The notes under the pieces: generated by a model
The model's input: only the letters and a program-made list of their open reading frames with translations
What the model was told of the DNA's origin: nothing
Databases searched by the model: none
Origin: Octopus bimaculoides
Taxonomy: Eukaryota
Assembly: GCF_001194135.2 (NCBI RefSeq)
Contig: NC_068985.1
Span: forward strand, 40,758,573-40,822,572
Direction: 5' to 3'
DNA length: 64,000 bases
Part shown: one piece after another, positions 1 through 64,000 of the stretch
Position numbering within the stretch: position 1 is the stretch's first letter
Layout: each line of letters begins with the position of its first letter
Translations under genes and position numbers: made by a program

Positions 1-470
1 TTTCCGAAGTCCTCTCCCCACCCCCTTGGAAAAGATTTTTCCCTCACAAATTTCATATATTCGTAATGTATGTCGTTTGAATGGTTTTTCTATAAAATTT
101 CATTGAAAAAACCCCTATTTTCCTAAACGTTTTGAGGGGAAAACTCGGATCTTGTGAATTTTCCAAAGTTCTCTCCCCACCCTCCGTTGCTTTGTGCGCA
201 TTTCTTTTTTCATATTCGTTTCCTACACATTGTTTTACACCCATTCCAGTATTTTGCGGGGTATTTTCATTTCCGAGTCAAGATGTAAACATTAAAATTA
301 CATCGATTTTTTTTTCTTTCTTTCTTCATTCATGTTTGTGTTTTCTTCGGTTTTGGTTTTATATTATATAGATATAATGTGTCTCAGTATGTATGTGTGC
401 GCGCCTATCTGAAAGGTATTTGTAGAAAATTTCCCTAAAGCATCCATTTTTCTGAAAGTTATGAAAAAAC
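1..470. repeat. Unclassified interspersed repeat with internal ~160-bp duplication
   Basis: Blocks such as tctgaaaggtatttgtagaaaatttt...ccatttttctgaaagttatga recur at about 40725-40790 and 40880-40945. ttttccaaagttctctccccacc recurs within 1-190. Confidence 0.55.
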
Positions 471-2027
471 AAAGTCGGCTGGAGGCATACTCTCTACATA
501 TCTGCAAAAGTTTGACAACAGTTGCACTACTTCCTTTTCTTTGATCTCATTCTCTGGATATGGGGATTGTCACGACATCGTGTTTATTGTAATTTATTTT
601 GGCGTTAAAATTATTTAAAAATTATACTAACATTTCAATTTCTATGAATCATATTTAAAATTAAAACGTGTTTTGTATTGTTCATATAGTTTATTCGAAG
701 TAGTAAATAATTCACAAAAGGAAAAATGCAAAATCTTAAACTGCAAACTGTAAACAGAATTCAGTTTCTTTCTGTTATAATTTTACGTAACAATAAGGAA
801 AGAATACACATTTGGAAAATATTTTAGAATATTATAATTATTATAAAAAGAATTGTGTGTGTGTGTGTGTGTGTGTTTGATGGGGTATTCAAGACAAAGT
901 GTGGTGTGTATGTGAAGTTGTTTTGTTAGTGTGTGTGAAGAGAGAAAGAGAGAGAAGTCGATATAACAGGTACTACCTTCACCCCATAGCAGTTGGTTAT
1001 ACTCTGTGATGGCTCACAACAAAAGTGTGCCTGTCCTCAGTTTCTAACTGCCTGTCCGAGAAATTTTCCCCTATTCAGCTAGGAGTTGGTACTAAGCTAG
1101 GTAATGCTGGTAATGCTGCGAGCATGTTGGCTTGCTTCAGTAGGTTCCGTTAAACCTTGTGGGGTGCAACCAATTATCATGATAACAAAAATTCCCACAA
1201 ATGGCTTCAATACATGTTTATGTTAATTAAAAGATATGCCAGCAAAATTTTATAAAATGACAATGTTCTAAAAGATGTACGTGTTTATATGTTATATATA
1301 AAAATAAAAATTCATTGAGTACTGAAGTCAGTGTAATCAACTAGTCCCTTCCCACCAAAAACAAAATTAATGGCTTTTTGCTTATAGTATGAAGCAATAT
1401 TGTTATTAATAATAATTTTAAAGAGATATAGGAAACTAAATAAAATACCCGTCGTTGCTTGGGATGAAGACAGGGAATTGGTGTTAATGTTTCTGAACAA
1501 ACAGTAGGCAGAATATCTGACTAAATTAACCCACATANNNNNNNNNNNNNNNNNNNNNGGGGGGGGGGAGAGAATGTTTTGAATCTCATTTCTTTTAATC
1601 CTAAACATAATACTAAATGCTAAACCTTAAACTCTAAAACTTAACCTTACCCTAAAATACTAATCAGAATCATGTTGCAAGGGACCTAACATAAGTACTT
1701 CCTTCTTAATTTATTATTGCCTGTACCATTGTTAACAAACTTAATGATGTTTTGCCATTTTCAACCAGACAAATGTCTGAATTTATGGATTGATTAATGA
1801 ATGGGACATGTAAAAATGATCTTGTGAAAATACAATTAAACTGTCATTCTGTCACTTCTTTTGCATTTCTAACAGTAAGTCCTCCTCCCTGAATTATTTA
1901 GACATCTACCACTAGGTCATTTGTATATAACTGAACTCACCCATTGTATATCTAATCTATTTGTTCACAAGGATTGTGATGAGATGAATCTGGATATCTC
2001 ATTACATAATCAATATTATACAATTGA

Positions 2028-2250
2028 TAAGGCAGCGAGCTAGCAGAATCATTAGCATGCTGGGGGAAATGCTTAGTGGCAGTTTGTCCATCTTCATGCT
2101 CTGAGTTCAAATTCTGCTGAGGTCAACTTTGCACTTCATCTGTTTGGGGATGATAAAATAAGTACCAGTTGAGTACAAGGGTCAATATAATTAACTTACC
2201 CCCTCCTCAGAAATCGCTGGCCTTGTTCCAAAATTTGAAACCAATATTAT
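2028..2250 (+). mobile_element. SINE-like family A (ggcggcgagctggcagaatcgttagc...gagttcaaattc...aataagtacc)
   Basis: Related copies at about 18165-18330, 19885-20100, 21080-21500 (two), 21530-21715, 44083-44300, 44660-44880 and 58900-59100. B-box-like GAGTTCAAAT present. Confidence 0.8.
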
Positions 2251-2440
2251 ATAATTGATATGATAGTATCATTTCTCTCTTTCATGTCTTCATGCATATT
2301 ATATTGTTTGTCACTCTTATGTTATTGGAACAATTGTAAACCATGGAATAAATGTAATACTAAAAGCCCTATTCTTCACCTTTTATACACACACAAACAC
2401 ATTGTTTTACATGACTCATTCTTTTAACTTCAGCACTACA

Positions 2441-2605
2441 ATGGCCTGCAAAATTTCAGAAGATATTCATTATTCAACTTGTGAAGATTCCGTGAGTAAA
2501 AGAACTAGTGTCAGTTATCAGTCATATATTGCTCTTTTAGATGAAATGACAAATCTGAGGAAAATAATAGACTCTTATAAGAATTTTTCTGAAAAACCTG
2601 TTAAG
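2441..2605 (+). CDS. First coding exon of a coiled-coil + C2H2 zinc-finger gene (MACKISEDIH...FSEKPVK, 55 aa)
   Basis: Acceptor ttttaacttcAG at 2432-2433, ATG at 2441, open frame to AAG|GTAGGT donor at 2606. Phase 0, joins the next exon in frame. Confidence 0.75.
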
Positions 2606-3014
2606 GTAGGTTACAGTTTAAATTTTTAATGTCCCTTTTCCTTTCTATCTTTACCTACCTCTGTGTGTGTGTATGCACATCTAATCTACTACATATGTGG
2701 GAAATTCTGTCTTTGGGTGTGTTTGTTTGCAGAGTTGTTAGCTAACTTCTCCTACATTCATTTCCCTATATTATTTGGTATAAATCAAATTGAGTATACT
2801 TATTTCTCAGTATTTGAGCTGTTAGTTATTTTCGCAATTTATCCAGTACAACCCTTAAACAAGTAAATAGTATTTTCCTAAACAATTTCGGTTAATGACT
2901 TATTCACGAATATACCTTGAATGACGATGCCTTTCATGTCACTTCAGCCAATTGACAAGCACTGCATGAAGAACTGTTCTACTTTTAGACAAATGCACTG
3001 TCAACACAAAGGTC

Positions 3015-3710
3015 ACACCCTGTTTACATGTAGGAACACCTTCTTAAAATCTATCTGTACATCTTGAAAATGGCCAGCGTGTATATTTCACAGAAGACAA
3101 TCCACAAAACGTAGTTCTGAATTCACGAGAAATCACTTTGACAGCGTTCTTCAAATTATGTCATTGTGATCTGTTTGCCTGAACACTGTTGTATGTAAAG
3201 GTCCCTGTGTATTATACCTGGGCACACAGTAGATGGAAGAGACGCAAGCAAGGAACACACCTTGAGGGCTGGGAAGAAGATGCTGTCTTCAGAAGTGGGG
3301 CCATTGGGCGGGTGTACATTGTGCACCCTAATTGGCAGGAGTGCTTCTTTCTGCATCTACTGCTACACACTATCAGACACAATGGGAAGTCTGCATGACC
3401 TATAGAGAAGCCTGCGCCAAACATGGACTACTGGAGGACGATGCTCACTGGGACCAGACACTGGAGGAGGCAGCAGTCAGCACAGCACTAAGTCAACTGT
3501 GCCAGCTATTTTCTATCATGTTGATGACATGTGGCTTTCGTGAACCTCACAAGCTTGGGCGATCAACAAAACCAGCATGGTAGAGGACATCTAGAAAGGA
3601 TTCAAAGGCAAACCTCAGCGGAAATTGCCACGTTCAATAACGCCATTTACAATGAGGTGTTACTTGACCTGAACACCCAAGTGCAAGCTATGGGAGGTCA
3701 AGGCAATTCC
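3015..3710 (+). mobile_element. Degenerate Helitron RepHel fragment (intron 1)
   Basis: Translated pieces VHLENGQRVYFTEDN, TLTAFFKLC, YYTW..RWKRRKQG, AIGRVYIVHP..ECFFLHLLLH and TYREAC..GLLEDDAHWDQTLEEA match the Helitron Rep-helicase linker. Stops and frameshifts present. Confidence 0.9.
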
Positions 3711-4341
3711 ACATTTGGTTATTACATAACTGACTTCACAATTTGGGTTTTCATAACTTATTGGGAATTCCTAAAAACAAAATCCCATGTAAGACAGTTC
3801 GGTATCCTCTGTAAATGCACAAAAACCATTATAAAGGCTACATACTTTGTATTGTTGTTATTGGATTAGCGAAACAATTATGAGAACAGAACCAAGGAAT
3901 AAGCCCCACTTTTCTGGGAATTACCGGGTACGTCAGCTAGTAAATACATATGTCAGAGGTTACTGAGTACTCCCTACACATACAATGTACAATGTACAAT
4001 CCTATCTTGTATGCTTGGCATCCTACATACAATCTAGAATGATTGGTGACTGTAGAAGAAAAGTGGGATTGAAAAGTTCCTTAGTCCTCTGCCATTGAAG
4101 GCTTCATAGTCTCCCTTGTGTTGGTATCATGAGAAAAAGCAACTGGTACACTCTGTAAATTGGTTGACAATAGAAAGGTATCTAGAAAGGGTATCTAGCT
4201 TTAGAAGCTAAAGCAAAGTCACACAAACACCAGTGTTTGAAGGTAGTTGCTCCCAATAAGAAAGAACTTGGATTGTGATTACACAGCCAACTCATGCCAG
4301 TCTGGAAAGCAGATGTAAAAATGACAGTGCTATATGGCAGT

Positions 4342-4735
4342 CTGTTTAAGAAGTTTGTTTCCCAACTGCATGGTTTCAGGCTCAGTTCAACTGTGAGGCA
4401 CCATAGGCAGGTGTCTCCTACTATAGCCCTGGGCTGACCAAAGTCTTGTGAGTGGATATGGTAGATGGAAACTGAAATAAGCCTGTTGTTTATATGTGTA
4501 TATGTGTGCAAGTGTGTGTTTGTGTTTCCTTGTCTTGACATCACATGATTGTTGTAAATAATGTCATTCATTTCCAGTATTCTGTGAACACATGTCTGGT
4601 TATGGGGAAATATTACTTTGCTTGGAAATGGGTAAGGTTTAGCAACAGGAAGGTCATAGAAAATCTGCCTCAATAAACTCCATCTGACCCATGCAAGCAT
4701 GGAAAAGTGGCCATTAAAACAATAATGGTGATATA
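4342..4735 (+). mobile_element. tRNA-derived SINE family B with RTE-type tail
   Basis: Head ...aagaagcttgcttccc...ctatagcc..gggctgaccaaagccttgtgagtggat..ggtagatggaaactgaaagaagcc and tail gcatggaaaagtgg. Related copies at about 12538-12855, 24505-24700, 35444-35610, 37845-38120, 39735-40120, 45350-45500 and 48322-48770. Confidence 0.8.
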
Positions 4736-5052
4736 TCTTCACAAGGAAGCTGTTGACAATGATTTAGTTTTACTGGTTATTGACTTCACCATCTGATGAA
4801 AATAAACGTAGTACTCTAAATGTATTGAGCAATTTTTCTATTAATGTTTGGCTGTTTTTATAGACACCCTTGCCTTTACTACCTCTTCCCCATTATTCTT
4901 CTAACACTTTCTTTCTCTCTCTCTCTTCTTCCCACTCTATCATCCTAATCATTGTTCATCCCCTCCTTACTGTCATACTTCCTTTTCATTCTCCCTTTTA
5001 CCCTTCATCATCTTCAATTTTTCTCTCTTTTTCTCACTTTATTTGTCTAAAC

Positions 5053-5151
5053 CAGGGGTGGAGAAATTTTTTAGTGTGGTGGGCAAAAATTTCCTAAGAA
5101 AAAGGTCTGCAGGTGGATCACAGGTCCTAACTCTTATATCTGTGTAAATCT

Positions 5152-5188
<37 letters not shown>

Positions 5189-6033
5189 NNNNNNNNNNNN
5201 NNNNNNNNNNNNNNNNNNNNNNNNNNNNNNNNNNNNNNNNNNNNNNNNNNNNNNNNNNNNNNNNNNNNNNNNNNNNNNNNNNNNNNNNNNNNNNNNNNNN
5301 NNNNNNNNNNNNNNNNNNNNNNNNNNNNNNNNNNNNNNNNNNNNNNNNNNNNNNNNNNNNNNNNNNNNNNNNNNNNNNNNNNNNNNNNNNNNNNNNNNNN
5401 NNNNNNNNNNNNNNNNNNNNNNNNNNNNNNNNNNNNNNNNNNNNNNNNNNNNNNNNNNNNNAATTTCTTGTGTCACCCGCACAAGAGCCAGTCCAGGGGC
5501 ACTGGCAACGATCTCACTTGAAAGATTTCATGTGTCGCCCGCACAAGAGCCAGTCCAGTGGCACTGGCAACGGTCTCACTCGAAAAATTTCTTGTGTCAC
5601 CCGCACAAGAGCCAGTCCAGGGGCACTGTATAATTTGATATACATTAAGAAAGATAAGTTTAACACATTAAATTAATGCGTAACATCTTCATTAATGCTG
5701 CCACTGAATTTAGGACGTTTATATTACTTATGAGGTTTTCTATTTTTTCAGTTAAAGTGTAGTTGGGTCTGAAAGGGGTGGTATAAAGCTAGCAATATGT
5801 GTTTTATAGTGAAAACAAAATTTCCTTTCAAATGGCATTTACTAGATGATTTCTGACCATTTTAAGTCGTAGTGGAAATACAACTTATGTTGCAAATAGG
5901 TATACGAATATTGTATAAATTTTGATTGAAAAATTTACTATATTTTGTACATATGGGTATATCAGCCTGCAGGCACAATAAAATGGGCTCGCGGGTGCAA
6001 TTGCACCCATGGGTGGGGGTTTCTCCACTCCTG
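5053..6033. mobile_element. Non-autonomous hAT element (MITE), contains an N gap
   Basis: TIRs CAGGGGTGGAGAAA (5053-5066) and TTTCTCCACTCCTG (6020-6033) match 13/14. Perfect 8-bp TSD GTCTAAAC at 5045-5052 and 6034-6041. Confidence 0.9.
5462..5628. repeat. 62-bp tandem repeat (~2.7 visible copies) inside the hAT element
   Basis: Units start at 5462, 5524 and 5586. The array runs into the N gap on the left. Confidence 0.9.
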
Positions 6034-6275
6034 GTCTAAACAAGTGGAAAACAAATTGATTTCTGTAGCATTATGAAATCTTTCACTCCTGAAATGAGAT
6101 ATTAGGGTATATGCCACATGCAGGGAATACCATAGGAATATTTGAACTGGTGATGCTTAGAGTTTAGGGGCTTTATGCCACATGTAATTCATCACTTTCA
6201 ACATCAATAATTTATAGGGAAAAACATTGTTATTGTATTATTTTGCTTAATTTTAAAATAATCATTTATTTTCAG

Positions 6276-6371
6276 TTTGATGCTTGTGTGCAGACAACAG
6301 AAGCATTAGAATATGAAGATATGCTACGTAGTTTGGCTTCTGCTTATGATGCAAAACAAGAAGACTGCAAG
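6276..6371 (+). CDS. Coding exon (FDACVQTTEALEYEDMLRSLASAYDAKQEDCK)
   Basis: Acceptor tttattttcAG (6274-6275), 96 nt open, AAG|GTAATT donor. Phase 0/0. Confidence 0.8.
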
Positions 6372-6981
6372 GTAATTCACTAAAATTCATCTCTTTCCAT
6401 CCTAATCTAGGGTTGGTTCTAAGTCCAGTTGCCTAAATGGTAGTTAAAAAAGTATTTGCTTTGCAATTATATGGTTCCTGCTTTGAACTAATGTGGCACC
6501 TTAGATAACTTCAGGTAAACCGAAGCCTTGCAAGTAAAATTAGGCAGGTGGCAAGAATATGGAAGCCTTTTGAATTGATTGTATATGTTCTCTTGGAGGC
6601 AAACCTAATCTGCTACTTGGTTTAATTCTGCTAAATGAAAACAAGTGCATTAAGTAGAGTTCAGTATTCAGACCAAGAAAAACTTCAAATTTGATGAGGT
6701 GAAAATCTACCCAGTTTCATCCCTCAGGCATTAATGAAATGAATCTCAGTATTATAGTAGAGTGATTGAATGATATAATATACTGAAAGATATATCTGTA
6801 GATTTTTTAGTCAACACTGTATGTATATCAAATTATTGTTTGCACCTTGTACAGTAAGATCTGGAATGAATATTTGCACATTTATTCTTAATGTCTAGGC
6901 AGGTTCAGACGCAAAATATTCTGGTTGTTGTAATGTATGTCAAGGAGAAAAATCTCTTTTATGACTCATTGGCACAGAGAA

Positions 6982-7024
6982 TTCTGGTACACTGATGTTT
7001 CAACATGTGTCTCATCAGCCACAA
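6982..7024 (-). ncRNA. Degenerate minimal type-I hammerhead ribozyme motif
   Basis: Minus strand reads ttgtgg CTGATGA gac-acat-gtt GAAA c-atcagt-GTA ccagaa. Stem I pairs 5/6, stem II is 3 bp opening with G.U, cleavage triplet GUA. Confidence 0.45.
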
Positions 7025-7984
7025 GTGCCTTGACTCTTTGAGTCTAGCCAAGCAGATGGTCTTTGTTTATATTTTCAGTGATTAAAATGTTTCCTGATTG
7101 GTGCTTATATCTGCCAATTAATATAAAATTGTTGTTTGTACCATGTACAGCGAGATCTAGAATGAATATTTGCATATTTATTCTGTATGACAGGTAGAAA
7201 TAAATACTTTGTCTTTATATATATCTTTGTGGATAAAGAGGAATCAGCTAGACTAGTTCCAATACTGTGCTGTGATTTCATCAGTGACGAAGTATTCTTG
7301 TTAATGGCCATGTAGACATTGCTCATAAACCCATGAAGATATTGTTTAAATAGACAAGGTGTTTGCATTTGTCTAAATCTACACATATATTCTGTTCTTC
7401 AGTATAGCATAGAAACAGACACTGTAAGTGTACCAAGAATTTATAGAGTGGTTTGAATTAGAGTATTATTCAGTCCAAGAAGAGAGAATGTTCATAATCC
7501 CTCCATGCCTTTTCAGACAGGTAAGAAGAATGTGATTAATGTTTATCTAGAAATTGTTCCAACTAATACCCGTAGTGAAAACATGAACAAACAGAAAGCT
7601 CCAGAAAGTGAAAGTGTTAGAAAGGCACAATTATGCAATGTGTTTGCCATGGAAGCCTGATAGTAGGGAAAAATTATATGGCATTTGAGAAGAAGAGACT
7701 GAAATGGATTTGCAGCAAGAGCAAAAATAGATAAATGTGTTTTATTGCAAAAACACTTTGAATGCTCAGTGTTTGATCACTGTACCTATATTTGGCATCA
7801 CTTGTCAATAAGTCTCTCCATAGATGCTTGATCTACTACAAATAGCAGCAAAAGGACACATTGAATATTGGCACAGGTACATTATTCCAAAAGAAAGGTC
7901 AGAATAGTCATGGCTGAAATTGCTTTTGATAAGTCCATCTACTCTGTCTGAGTTAACTCAGTCTGTCAAAAAGAAACTTAGCAC

Positions 7985-8198
7985 TGCTTGGTAATAAGTT
8001 ATACTGTACATCTATAAAATACTTGATTAGAAAGTTAGGTATCATTCTGAACATTTATAAAATGCCTGATCTCAAGATAAGGAGTCATATTGCTCTTGTA
8101 TAAAATACTTGACCGTTTGGTAAGTCGTCATACTATGGATTTGAAAAATATTTGATCTCTTGGACAGGAGTCATACAAAGTCTTTATAAAATTCTTGA
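7985..8198. repeat. Old 43-bp minisatellite with conserved TATAAAAT(A/G/T)C(T/C)TGA block
   Basis: Motif starts at 8013, 8056, 8099, 8142 (tgaaaaatatttga variant) and 8185, an exact period of 43. A second block (g/c)tcata is also periodic. Confidence 0.8.
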
Positions 8199-9776
8199 CT
8201 TCACTTTACCAGTCAATCTCTGGTCTTCTACAATACTTTTCTTCTACACAGATAATACATGTTTGGCTTTTTTAATTTTACTACTTTACATAGGTTAAGA
8301 GAGCATGGCTGTCTGTGTGGATAGTAAACCAGTCAACCAGTCCACCATTTGTATCCTGTCAGCAGTCCTGCTTTTTGGCTATTGTCAACATAGTTAGTTC
8401 TCAAAAGACCCAGTCTAGTTAGCTGAAAATGTTCATCAATGAATAAAAGCAACCCCACTATTCCAAGTAATGGTGACCCTGGAAAATCGACATTAGTTTT
8501 CACCACTGTAGAGGAATAGCCTCTGCCTTATTGAATTGAACTAAATATACTGCACAAACACAGTCTTCAGTGGTGATCATGAGAATAGACCAAAAAGTAA
8601 CAAAACAAACAAAACACACTTCATGGCAAAATTGGATGATGTTATTAATTTTACTTATTTGGACATTTTAATGTGGTCATAGCTACTGATCTATTTGCCA
8701 AATGCTAACCACTATCTAACTAAATGCTACAACTATCTAACTACTTAACCATGAAAGAATAAAGGAGACTATTTGTCAGATAGAGACTTTTCAAAATTTG
8801 TTTTTGGTTGGAGTAGTGGAGTTTCCTCCATTCATGACCTTTTTCTGTAGTGTTTGGTGAGAGAATAGGAGCTAGAAATCACATCTCATAGGTTGGGCTG
8901 CTGCAGTAGGAAGCAGCTCATTACAATATCAAGTTTATTCTGAGACTGATGATATGGTTTTGATTCTGAACTCTGCTAAATGCACTTGGTTTCATTTAGC
9001 TGACTTAAATTGAATTAAAACCTTGCATCAAAATTTGATGTTAATTTATGTTCCAAACTTGAGGTTAATAATGACAAAGTTAGTTTACTAAATTCTTCAT
9101 TATTTTCAAAATTAATTGAAATAAAAGAAGTATATTTCAATGAAAATATGATAACAAGAGTGTTAAATATATAATATTCATATTTATTAACATTATTCCA
9201 TTCTGTATTTATGCTGTAGTAAGATTTGACTATCAACCTAATACTAGTAGGCAACTTAAGCTGTACTATTCACAATCTTCTTTACATTTTCTATAAGTAG
9301 CTCTGTACTTTTTAACTTCTGCAACTTGGAAGACAGAGGCAAATGATTAGTCTGGAGGCTGTAATGAAAGAACAAACCTAGTTGGATCAGTCCCCATTCT
9401 AATCTGCTGAAAAGCCCCAGGGTTTAATCATGTCCATTTTCATAGCAAGATGAAAATCTCTTTTTATTAAACATCTATAGATATGATTCTGTTTACAGAT
9501 TTTATAAAAAGTATTTTAGTTTGGTGTTTACCATTTTTACTGACTTATTGTCCTCAAGCCAATGAAGCAGCCTCTATATGGTCACTCAACCTGTCTTAAA
9601 AAAGAAGTGATGGTACTGTGTAGTCATAGGTGAACAATAAGACTTGATTGTCATGGCTGGAAAGCCTTAAGTCTTAGGTATGCTTAATCAGGCCTGAGCT
9701 GCAGCTAAACTACAATAACAGCTTATCACTTGTTTATGGAAAATATTGATTATGTTTTGTTATTTTTTCTTTCAAG

Positions 9777-9833
9777 CAACTAGAAATGAAACTGAAAGAT
9801 TCTGAAGAAATAATCAAAGAACTCTATGAGAAG
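9777..9833 (+). CDS. Coding exon (QLEMKLKDSEEIIKELYEK), coiled-coil
   Basis: Acceptor ttttttctttcaAG, 57 nt open, AAG|GTAAAT donor. Phase 0/0, heptad-like L/I/E/K pattern. Confidence 0.8.
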
Positions 9834-9905
9834 GTAAATAAATATATTGTTTCTGTTTGGAGATTTTCCTCTCCTGTGCCTGGGGAGTTGATTATCTTTG
9901 AAGCA

Positions 9906-9951
<46 letters not shown>

Positions 9952-10222
9952 TGGGGATCATTTAAAGAATATTATGAATATGATGTTATTGTTTAGCCAA
10001 GAATTTCTCAACCTTTTTTCTCTTGTCACCCACTTTTCATTATTTTACATCTCCAAACCCATATCCAGCAGAGATCACTCTACAAGTGCACCTCAAGTAC
10101 ATCAACAAATTCAATCCAACTCATGCCAGCATGGAAAAGTGAACGTTAAAAATAATGATGATACAAACTCACACATATAGTTTGTTTTTGACTTTCTATA
10201 TGTGTGCATTATTATTATCATT

Positions 10223-10257
<35 letters not shown>

Positions 10258-10309
10258 TAAAGTTTTCTGAAATCTTAACCCTTTTTTTGTTTTTCTTCCC
10301 ATCATGCAG

Positions 10310-10393
10310 CTGGATAATGTGATGCAAGACTTGAAGTCTGAGAAAGAAGAATGTGATCGTTTGAAACAATTAACCACGGCAACTGGAACACTT
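10310..10393 (+). CDS. Coding exon (LDNVMQDLKSEKEECDRLKQLTTATGTL), coiled-coil
   Basis: Long pyrimidine tract plus cAG at 10308-10309, 84 nt open, CTT|GTAAGT donor. Phase 0/0. Confidence 0.8.
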
Positions 10394-10555
10394 GTAAGTG
10401 AACAGCATTTTTTTATCCTGCTCTACTGCATCCTTCTTGGTCATTTATACCTCCATACTCAAATATCGGCCCAAACTCCACTAGGCTGTGTCGTTTTGTT
10501 GTTATTCTTGTTGTTTAGCTCCAAGCTGGTTCTGAATATGTGTTTCTTTTTTAAG

Positions 10556-10595
10556 ACTGTTGGTGATTCTTTGAAGAACTTGGCAACTTCTACTG
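10556..10595 (+). CDS. Candidate 40-nt cassette exon (TVGDSLKNLATST+g), frameshifting
   Basis: Acceptor tttcttttttaAG (10554-10555) and consensus CTG|GTAAGT donor at 10596. Length 3n+1. Confidence 0.45.
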
Positions 10596-10599
10596 GTAA

Positions 10600-11290
10600 G
10601 TGAGACTCACATGGAGTATTGCTTCCAAATCACCTCCACCAACTTTTACATACTCCCTCAACAATACCAATCTCAACATATCTATCAGTGAATGTGATCT
10701 GGGTATTATTGTCAACAGTAATCTGCATTGGATAAACCACATCTCGAAGATTGTCAAGAAGGCTGAGGGTGTCTTAGCATCACTCAGTAAGACCTTTGTC
10801 AGCTGCTCTCCAGCTATCTGTTTAAAGTTGTATATGACTATTGTATGTCCATACTTAGAGTTTGCATCACCAGTCTGGAATCCCTATCTTGCTCAGCATA
10901 TCAATCTCCTGGAAACTGTTCAGAAACATGCAACCAAAGGAATTCCAGCCATCAGGCATCTACCATACTCTGAACATCTTGCTTCCCTGGGCATGGACAC
11001 ATTAAAGCTGACGTCTGGCAACTGACTTGGTAGATAGATACCCACAAGATTATCCATCATCTTTCCAACAACAACCTTGGGTATCTTTTTGAATTCCATA
11101 CATCTAACACTCATAGACATGCTTACAAAATAAAAAAAACAATACAGCACCCATGACTTTTGGAAACATTTTTTCGTGCTCAGGATTGCTGAACCATGGA
11201 ATAAACTACATACATCAGTTGTTAGTAGTTGAAATTCTACATCCTTCAAAACTTCCATGCTTCCAGAAATTCGCCAACAGTACACCTGAT
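10600..11290 (+). mobile_element. 5'-truncated CR1/L2-like LINE, ORF2 C-terminus
   Basis: ECDLGIIVNSNLHWINHISKIVKKA, PYLEFASPVWNPY, LETVQKHATK and LPYSEHLASLG, then frameshifted HFF..RIAEPWNKL. Confidence 0.9.
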
Positions 11291-11913
11291 ACCCCCTACC
11301 CCTGTTTCTTCTTCCCTTTTCTTTTTTTTTAAAGACCTTTTCACTGGTCATTCCCTGTGCATATTCTATGTACTGTTCATGCAGTTTTGGTTACTTTTCC
11401 TGATGAGTTGTAGTGCACCTGGGCACTGTATACCATAAGATCATTATATATCATTATATTCTGTTGATACTACCTCCAGTTATTCTACTCTATAAACTAT
11501 GTCATCACAATTACCACACCTTGTCTTTCCACAACCTCACTATGGCAGACAACCAGCCCAGCCTAGTGATACACTTCTGTCATCTCTTTATATAAATAAA
11601 TAAGCAAACACTTCAGTCTTTACATTTAGATAGAACCTTTAGCATTCATATTACCCTTTCAAATGTAATGCTTATTTGTTTACATTGTTTTTACTTAATC
11701 ATGCATTATCTCATAGCATTGAGATTTCAATGGTATGATTGTTTATCTTTAGAATGACATTGTAGGGTAGGTGTGAGGGACCAGATTCTAACTGGTTTGA
11801 ATAGAAAATAGGTAGAGTATTTGGGTTGGATATGGCCAGTTTAAATTCTAAGGTGTCAATACTGGGGACTTATTTCCTTTGTTAATTTCTTTTTTTTTTT
11901 TTTACATTTACAG

Positions 11914-12117
11914 AATACTATGATGGCATCCACCAGCAGAAGCTGTTCTACTGCATGTCAACTGTATTCTAAGCCATGCATTCAACCTTCTGAGCTACAA
12001 GTCGATTGTGCATTGAAGAGCACTGTGAGAAATAATGAGTGCTTAGTTTGTCAGCAAACCTTTAAAAACGAGGCAGATTTGAAAGAACATCAGAAGAGAT
12101 ATCATTTAAACAAATGA
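11914..12117 (+). CDS. Last coding exon with C2H2 zinc finger (CLVCQQTFKNEADLKEHQKRYH), stop TGA
   Basis: Poly-T tract plus cAG at 11912-11913. Phase 0 gives 67 aa containing C-x2-C-x3-F-x5-L-x2-H-x4-H. Confidence 0.8.
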   Translation, partial: NTMMASTSRSCSTACQLYSKPCIQPSELQVDCALKSTVRNNECLVCQQTFKNEADLKEHQKRYHLNK

Positions 12118-12946
12118 GTATATGTATAACTAGTGTGGTTAGACACTGCTTTTTTTCTGTGTAACACATCAAAGTGCACAGTATGCTCTCACAGACCATA
12201 GCATCATTCTGTATTGACTTGTGATGCAAACATTTTTACCGAAACTGACTGAAGGTGACAAAATCCAAATTCCTGGATTTTAGCATGAAGCCATAGTATG
12301 CAAGTAACGATTCACACATACACACACGCACGTGCACACACACACACACACAGGTATGCATATGAGAAGCCTTTTTTCAGCATCCATATACCAATGTTCC
12401 ATTCACTCACAAGGCTTTGATTGGCCCAGGGTTATAGAAGTCATGCACTCAAGGTGCTGTACAGTAGGATTGAACCCAAAACTACGTGGTTTGAAAGGAA
12501 ACTTTCTTTTCTTTAACCATAATGTGTGTGTTTGACTGCATGGCTGTGTGGTTAAGAAGCTTGCTTCCAACCATGTGGTCCCCACTGCATGACACCTTGG
12601 ATGGGTGTGTTCTATAGCCTTGGGCTGACCAAAGCTTTGTGAGTGGATTTGGTAGATGGAAACTGAAAGAAGTGTGTTGTATATATATTTATATGTGTCC
12701 CTTGTTTCCACATCGTGTGATGATGGTAAATAAGCATCACTGTCATACAAGTGATGCTGTTCATTTTTCTGTTCTCTGTCATGAAATATTACTTTGCTTG
12801 GAATAGGAAGGATATTTGTCACATTGAAAATTTGCTTCAATAAATTCCATCTGCTCTACCATTCAATCACAAATAAGACAACTTTAAATGAATAATAGGT
12901 TACACACACACATAATATACATACACACACACATATATACACATAG

Positions 12947-12983
<37 letters not shown>

Positions 12984-13023
12984 AATAAATGGAGTTAAAC
13001 GCAGCTGTTATTCAAATTCTTTT

Positions 13024-13112
13024 ACTTCCGACACATGTTTCGAAGATATCACTGGTATTATTCCAAAGGAATAAAATAATGTAAAACAATGTAATCCTCT
13101 CTTCAGGGAAAT
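13024..13112 (-). ncRNA. Minimal type-I hammerhead ribozyme (left arm, minus strand)
   Basis: Mirror image of 13459-13547. The stem III loop is ATGT instead of ACGT. Confidence 0.7.
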
Positions 13113-13458
13113 GAAGAAATGAAACTCGTCAATAATACATTTTAACAGAATATGATGGATATGTATAGTGATTAACTGAATGCTGTTAAGTTTGTTTTAA
13201 AATAACATTAGAAGATATAACGTCAAAGGTAGCCTATAGAATGAGGAGGGGTAAAGGAAGCATGGTTGGAAGCAAGCTTCTTAACCACACAGCCATGTAG
13301 TCAAACAGACTTTCCTTTACCCCTCCTCATTCTATAGGCTACCTTTGACGTTATATCCTCTAACATTATTTTAAAACAAATTTAACGGCATTCAGTTAAT
13401 CACTATACATATCCATCATATTCTGTTAAAATGTATTATTGACGAGTTTCATTTCTTC

Positions 13459-13547
13459 ATTTCCCTGAAGAGAGGATTACATTGTTTTACATTATTTTAT
13501 TCCTTTGGAATAATACCAGTGATATCTTCGAAACACGTGTCGGAAGT
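13459..13547 (+). ncRNA. Minimal type-I hammerhead ribozyme (Penelope/retrozyme type)
   Basis: atttcc (13459-13464), CTGAAGA (13465-13471), stem II gaggat/atcttc, GAAA (13530-13533), C-ACGT-G-T-C, then ggaagt (13542-13547). Predicted cleavage 3' of C13541. Confidence 0.8.
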
Positions 13548-13876
13548 AAAAGAATTTGAATAACACCTGCGTATAACTCCATTTATTTATTTATATATAT
13601 TATACAAAATATTTCACGTAAACCTGGAGTTTCTACCTTTAATAACAAGGAGCTGCACCCTTTTTTACTTGTGTGATTTTTTGCTACCCTGATAACTATT
13701 TNNNNNNNNNNNNNNNNNNNNNNNNNNNNNNNNNNNNNNNNNNNNNNNNNNNNNNNNNNNNNNNNNNNNNNNNNNNNNNNNNNNNNNNNNNNNNNNNNNN
13801 NNNNNNNNNNNNNNNNNNNNNNNNNNNNNNNNNNNNNNNNNNNNNNNNNNNNNNNNNNNNNNNNNNNNNNNNATAT

Positions 13877-13917
<41 letters not shown>

Positions 13918-14763
13918 CATACATACACATATATACATACATGCATACACATATATACATACATACCTATCATATCTATATATATACATATCATACATTC
14001 ATATCTATACCTATATATATATATATATATACATACATGATGGCTGTCCACTCGTGACCGAGGAAGACCATTGCCGACCTTCAGGAACATTCTGCGCTCT
14101 AGTACTAACTTACATTTTGCATTTACGGGTCCGTTGGTGGCTAATGAGCCCTGCTCTTGATAACTATCACATACATACATACATACATACATACATATCA
14201 TCATACGCACATATATATGGAGTAGAGTGCATTTATGGCCTAGGTAATTTGCAAAATTTAAGCAGAAACAAGCTAAGAGAAATAACATAGTCCTTGATGG
14301 AATGTATTTGATCAACAAACATAGGCATTCACAAGTCTGTTAAATACCACACAACATAAATTTTTGATTTTATTATCTCTGCCTCGGGAGGCTGTGTCAT
14401 GACTACCAAATGGCAATTAAGACTGTTCTCTTATCTCCAATAAGCCTGTCTTTTTCTTTAATGGCCTATCAAGTTTGGAGAATTCTTGATTTTTTTTGAG
14501 ATCATCTCCCCTTACCATATGAAGCTGATCTTAATTGCTTTTTGGTAATTATGACCCATCCTAGGGGTAGAGATAATTTTAACGAATCCACAATTTATGT
14601 TGTGTATTATTTAATATACTTGTAATTGTCTATGCTGTTCCAAAACATGCAACAGATCACTCTTAATTATGCAAATTACCTAAGCCATAAATGTATTTTA
14701 CTCTTTTTGTATATGTTGTATATGTCTAAGTCTTGACTACCAGCTGTTAAGTGGGACAATTGC

Positions 14764-14803
14764 CATGCTGATGATGCCTACTGGGGCAGAAATACATTCC
14801 ATG
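14764..14803 (+). ncRNA. Hammerhead-like motif with degenerate stem III
   Basis: catg CTGATGA tgcc-tactgg-ggca GAAA tacat TC catg. Stems I and II are perfect 4 bp, position 15.2/16.2 is a U.U mismatch. Confidence 0.5.
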
Positions 14804-15959
14804 ACTGTCTTCTTATTTATAGACAATAAACCTGTGCTTTGACTTAACAGCATGATAACTTTTGAGAATCCTTGTTTCTTCTGGCTATGTTTGCTTCTCA
14901 TATTGATCTGGCTTTAATTGCTTTTTGCTAATTATAATACATCCTCTACAGGTGGAGATAATGCTAATAAATCTGGACTAAGAACCTTTGTGGGATAGTT
15001 TTTAATATACTTTTGTGTGTCTGAGTGTGTGTGGGTGTATGTTCACACACACGGGTTTGTATGATTCTGTGTATAAGAATATATTAATCAATGAAATTCT
15101 AACCTCATCTGATTTTCACATTTTATTTTTTACAATTTTACAATAATATATGAATAGAATATGATATATTTATTGTGATAAAACTAGTACTTTTACATAC
15201 ATACATACATTGATTGATGGAGGCGACTGCAGGTCATCAGTATCACTCAGGCTCATCACAGATTTCGCATAAGACACATGCCTGCTTGAAGAGTTTCACA
15301 TTTTTTTGCTCTATTTCTAGCTCCAAATGGCTTATTTTTTATATCTAGTACTATGTTAAGGGTAAAAATAAAGCAACACTGCAAAACACAGCTGATCTTT
15401 ACACACAGACGCACAGAATAACAGCAATCAAATAACGACAGTGGAGTGCACAACAAACATCGGCGATCTGACTGTCACCTGTATTCTTGACAAGAGATGC
15501 CAGTTAGCCTTTTACACCTTCCAGGCTCATTCATATTAGCCCGAGTTGCTGCATAATTTTTTGTTCTTTTAAGAATATTGTAGAATGGAAACTTTTCATA
15601 TATTGCAATTTAAATCCTAATCTCTGAAAAAATTTATTGTTTCAAGGAAACATTGAATTTGAATTACTTTTAATATTTATGATTATAGATAACAACTCAG
15701 GCTGTAATTTCTGAGCCCAAGTCAGGCACATGCAAATGATGTCGAGAGAACGTTTGCTACAAATGATATTTTTTGACACTGGGCACCTCTAAGAGACACT
15801 GAACGAAAATAACTGAACTGCGACCCTGCTCAATAAAAGGAGCCCAAGTTATTGGCTGCAATTACATACTTGAAGTCAGTGTTGGCACAAATTAAATCAG
15901 CTTGCAAATACACATTCACTTTACTAAATTCATACTCAGGCTAAGCCTGAACAGCCTGA

Positions 15960-15999
<40 letters not shown>

Positions 16000-16042
16000 G
16001 GTCAATGACCTAAAAGTGGCTTGTTATGGATTGGGACTGTTT

Positions 16043-16325
16043 TTGACCATTTAACACCCTACTACTATCATACTACCTACATTCCTTCTTATTCTCCCAT
16101 CTCTTTCTCCTTCTTCGTCTTCTTCCTCTCCACCACCTCCTTCCAAACTTTACCACTATTGCTGTTTAGAATAACACCTACCCAAATTTGATAAACAAAA
16201 CATTCAAAAGAGATGTCTCAAGAATTCAGTCACTACTACCATCCACAACTGGTTACTTTCAGGGCACTTGACCATTTAACATACTACTATCATGGCACTC
16301 CCACATTCTTATTCTTCTTCTCCCC
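16043..16325. repeat. ~222-225-bp unit repeat (1.3 copies), second locus at 31005-31290
   Basis: ttgaccatttaaca at 16043 and 16268, acattcaaaagagat at 31037 and 31259. Both loci share ctgtttagaataacacctac and other blocks. Confidence 0.8.
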
Positions 16326-16426
16326 CCCNNNNNNNNNNATGAGAGAGACAGAGACAGGCAGAAACAAGGAAAATGCCCCTTGTATTTGAATACTATGCAA
16401 ATATTCTTTTAAAAAAACTTTTCTTT

Positions 16427-16665
16427 TAGAAATAATACATTTCTAAATCTCTCAGAGAGATTTATGCAGTAGTGATGCGATAAAGTAGTTGTATGCTGTT
16501 AACTTAATGTGACAGCCCCAAGAAGTGGTGCTGCTTCCTACAGCTAAATAGCAGTAGTATTATTCCCTTCATGGGACTGTCACATTAAGTTGACAGCATA
16601 CAACTACTTTATCGCATCACTACTGCATAAATCTCTCTGAGAGATTTAGAAATGTATTATTTCTA
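16427..16665. repeat. Inverted repeat: arms 16427-16520 and 16572-16665, 51-bp spacer
   Basis: Hand alignment gives 92/94 matches. Confidence 0.95.
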
Positions 16666-16753
16666 TTTTTGAAATCAGTTAATGTGTTTTACTAGAATTA
16701 TTATATGTTTACAAGAGCTTGACAGGCATCTCCAACTAGTAGGCCATTGCTAC

Positions 16754-16797
16754 TCCAGACTGATGACAAGCAAAGACTCAGAAACATGTCTTTGGAT
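16754..16797 (+). ncRNA. Hammerhead-like motif with decayed stem II
   Basis: tccaga CTGATGA caag-caaaaga-ctca GAAAC at GTC tttgga. Stem I is 6 bp with one G.U, stem III region ACATGT is palindromic, only 2 of 4 stem II pairs remain. Confidence 0.5.
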
Positions 16798-17649
16798 GCC
16801 GACTTAGCTAAGTGGAGGTGCTTGTCTCCCCCTTGTAAACATAAGGACACAGGAAATGTGTCAAGGCCGACAGGAAGCGGTGCTGCTTCCTATGGCTAAA
16901 TAGCAGTAGTATTATTCCCTTCATGGGACTGTCACATTAAGTTGACAGCATACAACTACTTTTCTTATAATTTTTCCCAAATTCAATAGTTTTCCATACT
17001 TACAGTTGAAAAATGTCTCAATGACTGAAACCAGCACTGAAATGTTTTTTATAAAACAATTTTAGCATTTTCTACCTTGACTTTTTTATACACACACACA
17101 CACACACACACACGCGCACGCACACACACACACACACACACACACTGCTGTGTTTGGGACTAAATAACATGCAAACCCCGACAATTTTTATTATAATTTT
17201 ATAAAAACCAAAAAAATTTCTCCTTCCTCGAACTGTTGCAGTACTATTGAAATCTTTGTCTCTATAATGAATGTTAAAAGAAAACTGACCAATTGTGGTT
17301 AAAATGTTTATAATTACTGTATATTTAATTAAATGATTTGTTTCTTTGTATTTAATAAAATAAAATGATTCTACCAAAATAGAATGCAATTCAAAGTCTC
17401 AATTTATTTGCTCCTTTGTGTGGTGCATAAATATATGTGTGTGCCTGTACACACACGCAGTTACATACTTGAATGCTTATTTACATGTAGACGTTACTCC
17501 TTTACTCTGTCAGAAACAGATTATCAGATGCTCAGTTCATCATTCTCACTTTACTCTTCAAACATCCAAATGATGATTTTATTCCTAACATGTGATTCAG
17601 GTGAGAGTCAGGTGTAGAGGCATGTGCCATTACAGAACATTGCTGCATC

Positions 17650-18110
17650 CACCACTTTCAGTATATTCCTGGGTCCTCCCAAGTGACCCATTTAGCAGAG
17701 TCCCAGTCAGTCCTCATCTCTGTGAGATACCTCCTCATCTGTTGTGACCATGTGATATGTAGTTGACCAATATGAGACATCAATCCAGCCTGATCCTCAG
17801 TGAAGAGAACTAGGAAACAAGATCTAGCTTGGAACATCGAGCAACATAGCCAAACTGTCTCAGCTGGCATCCTCATATTGTACAAGAAACCAGATGCATC
17901 CTAGTTTCTGAGTATTGGTACTAAAGGAGTTCAGGCAGCTCCTAAAGTCCTGGACAGTGTCCAAATCTCACAACTATAGAGCAAGACAGAGGTGACCAGA
18001 GACCTATAAACCTGAATCTTTGTCTTGCTTAGATGTCAGCAGTGCCAAACAACCTTGTCCAATGAGTCCACAGTTGCACTATGTTGTCCAAGTATTTTTC
18101 TGGAGATGTG
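17650..18110 (-). mobile_element. RTE-clade LINE C-terminal fragment
   Basis: Minus strand SLDKVVW..TKIQVYRSLVTSVLLYSCEIWTL, with stops. Confidence 0.75.
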
Positions 18111-18829
18111 CAGTATACTTCCTTAACTGATTGGAACATGTGATTGGTAACCATTAATATTTATATAGGTGGTAAACTGGCCAAATTATTAGCACACTGG
18201 GCAAAATACTTAGCAGTATTTCATCTGTCGTTATGTTCCGAGTTCAAATTCCACCAAGGTCGACTTTGCCTTTCATCCATTCAGGGTTGATTAAATAAGT
18301 ACCAGTTAAGCATTGGAGTCAATGTAATTGACTTAATCTCTTTGTCTGTCCTTGTTTGTCCCCTCTATGTTTAGCCCCCACCCCCAGTGGGCAATAAAGA
18401 AATAAATATTTATATAGTCCTTCATGAACTCTGCTTCTATCATAAACATTGGCACTACCTTTCGTAAATAGATCATCATCATCATCATCGTTTGCTAAGG
18501 TAGATTTTGTTGAGGCTCAAAACATCCAACTCCACTTCTAATTAGGTCACCTATGTAATAAAAGCTATCAAGAAGCTCCAGAGAGCTGTCTGGGCATTTG
18601 AGAGAATCAATTTTATATATGTTCTTTATGCTTGCTGCATTTGTACTGTATATATATGAGGTCTACATTTTCTTTTAGTCTGCCCATGATCCCACCACAA
18701 CTCTTGTGCTTCCATAATTTATACAAATACACCATATAGAATTTCTACCTGTTCCTTTTTTTTATCTGTATACCAAGCATGGCCATTTCCATGATGGTAG
18801 ATGATCTTGTATTCTTTCCTACATTTTAT

Positions 18830-19790
18830 GCATAAGTTTTAGCTAAGTTTTCTTTGAAGTCCTTTGATTCCAGGTTTTGCTTCCATGTCTGAAATGTTTT
18901 CTCTAAATCTAGATTTTCATATAAGAATTATTTCATCAGCACACAGGGATTTCCATAGACAGTCAATCTTAAATACCACTGTTATGGTTTGGAGCTCTAA
19001 AATAAACAAGACTGAGCCTTGATAGACTCCTGCATGCATGCTAAATTCATTGTTAAACTCATTGCTGACTGTACTTCTGTACATGGCTTGTACAACCATC
19101 ATATGCTTTATTTATCTCTAGTTTCTTTAACAACCAGATTACAGAACATGGAATCCTGTCAAAAGCCTTCTCTGGATTGACAAATGCTTGATACATGGGC
19201 ATATTTCTAGCTAAGAACTTCTGCTGTTGTCTCACAAGGATATAATGTTGGTGGTGCTTCTTCTTGGCATGAATCTACGCTGTATTTCAACTAGGCTAAT
19301 TCTGTTCCTAATTAATTGTACTACAACTTTTTCTGTAACTTTAATATCTTGCTCCAATAATTTGATACCTCTGTAATTGCCTTTCTCTTTCTGGTACATC
19401 TCCTTTACTTAGGAACAATGATAGTAACACTGTCATTGTTATTGGGTATGTCAGCTTTCTGTATTATGTAGTCTGATTGGCTATGCAAATGACTAAGACA
19501 TGCCCTACTTTGTCAAATATTTTAAGCAGCCTAGTGACAATCACTGTCTTTCCATACTTGCCTTTTTAGGTCTATAGTGCTATCTTCATTACTATTCTAC
19601 CACCATGTCACCTTCTGTTCAACTGAAACCTTACACCATAGATCTGGCCTGTAGCCTTCAGCAGGTTGTCTCGAAGAACCTCTAGCTGTCCTCTGTTGGA
19701 TACGTCTACTCCTTCCATTTGTCATATTTGTCAACTAGAACTTCCTTGAACCTGTGATTGGTCAAGAGCTCTTTCACCTTTCATGTGTTG
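18830..19790 (-). mobile_element. RTE-clade LINE reverse-transcriptase fragment
   Basis: FMPRRSTTNII, AFVNPEKAFDRIP, GVYQGSVL and LCADEIILI (YADD-like). Confidence 0.85.
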
Positions 19791-21721
19791 TGTTGTGTTG
19801 TGTGTGTGTGCTATTTATAGATGGATGTATATATTGTCCATGGGTACAGGCAACAAGTTCATAACAGTACTCATTATTAAAGGTTAAGAAGGTGGTGAGC
19901 TGGCAGAATCGTTAGCACACAGGGCAAAATGTTTAGCGGCATTTCGTATGTCTTTATGTTCTATGTTCAAACTACCGAGGTCGACTTTGTCTTTTATCCT
20001 TTTGGGGATCGATAAATTAAGCACCAGTGAAACACTGGAGTCGATGTAATCGACTTGTCCCCCCCCCCCATTTCAGGTCTTGTGCCTTTAGTAGAAAGGA
20101 TTATTAAGGGGTAAGAGTTGTTTACAGTTATTGCTGTCAGCACCTCACATCTTGTTATTCGAATTTCACGTTTTCAGACATCATACTGGAATAAAAGTAA
20201 AGATTTTCGCTTCTTAACACTCTGTTTCAGATTCGGTCCCACATTGTTGTACCTTGATCGAGCGTGTTTTACTCTTGACTCAAGTTGACCTATGCCTTAT
20301 GAGAAAATTTGGAAGACGGAAACTGTACAGATGACCTCTGTATATATGCATATGTGTGTCTCTGTTTCAATGTTTACGATCATATTCTGTATTCTAGTCG
20401 CTGGACGAAGAGAAATCGATGAAATAAATACCAGGCCTTAGAAATAAGTACTACCGTTATGATCAGTGAAATGTATGAAGGCCAAGAAAAATTAAAAAGT
20501 CTACGAAACAAAATTAACGGCAAAACATTTTCAAGGGAAGTAACTCATATAAGAGTTGCCTCCCATGAAGTTTGTAGCTTAGTCGACTGAAGAGTAAGCA
20601 GCGGTGTTATTCAAAAAAACTGCGCCTTTCAATATTAATGTATGATGCAAACGGTTATTTGTCTTTTATATTTCCAAGTCACCACAAAAGATTCGATAAC
20701 ATTTACAATTAATCTCGCCCGTGAGCGTCACTTTTTATCAGCTCCAGTGTTTCACCCCTCTGTTTTTCTGGGCATACCATTTCTATGTAGGTCAATTCCA
20801 CCAGCCGTTAGAAAAATAACAGATTGCAGTAGAATGCCTTGTACTTACCATGGATTCGTGTCCCATGACTGAGTTACAGTTAATGGAAAAAATCATTATT
20901 CATCATTGTTTTTACATGTTATTTTTCATGCTGGCATGTGTTGGGTGAAATTTTTTTAGGCAGTAATTTATGACTGGATATCCTTCTTCATGCCCCTTAT
21001 GATATGTAGTGTAATAATTTAAAAAATTAGGATCCCCATAATTACTATTAAGAATAAAGCATAATTAAAAGTTATTAATGTAAGGCGGCAAGCTGTTAGT
21101 GTGTCGGATAAAATGCTTAGCAGCATTTCTTCTGGCTCTTCATGGTCTGAGTTCAAATCCCATCAAAGTCTACATCACCTTTCATCCTTTTGAGGCCAAT
21201 AAAACAAAGTACCAATCAAGTATTGAGATCGATATAATTGACAACACTTTACTCTGGTAATTGCTAGCCTTGTGCCAAAATTTGAAAGAATTATTGAAAG
21301 GCAGCAAACTGGCAGAACCATTAGCAAGCTGGATAAAATGCTTAGTGCCATTTCTTCCAGCTTTTCATATCTTGAATTCAAATTCTGCCAAGGTTAATTT
21401 TACTTTTCATCCTTTTGTGGCTGATAAAATAAAGCACCAGTTAGTTCCTGGGTCAATGGTATCAACTTATTCCCTCTTCTCAAAATTGTTGGCTTTGTGT
21501 CTAAATTAGAAACAAGTATCATTTAAAGTGATGGTGAGCTGGCAGAATCATTAGTGTCATTAGTGTATAGGCAAAGATGCTTTGTAGCACTTGATTCAGC
21601 TCTTATATTTTGAGTTCAATTTTAGCTTTCGTCCTTTTGGAGGTCGATAGAATAAAGTACTGAAGTCAACTAACCTCCTCTCCTCAAAAATCCTGGCCTT
21701 GTGACAAAATTCAAAACAATT

Positions 21722-22010
21722 ACACTGTGTAACATGATTTTTGTTCTTAGGTAGCAACTGTTATTTCCTATTTGCTTACCTCTAGAAAGTATGAAAAATG
21801 GCTAATATTTCCTTCAAACTTTGCTTTTGTTACATTTATTCAAACCCCAAAGAATCCCTCTCAACACATGGGTATGATTCTCCTCCAACTACTCCTGCTC
21901 ACGATCAGAGATGCACATGTTATCAGTCACTAGGGGACATGCTCAAGTATTTAAGGCCAAGCAACTGACAAGCAAATTTGTGGCAGTGAGCAGAATATTT
22001 GCTATAATGA
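21722..22010 (+). repeat. Unclassified interspersed repeat (~290 bp)
   Basis: tacactgtg..gaaagtatgaaaaatggctaata..aaagaatccctctcaac..cagagatgcacat recurs at 47428-47710 and partly at 43920-44070. Confidence 0.8.
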
Positions 22011-22477
22011 AATTTTTGCTTCAGCAACTCAGGGCTAAATCTGTCTGTAATGTAATGAAAAACATGTCAGTTTCAAAACATTGATGTCCAGGTGATAAAA
22101 GCAAAGTTTGAAGGGAATTGTTGTCATTCCTTTTGATTTCTAGATAGAAGCAACAAAGGAAATAACATTGACCAAAGACAAAAAGAACAAAAATTTGTTA
22201 CAGTGTTGTTATTATGATTATTATATTGCATTCATATGGAAAATCAGAAGAATATCAGATTAAAAGCTTTGTATGCAATGTATTCAAATTCCATCAGAAT
22301 CAACTTTGTCTTTCATTTTTTTTTTTTGTTGGGGTGGGGGTTGATGTGGCTACATAACAATGTTAGAAATTGTAATTATTTTGGTTAAGAGTCAGAATAG
22401 AATGCTTCGTAGTATTGTGCTAATCATATTTTGAGGGCAATTTAATTGACCATACAAAATATATTGTGCAATATATA

Positions 22478-23502
22478 TAATATTGAGATCTGGGGACTGT
22501 GGTGGCCAGATAAGATGTTCAACTTCACTAGAATGTTCCTTGTGCCATTCAGTAACAACTTTAGCTGTGTGAATTGGTGCATTATCATCCTGAAAGACTG
22601 CGATTCCCTCTGGAAACAGTTCCACAACCATAGGATGAATTTGATCAGATAAAATGCTTAAATAGTCCTGACTATTAATTGTGCCATGAAGGGAAACCAT
22701 TGGGCCGGCATATTTCCAAGATATAGCCCCACCAGATCATCACAGATCCTCCTCCATGTTTAACAGTTAGAAGAAGGCAGTCTGGGTCAAATGCTTCTTT
22801 TGGCTGTCTCCACTCATATACTTGGCCGGTGGTCAAAAATAAGGTAAAGGATGACTTGTCTGAGAAAATGACATTCTTCCACTGCTATAGGGACCAATTC
22901 TGTAGGTTTTTACTCCACTCTAAACACTTTGCAACGTTTGTTTTTGAAAGTTGTGGTTTTCTGATTGCAGTTGTCCCATGAAATCCGGCTTTGTGCAGCT
23001 CCCGGCAAACAGTTTTTATGGAAACTGGGTTCTCAAGGTGGTCATTAAGCTCTGCAGTAATTTTGGGAGCTGTACCTTTGTGATTCTTTCTAAAAATTCG
23101 CATAAGAGTCTGATGGTCCTTCTCTGAAAGTTTTGGTTTTCTTCTGGAGTTTTGGTTCGACGAGGAGGTTTTTCCCTCTTTCTCAAAGGCTGGCATTACT
23201 TTCAAGACAGTACTTCTTAATACACCAAACATTTCGGCTGTTTTCGTTATATTAGCATCTGCCATATGAGTACCAACAATTTGACCTCTTTCAAAGTCCG
23301 ATAGATCTGTCATTTTAATGAATTTTAATTACCTTTTTCTGATGATATCTGAAAAGAAACAGCGATTTTAGCAAAACATATTAAGCAACACTAATAATAA
23401 ATCAAAAAACATAAAACCAAACAAGCTTTTGATGGTTTTATAGATATTTCAAATTTATGATGCTATGATGCTGGGTGTTTCTATTATTTTGTCCAGCTCC
23501 TG
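22478..23502 (-). mobile_element. Tc1/mariner transposon, degenerate, 3' end truncated
   Basis: Transposase from ATG 23313 (MTDLSDFERGQIVG), VIFSDKS, VKHGGGSVMIW, FQDDNAPIH and WPPQSPDLNII, then cut off. One TIR TA|CAGGAGCTGGACAAAATAATAGAAACACCC ends at 23502. Confidence 0.93.
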
Positions 23503-24125
23503 TATCTATTCTCATGCAGCTGTTTATCTCCTTATCTTACTAACTATCTAGTTAGTCATCTCTGTAACTGTATTTTTCCAGCAGTTTGTTTGTTTCTATC
23601 TATTCATCCTCCTACATATGCATATCTGTTTGTGTTCTATCTGATAATGTATATTGTAGTAACTCATTGCATTAAAATAAAATAATTGAAACTATAAAAA
23701 AAACCCCACAAAACAAAGAAACAAATTAATAATAAAAAGAAAAAGCCACCTAAAATTAACAAACTCTCACCCAACCTCTACAGACATATATCCATTCTAT
23801 CAAACAAGATAAACAGCTAATATTTAAAAATGTTTGTCCTTTACTTAAAGAAATAGGAATAAAGAACAAAAACAAAAACTTAAAACAGATGATAACAATC
23901 TATTTGTGTTGATTTATCGAGCTTATCGTGCTTATCTGCTGGTTCAGTCATTCTTTTTCCTTGTGTCAGTGGATTAAATTACACGATGAACTCCTCAAAA
24001 CAAAAACATCTGTGTAATGAAATTACACAGATGATGCAAGAATGATTAATGAGTTTTATATTTTTTCCTTGCTTATTTCTTTATCTCCATTTTTTTTGTA
24101 CTTATGGATTCTGTGATATCATTAC

Positions 24126-24187
<62 letters not shown>

Positions 24188-24767
24188 TTTACTTTGGTAG
24201 CTTCTGTATTTTAGCTACAGAACCTCAAAATGGTGACAAGTCTCCTAAATCTCAAGAATTGAATGGCCACAAGTAAAAACAACTTGGCTTCTCCAGTTAT
24301 ATATAATTTTTTCAGTGGTGAGTGTGACAAGTAAATGACTGTACAATGAGGGCAAAATAAATAGCAAAAGTTGTTTTTGCTCAGAAATACCAGTTTTTAT
24401 TTCTGGTATGTGTCCACTTCTTTTACTAAGATACATGAGTGAAAAACACACCACATACACATATGTATTATACTTTAGTGAGTCTTCACACCCTTACTGT
24501 CAGAGCATGGCTTTGTGGTTAAAAGGCTCATTTTGCAAGAATGGGGTTTTGGATTTGGTCCCATTATTTTGGCAAAGGTCTTCTACTATTTTACTATGGC
24601 TGCAAGCTGACCAATTCTTTGTGAATGAGTTTGGTAGGTGGAGGATGTATGGATGCCTATTGTGTATATATCATCTCATATTATGTCTGTTTTCCTTGCT
24701 GGCACATACACACACTGCACACGCGCATGCACACACACACACACACACTCACTCACACACACACACA

Positions 24768-24804
<37 letters not shown>

Positions 24805-25581
24805 ACACACACATGCATGAACATATGTATCGTCATTTTATTTCTGCTTTCTATGCTGCCATGGATTGGAAAGTTGGTCATAGCTCACATCACTTCTTAT
24901 TCTGACCTAGTTATAGTTGGGAGACAATATCTCGTCCTTTTCATGGATGCTATAGCTGCATGTCCTTCTCTAACACTAGTCACTTTCCAGAGTCAACAAA
25001 ACAAGACTAAAACATTTGCTCATTGCTATGATGTTTCTGCTCATATATGAACCATTCCACAGAGTATACTGGGTACATATTTTCATGGCACCAGCACAAA
25101 TAAGGTTGTTTTGTACTGGGATACTCACTGTTTTATGTGGTCTCCATTCACTCAGGGCAACATGATACTAATAAATTCAATACAATCCCTCATTATTGAA
25201 GTATTATGATTTAGAAGCATGTAGAATACAGGAGGATACAGGACAAGAATGATATGTGTAGTGGAGATAAAGGGAAGTATTGAGTAGGGACAGATCTAAT
25301 GTTTTGATTATATGTCATAGGTGGTATGGCATGATGAGTAGAAGAGATGCTAGAAAGATAAGAGACTATCAAGGCCAACAGATGGTTACTTAGCAGATGT
25401 ACATGGAGATGATGGTTCAGAAGGTGAACTTGAGTAGGAAGGAGAAAGAAGAGAGAGGGAAACAGAATGACTTGTGTGATGGTACAGAAAAAAAGGGAGA
25501 AATGGAAGAGATGATGTTAGAGAAGTAATGGCAAGTAGTAAGAGCAGGGTGTAATAAGAGTGACCGTAATGGCATAGAGTA

Positions 25582-25673
<92 letters not shown>

Positions 25674-26229
25674 TGATTGCTACATTTTGCTGGGAAAGAA
25701 CAGAATGAGTGATGTATAGTTGTAGAAATGGTCAGTGTTAAGACAATGTGCTGGATGTCGATAATGAGTGTCCTGGGGTAGTGAGAATGGTAGTTAATTG
25801 TATAGAAGGGATGGTAATATTTGCTGGTAAGGAAAAGTATGAGCAAAAGAAAGTTGAGATGGTAATGGAAATATGAGTGACTTAAAGGAGACAGAGTTAT
25901 AGTATTATAGTATTAGGTGGATAGTATTAGAGGGTAAATGGTGGGCTATCAGATACCAGTAAATTCAGTGTAATCCCTCATTATTGAAGCAATATGATTT
26001 GGAAGGATATAAGGTAGAGGTGTAGCATGATGTGGAGAGTGGTGGTAGAAAGAGTATTGAGTAAAGACAGATCTAATGTTTTCCTCTCATTTCATGGGTG
26101 GTATGGTATTGGTGAATAGAAGAGATGAGAAACTATCAAAAAGCCAAGAAGGGTAGAAGGTGGTTACTAATATGGTACAAATGGGCAAAGGCCCAGCCTC
26201 CATCACTATCTTACTCTCAATTTAATGTA

Positions 26230-26690
26230 TGTTTTGCCAAACATGCATGGATGTTCAGATCTTCTCCAGCTCCATGTATCACCACTTCAGCATGGGCCTT
26301 TGTCATGTTCTTTGTGAGAGACAACAACTCAAGATCAATTTCTCCATCTTGTCTCAATTCTTTGATCTCCTTCTTCAACAGGGACTATTCACCTTGAGTG
26401 CTTTGCAATTCTTTAATCAGCTGTCATCTTCCATATTCATCACATGCCCATACCAGCATATTACATCTGATTTCTCTTATACCCAATATTGCTGGGAGCT
26501 CAGTTGTTCTCCATCACTTAAGCATACTAACATGACACATCCAGTGAAGCATACTTGTCCATTTCTTTCTAGTCTTTGCAAATTTTCTGCAATGTAATTT
26601 TGTACACAAGCATCATAGAACCTGCCCTTTACTTTGAAGGAGAAACCCCTTTTTGTCAGCAGTAGTAATAGCTCCCTGAACTTTTTCCTA
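26230..26690 (-). mobile_element. Degenerate RTE LINE 3' coding fragment
   Basis: Minus-strand remnants resembling the RTE C-terminus (SMLHWMC, LGIREIRC, VWACDEYG), with many stops. Confidence 0.55.
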
Positions 26691-27489
26691 CATTTTACTC
26701 TAGCTATTACATCTGCCCCAATTACTAATTAGGTAACCAAGATGATAAAAGGAATCAACTACTGTCCAGACATTAGAGAGAATCTAAACTCTAAATACTC
26801 TTAGTGTTTGTAGCCCCTCTGCACATGCTGCAAATGAAATCTACCTTCTCTATTAATCTATCTGTGTTCCCACTGCATCTAGTGTGTCCACTGCATCTAG
26901 TGTGTCCACTGTTTATACTGGACAAACTGTATAGAATTTCTACTGACTCTTTTTCTTCCCATGGAGCATTACTGTTTCTCTGATGACATCAGAATTCTGC
27001 TTTCTTTCCTACTTACTAAGACTTGCATCTTTACTAAATTTATTTCAAGGCCCTTTAATCTCAAGTTTTGTCCTCATGTCTGGAATTTCTTCTCCAAATC
27101 TTATACAGATTTTGATATAAAAGCTAAGACATTAAGCATACTGAAGTTCCCAAGAACAATCAGTTTAAAATTTTCCTCTTGTAACTTGGTGGGCTAAAAT
27201 AAAATAAACTGGAAGGAGCAGAGAACTTTGTTCAAATAGACTTCTTCCTGCATGCTAAATTCATTGCTGAATTCATTGTTAAATTCATTCTTTTATTCTT
27301 TTCTTTTCTTTTATTTGTTTCAGTCATTTTACTGTGGCCATGCTGGAGCACTGCCTTTAGTTGAACAAATCGACCCCAGGACTTATTCTTTGTAAACCTA
27401 GTACTTATCCTATCGGTCTCTTTTGCTGAAAAGGAATTAGTATTGTTAGAAGTGGCAGGAAACAAGAAGAATAACTAAGCCTTCTGGCA

Positions 27490-27960
27490 CAACAGCTTTT
27501 TAGTCCACATTGCAATTTGACAGAAAGCTTCCAATCAAAGAAATGAAAGATGAATGAAGTCTATAGGCAGGCAACTTAGCTTTTGTAGGCTAGATATGAT
27601 CAAAGCTTTGTCTATGTCAAGTGAAATGATAATGCTTTCACCAAACTTCTCATAGGAAAATGACAAAGAAAATATCCTCTTTTAGGAATATAGAAATTAG
27701 CTAAGATTTGGATAGATTCTTGCAGAAAGAAAATTTAAGACTTTGTGAAAGATAATGGGGAGTTCTAGAGTGCCATTTTGGTAGTAATGGAGGGAACATT
27801 GTGAAGATGAGTGAGCTTATTGGTTTGAAGCAAGTGTGCTTTCATACTTGGCAAATACATTTATAAGCTAGTTATTTTGGTGTGATGGAGAGGGGCACTT
27901 TATTGAATATTGTAGCATTGGAAGTAAAGCCAACAGGAAGTCAAGATGGTTTCTCTGCAG
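27490..27960 (-). mobile_element. Degenerate CR1/Jockey-type LINE RT fragment
   Basis: Minus strand FGESIIISLDIDKA and downstream IGSFLS-like motif, with stops and frameshifts. Confidence 0.6.
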
Positions 27961-28402
27961 AAGTACTTACCGTTCTGGATATTTACATTCCTCTTTTTCA
28001 TTAAATTGGAAATGAAAATTACTTCTTTTGTCAGTGCAAAAAAAAAAAAGTTTGTGTGTGTTGAGTTATAGGATGAAGTTAAGATCCACTAATTTTATCT
28101 CTACTTTTCCATAGCTCATTTATTTTCCTTCCGTTTCAATTAAAAAATATATTTATTGTACCCTGCGTTATTTACATTTATATTTTTTTTTACATATTCT
28201 TACTTCATAGCTCCTTATTTATCCCACATCTTAAGGGTTTTGTTTTTTGTTTTTGATTCCCTGCTAAAAATATTATCTGGAAAATTCTTCTACCACCATC
28301 CATCTTGCCCCTACTGGGTCTTTGTTTATCTAATCTCCTTTCTCTCTTTCTTCCCCTGGAGGATATGAGCAAGTGTGTGTATGTGTGGTGTGTGTGGTGT
28401 GT

Positions 28403-28434
<32 letters not shown>

Positions 28435-29692
28435 TCTTAATTCCCTTTTATCTTTAATTTTTTTCTTTACCTATCTGTCTCTTACTCCCTCCTATCTTCC
28501 TCTTCAAATTAATTTTTTTCATTCTATTTACATTTCTCTCTCTTCTTTCAACTTTCTGTACATATATCTTTGGCTTTTTTTAGAATCATCAAAAGATAGT
28601 GAAGAGACCTTTTTTTTTACAACATCCTCACTTCCTCCCTCTAAGATATTATTGTGTCTGCCTTTCTCTAAATCCCATTTATCATCTTACAATATCTCTG
28701 TAATATATCTGTTATAAATATAATTGATTTATGTGTTAATTACAGTGGCTTATTTAAAAAGTAACTGCTAGTGATATATTTTTTTTTACATATATAATAT
28801 ATAATATATATATATACATATATAATATATAATACTTTGCCCGGGATTAAGTTGGGATTATTAGGCTAATCAAGTTCTTTATTTCAAACCAAACTAAGTA
28901 ACATCGACGTCAAATTTGGGCAGAATCAGTGTTGCAACTGGAGCGCATGGGTTGGGAGTTTGATCAGCAGAGGTGATCAGGTTACACATGCCAGCCCTTA
29001 GAAAACACCACCGCCATCATTTAACCCCTTTTTGTCCATGGGTTAGGAACCCTTCCAGCAAGGAAAATAGAATGACCAAAAGGGCTCCTGATTCTCTGTG
29101 TCAGAAGTGGTTATGTTCAGATCACAACTAAGTCTTAATTATATATATATGAGAAAACGGATGTTACGTAAGTAAAACGTTAATGTTTGAAACTGCAGCA
29201 GTCCATAGATAATTCTTTATTCTGTATATTTCTCATTTTGTCCTGTTCTGGCATTTTGTGAAATTTTTCTGGAGAACATTATTTTTCTTTGTGGTTGGGT
29301 CGTTGATGACCTCTTTCTAGCATATTGGATGTCCACCTAGTGGTCATCCCTTATACACATGTAATACAATTTTTTCTGAATTTTCAGATTTTTTTNNNNN
29401 NNNNNNNNNNNNNNNNNNNNNNNNNNNNNNNNNNNNNNNNNNNNNNNNNNNNNNNNNNNNNNNNNNNNNNNNNNNNNNNNNNNNNNNNNNNNNNNNNNNN
29501 NNNNNNNNNNNNNNNNNNNNNNNNNNNNNNNNNNNNNNNNNNNNNNNNNNNNNNNNNNNNNNNNNNNNNNNNNNNNNNNNNNNNNNNNNNNNNNNNNNNN
29601 NNNNNNNNNNNNNNNNNNNNNNNNNNNNNNNNNNNNNNNNNNNNNNNNNNNNNNNNNNNNNNNNNNNNNNNNNNNNNNNNNNNNNNNNNNNN

Positions 29693-30990
29693 ACATCACA
29701 TCAAAAAAGAATTCGTGATAGAAGGGCTAAAATTTATCTTGGAGAATAACTACTTCGTCTTCAAAGACAACTTCTATCGTCAAAAATCGGGGACTGCGAT
29801 GGCTACGAGAATGGCCCTCTCCTTTGCTAACCTAGTCATGGGATATTTAGAAATTAGTCTTTATCGTAAGGTTCTAGAAAAATATAGCAGCCCATTCTCC
29901 CTCTAAATAGAAAATAACTGAAGGAGATACCTGGATGACTGTTTCATTCTTTGGCATGAAAGTATAGAGACTTAAAGAATTTCAAGCACTTATAAATGGA
30001 CTTGACGTAAACATTCAATTCGTGATGGAATATAGCCATCAACAACTTTCCTTCCTCGACATCCTCATTAAGAAATCTAACAACGTAATAGAAACAGATA
30101 TATATTATAAGCCCATGGACTCCAAGCAATATCTACCGTTCAACTCATGCCACCTCAGAATGAATATCCCCTTCAACCTAGCAAAAAGGATATGTACTAT
30201 AGTTTCTAATGCAAGCACCAGGGATACACGACTACATGAACTAAAGGATACACTCATCACCAGGAACTACTCACCATCACTAATGGACATATGCTTTCAA
30301 CGTGCCCTACAACTCAACATCCACGAACGCAGACATCCAAAATTAAAGAAGGATTTACAACCAAAAACCCTACCATACATCTTCACACACAACCCTCTTA
30401 ACAATGAAGCCTTCTACACCATCTTTCTAAACATTCCCCTGCTAAAAAAGACCTCAGAATGAACTTAATCCTCCAAACACACACCATCATAACAAGCAAG
30501 AGACCGCCCAAATTTATGAAAAGTCTCCTAACACATGCCCGAATAAGCTCAACAACAACATTGAAGCCGTCAGTAAAAAATGCGGAAAACCCAACTGTGG
30601 GATAAGTGTCAATTTAATTGAGGGATCAGTGTTCTCCTTCAAACAGGGACAATGTTTCACAGTGAAAAGCAGCTTCACATGTGCTTTGGAGAACCTGATA
30701 TACACACTAACCCTGCTCTGGGTGTCAAAAGTTATACATAGGCCAAACAAAAAAGTCTACTTCAAAGGATGGCTCCGCACAGATCCCAGATCAAAATTCC
30801 AAAAAAACCAGAAAAATAGCATTCAGTCAACGCATCGACATTTGCGCCAATAACAAAGATCCAAGCTTCAGAATTTCCCCCCTCTATCAATTCAGGGACG
30901 ATACAACCTGTAGCCAACGAATTAGTAAAGAGGCCCTCTTTATTACAAAATATAGACCTCTTTTGAACGCATCCACAAGAAATGACATAT
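29693..30990 (+). mobile_element. Penelope-like element (Neptune-like) RT + GIY-YIG fossil
   Basis: ILENNYFVF, YRQKSGTAMATRMALSFANLVMG, RYLDDCFILW, LSFLDILI, TDIYYKPMDSKQYL and NLIYTL..C..KLYIGQT-like endonuclease motif. Stops and frameshifts present. Confidence 0.9.
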
Positions 30991-31339
30991 CCCCCACGAC
31001 CTTAGAATAAACACACACGCAAATATTAAGAATGATACATTCAAAAGAGATACCCAAGAATTAATTAAAAACAGTCTCAATCACTGCTATAATCCACAAC
31101 GAGCCACTTTTAGGCCACTTGACCATTTAACAACCTACTACTATCCTGCCATTCTGCATTTTCTTATTATTCTGTCTCCTTCTTCCTCTCTGCCACTTCC
31201 TTCCTTCTTTACTACTACTGCTGTTTAGAATAACACCTACGCAAATATTATAAACAATACATTCAAAAGAGATATCTTAAGAATTCAATCAATACAAAGT
31301 ATTGGAATAATATTTATGCTTGAGGAGGGCAAAAGATAA

Positions 31340-32652
31340 AAGAGGAAATTAACGTGTAAAAGAGTTGGTAGTTCTTGACAGGAAAGAATTATAGGGAGAA
31401 GGTAGGCTAGCAGAGAAAGTAGCTTAGGTGTATTAATTATTTATTGATAATGTGGGTTGGGGTAGGCCAGCGTAAGATATGTAAATTTTTATTTATTTAT
31501 AATGTGGGTTGGATAGTTAGGTTAGGGAAGGTAATAAGCTGATAATTAGGTCTGCTAATGACATTTAAGCTAGGAGATAGTGGTGTTTATAGGAATGAGT
31601 GGGTTTAACGAAACTTAGAGAATACAAATCTGCTTTTATGCAGACAAAAAAAAAATGATTTTCATATTTCTTATTGAGTAGAAGTGATTTGGCCATTAAT
31701 ATTAGTAGTTTTTCTGTTTCACAGAACTGACAGCGCTTACTTTTAATGGTATAAGACAAAGTTTTTGCTAGGATACACCATTCTAAACTATAGTTGATTT
31801 TTTTTTTGTCTTTTAGTTCCCAAATGTAGCTACTACGTCCTGTAGAGTTTGCTTTACTTCTATTTCTAAATGTAGATTGGTGGGAATTGTATCTAAGAAT
31901 CATTTCATTTTTCGTGGCTACTATATAAGATTTCGTATGGTTATTGGTGAGTACGGTGCATTGGTATATTACGTTTTTTATTTTATACCTATTGGAGAAT
32001 TGACACTTATTTCTGTCTCTGCAGCCACATAAATTATTCGGTTTATCTGTGCTTATGTTATGTTGAGGGGCGTAATTATTTATCAGGTCCGTGTTGTTTG
32101 TGGGTGGGCTATCAGGGACGAGATTAATTCCATTTGCTTGTTGGCTGTTATGTTTTATGCAGGTATTTTTCCCAGTTTCGTAGAAAGCGTCTAGCTTATT
32201 ATTGTTGATCGAGGCTATGATGGTAGCTAGGTTACTAGTAAGGCCATGGCTAACTCTAATTTTATTCTTAATGATTCCTGAATATCTGTTATTCAAGTTC
32301 AAGTGCTTATCTATAAGTCTCAGTATGGAGTGAACTCTGTTAGATTTAAGCTGCATCGCATCGGGGATTATTAATCAGATCTTATCGCTATTTCGTTTAT
32401 TTTTAATATTATTAATTTTGGTGTAGAAGCTATCCTCAGTATTCGTGTAGAGTGTAAAGTTGCTGTTATAGTTATTATATTTCTTTCTATAGTTATTTTT
32501 ATTTTTATTATTGTTAGTGTGGGGGTTTTATTGGGGTTATTTCTGTACGATTTTCTTAAGTTATATGGCTTGGTGTTATCAATCTTCGCTGGGGTTATAT
32601 TAGTTCTTTGGGTTTCGTTGTTTTTATTCTTATTAATATTAAGATTTATTAC

Positions 32653-32717
<65 letters not shown>

Positions 32718-33530
32718 TTATTAGTCGTGTTAGTATTCTTAATTTTATTAATTTTCACATTTTTGGTATTAGTTTTGTTATCATTTTTAATGTTAGTTAT
32801 CTTAGTTTGAATCTTGGCATTGTTTTTTGACATTATTGTTATTAATCTTATCTATGTTGTTCATATTTCTAATGTAGTTATTAGTTTCGTTTGGATTGTG
32901 GTTAGTGTTGTGGTAATTGTCTTGGGCATTTATGTTATTCCGGTTATTTGTATAGTGTTCTAAGTCTAGGTATTTAATTTTTTGTTTGTACCCTGATTTT
33001 TCTAATGCGCTATTGTAGAAATCCTTATACTTATTGAAGATATCTAGGTTAGAGGCGAGATGTGAAGTTCTTTTGCTAATGCTATTTACTAACCCTCTTT
33101 TAATAAAGTTTGGATGGTTACTGGATGTGCTTATATACTTGAGGTTTGTATTAGGTATTATGTAGGGTTCGTGGAGTCCCGTGGCTAGGTTGCAGTTGGC
33201 GTCTTGGTAATTTGTAGAGGTATGTTCCTTTTCTATAGTAATAGTTAGGCCAAATCTTTTTAAAAATTTATATAGTTTTTTCTTAATGAGTTCTAATCTC
33301 CTATTAGAGACATTTTTAGTATGAATAGTGCATCGTCCCTATATAGCCCACTCTTGATTTCTGGGAATTCTTCCTGTAGGTATGATAACAAATAAATACC
33401 TACTAAGTCTGTTACCTGTGCTAAATCTGGGGCTCCCATGGTGATATCGAAGTTATTAGGGGCGTCTTTTCTTTCCCATAGTTTATTATCGAAAGGTATT
33501 ACTGATTTTCTCACTTCTAAGGTTACATTA
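31340..33530 (-). mobile_element. Penelope-like element (Naiad-like) RT + C-terminal GIY-YIG fossil
   Basis: FDITMGAPDLAQVTDLVGIYLL, GLYRDDAL, CGCRDRNKC, NVIYQCTV..SYIV, RYNSHQSTFRN, YIWELK, RCQFCETEK..LLNK and CLHKSRF. Clade name is from recalled motifs. Confidence 0.85.
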
Positions 33531-33578
33531 ATTTCTTCCCTCGTCTTTATATATTTATATACATATATATATATTTAT

Positions 33579-33612
<34 letters not shown>

Positions 33613-34879
33613 TTTTATATACACGGTGGTGCACCAGCATGACCGCAGCCACTTGGCTGAAACACATAAATAAATAAATAAAAAATATATATAGATATCT
33701 ATATNNNNNNNNNNNNNNNNNNNNNNNNNNNNNNNNNNNNNNNNNNNNNNNNNNNNNNNNNNNNNNNNNNNNNNNNNNNNNNNNNNNNNNNNNNNNNNNN
33801 NNNNNNNNNNNNNNNNNNNNNNNNNNNNNNNNNNNNNNNNNNNNNNNNNNNNNNNNNNNNNNNNNNNNNNNNNNNNNNNNNNNNNNNNNNNNNNNNNNNN
33901 NNNNNNNNNNNNNNNNNNNNNNNNNNNNNNNNNNNNNNNNNNNNNNNNNNNNNNNNNNNNNNNNNNNNNNNNNNNNNNNNNNNNNNNNNNNNNNNNNNNN
34001 NNNNNNNNNNNNNNNNNNNNNNNNNNNNNNNNNNNNNNNNNNNNNNNNNNNNNNNNNNNNNNNNNNNNNNNNNNNNNNNNNNNNNNNNNNNNNNNNNNNN
34101 NNNNNNNNNNNNNNNNNNNNNNNNNNNNNNNNNNNNNNNNNNNNNNNNNNNNNNNNNNNNNNNNNNNNNNNNNNNNNNNNNNNNNNNNNNNNNNNNNNNN
34201 NNNNNNNNNNNNNNNNNNNNNNNNNNNNNNNNNNNNNNNNNNNNNNNNNNNNNNNNNNNNNNNNNNNNNNNNNNNNNNNNNNNNNNNNNNNNNNNNNNNN
34301 NNNNNNNNNNNNNNNNNNNNNNNNNNNNNNNNNNNNNNNNNNNNNNNNNNNNNNNNNNNNNNNNNNNNNNNNNNNNNNNNNNNNNNNNNNNNNNNNNNNN
34401 NNNNNNNNNNNNNNNNNNNNNNNNNNNNNNNNNNNNNNNNNNNNNNNNNNNNNNNNNNNNNNNNNNNNNNNNNNNNNNNNNNNNNNNNNNNNNNNNNNNN
34501 NNNNNNNNNNNNNNNNNNNNNNNNNNNNNNNNNNNNNNNNNNNAAAGATACAAATAAGTGAGCTGGCTACACTTCTGACAGAGGCCACAGATTATGCTTA
34601 TATATATATATATTGTTGTACTTGGGGATGGTCATATTGCCAGTTTATATATATATATATCATCATCGTTTAACGTCCGCTTTCCATGCTAGCATGGGTT
34701 GGACGACTTGACTGAGGACTGGTGAAACCGGATGGCAACACCAGGCTCCAATCTAAATTTGGCAGAGTTTCTACAGCTGGATGCCCTTAGATATTTATTT
34801 TATATAGAGAGAAAAGGAAACCATGATGGTCTTCTGGAGGACATTCATCCTCAGCCACCTGGATTACTGATCCCAGCTA

Positions 34880-35420
34880 TGCTCACCCAACAGTGTAAAA
34901 TAAACAGCGGTCCTTGAAGCAATCCAGCAAAGCTTCACAAAAAAGATTGTATTATTGCAACAGCTCAGCTACTGGGAAAGGCTGAAACAGCTAAGTCTCT
35001 ACTCTCTGGAGCAAAGGCGGGAGAAGTATGTATTAATATTTATCTGGAATATCCTCAGAGGAATTGTGCCAAATTTTGGCATGGAAAGCTACACCAATGG
35101 CAGAAGGGGTCGACACTGCACAGTGCCAAAGATTCCAACAATGCCATCGCACTTCAGGACCAGTTAGTGCAACAACCTGTTTTCAGGGCCCATAGCTTTT
35201 TAATATTCTCCCAAAGAGCCTGAAGGACCTACACAAATCAAAATTGGACCTCTTCCTGTCGAGAGTCCCAGATGAACCTACCTTGCAGCAAGAGATGCAA
35301 ATGAGGGTAGCAACATCAAACTCCCTTATTCACCAAATTCCACATATTAGAGGAGGCTCTGAATAATAAGAGTATAGCAAAACGGTAGTGCCCCAGCATG
35401 GCCACAGGTCTGAGTTGAAA
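34880..35420 (+). mobile_element. CR1-type LINE 3' end
   Basis: LSYWERLKQLSLYSLEQRREKY, then FNILPKSL and LDLFLSRVPDEP. Confidence 0.85.
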
Positions 35421-36291
35421 GTAGAAAAAAATATATATATACTGGCATAGGAGTGGCTGTGTGGTAAGTAGCTTGCTTACCAACCACATGGTACCGGGTT
35501 TTGTCTCACTGCGTGGCACCTTGGGTAAGTCTCATCTATTATAACCTCAGGCCAACCAAAGCCTTATGAGTGGATCTGGTAGATGGGAACTGAAAGAAGC
35601 CTGTTGTATATATATAGCGTTCATATACACAATTTTTCACGTCTGGCCGCATAGCCTTTTCCGTTTGTTTTCCTGTTTTGTTTTTTGCCCGCCACTACAT
35701 TCCTCCATGGCACAGGTTTCATTTGTGTATACAAATTTAATTTGTGGTCCATGGGAAGAGCCATTTTAACGATGCGTCCTGCCCAACTCTTTGAAATGCC
35801 GGTGTTAAAATGGGGGTAGCTGATGAAGGAAAACGTTCTCTATGTGGCTTGTGTGTTTCCTGTACTCTGGTTATTATTATTTTCTTGTCTACGTTTTGTT
35901 TGCAATGTCCTGTACCCAGATATGCACCTATATATACAGGTAGACGTAGGTATACACATACCTGTACGTATATATGCATATACTCATTTATTATATATAT
36001 ATATATATATAAGTATATATATATATGTGTGCGTGTGTGTATGTGTATGCATGTGTTTGTGTGTCCGTGTTTGTCTCCCCACCATCCCTTGACAACTGAT
36101 GTTGGTGTGTTTACGTCCCTGTAACTTAGTGGTTTGGCAAAAGAAGGTGATAGAATAAGTACTAGGCTTACAAAAAATAAGTCCTGTGGTTGATTTGTTT
36201 GACTGAAGTTGGTGCTCCAGTATGGCTGCAATCAAATGACTGAAACAAATAAAAGTAAAGAATATATATATATATATATATATACATTCAG

Positions 36292-36336
36292 GCCTCGGTA
36301 GCGCAGTAGGCAGCGCGTCAGTCTCATAATCCAAAG
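36292..36336 (+). pseudogene. 5' half of elongator tRNA-Met(CAT), truncated
   Basis: GCCTCGGTAGCGCAGTAGGCAGCGCGTCAGTCTCATAATC closely matches metazoan tRNA-Met. Anticodon CAT at 36325-36327, no T-arm or 3' acceptor strand. Confidence 0.85.
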
Positions 36337-36349
36337 TAATCGTCAATAC

Positions 36350-36670
36350 AATTGCAGCATGGAAGGTGTTTATAAGCCATTTAAAAACACGCAAAAACCG
36401 TTAGATTCACTTCAACATTTAAATTCAAATTGTCAAAATATTTTCAGCACTTTGAGACCGCGACCTGTTCACTGACAAAATTCCATGCTGCATCTGAGAA
36501 AGAAACAGTTAGTTATTTTCTTTAATGCAGCACAGAATTTTGTCAGTGAACAGGTTGTGGTTTGAAAGCGACAAAAATATTTTGACAAGGTAAATTTAAA
36601 TGCTGAAGTGAATCTCATGGTTTGTGTGCATTTTTGAATGGCTTATATAAACACCTTCCACACTGCAATT
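36350..36670. mobile_element. MITE with long degenerate TIRs (~144 bp)
   Basis: Left aattgcagcatggaaggtgtttataagcca...ctgcat (36350-36493) pairs with right atgcagc...ataaacaccttccacactgcaatt (36525-36670). Confidence 0.85.
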
Positions 36671-38144
36671 ATTTTTGTTTCAGCACACGATGTCAGATCA
36701 GATCACTTGCTATGTAAGTACACCTCCCTAATATATATATATTTATATGTATATATATATACATTTATAAGTATATTTGTCCAACCCATGCTAGCATGGA
36801 AAGCGGACATTAAATGATGATGATGATGATTTATATATATATATACATATATATAGTTATATGTATATATATACATTTATATGTATATTTATAAATATAT
36901 ATATTTATGTATATATATATTTATTTATATGTATATATATATATTTATTTATATTTATATTTATATATATATAAATATACATATATTTATATATATATAA
37001 ATATACATATTTATATATGTATATATTTATATATATATTGATATATATATATGAGTGTATATATATTGATATATGTATATAAGTATATATATATATACAT
37101 ATATATAGAAACATACACAAACACACACATATATAGACAAGCATACACAAACTTATATTTCTTTGTGCTTGCACATTACATTATTGCTCTTGACATCTAA
37201 CCTTGCCTTGAGTCTTTTGAGTGGCTTTGTGTATATCAGCATACGTGTGTATATCTGCTCATATGAGTGTGTGCATATGAATGCATATTTGCTTTCATAT
37301 TTCCATCAAAAACCATATATCTATAACCCTACTGAAGCAGACAGTCTCGCACATAATTAATGTCATGATTAAACAAAGGATTTAATGAAAGCTATAAAAA
37401 AAAAAAATGTCTCTACCACCTCCAAACTTTTCAGTCTCCATCATTCTCTCTGAAAACACAAAAAACAACAAAAAGCATACACAATATAAATGCATATTAA
37501 GTTGACTTTCAGCCAGCATTTCTAATAAACCACAGAAACAGAGGCAACAAGAGGTTTTTTTTTTTTTTTTGGCACGTCATTAGGGCTTTCATTCTGTTTC
37601 TGGCAGGAGTGTGATACGGATGCTGGTTTATATTTAGCTGACTGGGCAACCAAATTCCATCTTTTGTTTATTTGATATTTTATTGCTTTAGTCATTATCT
37701 TTGTAATTTATGTTTATTTTGTGATACAAACAGATAGATATACTCAATGTACCCTCATGTAAGAAGTCTTAGATGTGCGGTTAGATATATGCTTCTCATA
37801 TGACACACACACATACATAAATTTAACATTAGGTACACACAGGGCTGTATGGTTAAGAAGTTTGCTTTGCAACCCTGTGGTTTTAGGTTCAGTCTCACTA
37901 CATGGCACATTGGACAGGTCCTTTCTACTATTAATGCCTTGTGAGTGAAGTTGGTAGACTGAAACCTGTGTGGAAGCCTCTTGTTGTTTGTATGTATGTA
38001 TTATAATTTGTTAAAGTATTGGGGTTGATTAATTTGACTAAAATCCTTCAAAGTTTGACTAAAACCACCCTAGCATGGCCACAGTCCAATGACTGAAACA
38101 AGTAAAAAACAAAAGATGTATATTGTGGATGTTGTATGAGCACA

Positions 38145-38193
<49 letters not shown>

Positions 38194-41100
38194 TGTGGCT
38201 GTAGCATGATGGAGTGGTTAAGAAGTTTGCTTCACAATCCCTAGATCCTTGATTTGAATCAACAGCATTATATTTCGGGTAAGCACCTTTTACTATTGCC
38301 TTGAGTCAACCTATGCATTGGGTGTGAACTTGGTTAGGTGGAAGCTGTGTGAAAGCCTGTTGGATGGATTGTATGTATAATTCAACTTAAGGATACAATT
38401 GGATTGGATGCTCAACCACTTAATTCAATGAACATCATACAATTGATCAATCAACTGAAGCCTCATTGACATGTATGTGTGTACAAATATCAGATACTGG
38501 TCTGTAATAGCAATCAGACATTTGCCTGATTGCTATTATACTCTGCAATTAATGCACCAACCAATTAATTGGTGAATACCTTTGGGTTTACAGTTTGTAT
38601 GGAACACTTGGTGTTGTTAACCTATATGGATACCTATATTCCTCACTTGACTTTCTGTTAGCCAGGTTTTTTTTTCATATGGAGTGCTGAGGTATTCACC
38701 TGGATTTCTTCAATCCCTATTTTCTGTCACTATATATATAAATGTATATGTATATATTACATATATGAATAAATCATAACTTAACTGCTAAGATGTTTTT
38801 ACAAGATAATAGTAATAATAATGGTTTCAAATTTTGGCATAAGGGAGTGGGGTTAGTTGCATGTTTATGTACTTTATAATTTAAGTTTGCATGTTTTCGA
38901 AATAACTTAGGACAAAAGTTAAAGTTCCATACCATATATTTGAGAATATTTATGAGGTTTGTTGATAAGTTATTATTCATATTCATGCAACATCTTGCAA
39001 GAAACAAATTATCATCATTTAACATCCACTTTCCATGCTGGCATGGGTTAGACAGTTAGACTGAAACTGGTAAGTTGGGGAGCTGCACCAGGTTTCAGTC
39101 TGATTTGGCATGGTTTCTATGGCCAGATGCCCTTCCTAATGCCAACCACTCCAAGAGTGTGTTTTACGTGACACTGGTATGGGTACCATTTATACGACAC
39201 TGGCAACAGTAACACCTACGATTTCACTTGGCCTGACAAGTTTTCTCAAGCACAGCATATTGCAAAAGATCTTGGTCACTTGTCACCTCTGTGAGGTCCA
39301 ACATTTGAAGATCAAGTTTCACCACTTTTTCCCTTGCCTCTGTGAGGCCCTACATCCAAAGATCATGCTACCAGCAATGGCCACAATTATAATTCTAAAT
39401 TTACCTTGGTGGAATTTGAACTCAGAACATAAGTTAGATGAAATGCTGCTAAGCATTTTGTCCATGCTGTAATGATTCAGCCAGATTGCTGCCTTAAATC
39501 AGTTCTATAAATGTTTCAATGCAGCACAGCAAGTGAGCGTGTAACTACAGACTAAATATTCCCATCTTTCCTGCTCTACTTCACATTTCATCCTTTTGGA
39601 GTCAATAATATATGTATGGATCTATGAAAGTAAATGTAATTGACTATGCCCTAGAAGTTGTGCTTCAGCATGGCCAGAGAACAATGACTAATTCTAGCAA
39701 TATATTCTCTTCTTTCTCCTGTTTCTGTTTAGTACACAAGCATGGTTGTGTGGTAAGAAGCTTGCTTCCCAAACACATGGCTCCAGGTTCAGTTCCACAG
39801 CATGACACCTTGGGCAAATGCTGTTTAGTATAGTCTCAGGCTGACCAAAGCCTTGTGATTGGATTTAGTAGAATGAAACTGAAAGAAGCCCATCATATAT
39901 ATCTATATTATATGTGTATCATTGTTTGTATTGCACTGCTACTTGACAACTGGTGTTGGTATGTTTACATCCCCATAACTTAGCAGTTTGGCAAAAGGAA
40001 ATGATAGAATAAGTACCAGGCTTTAAAAAATAAGTACTGGAGTTGACTCATTTGTCTAAAAATTCTTCAAGGCAGTGCCCCAGCATGGCTGTTGTCTAAT
40101 GACTGAAACAAGTAAAAGGCAAAAGAGAGATCACACACTAGCAACCACAACTCAGTCCTTTCCCAGAGAGTATGTTCCATTAGAGCTCTCTTATTAATCA
40201 TCTCACCAACTGTTACTAACCTCACTGGACTACTCAACCTCTTCTCTCTCACACATTTAAGTGGATGAAAGTTTCCCAACTTCCATCCACTTGTTGCTAA
40301 GGACAGAAGTTATCATATTTAATATTGTGCTGGTGATATTTATTCAACACATAATTATGTAAACTATTATAAACATGGCCAGTGTTATGAAATTTCCATT
40401 TAAGTAGCTCTTACACCTCACAGTATTACATAAGCCAGTGAGGTTGCTTTCCATGCGCTCAAGAAATAGCAGTTAAATTCCCTCAGGTCATACCCTATTG
40501 CCTTAAATAAAGGAGGATACATTAGTCAATGATCTATGATATATAAAGGGACAGGTCGGTTATAGCTAGATACTGCTGATTCATAGGTTTGCACGCATGC
40601 ACACATCACAGTTTTTCTCAAAAGTTTCAAGTTTCATTTTGTAGATATATGTAATGTGTGTCAGTATGTATTTGTGTGTGTGTGCCCAACAATTGTTATT
40701 TTCATATTAGATTCCAATATACACACTCTGAAAGATATTTGTAGAAAATTTTATAAAAAGATACCCATTTTTCTGAAAGTTATGAGGAAGCCAACACATA
40801 TGAATTTTCCAAAACTTCTTTCGCAAGCCCTGAAAAAAATTTTCACAACAAATTCTGACACAATTGGAATCTACACCATCTGAAGCGTATTTGTAGGAAA
40901 TTTCATTAAAAGATATTCATCCATTTTTCTGGAAATTATGAGGAAATGATGTCAGGTAAGGGGCACACTTGTATAGGTATACTGTTAGATTTCATGAGGC
41001 AAACATAATATATTTTTCAGATAATTGGTTTAACCCATTCACCATATTCCTGTGGAAATATGCTGCCTTTATTTCAATTAATTTTGAAAATAATGAGGAA

Positions 41101-43011
41101 TTGAGTAAAATTACTTTGTTGACATTTTGATGGAAGGTTTTAGTTTGGATCACTTTAAAACAGCAAGTTTGTATTATAAATCCAGGGCAACCTCAGATTG
41201 GTTTAACCCTTTTGGTACCAACCTAAGTCAACTGTTATAACCAAATTCCCTACAATTCCCTATTATAAGGTTATTTTTCCCCATCAGTATTTTTTTACTA
41301 AATATTTGCCAAAATTTCCTCAATTAAGGGAATGTGTAATAATAAAATTATCAATATAAAATTAAACAGAAAATGATTAATAAATTGCGTATTCCTATAG
41401 TTAAGCTTATTCATTACTTTTTTTTTTTGCGGTACCCTTCGCAATCACTCATGGGACTCTGGAGTTCTAGGAAACCCCAGGTGGAAAAGTTTACATTTGG
41501 TAATGGTAGTCCTAGACACCCCTAAAATGATGGGAAGATAGTTGTGGTTGGAATGTCTTTGCTTGTAGGTCTGCTTGATCAGTCTTGACCTGGGGCTAAA
41601 CAACAAACAATGTATGTATGATGTTTCACCATGTACTACCACAAGTCTACTTGATCAGAGATGGCTCAATAATGTACACAACACAACCAACAATTTCCCA
41701 ATACCATTACCACCACTAGCATGGAGTACCCCTGTGGCCACTAAAGTTGGTACAAAGTGCAACCAAATTTCCCTCAAACCCTACCTTACTGTCTTGAAAA
41801 AAGGAAGACATAAGGTAAATGCAACCCAAATTAACACTTCGGAAACAAAAATAAATGGGATACCTTTGTTCATAGGTTTGCTTGGTCAGGATTTACTTGG
41901 GGCTAAAAAGCAATACCTTATCCACACCAGTATGAGTGTTTCCAAGATGTTCAACTTGCTTGAAATTTAGAGATAGTAAATCTATCTCTAAATGAGATAG
42001 TAAATCTATCTCATATTATATCAATGACTTAAAAAAGAGGTAAGAATACATTGGATAATGTAGTCTTAGATGCATTATGCTTGAAAAAGAGAAGATGGAA
42101 TAGTCATAGCTAGGCTTTTGATCATAATAGGTCTGTTGGATCAGGGATCATTTGAGGTTAAACAATAACAACAACATGCTCAGTCTTCCATGTTGTATCT
42201 CATAATATAAAAGCACTGTATGTTGTTGGAGTGTACAATATGGTCTTGATCTGGGACTAAACAACAATAAATGCTTTAAGCATGTTAAAGTGAACAGTAT
42301 AATGCTCCACCATAAATTGGTGGATCACATCTAGGTACTGTTTGAAAACTGGATCACAAGTTATCTGCAATGCTAAAACAAAAACAAACAATTATAACGG
42401 AAAGAAATATTTTCAAATGTTGAATTTCTTTTGGTTAATTTTTGCATTATTTTTTTTATAGTTTGTTATTTTTTTTTTACTGATTTATTTAAAATTTTTA
42501 TTGTTTTTATCTGCCATCCCATTTAACCCCTTCTTGTCTTATTTTGTTTTGCTAGCATGGTTTGGATTGATCTTTCAATATTTGCATTCACATTTTTTTT
42601 TCTTTTTATGTGTTTGTCTATATATGAGGAGCAAATGAAATTTTTTTTTTCCTTTATTTATTTTTACAGTTGGATGCTCCTTTTAGAATCACTCAACTGT
42701 GAAGCAAATATTATTTTTGTAGTAGTACCTTTGGTTAGTTTTGTCTTTTGTTTCTTTTGTTTCTTTTTATTTTGTATTTTGCTTTTCCAGTTATGTTACA
42801 CAGTGTTGAGTTATGTAAAAACTGCCATTCCTTTGAGGCAGGCACCGCAGGTTGCACAACACAACAGCTGTATTAATATAAACCAAGTATGTCTGGAACA
42901 TGTCTTTTTGTGGTTCAGTAAAAATCCAGTACACTTTTAATCTCGCAACCATTAATGCTTTCTGGGGTGGGTTTATAAAGTGTGTGCGTTCCTGTCCTTC
43001 TATCTGCATAC

Positions 43012-43059
<48 letters not shown>

Positions 43060-46000
43060 ATATGTACACATGTTACACACTCACATTTAAATGGTGGGGT
43101 AGATATTTATGCCATACAACAGCGCAATAAATAGGAAATCAACTGTTTGACTATTTCTGATCAGAGGAATCAATGAAGAGGGTTGGGGGAAATCAGCCCT
43201 ATTGACCTCAAGGCGTATGTACGCAGGTGTGTATATGAGTATAGAATTTGAAATCATGATGTTCATAGCAGAATAAGCGAAGTTAAATGATCTCTAGTAC
43301 ACTGCATACTCATGCCCATCTGGAGTTTTATATAACTGTGTGCGTGAAAAAAAAATATATATATCAAACTTTTACAAAGAAAAGGTTGCCAGTGTGGCTT
43401 CAAAGTTTCAGTTTGCTCACCTTTGTCAAAGCCAAAACTTTGAAGTAACTGTCAACTTTTTCCTTGTAAAAGTATAATGTCAAAATTATTTTTATATATA
43501 ATTTGGCATAAAAACAAACGATATACACACACAAATATATATCTTGCTTTCAGAAACATATACACCTGCAGCAAGGCCCTTACTTCTTATTCCAAGCTAA
43601 GTGTTCCATTTTGGATAGGTTTTACTTTATTATTATTATTATTGAATGAGAGAGCAATGCAGGCTACCAAAGTGACACTGGGGTAAAAATATATGAGGCC
43701 CAATATACCCATCATAGCTACCTGTCTGATAAGGGTACACCAGGCACTGTGTCACAACCATATATGCGCAACATGGTGATATATCAAGATAAACAGTGCA
43801 TGACCTTGCAGGTGGGGGCCCAGTTAGAATTTTCTTCAGGTTGAGTAGCCCATCCTGCTGAAAAGGTCCCAGAATGAGTGTTGTTTAAGGATGATGAACA
43901 AAACATATTTCCAGAGGTGAATTATTCAAACCCCAAAGAATTCCACTCAACACATGGTTATAATGCACCCTCACTACTCCTGCCTGTAATCAGAGATGCA
44001 CATATCGTCAGCCACTAAAGGAGATGCTCAACTGGTTAAGGGCAAGTAACTGACAAACAAATCTGTGGTATTATTTCTATTAAGGTGGCGAGCTGGCAGA
44101 ACCATTAGCAGGCTAGACGAAATGCTTAGTGGTATTTTGCCCGTCACTACGTTCTGTGTTCTAATTCTGCCAAAGTTGACTTTGCCATTCATCCTTTTGG
44201 GGTCAATGAAATACTAGTTGAGCACTGGGGTCGATGTAACCAACTTACCCTCTCCCTCAAAATTTCAGGCCTTGTGACTATAGTAGAAAAGATTATTATT
44301 ATCATCCCTTGCAGTATTTTTTTTGGCTCTTTACATCCCTAGTTCAAATCCAACTTAAGTCAACTTTGCCTATCATCCTTCTGCAGTCAAAATAATAGTC
44401 AAGTACCAACTAACACCCTACTCTTCAAAATTACTGGCCCTGAACCTAAGTAAGAACCCAAGTCAGGAATGGTAAAGGGCTGACTTAAATACCTAACAGT
44501 ATGTAGTTTTGTACCTCTTCATTCTGATTTCTAACACTACTGTATGTTGTTTTGTGCCTTATTCTGCTGGTAAGTTGGGTGGTGGGGGTAGGTTCTTGAT
44601 AAAATAAGTACCACTTATGGACTGGTATTGATCTACACCTCCTTACAACTTATTACGAGGATGGTGAGCTGGCTGAATTGTTACTATGCTAGACAAAATG
44701 TTCAGTGGAGTTTCCTCTGGTTCTTTACATTCTGAGATCAAATTCCACTGGGGTTGACTTTGCTTTTCATCCTTTTTCAGGGTTGATAAAATAAGTACCA
44801 GTTGGGCACTGGGGTCAATGTAATCAACTAGCCCCTCCCCCCAAATTTCAGCCTTATGCCTATGGCAGAAAGGATTATTATCATTATGTTATATAGATCA
44901 ACAGTGGTAATTAGCAGCAGCACTGTAAAACTGATGAGCGTTTTATTGACCTATGGAGCAGCTTCAGCTTCTCCAGCTCTCACTCAGCAGGAAATATCTA
45001 CTAGCTATGTAAAGCTAGCCACACAAACCTGTGAATATTCTCATATTGGCGTGCGTGCATGTGTATGTGTGTATCATGCTTTGTGCATTAAAAAAACAAC
45101 CTCCAAAAAAGCAAAACTGTAGAGGTGGTTCTTCCCGAGACTGTTAGACTATTACTCCTACAACCAAAGTAAAGTTCAGAATTTAAACTGCGTAAGTCTA
45201 CCTTCCTTTGGTCTACATTACTAAGGCTGAGAAGTGAATACTAACATCTGAACATACACAAATACATATTTACATATTATATATATCTATATACATACAT
45301 ACATATATACACACACGTACTATCTATATATCATATATGTGTATATATCTTTGCATGGTTAAGAGACTCACTTCACAACTACATGATTTTTGGTTTAATC
45401 TTCTCACACAGAATCTTGGACAAGTGTCTTCTTCCATCTCCTTGAGTCAACCAAAATCTTGTGATTGAAATTAGATGGAAACTGTAGAACTTCATTAGCG
45501 TGATCATACATGCTCTTGGCTATTAGCCAAGGTTCAACCTGGTTACCCAGTTAAACAGTACCATTTAAGTGACACCTTCCCTTTGACGATAACTTCCTCC
45601 TTTCCTCCAACCAGTCACAGTGGTACCAAAGAGAGCCAAGGGTACTGCCCTATTTCCTATGACTAAGCCATTATAATAAAATGTATGTATATGCGCGTAT
45701 TATATGGATGATTCTTTGTCAGTTTTGATGATGTGGGTTCAATTGTTCGAGCAAATGAATTAATTGCTCCTGAATTAACGTGTAAACTGGTCAAGCATTC
45801 TAAACATGTGTATTCTTAAACATAATTCTCAGGCTCAATCAACATGTGTGACAAGACTGTAACTTTGAATTATGGTTATATTCCATCCAATGAGTTTCTA
45901 TACAGTTTTCGCTTTCACATTTTCACTCAAAATGTATGGTGGTTGACCAAAGACAAGAGAAAATGACATTTGCCAAAGATGTCATGCAGTGGAGTTGAGC

Positions 46001-47131
46001 ATAAGATGTCATGGTTGTGAAGTGAATTTCTTAACCATTTGGCCATACTCTGCCAAAATATGTTGATAGTGTCCAGGCTTGTAGCTTGGATCCCATTCCA
46101 AAGCAGTTGTAGCTGATGGGCAATCCCTCACAACTGACGAAAGTCCTTAATATGTGATGTAAGAGATCAGTTCTTGGTGCATTGAGTTTTCCGTGTTATT
46201 TTTTTTTTTATACCAGTATTGAAAGATACTTCACTTCCCCTAATGCTGCTTATGTCCTTGGGGTAAAAGACATGAACATCACAACACAACATTTATCCAT
46301 TTTATAAAAGTTTAAGGTCTTTGTGCTCAATAAAAAGAAATTATTGTTGTTGTTGTTGTTGTCTTTTGATTAGTTTTTTTAAAATTTTAATTCTTATATT
46401 TGATATCGACTTTGATTTCTTAATGAGTTTTTGGTTATTTTTTAAAATTGTCTTGTCTTTTTTTTACTTCATCACAGAGAAAGAGAGAAAAAAAGANNNN
46501 NNNNNNNNNNNNNNNNNNNNNNNNNNNNNNNNNNNNNNNNNNNNNNNNNNNNNNNNNNNNNNNNNNNNNNNNNNNNNNNNNNNNNNNNNNNNNNNNNNNN
46601 NNNNNNNNNNNNNNNNNNNNNNNNNNNNNNNNNNNNNNNNNNNNNNNNNNNNNNNNNNNNNNNNNNNNNNNNNNNNNNNNNNNNNNNNNNNNNNNNNNNN
46701 NNNNNNNNNNNNNNNNNNNNNNNNNNNNNNNNNNNNNNNNNNNNNNNNNNNNNNNNNNNNNNNNNNNNNNNNNNNNNNNNNNNNNNNNNNNNNNNNNNNN
46801 NNNNNNNNNNNNNNNNNNNNNNNNNNNNNNNNNNNNNNNNNNNNNNNNNNNNNNNNNNNNNNNNNNNNNNNNNNNNNNNNNNNNNNNNNNNNNNNNNNNN
46901 NNNNNNNNNNNNNNNNNNNNNNNNNNNNNNNNNNNNNNNNNNNNNNNNNNNNNNNNNNNNNNNNNNNNNNNNNNNNNNNNNNNNNNNNNNNNNNNNNNNN
47001 NNNNNNNNNNNNAAAAGATTAATAATGATTATAAATTTTTTTTTAATGGGCAAAATGATCAATTAATATCCCCCCATTCAAACAAAAGCAAGGACATTTT
47101 TGTACAAACATACATAAAAAACAATATTTAA

Positions 47132-47350
47132 TCATTTAACATTCAGATTATTCTGTCAAATATAACACTTATTTATTCACATTGTTTTTGAATTTATCCT
47201 GCATTATATTGTAGCCTTGAGATTTCAATGATGAGACTTTATCTTTGGACTGACACAGTAGAATAGGTATGAGAAGCTGGATCTGGCCAGTTGGACTATC
47301 AAACAGGTAGAATATTTTGATTGAATATGGCTGGCTTAAATGCTAAAGGG
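47132..47350. mobile_element. piggyBac-like MITE (TTAA flanked)
   Basis: TTAA at 47128-47131 and 47351-47354, ends tcatttaacattc / aaatgctaaaggg. Related copies at about 11632-11858 and 55110-55258. Confidence 0.7.
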
Positions 47351-48472
47351 TTAACTGCATTTGCTTGGTAAATAATTTGAATTGAGATTGAATCAAAATA
47401 AAGACATTGTGGAGGACACATACATTACACTGTGCAACACAATCTTTGTTCTTGGATAGCAACTGTTATTTCATATTTGCTTACCCCTTGAAAGTATGAA
47501 AAATGGCTAATATTTTCTTCAAATTTTGTTTTTGTTACATTTATTCAAACAACAAAGAATCCCTCTCAACTACATGGCTATGATGCTCCCACACTACTCC
47601 TGCTCATCATCAGAGATGCACATACTGTCAGCCACTAAGGGACATGCTCAAGTGGTTGAGGTCAAACAACTGACAAACAAATCTGAGGCATTGAGCAGAA
47701 TATTTACTTTAAGGGAGAAACAATAAGAGCTTGTGTGAATATGTATGTGTGTGCATGTTTTCTAGCCTAATCTTTTTTACATTACTCCATCATCATCTTG
47801 ATTTGTCGGTGAATGGGAGATAGCTTCGACAGAGAAACATTAACAAAAATCCATGAAGGAGTGAAGTTAGAACACCCGATACTGGGCCCTCGTAGATATG
47901 ATGAATGGTTGCTTGACCCTCTAGATATAGCGGCCATATATCCCTCAATTAATACCTACTGTCCTAGAAAAGGATACACTGGATAATGTTATCTCGGACA
48001 TGAGATAACATAATGCAAATGAAGAAAAGACAGGATGGTCATTGATGGAATGCTTTTGATCATATGTGTCACTTCAATGCAAACTAATTAAAGATCATAT
48101 GACAAAAGTGTTAATATGTTTGTCAGACAAATCTGTCCAGCATGTGGCCGGATGGAAAGATGAGCCTTTAAAACAGTGATGAAACTCACAAATAATCCAT
48201 AGAACAAATTACTGAAAAGATTTTCTTCCTGTTCATCAGCACAAACAATCAAACATTATTCAGGTATACTTGAACCACACTACCCTGCCAAATCAAGACA
48301 AATCACATTATCTCCACCCTTAAGCTTGCTTCCCACCACATGGTTCGTTCGGAGTTCAGTCACTGTGTGACACCTTGGGCAAGTATCTTCTACTATGGCT
48401 TTGGGCTGCCCAAAGCCTTATGAGTAGATTTGGTAGAAGGAAACTGAAAGAAGCCTGTTGTATGTATGTGTA

Positions 48473-48522
<50 letters not shown>

Positions 48523-49790
48523 TGTTTGTGCGTGTGTCTGTGTCCATGTGTGTCCCTTTGTGTCTGTGTTTGTCACCAACTATTGCTTGACAACCAATGT
48601 TGGTGTATTTACATCCTTGTAACTTAGCAGTTTGGCAAAGAGACCAATAAAATAAGTACCAGGCTTAAAGCAAAAAAGTACAGGGGTGAATTCATTTGAC
48701 TAAAATTCTTCAAGTGGGTGCCTCAGCATGGCCATAGTCTAATGATCGAAACAAGTAAAATATAAAAGATACCACACATATATAAACATATTCAGCACTT
48801 TCTTTCCTCTGTAAGGTTCACTCATGTGGTGTCACTTTATTTTTTCATTGTACACCTATTGGTTGACTCTCAAGAGTCAGTCCAGTTTCTTGACAGATAA
48901 GAACAAGCTCTGACAGGGAGTAGGTGTGTGTGTGTGTGTATGTACAGAGGGCCCTTAAGGATATGTGCCTTGTGGTGATTCCTGCAATGTGAAAGCAGTG
49001 TGTGTGTGTGTGTATGGAGAACAAGAGCTTAAATAAAAAAATTGTTCAAAGCAGACCTACAACGATAAAAGAATTCATAGAAGAGGCTATGCAAAACTGA
49101 AATGTATTGGAAACTGATGCACTGCAAATCTATATCCAACCCGAAGTAGATAAGAAGGAACCCCCACCCCACCCCCACCCCCACCCTCAAAACAAAACTG
49201 TATATGTAGAACTGATAATGATGATCATNNNNNNNNNNNNNNNNNNNNNNNNNNNNNNNNNNNNNNNNNNNNNNNNNNNNNNNNNNNNNNNNNNNNNNNN
49301 NNNNNNNNNNNNNNNNNNNNNNNNNNNNNNNNNNNNNNNNNNNNNNNNNNNNNNNNNNNNNNNNNNNNNNNNNNNNNNNNNNNNNNNNNNNNNNNNNNNN
49401 NNNNNNNNNNNNNNNNNNNNNNNNNNNNNNNNNNNNNNNNNNNNNNNNNNNNNNNNNNNNNNNNNNNNNNNNNNNNNNNNNNNNNNNNNNNNNNNNNNNN
49501 NNNNNNNNNNNNNNNNNNNNNNNNNNNNNNNNNNNNNNNNNNNNNNNNNNNNNNNNNNNNNNNNNNNNNNNNNNNNNNNNNNNNNNNNNNNNNNNNNNNN
49601 NNNNNNNNNNNNNNNNNNNNNNNNNNNNNNNNNNNNNNNNNNNNNNNNNNNNNNNNNNNNNNNNNNNNNNNNNNNNNNNNNNNNNNNNNNNNNNNNNNNN
49701 NNNNNNNNNNNNNNNNNNNNNNNNNNNNNNNNNNNNNNNNNNNNNNNNNNNNNNNNNNNNNNAGAGAGAGAGATAGAGAGAGAGAGAGAT

Positions 49791-49822
<32 letters not shown>

Positions 49823-50159
49823 TACATGTGTGTGTGTGTGCGTGTGTGACAGGGGATGAGGTGGGAGAAGTCAGCTGAATCAATCCCACTATATCATATG
49901 TAGTTATTTTATCAAAGCCAGACATGAAAGTTCAAGGTTTGTGTAGGATTTGAACTGGGTGCCTAGCTGAACAAAACTTGAATAATTATATAAGTAATGG
50001 GACACCCCAGCGCATATCTAAAAAGCATTTTCTCTCACCTTAAAGCTTACTGTATTGATTTGAAGTCCATTATGTGAATGTAACTTGAAAAAGGAGGGGA
50101 ATACTCCACCAAGCTGATTTGCAAACAAAGCGTTCAGTTTTTCTACTATAACACAATAG

Positions 50160-50820
50160 GTTTTCCTGCAACCCAATGACTGTCTATACATGGCTATGAC
50201 TATTTTATATGTTACTTTGACTACCCAGAGATTGTTTCTACAACCAAACAACTTTTACAACCAAAGAGCTTACAGTATAACCAAATGACTGTTTCTACAA
50301 TCAAATGACCTTCAATATGACCAAATAGCTGCTCCTACAACCAAATGATACCCAATATGACCAAATGACTGCTCCTATGACCAAACGACTGTCCCTACAA
50401 CCAAATGACTTCCAATACGACCAAATGACTGCTCCTACAACCAAATGACTTCCAGCATGACCAAACAATTGCTCCTACAACCAAATGACTTCCAATATGA
50501 CCAAACGACTGCTCCTACAACCAAGTGACTTCCAATATGACCAAACAACTGCTCCTACAACCAAATGACTTCCAATATGACCAAACAAATGCTTTTACAA
50601 CCCAATCACTGTCACTATAACTCAACAACCACCTTTACACTCCATTTGCTACTTCTATGACCCAAGACTACTACAACTCAACAACTGTCTCTTCAATTCT
50701 AATGGTTACTGTTAAATCCCATGACTACCTCTATAACTTGATAGTTGTTACTATGATCTAACAATTGCCTCTGCAACCCAGCAGCCACCTTTGGGGGCCC
50801 AGTGACTATTACTACAACTC
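50160..50820. repeat. 20-bp minisatellite with 40-bp dimeric higher-order core
   Basis: Alternating ccaaatgacttccaatatga / ccaaacgactgctcctacaa units at about 50281-50600, with decayed 20-mers on both flanks. Confidence 0.9.
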
Positions 50821-51721
50821 TTTTCTCCTCAAAAGCTTTAGAAATTACAAGATTTACTTATAAAATTCAAAAATTCTATCAGATACAAAAATGAAAATAA
50901 AATGAAATTTAAAAAGTAATTTCTTTCTTCTCCAAATTTCTATTATGAAACACAACTGTAAAAGGACAAAACTAAATACAGAAAGGTATTCAGTGCATTA
51001 CCTCACCATTTCTGCCAAACTCCACAATCATCCTTTTGTTTGTTTGTTCGTTTGTTTGTGTTTGTATGTGTGTGTGAGAGCATGCATGTGCAAGTATTGG
51101 TGCATATAGTACTAACATGTGATGTATATGAATGGTGTTTGTACTTCTTTAAGTATGTGTGTGTGTATGCGCATGCGTGTGCAGGTTGTGTGTCTGATTG
51201 TGCATTGTATATGAATATTTACATGAGTCTGCATATGCATGAGTATGTATAAGTGTGTGCATTCATGTGTGGATGAATACATGTGCATAATTGTGGGTAT
51301 GTATGCATGCAAATATTCATATATGTGTGTGTATGTGCATGGTACCATTTGCATGAACACATACAAGTGAGCATGCGTATGCATGTGTTAGTGCCAGTAC
51401 ATTTCCAGTAAAGTGCTTTTACCATCAACAACAACAAATGCATAAACATCATCAAGAGCGAAAAAAAAAGAAAGAAAACAAACTATTATGCACAGCTCAG
51501 TGATGATGTGTTTAAGAGTTGATGTTGCTTTCATTAGGTTAAAGAAAGAGTGAGAGAGAAAAAGCTAGTTAGATATAGATAGATAGATAAATAAAGGGAG
51601 AAAGAGAGAGAGAGGGAGAGAAAGAAAAGTAAGAAGAAGTAGAAAATAAAAGAAACTGCAGGTGTTAAGAAATAGTCAATTTGAAGAAATTTAGTGATGA
51701 AAACAACAATAATAATAATAT

Positions 51722-51785
<64 letters not shown>

Positions 51786-52570
51786 AACTAATTGCAACAA
51801 AAAGAACAAAATCCCTTGTTGCTACATTATAAAGAATGAGAATNNNNNNNNNNNNNNNNNNNNNNNNNNNNNNNNNNNNNNNNNNNNNNNNNNNNNNNNN
51901 NNNNNNNNNNNNNNNNNNNNNNNNNNNNNNNNNNNNNNNNNNNNNNNNNNNNNNNNNNNNNNNNNNNNNNNNNNNNNNNNNNNNNNNNNNNNNNNNNNNN
52001 NNNNNNNNNNNNNNNNNNNNNNNNNNNNNNNNNNNNNNNNNNNNNNNNNNNNNNNNNNNNNNNNNNNNNNNNNNNNNNNNNNNNNNNNNNNNNNNNNNNN
52101 NNNNNNNNNNNNNNNNNNNNNNNNNNNNNNNNNNNNNNNNNNNNNNNNNNNNNNNNNNNNNNNNNNNNNNNNNNNNNNNNNNNNNNNNNNNNNNNNNNNN
52201 NNNNNNNNNNNNNNNNNNNNNNNNNNNNNNNNNNNNNNNNNNNNNNNNNNNNNNNNNNNNNNNNNNNNNNNNNNNNNNNNNNNNNNNNNNNNNNNNNNNN
52301 NNNNNNNNNNNNNNNNNNNNNNNNNNNNNNNNNNNNNNNNNNNNNNNNNNNNNNNNNNNNNNNNNNNNNNNNNNNNNNNNNNNNNNNNNNNNNGAGAACA
52401 ACACTCCCCCACTTCTCCACTCCCACTGCCAAATGACTGAGGTTTTTGTACAGGTTGGAAGGAATGATGTGAAGAATTGATTTTTAAAAATTGATTTTAA
52501 TGGTTCCTCTACATTGGCACAAGGCTTGTTCAGGAACTGGGTATTTATATATACATGTACATACACATGT

Positions 52571-52950
52571 GGAGGCGCAATGGCCCAGTGGTTAGGGCAG
52601 CGGACTCGCGGTCGTAGGATCGCGGTTTCGACTCCCAGACCGGGCGTTGTGAGTGTTTATTGAGTGAAAACATGTAAAGTTCCACGAGGCTCTGGCAGGG
52701 GATAGTGGCGAACTCTGCTGTATTCTTTCACCACAACTTTCTCTCACTCTTTCTTCCAGTTTCTGTTGTACCTGTATTTCAAAGGGGCCAGCCTTGTCAC
52801 ACTTGGTGTCACACTGAATCTTTCTGAGGACTACGTTCAGGGTACACGTGTCTGTGGAGTGCTCAGTCACTTGCATGTTAATTTCATGAGCAGGCTGTTT
52901 CGTTGATCAGATCAACTGGAACCCTCGTCATCATAACTGACGGAGTGCCA
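52571..52950 (+). mobile_element. tRNA(Arg)-related SINE, near full length (octopus OR-type)
   Basis: A-box TGGCCCAGTGG (52581), B-box GGTTTCGACTCC (52624), tRNA-like head followed by a ~300-bp body. Confidence 0.85.
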
Positions 52951-52967
52951 CGATACATACACATTTA

Positions 52968-52999
<32 letters not shown>

Positions 53000-53134
53000 A
53001 AGGTGCATGGCTTAGTGGTTAAGGTATTCAGCTCATGATTGTAAGGTTGTGAGTTCAATTCCACATAACATGTAGTGTCCTTTAGCAAAACACTGTTTCA
53101 TGACGCTCCTGTCCACTCAGCTGGCAAAAATGAG

Positions 53135-53995
53135 GTGACAACATCAGGAAGTGATTCCAGATATGGAAGAAAGTAAAGTATTTTGGGGAGAACTTTGGAA
53201 GAAGCCAGTGAAACATGAAGAAAGTGTAGAGTGGCTAACACAGGTGAAAAGATGACTTGCAAGACAATAGGATGTCAGAATTGATCTGTATTCAGTGAGA
53301 GTGAAGTTAAAACGATAGCAAGTTGGAAAGGACCTGGTCTGGATGGAGTATAATGTTATTGGCTGGAGAATTTTACAGTTGCATGAAAGGATTGGTACAC
53401 ACCCTGATGAATGCCTGCAGAAGGGACATATCCCTCCCTGCCTAAATGACAAGTGGACAAACGTTATGTCCCAAGGATCCTTTGAAAGGTAAATTGGTAT
53501 CAGATTTTCAACCAATAACCTGTTTAATATTCATGCGGAAGCTTATGACAGGTGTCTTGGTGGAAAAGTTATATAATCATCTGGAAAGTAACAATTTACT
53601 TCCAGCAGAACAGAAAGGACACATGAAAGAAAGTAAGGAAACAAAAGCCCAGTTTATTAGTTGACAAAATGATAAGAAATTGTAGAGGCAGATTGACAGC
53701 ATTGAATGTAGCATGGTTGGTTTACAGCAAATCATATGACATGGTACTGCACAGTTGGTTAAGTAAATCAATAAGCATGTTTGGTGTGGCAGAAAATATG
53801 GAGGAAAATGGTTAATGAAAGTATGAAACATTGGAATACTGAATTGACTGGGGGAAAACAAAAACTTGGGAAAGTGAAAATCAGACATGATATATTTCAA
53901 GGTGATAGCATATCTCCGTTACTATTTGTATAGGCCATAATACCACTCAGTTTGGTATTATAAGAAGTTAAAATAATTTATAATTTGGGAAAATG
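53135..53995 (+). mobile_element. R4/Dong-clade non-LTR retrotransposon RT fragment
   Basis: EVIPDMEESKVFWGELW, WKGPGLDGV, FQPITCL, LLPAEQKG, AWLVYSKSYDMVLHSW and IFQGDSISPLLF, with stops and frameshifts. Confidence 0.85.
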
Positions 53996-54716
53996 AACAG
54001 CCCTTCGGCCGGTCAACTCCTGTTAAACCATCCAACTCATGCTAGCATGGAAAACAGATGTTGTATGATGATGATGATTNNNNNNNNNNNNNNNNNNNNN
54101 NNNNNNNNNNNNNNNNNNNNNNNNNNNNNNNNNNNNNNNNNNNNNNNNNNNNNNNNNNNNNNNNNNNNNNNNNNNNNNNNNNNNNNNNNNNNNNNNNNNN
54201 NNNNNNNNNNNNNNNNNNNNNNNNNNNNNNNNNNNNNNNNNNNNNNNNNNNNNNNNNNNNNNNNNNNNNNNNNNNNNNNNNNNNNNNNNNNNNNNNNNNN
54301 NNNNNNNNNNNNNNNNNNNNNNNNNNNNNNNNNNNNNNNNNNNNNNNNNNNNNNNNNNNNNNNNNNNNNNNNNNNNNNNNNNNNNNNNNNNNNNNNNNNN
54401 NNNNNNNNNNNNNNNNNNNNNNNNNNNNNNNNNNNNNNNNNNNNNNNNNNNNNNNNNNNNNNNNNNNNNNNNNNNNNNNNNNNNNNNNNNNNNNNNNNNN
54501 NNNNNNNNNNNNNNNNNNNNNNNNNNNNNNNNNNNNNNNNNNNNNNNNNNNNNNNNNNNNNNNNNNNNNNNNNNNNNNNNNNNNNNNNNNNNNNNNNNNN
54601 NNNNNNNNNNNNNNNNNNNNNNNNNNNNNNNNNNNNNNNNNNNNNNNNNNNNNNNNNNNNNNNNNNNNNNNNNNNNNNNNNNNNNNNNNNNNNNNNNNNN
54701 NNNNNNNNNNNNNNNG

Positions 54717-54985
54717 GCTTGCCGGGTCTTCTCACGCACAGCACATTTCCAAAGGTTTCGGTCAGTAGTCATCGCCTCGGTGAGGCCCAATGTACGAAGG
54801 TCTTGCCTCACCACCTCAGCCCAGGTCTTCCTGGGCCTACCTCTTCCACGGGTTCCCTCAACTGTTAGGGTGTGGCACTTTTTCACGCAGCTATCCTCCT
54901 CCATTCTCACCACATGTCCATACCAGCGCAATTGTCTCTCTTGCACACCACAACTGATGCTTCTAATGTTCAGCTTTTGTCTCAA
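54717..54985 (-). mobile_element. RTE LINE ORF2 3' end (relatively intact)
   Basis: VQERQLRWYGHVVRM...GTRGRGRPRKTW..V..DL...DRNLWK. Cut by an N gap. Confidence 0.9.
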
Positions 54986-55969
54986 GATACTATATGTATA
55001 TAGTGATTTGGAAACAGAGATCAAAAGATTAAGTACCAAGTTTTAAAAAGTACTGGGGTCAATTTGTTTGACTAAAATTCGTCAGGGTGGTGCCCCAGCA
55101 TGACACCACCCTCACAGTTTTGAGATTTTGAAGCTGTGATAGTTTATTTGAGAATGACATTGTAGGGTAGGTATGAGAAAACAGATCTGGCCAGTTTGAA
55201 CATATAACATGTAGAATATTTGGGCTGGATATGGCCTGTTTAAATACTAAAGTGTCAATGCTCACTCTTCCATACTTGCATGGGCCAGACAAAGTTTATT
55301 GAGGCAGATTTTCTATGGCTGACTGCCCTTCCTATCACCAACCCTTACCTGTTTCCAAGCAAAGTAATATTTCTCCATGGCCAGACATGTTTTTGCAGTA
55401 TATTAGAAATAAATGACATTCACATACAACAATCATGTGATGCCAAGACAAGGGGACATAAACATTCTCACTCACTCACTCACTCACACACTCACTCACA
55501 CACTCACACACACACTCACACACACAATCACACTCACACACACACACACACACACACACAGAGTCTGTCAGGCATTGCCCTCTTCTGCCAATTTAAATGT
55601 TATTGGAATGAAGCACTGTTGTTATCTGCAAATGTTTGTTCAGCTGCTGCTGGAGGGGGAGGGTGTTGTCTTGAAATAGTGTTGGTCATGTTCAGTCTGA
55701 GCCATTTTTTTTACTTTATTACTATGGATGGTCCAACTTGGGGCATTAGTATCAGATTCTTGATGGCATTGCTCTCAGAGTCATTGAATCAAGCAAGCCC
55801 ACAACCATCAGAGTGTACACACATACATAATGTTTCTAACGAGCAAGACAAAAAGTACACAATACATGGTACAGAGTATAATTACATTTATTTGGCTGAT
55901 GCTGGCTCCTGTTATTTTAAGTTTCACATGAATGTGAAAGTAAAATAATGGCAAGTGCCATCAGTTGAA

Positions 55970-56008
<39 letters not shown>

Positions 56009-56689
56009 ATGTTTGGGGTCTATATACAAGAAATTCAAATTCTATTTAAACAAAAAGTTAAATACAACATAAAAATTGAAAGGAAAGTAACAAAACTGTC
56101 AGCACCCATCTCTAACACAACCAGAAAAACAACAACTACAACAGGAGTAACAACAACAACAACAACAACAACAAAGATCTGAAATCAATAGTGAAAAAAG
56201 GTATTGATTTCTCCCTCCCACCCTCACCTCCATCAATTTAATTGTTGTTGTTGTTAGCAGCTTCAAAGATGCAACTTTACTAATTATCAGGAGAGAAGAG
56301 GAGTTGTAGGGGGGAAGAAAGAAATGTTTAAGTGAGTTGTTTGCTGGTTGTGGTGGCAGTAGTAACCTTGTTGATGGTGATGATGATGATGATGGTGGTG
56401 ACAGTAGTGGGACAATGGTAGGATGATAGTGACGGTGGGGTGTGATGGAACAGAGGTGGTGAAGTGATGGTGATGGTAGAGTGTCGGTAGTGCAGGCAGA
56501 AGTAGCAGTTGAAGAGGCTAGGTTTGTTGTTGTTTATGTTTTTAGGGGTGACATGATTGAGTTTGCAATGGTATTGTTTTGTGGTGGTGGTGGTGGTGGC
56601 GGTGATAGAAGCAAAATGATATTGCTGTTATAGCTGTTGCTTTGAAGAGTGAAGATGGTTACTCTTGTTTGGATTGTAGGTGTGTTGCA

Positions 56690-57110
56690 GTTTGGAAGTT
56701 GCTAATTTTGTTGTTGATAAAGGTTGCTAATTCTGTGCTGGTGTTTGGAGGTTGTGATCGTTATTGGAGGTTGCTAATTCTATGCTGTTGTTTGGAGGTT
56801 GTGATCGTTATTGGAGGTTGCTATTCTTGTTGTTGTTGGGTGCTAATTCTGTTACTGAAATTGTTGTAGGCTGCTAATTCTGTTGTCGCAGGATGTTAAT
56901 TCGGTTGCTATTGTTTAGCAGTTGCTAATTGTTGTTTGGAGGTTGCCATTTCTTTTGTTATTGCTTAGAGGTTGCTAATTCAGTTGTTATTGTTATAGGT
57001 TGCTAATCCTTTTGTTGCTGTTGAAGGTTGCTAATTCTCTTGTGGTTTTGAAGGCTGTTAATTCTGCTGTTGTTGACTGAAGATTATTAATTTTGTTGTT
57101 GTTTGAAGTC
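56690..57110. repeat. Degenerate ~22-28-bp repeat built on GGTTGCTAATTC
   Basis: More than ten recurrences of (g)gttgctaattc-like motif separated by GT-rich linkers. Confidence 0.75.
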
Positions 57111-57660
57111 TATAAATTCTACCATTTTCTCCTTATCTAAACGTTGTTATTGTTACAGAGAGGCTGTTATCGTTATTCATATATGAAGGCTGTTATTTTT
57201 TATCCCTATTGTTATCAACATACAGGAGTCTATTAATTCAATTGCTGATGTTGATTAATCATTATCATTACTATTATCATATAAAAGCAAATGAAAAATG
57301 ATGAAGATGTTTGTTGCTGTTGTTGCAGGAGATTGCTAATCCATTTGTTTTTGTTGTTGTAACTGCTGCTGTCAATGTTCTGATATTTTCTCTTTAGGTT
57401 AGTTTTTTTTCTTTCATCAGTTGATAATGGTATAGCTTAATTTTAGGTTGCTGCTGTTTCTTTTCTTGAAGTATTGATGTGTGTGTGTGTATGCATTCTA
57501 TCACTGACATACATAGATGAATACATACATGTGTAAACATTTACATATATGTATACATGAACTGTAGCTGTTTCATGGATGCTTCTAACCTATAATAACA
57601 TGGAGGAATGCATGTGAAAATGATAAAGATAACAATTTTATATACAAAACACATACACAC

Positions 57661-57691
<31 letters not shown>

Positions 57692-57847
57692 TGTAGATCT
57701 ATAAACAAGCATACACAGGCATATATAAATGAAAATATACAATAATATACTCCTCTTATATATGTCTACATACAAAAAATGTGTGTATATATATATCCAA
57801 AGTATTTAGGTAGACACACACACACACATATGCCCACACTCACAGAC

Positions 57848-57878
<31 letters not shown>

Positions 57879-57888
57879 NNNNNNNNNN

Positions 57889-57921
<33 letters not shown>

Positions 57922-58554
57922 GTATATGAGTGGGCATGTGTATGTGTGCGTTTATCCAAATACATAAGATTAATATGCTTGTATATTTTATTCTTACTGG
58001 TCATGTAACCATCACATAATCTCCTACCTCATTACATACTCCAAAACCCTATCATTATTATGGATACTTATTTTTCTGAAATTTCACCTGCACCTCGTAA
58101 AAAATAAAGTAAAAACAAAGAATATTATAATAATAAAACTTGGTTTTGATAATATTGGTTTCTCACCTAAGCACAAGGTCTCCCTTCTTTTTAATTTTAG
58201 GGAGAAGCAGGCCTCCCTTCTTTTTTTTTAGGGAGAAGGCAGGGAGAACATGGTTTGTAAAAATGATCCCAGTTATGATGACTGCTTCTTATATTATTTA
58301 TCAAGGGAAGGTGCAAAGCAAAGTGAAATTTTGGTGGGATTGGGAGGCCTTGCATCTTTTTCATAAATCTTTATTGTAGAAACCAACTTTTTTGTCATGT
58401 TTAATGAGAAAAGCAGATATGGAAGGCAGCTGTATGACTAACTATATTGCAGTATTATGTTTCTCTCTGGCCTGAGTTCACATCTTATGAGGGATAAGTT
58501 TTGCCTGTCCCTCTTTGTGGTGGTTAGGCAGTGTTTAAGAAGTAAATACCAGTA

Positions 58555-58845
58555 AATATTGGAGCTGGCACCACGTAAAATGCACTGGTGCTGGTGCCAC
58601 ATAAAAAGCACAGATGCTGGTGCCATGTAAAAAGCACAGATGCTGGTGCCATGTAAAAAGCACCGGTGATGGTGTCACGTAAAAAGCATCCAGTACACTT
58701 TGTAAAGTGGCTGATGTCAGGAAGAGTCTCCAGCGGTAGACATTAAACTAAAAACACTATGGAACTTGGTGTAGATCCTGGCCTTGCCAGTTCCTGTCAA
58801 GCTATCCAACCTATGCCAACATGGAAAACGATATTAAATGAAATG
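58555..58845 (+). mobile_element. RTE-type 3' UTR/tail with 26-bp tandem repeats
   Basis: tgctggtgccatgtaaaaagcacaga-type units in tandem, followed by ...ccaacctatgccaacatggaaaacg..taaatga tail. Confidence 0.8.
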
Positions 58846-59252
58846 TTGAATGTACTAAGTCTGATGCAATTGATTAAATTCCAAATACAAAATCTAGCTT
58901 TGTACCAGTGCTTTGACAAAATGCATTGCAGTATTTGTTCCACCTCTTTAAATTTTGAGTTCAAATTTCACGGAGGTAAAATTTGCCTTTCATCCCTCCA
59001 AAGTTGATGAAATACCAATCAAGTACAGTCAACACTGGGCCTAATTTCATCAACTAACTGCCTCTCCTCAATAACATTGGCCTTGTGCCTAAGTTAGAAA
59101 CAATCATTGTCTTTTGATAAAAGAATCTATAAGACAAATCTATTTCACCATTCTCAGAATAATAAGTTAGTAAAATTGTGAACTTGAGAATAAAACAAAT
59201 GCAACACCCACATATTAATAACAGAACTGAACACAGCAAAATGAGTATTACA

Positions 59253-59283
<31 letters not shown>

Positions 59284-62200
59284 AGTCAGCTCACAACACC
59301 ATTTCTCTGAAGAAAGGGTCCTAATCCTGAAATATTGAAATACAAGGTAAAAGCATATGGCCTAGTGGTAAGGTATCAGACTTATGATCATAAGGTCATA
59401 AGTTCAATTCCTGGACCAGGCACTTCAATCCACATTGCTCCAGTCTATTCAAATGAAAATAAGTACTTAGTGTTAAAAGTAACATAACAATGCTTATGTG
59501 TTTTTAATGAATCAACCAGGATACAAGTGTTTTGGTGTCACCAAGTGCAACTCAACATGTAGATAATGTATCCCTAGAAAGTCTAGTATGGGCACAGATA
59601 TGGTTGTGTTGATTAACTTCACTTTGCAATTATGTGTTTCTGGATCTAATCCCACAGCAATGCATATTGGAAAAGTGTATTCTTCTATAGAGTTAGATTG
59701 ACCAATATCTTCTGAGTGGAATTTAGTAGATGGAAACTGGGTGCAAGTCTGTCATCTGTGTGTATACAGGCAAGAATTGCTGATAATTAGTCAATTAGTC
59801 TAGCAAACAAAAAGTATTTACTCTGTTATGTGCTTTTATGATGAAGGAGAACATAGCTATTACATAAATTGAGAACGAGTAAAGTACCAGAAAAAGTATT
59901 GGAGTCAATAATCACTAAAACATTTGAAAGTGGTGTCCCAACATGGCCATAATCCAAAGACAGAAACATAAAAGAAATGCAGTGAATATGGAAATAATTG
60001 TCTCAGAAGCAAGAATTCTGTTATTGCAGTGAATACTTAACAGCAGATGACTTCAAAATGGTAAAGCTTGGTTAAATTTTGCCTCATTAAATTAAATTAA
60101 ATAGCTAAAATGGTTTTGTATCAAAATTTAAACTTTGGAACAGTAGGACTTGCTATGTAGCCTGTCTTTTACCCTTCTCCCTGTGATCCTGCATAGTGGC
60201 TGGATTTTCATGTAAAGTCTGAAAAACAGCTACAGAGAGAAAGGCCCAGAGAAATTTAGCACAATATTTTTTTGTTGGAAATGGAGCTGACATGACAAGT
60301 AAATCTGAAGACTATAATTAGTTTTAATTTTCATTTGTTGCTCTTTATTAAAATTTTTGAGTAGTAGCGATAGAAGTTGAATGCAAGTAGCCTACTTGTT
60401 TGAAAATATAAGCTACATGTGTGGAGAATTTAGCTCACATGTATCAGGAACTTGGTCCATATGTACAACAAATGTGGACCACACAGTGAAAAAAATATAA
60501 AACCTTGCATATGGAGAATTTTAGCCCAGGTGTCTGGAAACTAAGTTACATGTGTGAAAAATGTAGCTTGAATCCAGTTGATTTGTTGCTGTTGGTTAGC
60601 TGAGTCAAAATATTTTTTTTTTCGTCTAACTGCTTTTCCAAAATTAGAGAATGACAAAACATATGGTAATATGCACTCAAAAACACCAAACACACACAAA
60701 TATGCATAGACAAGTTATGTACTCACACATGAATACACACCCTTCATGCACATGTGCAGAGGCCAACACAAACATATGTACATAGGTTTCAAAAGATATT
60801 CAGATAGATATGGAAGAAAAGAAAAGAAAAATTATGGAAGTTGAGGAAAAGGAGGAGCAAGAGGAACAAGATGATGATGTAGACAGTGATGAAAACTAAA
60901 AAGAAGAAATAAATATGAAGAAGCAATAGTTCCAATTTCTCACATTGGCATAAGTCCAATAAATTCATAGGGAACATGATTATAGTTAACTAAGACTGAT
61001 AGTTAAGTGTAGGTTAGCATAATGTAAGTGAAAAAACATGTTTTAATAAATTAGAAATACACTTGTAATAAGGCGTAGAATAAACATTAGCTTATGATTA
61101 ATTCTGGTCAATGAAAGAAAGGGAGATAACTGAAATTTAAATTAATTTAAAATTGACTGGGCTTGTGCCATTAAGTATGTTAATTCCATCACGATTAACT
61201 ATTTGCTTCACATGCAGAAGGTGTGTGCCTCTGTGTAATTCCCTCAACCAATCCGTCCGCAAGTCCTTCTGATTAAAACTGAGCATTGTTGGATAACAAG
61301 TCCTGAACAGATGAAGTTCAAGGTTGACACCAGTGAGATATGAACTCAAAACTTTAAGGGTGGGTTACTAAATACTACAAGGTATTTATGTTGACCCTTT
61401 ACTGTTTCAGCTCCTCCTCCTCACCACTACCACAGCCATTTTAATGCTTATTGCTGTTGTTTACTCCTAGATCAGCCAATGATCATATAAGTCTATGGTC
61501 AAAGGCTTTGCCTATTTGGTCTTTTATCCATTCTTAGTGTATCCCAAACTATATAATCAAACATGTCCTTTTTGAAAAGGACATGATGTGATTTGAGAAT
61601 AATTTGGTTGCTATTTCCAGTAGGGACTTAATTTAAGGCTGGGAGGTCTATCACTCCTCTCCTGCCCCTCATTCTGGATTGTGGTGGACAGATTTGCTAC
61701 CACAAAAGTAATTTCATTCTCTTATCTCATCTGAGGCTCAGCATCCTGATATCTGATAACCTCACTTCTTCATACATAGTTTCCTTTTTATTTTTAGGAA
61801 GAAGGAAAGGGAAGTGTCCCTGAACTTTGAGGTCCATCCAGAGACTGACAATATTGATACAACTGATGTTTAGTTTGAATATCTGAGTGGATTCTGCAGG
61901 TAAGATGGGGACAGGAGAAATGATTAGGAGAAAGGGTTAGCACTGGGCTTGAAGAGGTTAGGTGGAAGTGGTATCTAACTAGCTAGTTCTAAGGAGTAGA
62001 AACTATTATGACAGTAGCTATACACAATAGTTCTGCACAGTAATTTTCCATTGACAGCCTTTAATGTTTTAGCCCAGCACACATCATCATCCATTCATAT
62101 TTAGTCCAGTGCTCTGCTTGCTGATTCTGAAAACTAATGATAGCAACAACAGTAATTCTTTCAATGAGAACAGACAGATAGCTGTAATTACAGTGTTAAT

Positions 62201-64000
62201 GTGTGTTAGAGACAGAGTTAGTGGATAAGAGCATTACTATCATTATTTTATAAATATAGCTTCCTAGTTTGAATCCAGTCTGGTACTGCATGCATTTCCA
62301 GGAATAAGATGACAATTGGAGATTAAATTGATTGAAACTTAGTGTAGTGTAAACATTAATAAAGAAAATGTTTCGTCTCTAAAGGTAAAATAAATATTAA
62401 AAAAATTATAATCATGTTATTAATCATTCATGTTGTTCTATACTGAAACCTTCCTTTAAATACTGGAGTCTCCTTACAACCCTCATATTCACTGTGTACC
62501 AGTTTAGATGACTGGGGAGTTAAAAAATTACAAAGCTTTCTGTCTTTGATGTCTTAATCCATTTATTACTATGTTTTTATTGAAATTATCATCATCATCA
62601 TTTAACGTCCATGTTCCATGATTTGACATGAGCTGGCAAGCCAGAAAGCTGCATCAGATTCCCATTGTATGTTTTGGCATGGTTTCTATAGTTAGATGCT
62701 CTTTCTAACATCAACTACATTACAAAATGTACTGGGTGCTTTTTACATGGAGCCAGCATAAGAAATTTTTATGTGACATCATCATGGGTGCTTTTTTTTT
62801 TTTAATGTGGCACTGGCACATTGCTTATGTGTTACAATTAATTTTGAAAATAAAACTTTAGATGGGTGAAAGGGTTTGAGCTCAGAACATAAAGGGTCAT
62901 AAAATTCTGCAAGACGTTTTGTGTGATGCTCTATCGATTCTACCAATCCATCATCCTTAACAATAATAAGTGTGTTCAAATCTGGTCAAGGTCAACTTTA
63001 CCTTTTAGTGGTTGATATATAAAATACCATTCACTGTTGAGGTAAACTCTATCTTGACCCAACTCTCAGAATTGGTTATACTGCACTGTAAAAGAATTGT
63101 GTGGGGATCACTCAGTGTCTGCTTCTTCCAAAATTGGAAGTAGTGTTTAGCTAGAGTCTAGCAACCACTTTTCATCTGGCAAGCTACAAAAGCCATCCAA
63201 AGAAACCATAGAATTTGGTAGGTGTGGATGGACCAATGTCTGATACAGCATGGAATGGTTAAAAACAAGAACAAATAAATAAACAAATATGTTATTATTT
63301 ATCCAATTCTAGGGAATGCCTTCTGAAACCTTTCAATTATCTATCTCCCTCAGCATCATAAATTCTATTCCCTACTCCCTTATATTTCCACCGAAACACC
63401 TAGTCAGCATAAAATAAACAATTAGAGGTGAATTTATTATCAAGGTTTTGCATTACAGAATTAATAGTTAATTTTCAAGCATGATATGTTTAACTCTTTA
63501 ACATGTTAAGATTACCTTCAGGGAGTAAATTTATTTCTGGTTGAGAATCCCAACTCTATTTGCAAACCCACACATCACATGCTCAACACAAAATCATCAC
63601 CTGACACTAAAGAAAACGCATAACACAACCTGATTCTAAAACATAATAAGGCCAATTCACACAACACATTCTGTGCAATCACATTCCAACACTGAAACAC
63701 ATTAACATATATGAAACACAATCACCATTCAATAAAACAATACAATGCAGATAGCACATTTTATACAACAGACAAATACTGAAGTAGCACCAGAAACAGT
63801 AATACAAACCCTGACAACAAACTAAAAGAAATGTAGGATACCAAAAACAATTCTATTTTCTCTCCCAAAATGAAGTAGCATTCACCTCAAGAAACTTTCT
63901 ATTTTTTTGCACATTATGGTATAGATTAAGGAAGAGACCACATGATGGTTTTATCTTTGTTGTCTTATCTTTGATTTTGTTGCTATCCATGACAACAGAC

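Follow-up and report, generated by a model that had tools for sequence, protein, structure and literature searches.

Do several families of ribozyme-bearing retroelements lie side by side in one stretch of octopus DNA? The question is raised by five CTGANGA...GAAA...UH strings in a 64-kb segment of the Octopus bimaculoides genome (hereafter the window). The original prediction took these for five hammerheads of several ribozyme families, carried by insertions of the retrozyme or Penelope-like element (PLE) type. The strings are all present at the coordinates listed below, where they are called c1 to c5 in order of position. That said, c2 and c3, at 13024-13112 (minus strand) and 13459-13547 (plus strand), form the opposite arms of a single inverted repeat, so the five motifs amount to four independent ones, and the Rfam Hammerhead_1 model recognises only this pair.

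A descriptor of the type-I hammerhead, in strict and relaxed forms, was run over both strands of the whole window. Its matches are confined to this region: three for the strict form, against 0.017-0.05 expected from 300 dinucleotide shuffles, and four for the relaxed form, against 0.07-0.11 in dinucleotide shuffles. Real sequence used as background, 92 kb from elsewhere in the window and from loci L001-L007, gave no matches. Taken together, the five motifs and their surrounding repeats exceed chance. The surroundings were largely as predicted. The four repeat contexts, families A to D, are mutually unrelated in blastn; direct repeats were measured at offsets of 296 bp, 383-391 bp and 352 bp; three loci have inverted repeats (12977-13259/13312-13594, 14208-14422/14529-14715 and 16427-16525/16567-16665); and no RT ORF is attached, with tblastn finding no PLE coding remnant in 6.5-17.3 kb. 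The claim of several ribozyme families fared less well. The hammerhead is credible in family B only, which is ORF-less and multi-copy, whereas in the other three families it is marginal or broken. The features of family B are these:

12977-13259, minus strand: left copy of family B, unit positions 1-283; outer end in a (TG)n/(CA)n tract
13260-13311, minus strand: fold-back spacer of 52 nt; 13261-13310 correspond to nt 1-50 of an octopus SINE
13312-13701, plus strand: right copy of family B, unit position 1 to at least 390; abuts the gap at 13702
13024-13112, minus strand: hammerhead c2, a descriptor match
13459-13547, plus strand: type-I hammerhead c3, by descriptor match, Rfam RF00163 and constrained fold
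13459-13464/13542-13547, plus strand: c3 helix I, 6 bp
13465-13471, plus strand: c3 core CUGAAGA
13472-13529, plus strand: c3 helix II, 58 nt, with G10.1-C11.1
13530-13533, plus strand: c3 GAAA
ACACGUGU, plus strand: c3 helix III and loop, with cleavage predicted after C 13541

The c3 motif has a canonical core, and its helix III, of 2 bp, is capped by a palindromic ACGU loop, the whole of ACACGUGU being self-complementary. Its unusual feature is the 58-nt helix II, which forms an extended hairpin in folding. Against RF00163 (Hammerhead_1) it scores 26.8 bits (E 5.8e-05) and spans the full model of 45 positions; no core base is lost, and helices I and III are intact. The score falls short of the 34-bit gathering score, the only bits lost being those for 54 nt inserted in helix II, and c3 is for this reason passed over when the whole window is annotated with Rfam in the standard way. 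The hammerhead-constrained fold (-19.5 kcal/mol) is within 1.7 kcal/mol of the MFE (-21.2 kcal/mol). The c2 motif differs from c3 by one base, in loop 3 (CAUGUG for CACGUG). This change from ACACGUGU to ACAUAUGU keeps the palindrome, and CpG decay alone suffices to explain it; no compensatory pair change could be scored. Judged by its sequence, the family B motif is a genuine type-I hammerhead and a predicted ribozyme.

What kind of element carries this motif, which lies mid-unit at unit positions 148-236? The inverted repeat has 283-nt arms that are 97% identical, with nine mismatches. The right copy (GC 0.305, without an ORF) runs as an arm to 13594, and similarity to positions 9290-9494 of L007, another O. 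bimaculoides locus, reaches 13701 (85%); from this relative at least about 27 nt more of B are expected beyond that point. The SINE piece in the spacer is oriented as the left copy and is 96% complementary to 12526-12575, with more SINE matches at 37.8 and 39.7 kb. L007 carries two further B copies, in opposite orientation, which match the window B in blastn segments of 81-89% identity and in gapped local alignments of 225-235 columns at 77% (left) and 81% (right). The left one begins at the same B base as the window copy, downstream of unrelated DNA with no coding sequence, and one of the two is 5′-truncated. Given the common 5′ end and the continuation of B into the gap, B is discrete, ORF-less, multi-copy and at least 417 nt long; it is AT-rich and its 5′ end is fixed. 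Both L007 hammerheads are broken, one lacking GAAA and helix III, the other with G12 changed to A and its 5′ half missing, so conservation of the ribozyme across family B is unsupported. The 3′ ends vary by more than 100 nt, more than the published 30-40-bp PLE tail, which counts against a PLE reading, and the A12 that ends the left L007 copy after an AAUAAA-like site speaks for a route of LINE type that depends on poly(A). Neither a tandem array of B nor a B copy adjoining an RT was seen.

The other three families, which show far poorer motifs, are laid out as follows:

6825-6893/7121-7189, strand not assigned: family A direct repeats, 69 nt, 296 bp apart, 86% identical
6982-7024, minus strand: hammerhead-like c1, chance-level, found by the relaxed descriptor only
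14193-14422, minus strand: inverted partial copy of family C, covering about 109-305 of the unit; (CATA)n tract on its left
14421-14803, plus strand: family C full unit, 383 nt; direct repeat 14421-14631/14803-15022, 67%
14803-15022, plus strand: second, partial unit of family C; its end lies in a (TG)n tract
14764-14803, plus strand: hammerhead-like c4, marginal, a descriptor match; cleavage predicted after 14799
16427-16525, minus strand: family D inverted partial copy, an arm of the 239-nt hairpin 16427-16665
16519-16870, plus strand: family D full unit, 352 nt; direct repeat 16519-16610/16871-16962, 96%
16871-16962, plus strand: family D second partial unit, a direct repeat
16754-16796, plus strand: hammerhead-like c5, broken, matched only when helix II is dropped from the descriptor (shuffle mean 0.13)

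In family D the inverted repeat has 99-nt arms at 97% identity, and the hairpin has an MFE of -172 kcal/mol. The partial-tandem and inverted-copy layouts match the published architecture of PLE insertions, which comprise partial tandems, inverted copies and tails and are found preferentially at microsatellites (PMC8557442). Families C and D show an insertion architecture like that of B, and family A less clearly so. (CA)n, (TA)n and (TG)n tracts flank the loci, and a 20-kb O. bimaculoides locus has many repeats in common with the window, at 72-98% identity, in support of the predicted cephalopod origin of the DNA. The hammerhead-like strings of these three families are degenerate, and are either decayed relics or chance matches. 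No second locus was found for any of the three.

It is quite possible that a short, loose consensus is matched by chance in c1, c4 and c5, within unrelated repeats (fold-back or MITE-like, or local duplications), with the hammerhead belonging to family B only. Individually, each scores at or below chance level: c1 reaches 11.3 bits (E 4.6) in RF00163, and c4 and c5 have no hammerhead match in Rfam, even in searches of 81-86 nt. Their structures are no better. In c1 helix II is 3 bp and G.U-closed, and the MFE fold pairs the core CUGAUG with CAUCAG; c4 pairs U-A at 10.1/11.1, and its helix III is unusable (1 bp under a 5-nt loop that is not palindromic); c5 lacks helix II altogether. The expectation per window, 0.05-0.13 each, is not negligible, and an alternative reading of 14208-14715, as a palindromic element of 508 bp, leaves c4 outside it. 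Against this, three matches stand against a summed expectation of about 0.3 and none in the real background, all three lie within partial-tandem units, the predicted c4 cleavage site is 3 nt before the second C unit, and c5 combines an animal-type loop 3 (palindromic CAUG) with a helix I of 6 bp. Could the fold-backs instead be assembly artefacts beside gaps, so that the paired hammerheads are not a real genomic structure? The window is gap-rich (3857 N) and the palindromes lie 88-108 nt from gaps, the one at 13702 opening on its far side with a (TA)n tract and the one at 16329 being reached by a further repeat, family E. Nevertheless we consider this very improbable, as the B arms mismatch at 9 of 283 positions where an artefactual duplicate would be identical, L007 also has two oppositely oriented copies, and the motifs themselves are independent of the palindromes. 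No gap lies within any motif or repeat, although the spacings between loci and the 3′ end of B must be read with the caveat that continuity across the gaps at 13702 and 16329 is not demonstrable.

Two RT fossils at 29.7-33.6 kb had been proposed as partner lineages. They and family E are placed as follows:

29694-31007, plus strand: PLE fossil 1, frameshifted RT (motifs 4-7, thumb) and C-terminal GIY-YIG endonuclease; starts at a gap
31568-33574, minus strand: PLE fossil 2, RT (YRDD), low-complexity insert, CxC linker and GIY-YIG-like endonuclease
31002-31295, plus strand: family E at its PLE, about 1.3 units
16043-16323, plus strand: ORF-less partial tandem of family E with a unit of about 223 bp; abuts the gap at 16329

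Both fossils are read as Penelope-like, in the order RT then GIY-YIG. Fossil 1, read in six frames, has homologues with PF00078 and PF26215 and is 75% identical in DNA to Logan contigs L002-L005. Fossil 2, whose endonuclease part is a 263-aa ORF and whose 3′ region extends to about 31331, is 70% identical to an annotated O. bimaculoides protein and 84-85% identical in DNA to L007 10081-11056. LINE RT fragments are also present in the window. The partnership itself gains no sequence support, B having no resemblance to the 3′ region of either fossil. Family E, on the other hand, starts at 31002 with the last two codons and stop of the fossil 1 endonuclease ORF (TTAGAATAA, stop at 31007), and its copy at 16043-16323 is 79% identical to 31119-31295 and 71.5% to 31002-31179. 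It is direct evidence for ORF-less partial tandems in this region that derive from the 3′ terminus of a PLE. No hammerhead core was found in family E, even at one mismatch.

How do these insertions compare with known systems? Metazoan non-LTR retrozymes, already known from molluscs (mussel), are likewise short (150-450 bp class), AT-rich and ORF-less with a canonical type-I hammerhead, have a 6-bp helix I and a 1-2-bp helix III under a palindromic loop, co-occur with PLEs and leave monomeric 'offspring' copies dispersed in the genome (PMC7229834; bioRxiv 10.64898/2026.07.22.740005). In contrast, their helix II has about 4 bp and a loop, not 58 nt, and the fixed 5′ end of B differs from the cleavage site. 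Our loci hold 1.2-1.6 units or inverted pairs instead of an array with two or more hammerheads. Two hammerheads in direct orientation, which define a metazoan non-LTR retrozyme, are absent from every locus, so no unit RNA is releasable by its own cleavage. The PLE pseudo-LTR hammerheads share the type-I form, long helix II, G10.1-C11.1 and palindromic helix III, and are found near microsatellites in partial tandems with an inverted copy (PMC4209133; PMC8557442). Unlike them, no unit here adjoins an RT/EN ORF, B is dissimilar to the termini of both PLE fossils, and the sole proven PLE terminal repeat, family E, is without the core. The newt and Schistosoma hammerhead satellite or SINE-like repeats, of about 330 nt, are also short, dispersed or tandem repeats with type-I hammerheads, which need to dimerise through a palindromic helix III (cited in PMC7229834). 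However, they form abundant tandem arrays with demonstrated transcripts and cleavage, whereas self-cleavage of the octopus B is a prediction.

These likenesses leave two other origins to be weighed. All units might be 5′-truncated or solo termini (pLTRs) of autonomous PLEs elsewhere in the genome, debris and not separate retrozyme-like elements. Animal PLE hammerheads are mostly solo, from truncated PLEs, and often form opposite-strand pairs 100-700 bp apart (PMC4209133). In Octopus vulgaris about 30 families of Penelope have recently been active (PMC13282606), the window shows only two, and family E is an exact case of a PLE 3′-terminal repeat recurring without the ORF. We nonetheless think this rather unlikely for all units, since the window and left L007 copies start at the same base, unexpected from random 5′ truncation of a 3-kb element, and B is unlike the 3′ region of either fossil. 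Alternatively, B may be SINE-like and LINE-moved, the hammerhead having no role in PLE-type mobilisation. Schistosoma has hammerhead-bearing, SINE-like repeats comparable to a B moved in this way. The A12 end, the fixed 5′ end with one 5′-truncated copy and the LINE RT fragments would all suit such a route, and the 2020 retrozyme paper keeps both LINEs and PLEs as possible mobilisers (PMC7229834). But the A-run is found in only one of four B copies, the remaining 3′ ends being in TA/TG tracts or unread; by eye the B 5′ region has no tRNA-like A/B boxes; and head-to-head pairs in a microsatellite context are PLE hallmarks. A LINE-driven origin is therefore improbable.

Returning to a PLE/retrozyme-type origin, we propose a mechanism for family B on the basis of what has been published about such elements. 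A B transcript carrying two hammerheads, either in tandem or joined by pairing of the self-complementary ACACGUGU, would cut itself after C17, and the unit RNA might be ligated into a circle. A PLE RT/GIY-YIG endonuclease acting in trans could then copy B into DNA rich in AT or microsatellites. Retrozymes of animals derive from PLEs and are non-autonomous (bioRxiv 10.64898/2026.07.22.740005), and PLE reverse transcription begins internally, with an endonuclease that favours AT-rich DNA (PMC11167929). Internal initiation and strand switching would give variable 3′ ends, partial tandems and head-to-head inverted copies, and at this locus may have left two 283-bp copies 5′-to-5′ around a 52-nt filler from a SINE 5′ end. 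Read-through would yield a long hairpin and not a released unit; with one hammerhead per strand, the locus would be a dead-end insertion. Family B is probably a Penelope-like/retrozyme-type element, of a kind already known, and the region is an octopus intron that probably collected several short ORF-less insertions of the PLE/retrozyme type, one of them, family B, with an intact type-I hammerhead.

The original prediction described five CTGANGA...GAAA...UH strings, flanked by repeats and lying in four mutually unrelated contexts. We located all five strings, and both the direct and inverted repeats around them and the lack of relationship between the four contexts were borne out. The count itself does need correcting, as only four of the strings are independent, those at 13024-13112(-) and 13459-13547(+) being the arms of one inverted repeat. 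The repeat units that hold the motifs are referred to as families A to D, and the five candidate type-I hammerheads as c1 to c5.

Repeats around the candidate motifs
6825-6893 and 7121-7189, direct repeat of family A (c1), 296 bp apart, 86% identical
12977-13259 and 13312-13594, inverted repeat of family B (c2 and c3), 283 nt, 97% identical
14208-14422 and 14529-14715, inverted repeat of family C (c4)
14421-14631 and 14803-15022, direct repeat of family C, 383-391 bp apart, 67% identical
16427-16525 and 16567-16665, inverted repeat of family D (c5), 99 nt, 97% identical
16519-16610 and 16871-16962, direct repeat of family D, 352 bp apart, 96% identical

Outside these local repeats the window holds no further copy of any of the four contexts, and families A, C and D have no other copy in the window or at a second O. 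bimaculoides locus, L007 (GCA_001194135.2 CM046613.1:28266496-28287077).

An explicit descriptor of the type-I hammerhead, requiring the core, a helix II of at least 3 bp, A15.1-U16.1 with a loop of up to 8 nt, UH and a contiguous helix I, was applied to both strands of all 64 kb. Its matches are confined to the 10.6-kb motif region, where there are 3-4 of them: c2, c3 and c4 when helix I has at least 4 bp, with c1 added at 3 bp. In 300 dinucleotide-preserving shuffles the strict form is expected to match 0.017-0.05 times and the relaxed form 0.07-0.11 times, and 92 kb of real sequence (the 49.5 kb of the window outside the motif region, together with seven comparison loci, L001-L007) gave 0 matches. 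Candidate c5 lacks helix II and fails the descriptor; it is found when helix II is dropped and helix I has at least 5 bp (shuffle mean 0.13). All five strings carry the core C3-U4-G5-A6-N7-G8-A9...G12-A13-A14...A15.1-U16.1-H17, which carries little weight alone, having been in part the criterion by which they were selected. Taken together, the motifs exceed what chance would produce. Candidates c1, c4 and c5 are each marginal, and it is unlikely that all of them are chance occurrences, with three seen versus a summed expectation of about 0.3, every one inside a local repeat.

Rfam searches of the whole window at the gathering score, and of a 10.8-kb region at E-values of up to 10, gave no hammerhead match. 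Searches of whole regions are uninformative for motifs this short. Rfam multiplies its E-values by 4227 families, and the candidates were therefore searched singly in small slices.

Candidate hammerheads and their matches to Rfam RF00163 (gathering score 34 bits)
6982-7024, minus strand, c1: 11.3 bits, E 4.6; helix II of 3 bp closed by G.U; the minimum free energy (MFE) fold pairs the core CUGAUG with CAUCAG
13024-13112, minus strand, c2, and 13459-13547, plus strand, c3: 26.8 bits for c3 (and c2), model positions 1-45 complete, E 5.8e-05
14764-14803, plus strand, c4: no match; U-A at 10.1/11.1; helix III of 1 bp with a 5-nt non-palindromic loop
16754-16796, plus strand, c5: no match; no helix II

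None of c1, c3, c4 and c5 reaches 34 bits. For c3 the sole source of the lost score is a 54-nt insertion in helix II; at every core base, and in helices I and III, it agrees with the model. Both c2 and c3 form three helices with an open helix I (6 bp; 6 bp plus an extension; 2 bp), and c3 has G10.1-C11.1 as well as the palindromic 15.2-16.2 and loop 3. The helices of c1 are weak (5/6 in helix I, 3 bp with the G.U at 10.1/11.1 in helix II), and like c4 it has no palindrome; in c5 the palindromic feature is limited to loop 3. The claim of several hammerhead families thus stands for B, which matches the full Rfam model, and falters for c1, c4 and c5, which are marginal or broken. Judged on sequence, family B is the only one with a credible hammerhead. 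A weak SNORD44-like match (16755-16792, 17.2 bits, E 0.11, not significant) overlaps c5, since CUGAUGA can equally be taken for a C box.

The family B hammerhead lies in the middle of its unit, at unit positions 148-236. In c3, helix I is AUUUCC/GGAAGU, 6 bp that can be extended beyond a small internal loop, and the core is CUGAAGA. Helix II occupies 58 nt, for which an extended hairpin of -11.4 kcal/mol is predicted. It is followed by GAAA, a helix III of A-U and C-G with the palindromic loop ACGU, and C17, and the predicted cleavage site falls between 13541 and 13542. Under the hammerhead constraint the fold has -19.5 kcal/mol, compared with -21.2 kcal/mol for the MFE. The helix III string, ACACGUGU, is self-complementary, an animal-type feature that lets two hammerheads dimerise (PMC4209133). 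Between the two arms there are 9 mismatches in 283 positions, of which a single one falls within the hammerhead, in loop 3, and is consistent with CpG-to-TpG decay. We considered whether the arms have diverged less inside the hammerhead and rejected this, as 1 of 9 mismatches in 89 of 283 nt is not significant.

The arms of this fold-back are separated by a 52-nt spacer in which 13261-13310 corresponds to the first 50 nt of an octopus SINE (compare 12526-12575), flush with both arms and oriented as the left copy. A template switch in the course of reverse transcription could have supplied this filler; speculatively, a switch onto SINE RNA would have been followed by snap-back synthesis. A permissive Rfam search returned a spurious MIR1507 match (42 bits) on the fold-back, at 13215-13355, and a spurious mir-297 match (50 bits) on (TA/CA)n tracts, which show how inverted and simple repeats inflate microRNA counts.

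Relatives of family B were found at L007. This locus has many repeats in common with the window, which marks the window as octopus DNA, and it encodes the one annotated O. bimaculoides protein (an 'uncharacterized protein', 70% identical) returned by a 263-aa endonuclease reading frame from the second of two Penelope-like element (PLE) fossils in the window. The locus holds two further B copies, in opposite orientation and 875 bp apart. The left copy (8150-8415, minus) has the same inner boundary (CTTTCCTTTACCCC...) as the window arms with unrelated DNA beyond it, so that this boundary is the true 5′ end of B. It keeps CUGAUGA, has a 12-nt deletion in helix II and has lost GAAA and helix III. 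It stops about 155 nt before the longest copies do, in an A12 that directly follows an AAUAAA-like site, and looks like the retro-copy of a prematurely polyadenylated transcript. The right copy is 5′-truncated within helix II, has AAAA at the GAAA position and keeps the palindromic ACAUAUGU. It extends past the end of the window arms, collinear with 13595-13701, and then runs on for a further 27 nt or so up to a SINE insertion, and B is therefore at least 417 nt long.

Family B is thus multi-copy, with two extra copies in a single 17-kb octopus locus. Its presence in the 17 kb of octopus DNA examined suggests, as a single observation, that B is abundant. Identity between the L007 and window copies varies with the measure used: blastn segments are 81-89% identical, and in gapped local alignments of 225-235 columns the left copy reaches 77% and the right copy 81%. 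Neither L007 copy has an intact hammerhead, and the two therefore give no evidence that the ribozyme is conserved across the family. An exact DNA pattern of the B hammerhead had no match in metagenome, viral and GTDB contig collections, and six-frame concatenated peptides of units A-D had zero matches at E-values of up to 10 in a database of 5.8 billion proteins.

The remaining families differ in how much structure they retain. Family A is just a 69-nt direct repeat, with the chance-level c1 between its copies. Families C and D are arrays laid out on the same plan.

Parts of the family C and D arrays
14193-14422, inverted partial copy of family C
14421-14803, full unit of family C, 383 nt, with c4 at its very end
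14803-15022, second partial unit of family C, ending in (TG)n
16427-16525, inverted partial copy of family D
16519-16870, full unit of family D, 352 nt, holding c5
16871-16962, second partial unit of family D

The predicted cleavage site of c4 would lie 3 nt ahead of the next family C unit. With the 3′ end of the element set at the right, both arrays would read as an inverted 5′-truncated copy with a tail, a pseudo-LTR (pLTR) and a full unit, which is the PLE insertion scheme (Craig et al., PMC8557442). Applied to C and D this scheme needs tails of 55-90 nt, versus the published 30-40 bp (PMC8557442). An alternative for family C is a 508-bp palindromic DNA element spanning 14208-14715, which would leave c4 outside. 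The parts of family C are 66-67% identical over full gapped alignments (77-87% in blocks), and by such identities C is old and B and D, at 96-97%, are young. A reading of the left arm of C as a hammerhead with helix II deleted proved to be an over-reading and was dropped after full alignment.

Two PLE fossils, proposed as partner reverse transcriptases (RTs), lie at 29.7-33.6 kb, and both do read as PLEs, for which RT plus GIY-YIG is the established signature (PMC8557442). Fossil 1 (29694-31007, plus) contains, on a six-frame reading, a frameshifted RT (motifs 4-7 and thumb) and then LIY...C..C...YIGQT, a GIY-YIG endonuclease; its homologues bear PF00078 and PF26215. Fossil 2 (33574-31568, minus) has an RT with YRDD, a low-complexity insert, a CxC linker and a GIY-YIG-like domain. 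The last two features lie in the intact 263-aa reading frame (31568-32356, minus), which is parted from its RT (32805-33574) by the AT-rich insert. Pfam gave nothing significant on the RT and endonuclease fragments, so the PLE call rests on the domains of the homologues and on motifs read by eye; exact look-up of two window reading frames returned no record. A related, decayed cephalopod PLE in Logan contigs (L002-L005) has 75% DNA identity to fossil 1 and extends to neither endonuclease nor hammerhead, and a further relative, L006, is too short to be informative. On L001, a 2.5-Mb eukaryotic ENA contig, two PLE copies lie head to head, 1.9 kb apart, at 6387-11169, with no octopus SINE and no descriptor match within 20 kb.

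A further repeat, family E, has a unit of about 223 bp. At 31002-31295 it is partly tandem and starts at the last two codons and stop of the fossil 1 reading frame, and it recurs without a reading frame, again in partial tandem, at 16043-16323, inside the span of the motifs and abutting a 10-N gap at 16329. E is demonstrably an ORF-less PLE-terminus repeat, in which no hammerhead core was found even with one mismatch allowed. The partnership proposed between the motif families and the fossils is without sequence support, because no PLE coding remnant occurs in 6.5-17.3 kb, as the original prediction had noted of RT reading frames, and because B is unlike the 3′ regions of both fossils. On the second of these grounds we also rejected the idea that B is the pLTR of the neighbouring PLE type. 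A 5′-truncated B, a SINE insertion and a 5′-truncated fossil-2-type PLE occur within 1.8 kb at L007 (9290-11056), and B and a fossil-2-type PLE are also found together in the window, 18 kb apart; this proximity may reflect chance, a common target preference or high abundance.

Three open stretches with AG/GT borders on the plus strand (9777-9833, 10310-10393 and 10556-10595), encoding a coiled-coil-like peptide, are probably exons of a host gene, in which case the hammerhead loci are intronic. No gap in the window is crossed by a motif or repeat. The right copy of B runs into the gap at 13702-13872, which hides its 3′ end there, and E likewise runs into its gap; the far sides are a (TA)n tract and unrelated sequence, respectively. 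With the sequence interrupted at these two gaps, the spacing of the loci is provisional. Other mobile elements nearby include C-terminal fragments of LINE-type RT reading frames, seen by eye and without a Pfam match (10600-11025, plus; 54700-55039, minus), and a Tc1/mariner transposase remnant (22392-23313, minus; HTH_Tnp_Tc3_2 E 3e-14, DDE_3 E 6.5e-08).

The best-supported explanation of these loci is that short non-autonomous PLE-type elements have inserted into a microsatellite-rich intron. For B, we infer that transcription would be followed by hammerhead cleavage, aided by dimerisation via the palindromic helix III, and possibly by circularisation. A PLE reverse transcriptase supplied in trans would then copy the RNA where AT-rich DNA is nicked, initiating internally and switching strands. 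A cycle of this kind has been published for such elements (PMC4209133, PMC7229834, PMC11167929 and a 2026 preprint). Each locus has one hammerhead per strand, so double self-cleavage cannot release a unit and the copies are dead-ends. Read-through transcripts of the B and D loci are predicted to form long hairpins (MFE -459 and -172 kcal/mol).

How do these families compare with known ones? As ORF-less units of 296, at least 417, 383 and 352 bp with a GC content of 0.31-0.39, A to D fit the retrozyme unit class (ORF-less, GC below 45%, about 150-450 bp). They depart from retrozymes, which have at least two head-to-tail hammerhead units, in that no locus in the window or L007 has two direct hammerheads. 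With PLE pLTRs they share partial tandems and/or inverted 5′-truncated copies in a microsatellite-rich target (PMC8557442), and they differ in that no RT plus GIY-YIG element, in whose terminal repeat they would lie, was found at 6.5-17.3 kb. Family B works like retrozymes and PLE pLTRs and, as far as tested, is a proven member of neither, because it lacks both a hammerhead tandem and an RT/endonuclease attachment. It seems improbable to us that B is a live cephalopod retrozyme, the first described in its class and missed by standard Rfam annotation for its 58-nt helix II. Such an element would be expressed as a circle of about 420 nt and would depend on octopus Penelope elements for its movement, and its head-to-head insertions would supply small-RNA pathways with long hairpin RNAs.

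Hammerheads in PLE pseudo-LTRs (2014) and metazoan non-LTR retrozymes, including molluscan ones (2020), are already published, and retrozymes as PLE derivatives are the subject of a 2026 preprint. Our literature search found no published description of cephalopod retrozymes; for the giant squid, 235 Rfam Hammerhead_1 loci are listed in the genome paper without further analysis (PMC6962438). The single unusual detail of B is its 58-nt helix II, which puts a canonical hammerhead under the Rfam threshold, and cephalopod ribozyme counts such as these 235 are therefore probably underestimates. With retrozymes as non-autonomous PLE derivatives already in print, our understanding of such elements is unchanged. 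B extends the known short retroelements that bear hammerheads and are linked to PLEs by a family from octopus and, if it is active, it would offer a cephalopod system for the study of circular-RNA retroelements.

What the first reader, a model, noticed from the sequence alone, without database searches (positions are those of the whole stretch)
12529..13590. 279-bp palindrome whose spacer was copied from a SINE copy ~700 bp upstream
Seen: the arms are 271/279 identical with no indels. The 52-bp spacer is the reverse complement of 12529-12575 over 47 nt with one mismatch. The match includes non-SINE flank (tgtttgact) and a copy-specific variant (ttccaaccatg, where other copies read ttcccaaccacatgg-like). 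Inference: a template switch between the incoming element and local host DNA created A'-S'-A during integration or repair. Eight arm mismatches argue against a simple read fold-back artefact.
Basis: partly seen in the sequence, partly recalled or inferred. Interest (0 to 1): 0.72.

Follow-up and report, generated by a model that had tools for sequence, protein, structure and literature searches.

The report
Repeat-end palindrome with locally copied spacer
In an octopus draft genome, the first 283 bases of a dispersed repeat were copied backwards next to itself, and the join was filled with a 50-base copy of a SINE head 0.7 kb upstream; this is a clear example of a known class of copying error, not a new kind of element.

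Summary
The arms are 12977-13259 and 13312-13594 (283 nt, 275/283, no indels) around a 52-nt spacer. Spacer 13261-13310 is the reverse complement of 12526-12575 (48/50). That match includes non-SINE flank and variants seen in none of 13 other SINE heads.

New here: the arm is not unique DNA. An unrelated Octopus bimaculoides locus (L001) holds copies of it. The right arm together with its 107-nt "unique" flank up to the assembly gap is collinear with one of those copies (86%). So the right arm is the parental end of a dispersed repeat, which I call R. The left arm and spacer are the new DNA, laid down between a (CA)n(TA)n microsatellite and the end of R.

The outer junction lies in self-complementary (TA)n. 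The inner junctions show 1-7 nt of microhomology or stutter.

Best reading: one event with three template switches. About 0.4 for replication or repair synthesis, about 0.3 for a twin-priming-like event when R integrated. Assembly artefact is about 0.15 and cannot be excluded without reads. This is a known kind of rearrangement and of low to moderate interest.

The parts
12526..12575 (+). S, the source of the spacer: 12 nt of flank (gtgtgtttgact) plus the first ~38 nt of the local SINE copy
   Evidence: 48/50 reverse-complement match to 13261-13310 (I3). The flank and variants are absent from 13 other SINE heads.
12538..12860 (+). SINE-a: an old tRNA-derived octopus SINE copy that lacks ~11 nt present in other copies
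   Evidence: 72-88% identity to other copies in the window and in L001/L002. S continues directly into its body, so S is the original and S' is the copy.
12900..12976 (.). (CA)n(TA)n compound microsatellite; its (TA)n end forms the outer junction of the left arm
   Evidence: Sequence; repeat families D1/D2; junction listing.
12977..13259 (-). Left arm A: the new inverted copy of the first 283 nt of repeat R
   Evidence: 275/283 identical to the right arm. Its outer side runs into (CA)n rather than the repeat's normal continuation.
13260..13311 (-). Spacer: orphan G, then S' (13261-13307 secure, 13308-13310 ambiguous), then CT, which belongs to R
   Evidence: GGAAGCA occurs at both 13256 and 13268, and the source has TTCC at 12565.
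13310..13594 (+). Right arm A': the parental end of the R copy
   Evidence: Collinear with L001 copies. Window 13310-13532 matches L001 8417-8205 at 77%. Window 13504-13594 lies inside the 86% match to L001 9297-9494.
13595..13701 (+). D: the continuation of R beyond the palindrome, up to the contig end
   Evidence: Part of the 199-nt, 86% match of window 13504-13701 to L001 9297-9494. It has no other copy in the window.
13702..13872 (.). Assembly gap (171 N) cutting the R copy
   Evidence: In L001, the R homology reaches the point that corresponds to the window's contig end; a SINE head follows about 36 nt after it.

Best explanation
This is a real, one-off rearrangement made by serial template switching of a growing DNA 3' end during replication or break repair (the MMBIR/FoSTeS or polymerase-theta 'filler' class). 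Before the event, a copy of a dispersed repeat R (now 13310-13701 and beyond) lay directly next to a (CA)n(TA)n microsatellite. Step 1: a top-strand 3' end stopped in the (TA)n run. It paired through this self-complementary run with the (TA)n that R carries 283 nt inside, on the wrong strand. It then copied R back to its end, which made the left arm. Step 2: the end GGAA paired with TTCC at 12565-12568 in the SINE head upstream on the same strand. It added GCA, slipped, re-paired, and copied 12573 down to about 12529, which made the spacer. Step 3: it returned to the end of R through 1-2 nt (C/CT) and normal synthesis resumed. Shown: which pieces are copies of which, which arm is parental, and the junction sequences. 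Inferred: that all this was one event, that the steps occurred in this order, and which polymerase did it.
For: Both new pieces are reverse complements of sequence within 0.75 kb on the same strand. The right arm is parental because it continues into D exactly as the L001 copy does, whereas the left arm runs into (CA)n. The spacer is absent from the L001 copy, which reads AGGAATAAGCAG after the same end point; no SINE match falls in L001 8416-9296. So the spacer is not a fixed part of R in the one other copy examined. The divergences agree with one event: arms 8/283 and spacer 2/50, Fisher p = 0.65. Junctions show (TA)n at the outer end, a 4-nt match plus 3-nt stutter at J1, and 1-2 nt at J2. 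Differences are 6 transitions to 2 transversions, two at CpG sites, and by parsimony against L001 one maps to the left arm and seven to the right. Five of eight fall within 30 nt (p = 0.02), as reported near breakpoints of replicative rearrangements (my own knowledge). Two-piece and inverted templated insertions of this kind are described in the literature.
Against: No reads, no empty site and no second assembly could be reached. By parsimony against L001, 7 of 8 differences are derived in the right arm, not in the supposed new copy. An error-prone copying step does not predict that. The inner junctions have little microhomology. The palindrome centre coincides with the end of the R copy. That is automatic if the event happened at integration, but for a later event it needs the adjacent microsatellite to be the trigger.
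Confidence: 0.4

Rival explanations
1. The chemistry is the same, but the event happened while R was integrating as a retroposon, in a twin-priming-like way. One cDNA was primed at the 3' end of the R RNA. A second was primed from the target's (TA)n overhang on the internal UAUAUA of the RNA. Both ran to the same RNA 5' end, which gives the two arms. The top-strand end then snapped back onto the resected upstream SINE head for 50 nt before joining the other cDNA.
For: Both arms stop at the same R coordinate, within 2 nt. That is expected for run-off at one RNA end. The other R locus examined (L001) also has two R pieces in inverted order with inner ends facing. The pieces cover roughly R positions 1-220 or more (inverted) and 193 onward (direct), overlapping by 28 nt. 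That is the twin-priming pattern if the 880 nt between them is upstream R sequence. In L001, R is followed after ~40 nt by a full SINE, so R may travel as a 5' extension of a SINE. Twin and dual priming are described in PMC2837659.
Against: R is not shown to be a retroposon: no tail, no TSD and no coding sequence were found. Classical twin priming gives an internal deletion or a small overlap, not a 283-nt duplication. 5' inversions were seen almost only for human L1, not for the L2-clade or Nimb-2_DR LINEs tested in PMC4245944. Copying a template 0.4-0.74 kb away needs far more resection than a normal TPRT intermediate. No SINE body is visible right of the gap.
Confidence: 0.3
2. The palindrome is an assembly artefact. 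The inverted arm and spacer would have been produced by contig extension, gap closing or a repeat-induced misjoin in a short-read scaffolded draft.
For: The window is a gapped draft with 11 N runs. The palindrome ends 108 nt from a gap. A second young palindrome at 16427-16665 lies 89 nt from another gap. The chance of each is about 4%. All local duplicates of 90% identity or more in the window lie near gaps. The arms belong to a dispersed repeat and the spacer to a SINE, and both are typical misjoin substrates.
Against: There is no gap between the two copies, which is the usual mark of false duplications (PMC9516828). The spacer has its own two variants and two novel junctions, so reads must support it. 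The outer flanks of the two arms are entirely different. One of them (D) is verified as the native continuation by an independent locus, so the arms are not two haplotypes of one segment. The differences are transition-biased with CpG sites and are not confined to one arm (one left, seven right). The nearby gap is explained by R being a repeat followed by an AT-rich microsatellite.
Confidence: 0.15
3. The arms are the long terminal inverted repeats of a foldback or MITE-type DNA transposon. Its interior would have been lost and replaced by filler from flanking DNA during abortive gap repair.
For: The arms are repeat-family sequence in inverted orientation, both here and in L001. An older MITE-like palindrome exists at 36349-36669. 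Filler DNA at internal deletions of DNA transposons is known (my own knowledge).
Against: Family homology runs at least 107 nt beyond the outer end of the right arm, so that end is not an element terminus. The left pieces are cut at different positions in the two loci. No TSD is recognisable in the (TA)n-rich ends. The two arms are 97% alike whereas family copies differ by 14-23%, so these are not two old TIRs.
Confidence: 0.05

Closest known systems
Templated (filler) insertions and multi-step template switching at breaks or stalled forks: MMBIR/FoSTeS, polymerase-theta end joining, yeast foldback insertions (PMC11724301, PMC8421209)
   Same: The inserted DNA is copied from sequence within about 1 kb, in reverse orientation. 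There are two pieces from nearby loci in one insertion. The junctions show short microhomology, stutter and single orphan bases.
   Different: The pieces here are long (283 and 50 nt, against mostly 5-34 nt in the yeast study). The event is fixed in a germline genome. The inner junctions have little microhomology.
Short-range template switch mutations, four-point model (PMC7954356)
   Same: A reverse-complement copy of nearby sequence creates a perfect inverted repeat or hairpin within hundreds of bases.
   Different: That model describes one switched fragment per event. This structure needs two consecutive switched fragments from different sources.
Twin-priming or dual-priming 5' inversions of LINE-mobilised elements (PMC2837659, PMC4245944)
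   Same: Two pieces of one element lie head to head at its 5' side. The inverted piece starts at an internal site that matches the target overhang, here (TA)n.
   Different: There is a long duplication instead of a deletion or small overlap. There is a 50-nt filler from host DNA. The retroposon nature of R, its TSDs and its tail are not shown.
Fold-back inverted duplications with spacer (PMC3907307)
   Same: Inverted duplication around a short asymmetric spacer.
   Different: In those cases the spacer is the native single-copy loop contiguous with the arm, and the arms are kilobases to megabases long. Here the spacer is a copy from 0.7 kb away and the arms are 283 nt.

Membership tests
Templated-insertion / serial template-switch rearrangement (MMBIR/FoSTeS/TMEJ class) | Inserted sequence is a copy of nearby genomic sequence | tested here: met
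   The left arm is the reverse complement of the right arm (275/283). The spacer is the reverse complement of 12526-12575 (48/50).
Templated-insertion / serial template-switch rearrangement (MMBIR/FoSTeS/TMEJ class) | Microhomology at the switch points | tested here: inconclusive
   The outer junction lies in (TA)n shared by the flank and R. J1 has GGAA/TTCC plus a 3-nt stutter. J2 has 1-2 nt. These are short and could be chance.
Templated-insertion / serial template-switch rearrangement (MMBIR/FoSTeS/TMEJ class) | An ancestral (empty) state lacking the insertion exists | not testable with these tools
   No orthologous locus or reads could be reached.
Short-range template switch (four-point model) | One contiguous reverse-complement fragment between two switches | tested here: not met
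   Two fragments from separate sources (12526-12575 and 13312-13594) lie side by side.
Twin-priming 5' inversion | Two fragments of the same element in opposite orientation, 5' sides adjacent | tested here: met
   Both arms align to R copies of L001, with inner ends at the same R coordinate.
Twin-priming 5' inversion | Internal deletion or small overlap at the inversion point | tested here: not met
   The two pieces overlap by 283 nt and are separated by a 52-nt filler.
Twin-priming 5' inversion | Target-site duplications around the whole insert and a 3' tail | not testable with these tools
   The 3' side is lost in the gap at 13702-13872 and the left side is microsatellite.
Fold-back inverted duplication (Hermetz et al.) | Spacer is native sequence contiguous with the arm | tested here: not met
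   The spacer is a second copy of a segment 685 nt upstream (I3). In the L001 copy, R continues differently.
Foldback/MITE DNA transposon | Outer ends of the inverted repeats are the element termini, flanked by TSDs | tested here: not met
   Family homology continues at least 107 nt past the right arm's outer end. No TSD was seen.
False duplication in an assembly | Gap between the duplicated copies, and half or abnormal read depth | tested here: inconclusive
   There is no gap between the copies, but a gap lies 108 nt outside them. Depth could not be tested.
Octopus tRNA-derived SINE (source of the spacer) | Head homologous to other genomic copies, with the flank differing between copies | tested here: met
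   Alignment of heads from the window, L001 and L002. ARAGORN finds no intact tRNA.

The most novel reading that the evidence does not exclude
Head-to-head inverted copies may be a regular outcome when this repeat family integrates or replicates in octopus genomes. Both R loci seen here are inverted pairs, and a second young palindrome with a duplicated spacer lies 3 kb away. If so, the process would continually create long perfect hairpins that could be transcribed into hairpin RNAs, here with a loop antisense to a SINE head.
Probability: 0.1. Interest if true: 0.55.

Novelty: new member of a known kind. Interest (0 to 1): 0.3.

Why it matters
If the structure is real, each step of a multi-jump copying error can be read from the sequence. 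The parental and new pieces are identified, both templates lie within 0.75 kb, and a self-complementary (TA)n marks the point where synthesis went onto the wrong strand. It adds a germline invertebrate example to a class known mainly from human disease, cancer and yeast. It also shows how 0.6-kb perfect hairpins can arise next to repeats. In practice, such sites break short-read assemblies and can be mistaken for foldback transposons. Nothing here points to a new kind of element or to a function.

Tried and rejected
1. Looking for the orthologous locus or other individuals. Exact-protein look-ups for five ORFs around the site and a homology search with the 145-aa SINE ORF found nothing. The protein collections do not hold octopus non-coding ORFs.

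2. Scanning metagenome contigs for a conserved 25-mer of the arm gave 0 hits.

3. RNA-gene reading. There are only sub-threshold, generic hairpin matches (MIR1507 at 42 bits against a gathering score of 73) and no tRNA. I rejected these as chance.

4. The model in which the left arm is the original and the right arm the copy. I rejected it because D is the native continuation of the right arm in L001.

5. Two haplotypes of one segment. I rejected this because the outer flanks differ completely and one is independently verified.

6. Sequencing adapters in the spacer. The spacer is SINE head plus flank, not adapter sequence (adapter comparison is by eye and from my own knowledge).

7. A simple large inverted duplication followed by deletion. 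The order S...A-S'-A' does not fit this.

8. Looking for a SINE body right of the gap, to show that R is a SINE with a 5' extension. Only microsatellite matches were found.

9. Coding capacity of R. There is none.

10. Two further loci. L002 (O. sinensis) and L003 (not an octopus, no SINE) hold no R copy.

Full report
**1. What is there**

The window is a gapped, AT-rich draft (35.7% GC, 11 runs of N) from an octopod. A transposon-like ORF has its only database relative in Octopus bimaculoides, at 70% identity. The local SINE matches copies in O. bimaculoides and O. sinensis loci.

At the reported place there is a near-perfect inverted repeat. The arms are 12977-13259 and 13312-13594: 283 nt, 275/283, no indels. 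They are separated by 52 nt. As single-stranded DNA the region folds at -306 kcal/mol, against -50 for shuffles.

Spacer 13261-13310 is the reverse complement of 12526-12575 at 48/50 (I3; E = 4e-19). That upstream segment is the first ~38 nt of an old SINE copy (12538 to about 12860) plus 9-12 nt of its 5' flank.

The match is specific to this SINE copy:
- A 27-mer of the head occurs only at these two places in the window, allowing up to 3 mismatches.
- Other SINE copies match the spacer over only 20-39 nt at 85-95%.
- None of 13 other SINE heads from the window, L001 and L002 has 'tgtttgact' upstream or the 'CTTCCAACCATG' variant.

S runs on into the SINE body, so S is the original and the spacer is the copy.

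**2. The arm is part of a dispersed repeat**

The arm has no third copy in the window. To obtain more octopus DNA I fetched 20.6 kb around the O. bimaculoides protein found. This locus, L001, is unrelated to the window. It holds two pieces of the arm:
- Window 13039-13259 matches L001 8205-8415 (79%, plus strand).
- Window 12977-13067 matches L001 9388-9297 (90%, minus strand).

More telling, window 13504-13701 matches L001 9297-9494 as one block (86%, 199 nt). That stretch is the outer third of the right arm plus the entire 107-nt "unique" flank D, up to the contig end. The four-way alignment shows the right arm's outer flank agreeing with L001, whereas the left arm runs into (CA)n.

I draw four conclusions from this:
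- The arms belong to an interspersed repeat, which I call R. It is non-coding and unclassified.
- The right arm together with D is the parental R copy. The left arm is the new inverted copy.
- R homology to the L001 copy stops at window 13310, two bases beyond the palindrome. The palindrome centre therefore sits at the end of this R copy.
- The spacer is not part of R in the one other copy examined. After the same end point L001 reads AGGAATAAGCAG..., and no SINE match falls in L001 8416-9296.

This also explains the nearby gap: the contig ends inside a repeat and is followed by AT-rich microsatellite. R is not very abundant. I found none in 20.8 kb of O. sinensis, none in L003 (a non-octopus locus, no SINE), and none in the metagenome scan.

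**3. Anatomy of the junctions**

The new DNA is [left arm + G + S'], inserted between (CA)n(TA)n and the end of R.
- Outer junction: it lies in (TA)n. This run is self-complementary and is present both in the left flank and inside R at about position 285; L001 has it too.
- J1 (arm to spacer): GGAAGCA occurs at 13256 and again at 13268, and the source has TTCC at 12565. The arm end GGAA could therefore have primed on TTCC, added GCA, slipped, and restarted at 12573. This accounts for the otherwise orphan G.
- J2 (spacer to R): the secure copy of S ends at 13307. Positions 13308-13310 are ambiguous. 13310-13311 (CT) belong to R, leaving 1-2 nt of overlap.

**4. Age and mismatch pattern**

The arm differences are 6 transitions and 2 transversions, two of them at CpG sites. 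Five of the eight lie within 30 nt (p = 0.02). One pair is a CA/TG dinucleotide flip inside TAA-CA-TTA.

With L001 as outgroup, one difference is derived in the left arm and seven in the right. Four of the seven are clustered at 13358-13381.

Arm divergence (2.8%) and spacer divergence (4%) do not differ (Fisher p = 0.65), which is consistent with one event. Family copies differ from these arms by 14-23%. The two arms are therefore a recent local duplicate, not two old independent insertions.

**5. Mechanism**

A single template switch cannot give A-S'-A', because two reverse-complement pieces from different sources lie side by side. Both the left arm and the spacer can be read as the product of one 3' end growing left to right on the top strand:
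1. From the flank (TA)n, it copied R from its internal (TA)n back to R's end.
2. It then copied the SINE head 0.4-0.74 kb upstream on its own strand.
3. It then returned to the end of R.

I commit to serial template switching as the mechanism and split it by timing.

(a) During replication or break repair after R was already in place (MMBIR/FoSTeS or polymerase-theta-like), about 0.4.
- The distances, piece sizes and the two-piece inverted insert fit described cases.
- (CA)n(TA)n is a plausible stalling site (my own knowledge).

(b) During integration of R as a retroposon, twin-priming-like, about 0.3.
- It explains why both arms stop at the same R coordinate.
- It is echoed by L001, where two R pieces also face each other, overlapping by 28 nt in R coordinates.
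- Against it: R is not shown to be a retroposon; classical twin priming gives deletions or small overlaps; and 5' inversions were seen almost only for human L1 in the LINEs tested.

Shown: copy relationships, polarity and junction sequences. Inferred: a single event, the order of steps and the enzyme.

**6. Artefact?**

I give this about 0.15.

For it:
- The assembly is a gapped short-read draft.
- This palindrome and a second one at 16427-16665 lie 108 and 89 nt from gaps, at about 4% chance each.
- All high-identity local duplicates in the window lie near gaps.

Against it:
- There is no gap between the copies, unlike typical false duplications.
- The spacer has private variants and two novel junctions that reads must support.
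- The two arms have different outer flanks, and one is verified by an independent locus.
- The mismatches look like mutations and are not confined to one arm (one in the left, seven in the right).

Only reads can settle this.

**7. Other readings**

A foldback/MITE transposon with filler (about 0.05) is disfavoured because family homology runs past the arm's outer end and no TSD is seen. Classical fold-back duplication is not met, because the spacer is not the native loop. Sub-threshold Rfam hairpin matches are chance.

**8. Verdict**

This is a new instance of a known class of rearrangement, of low to moderate interest (0.3).

Noticed in passing
window 16427-16665 and 16871-16962: A second young palindrome: 99-nt arms at 97%, with a 41-nt spacer. 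Its spacer, the inner 44 nt of the right arm and 7 nt of the left arm recur as a direct 92-nt copy (96%) 352 nt downstream. It lies 89 nt from the gap at 16329-16338. It has no copy in L001 or L002.
   Followed up: partly
L001 8205-8415 (+) and 9297-9494 (-/+), O. bimaculoides CM046613.1: The other R locus also has two R pieces in inverted order with inner ends facing, 880 nt apart. They overlap by 28 nt around the quasi-palindrome TTGGTATTATTCCAA. This could be twin priming or a DNA inversion. A full SINE follows the R piece after ~40 nt.
   Followed up: partly
window 36349-36669: An older palindromic, MITE-like element: arms of about 150 nt at 80%, with a 5-nt spacer. It has no copies in L001-L003.
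   Followed up: no
window 5462-5628: A tandem repeat of about 62 nt (91-100% identical) starts 1 nt after the gap at 5189-5461. It may be a minisatellite that caused the gap, or a gap-edge artefact.
   Followed up: no
window 13206-13207 vs 13364-13365: One arm difference is a CA/TG dinucleotide flip inside TAA-CA-TTA, that is, an inverted loop of a mini-hairpin. It lies within a cluster of four right-arm-derived changes at 13358-13381.
   Followed up: partly
window 12371-12470: An inverted SINE fragment just upstream of the source SINE forms a 68-nt, 74% inverted repeat with 12581-12648 (I2).
   Followed up: no
window 22885-23313 (-), 31565-32356 (-), 10600-11025 (+): Transposon remnants. One is a Tc1-like transposase N-terminus (HTH_Tnp_Tc3_2, E = 3e-14), with relatives in O. 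sinensis. Another is a 263-aa ORF, 70% identical to an uncharacterised O. bimaculoides protein, with no Pfam hit. The third is a 141-aa ORF that looks like the C-terminal part of a LINE reverse transcriptase by eye, with no Pfam hit.
   Followed up: partly
window 12576 (SINE-a) vs other copies: The local SINE copy lacks about 11 nt (tccgggttcag-like) that other copies have. That region looks like the B-box region of the tRNA-like head, so this copy is probably transcriptionally dead.
   Followed up: no
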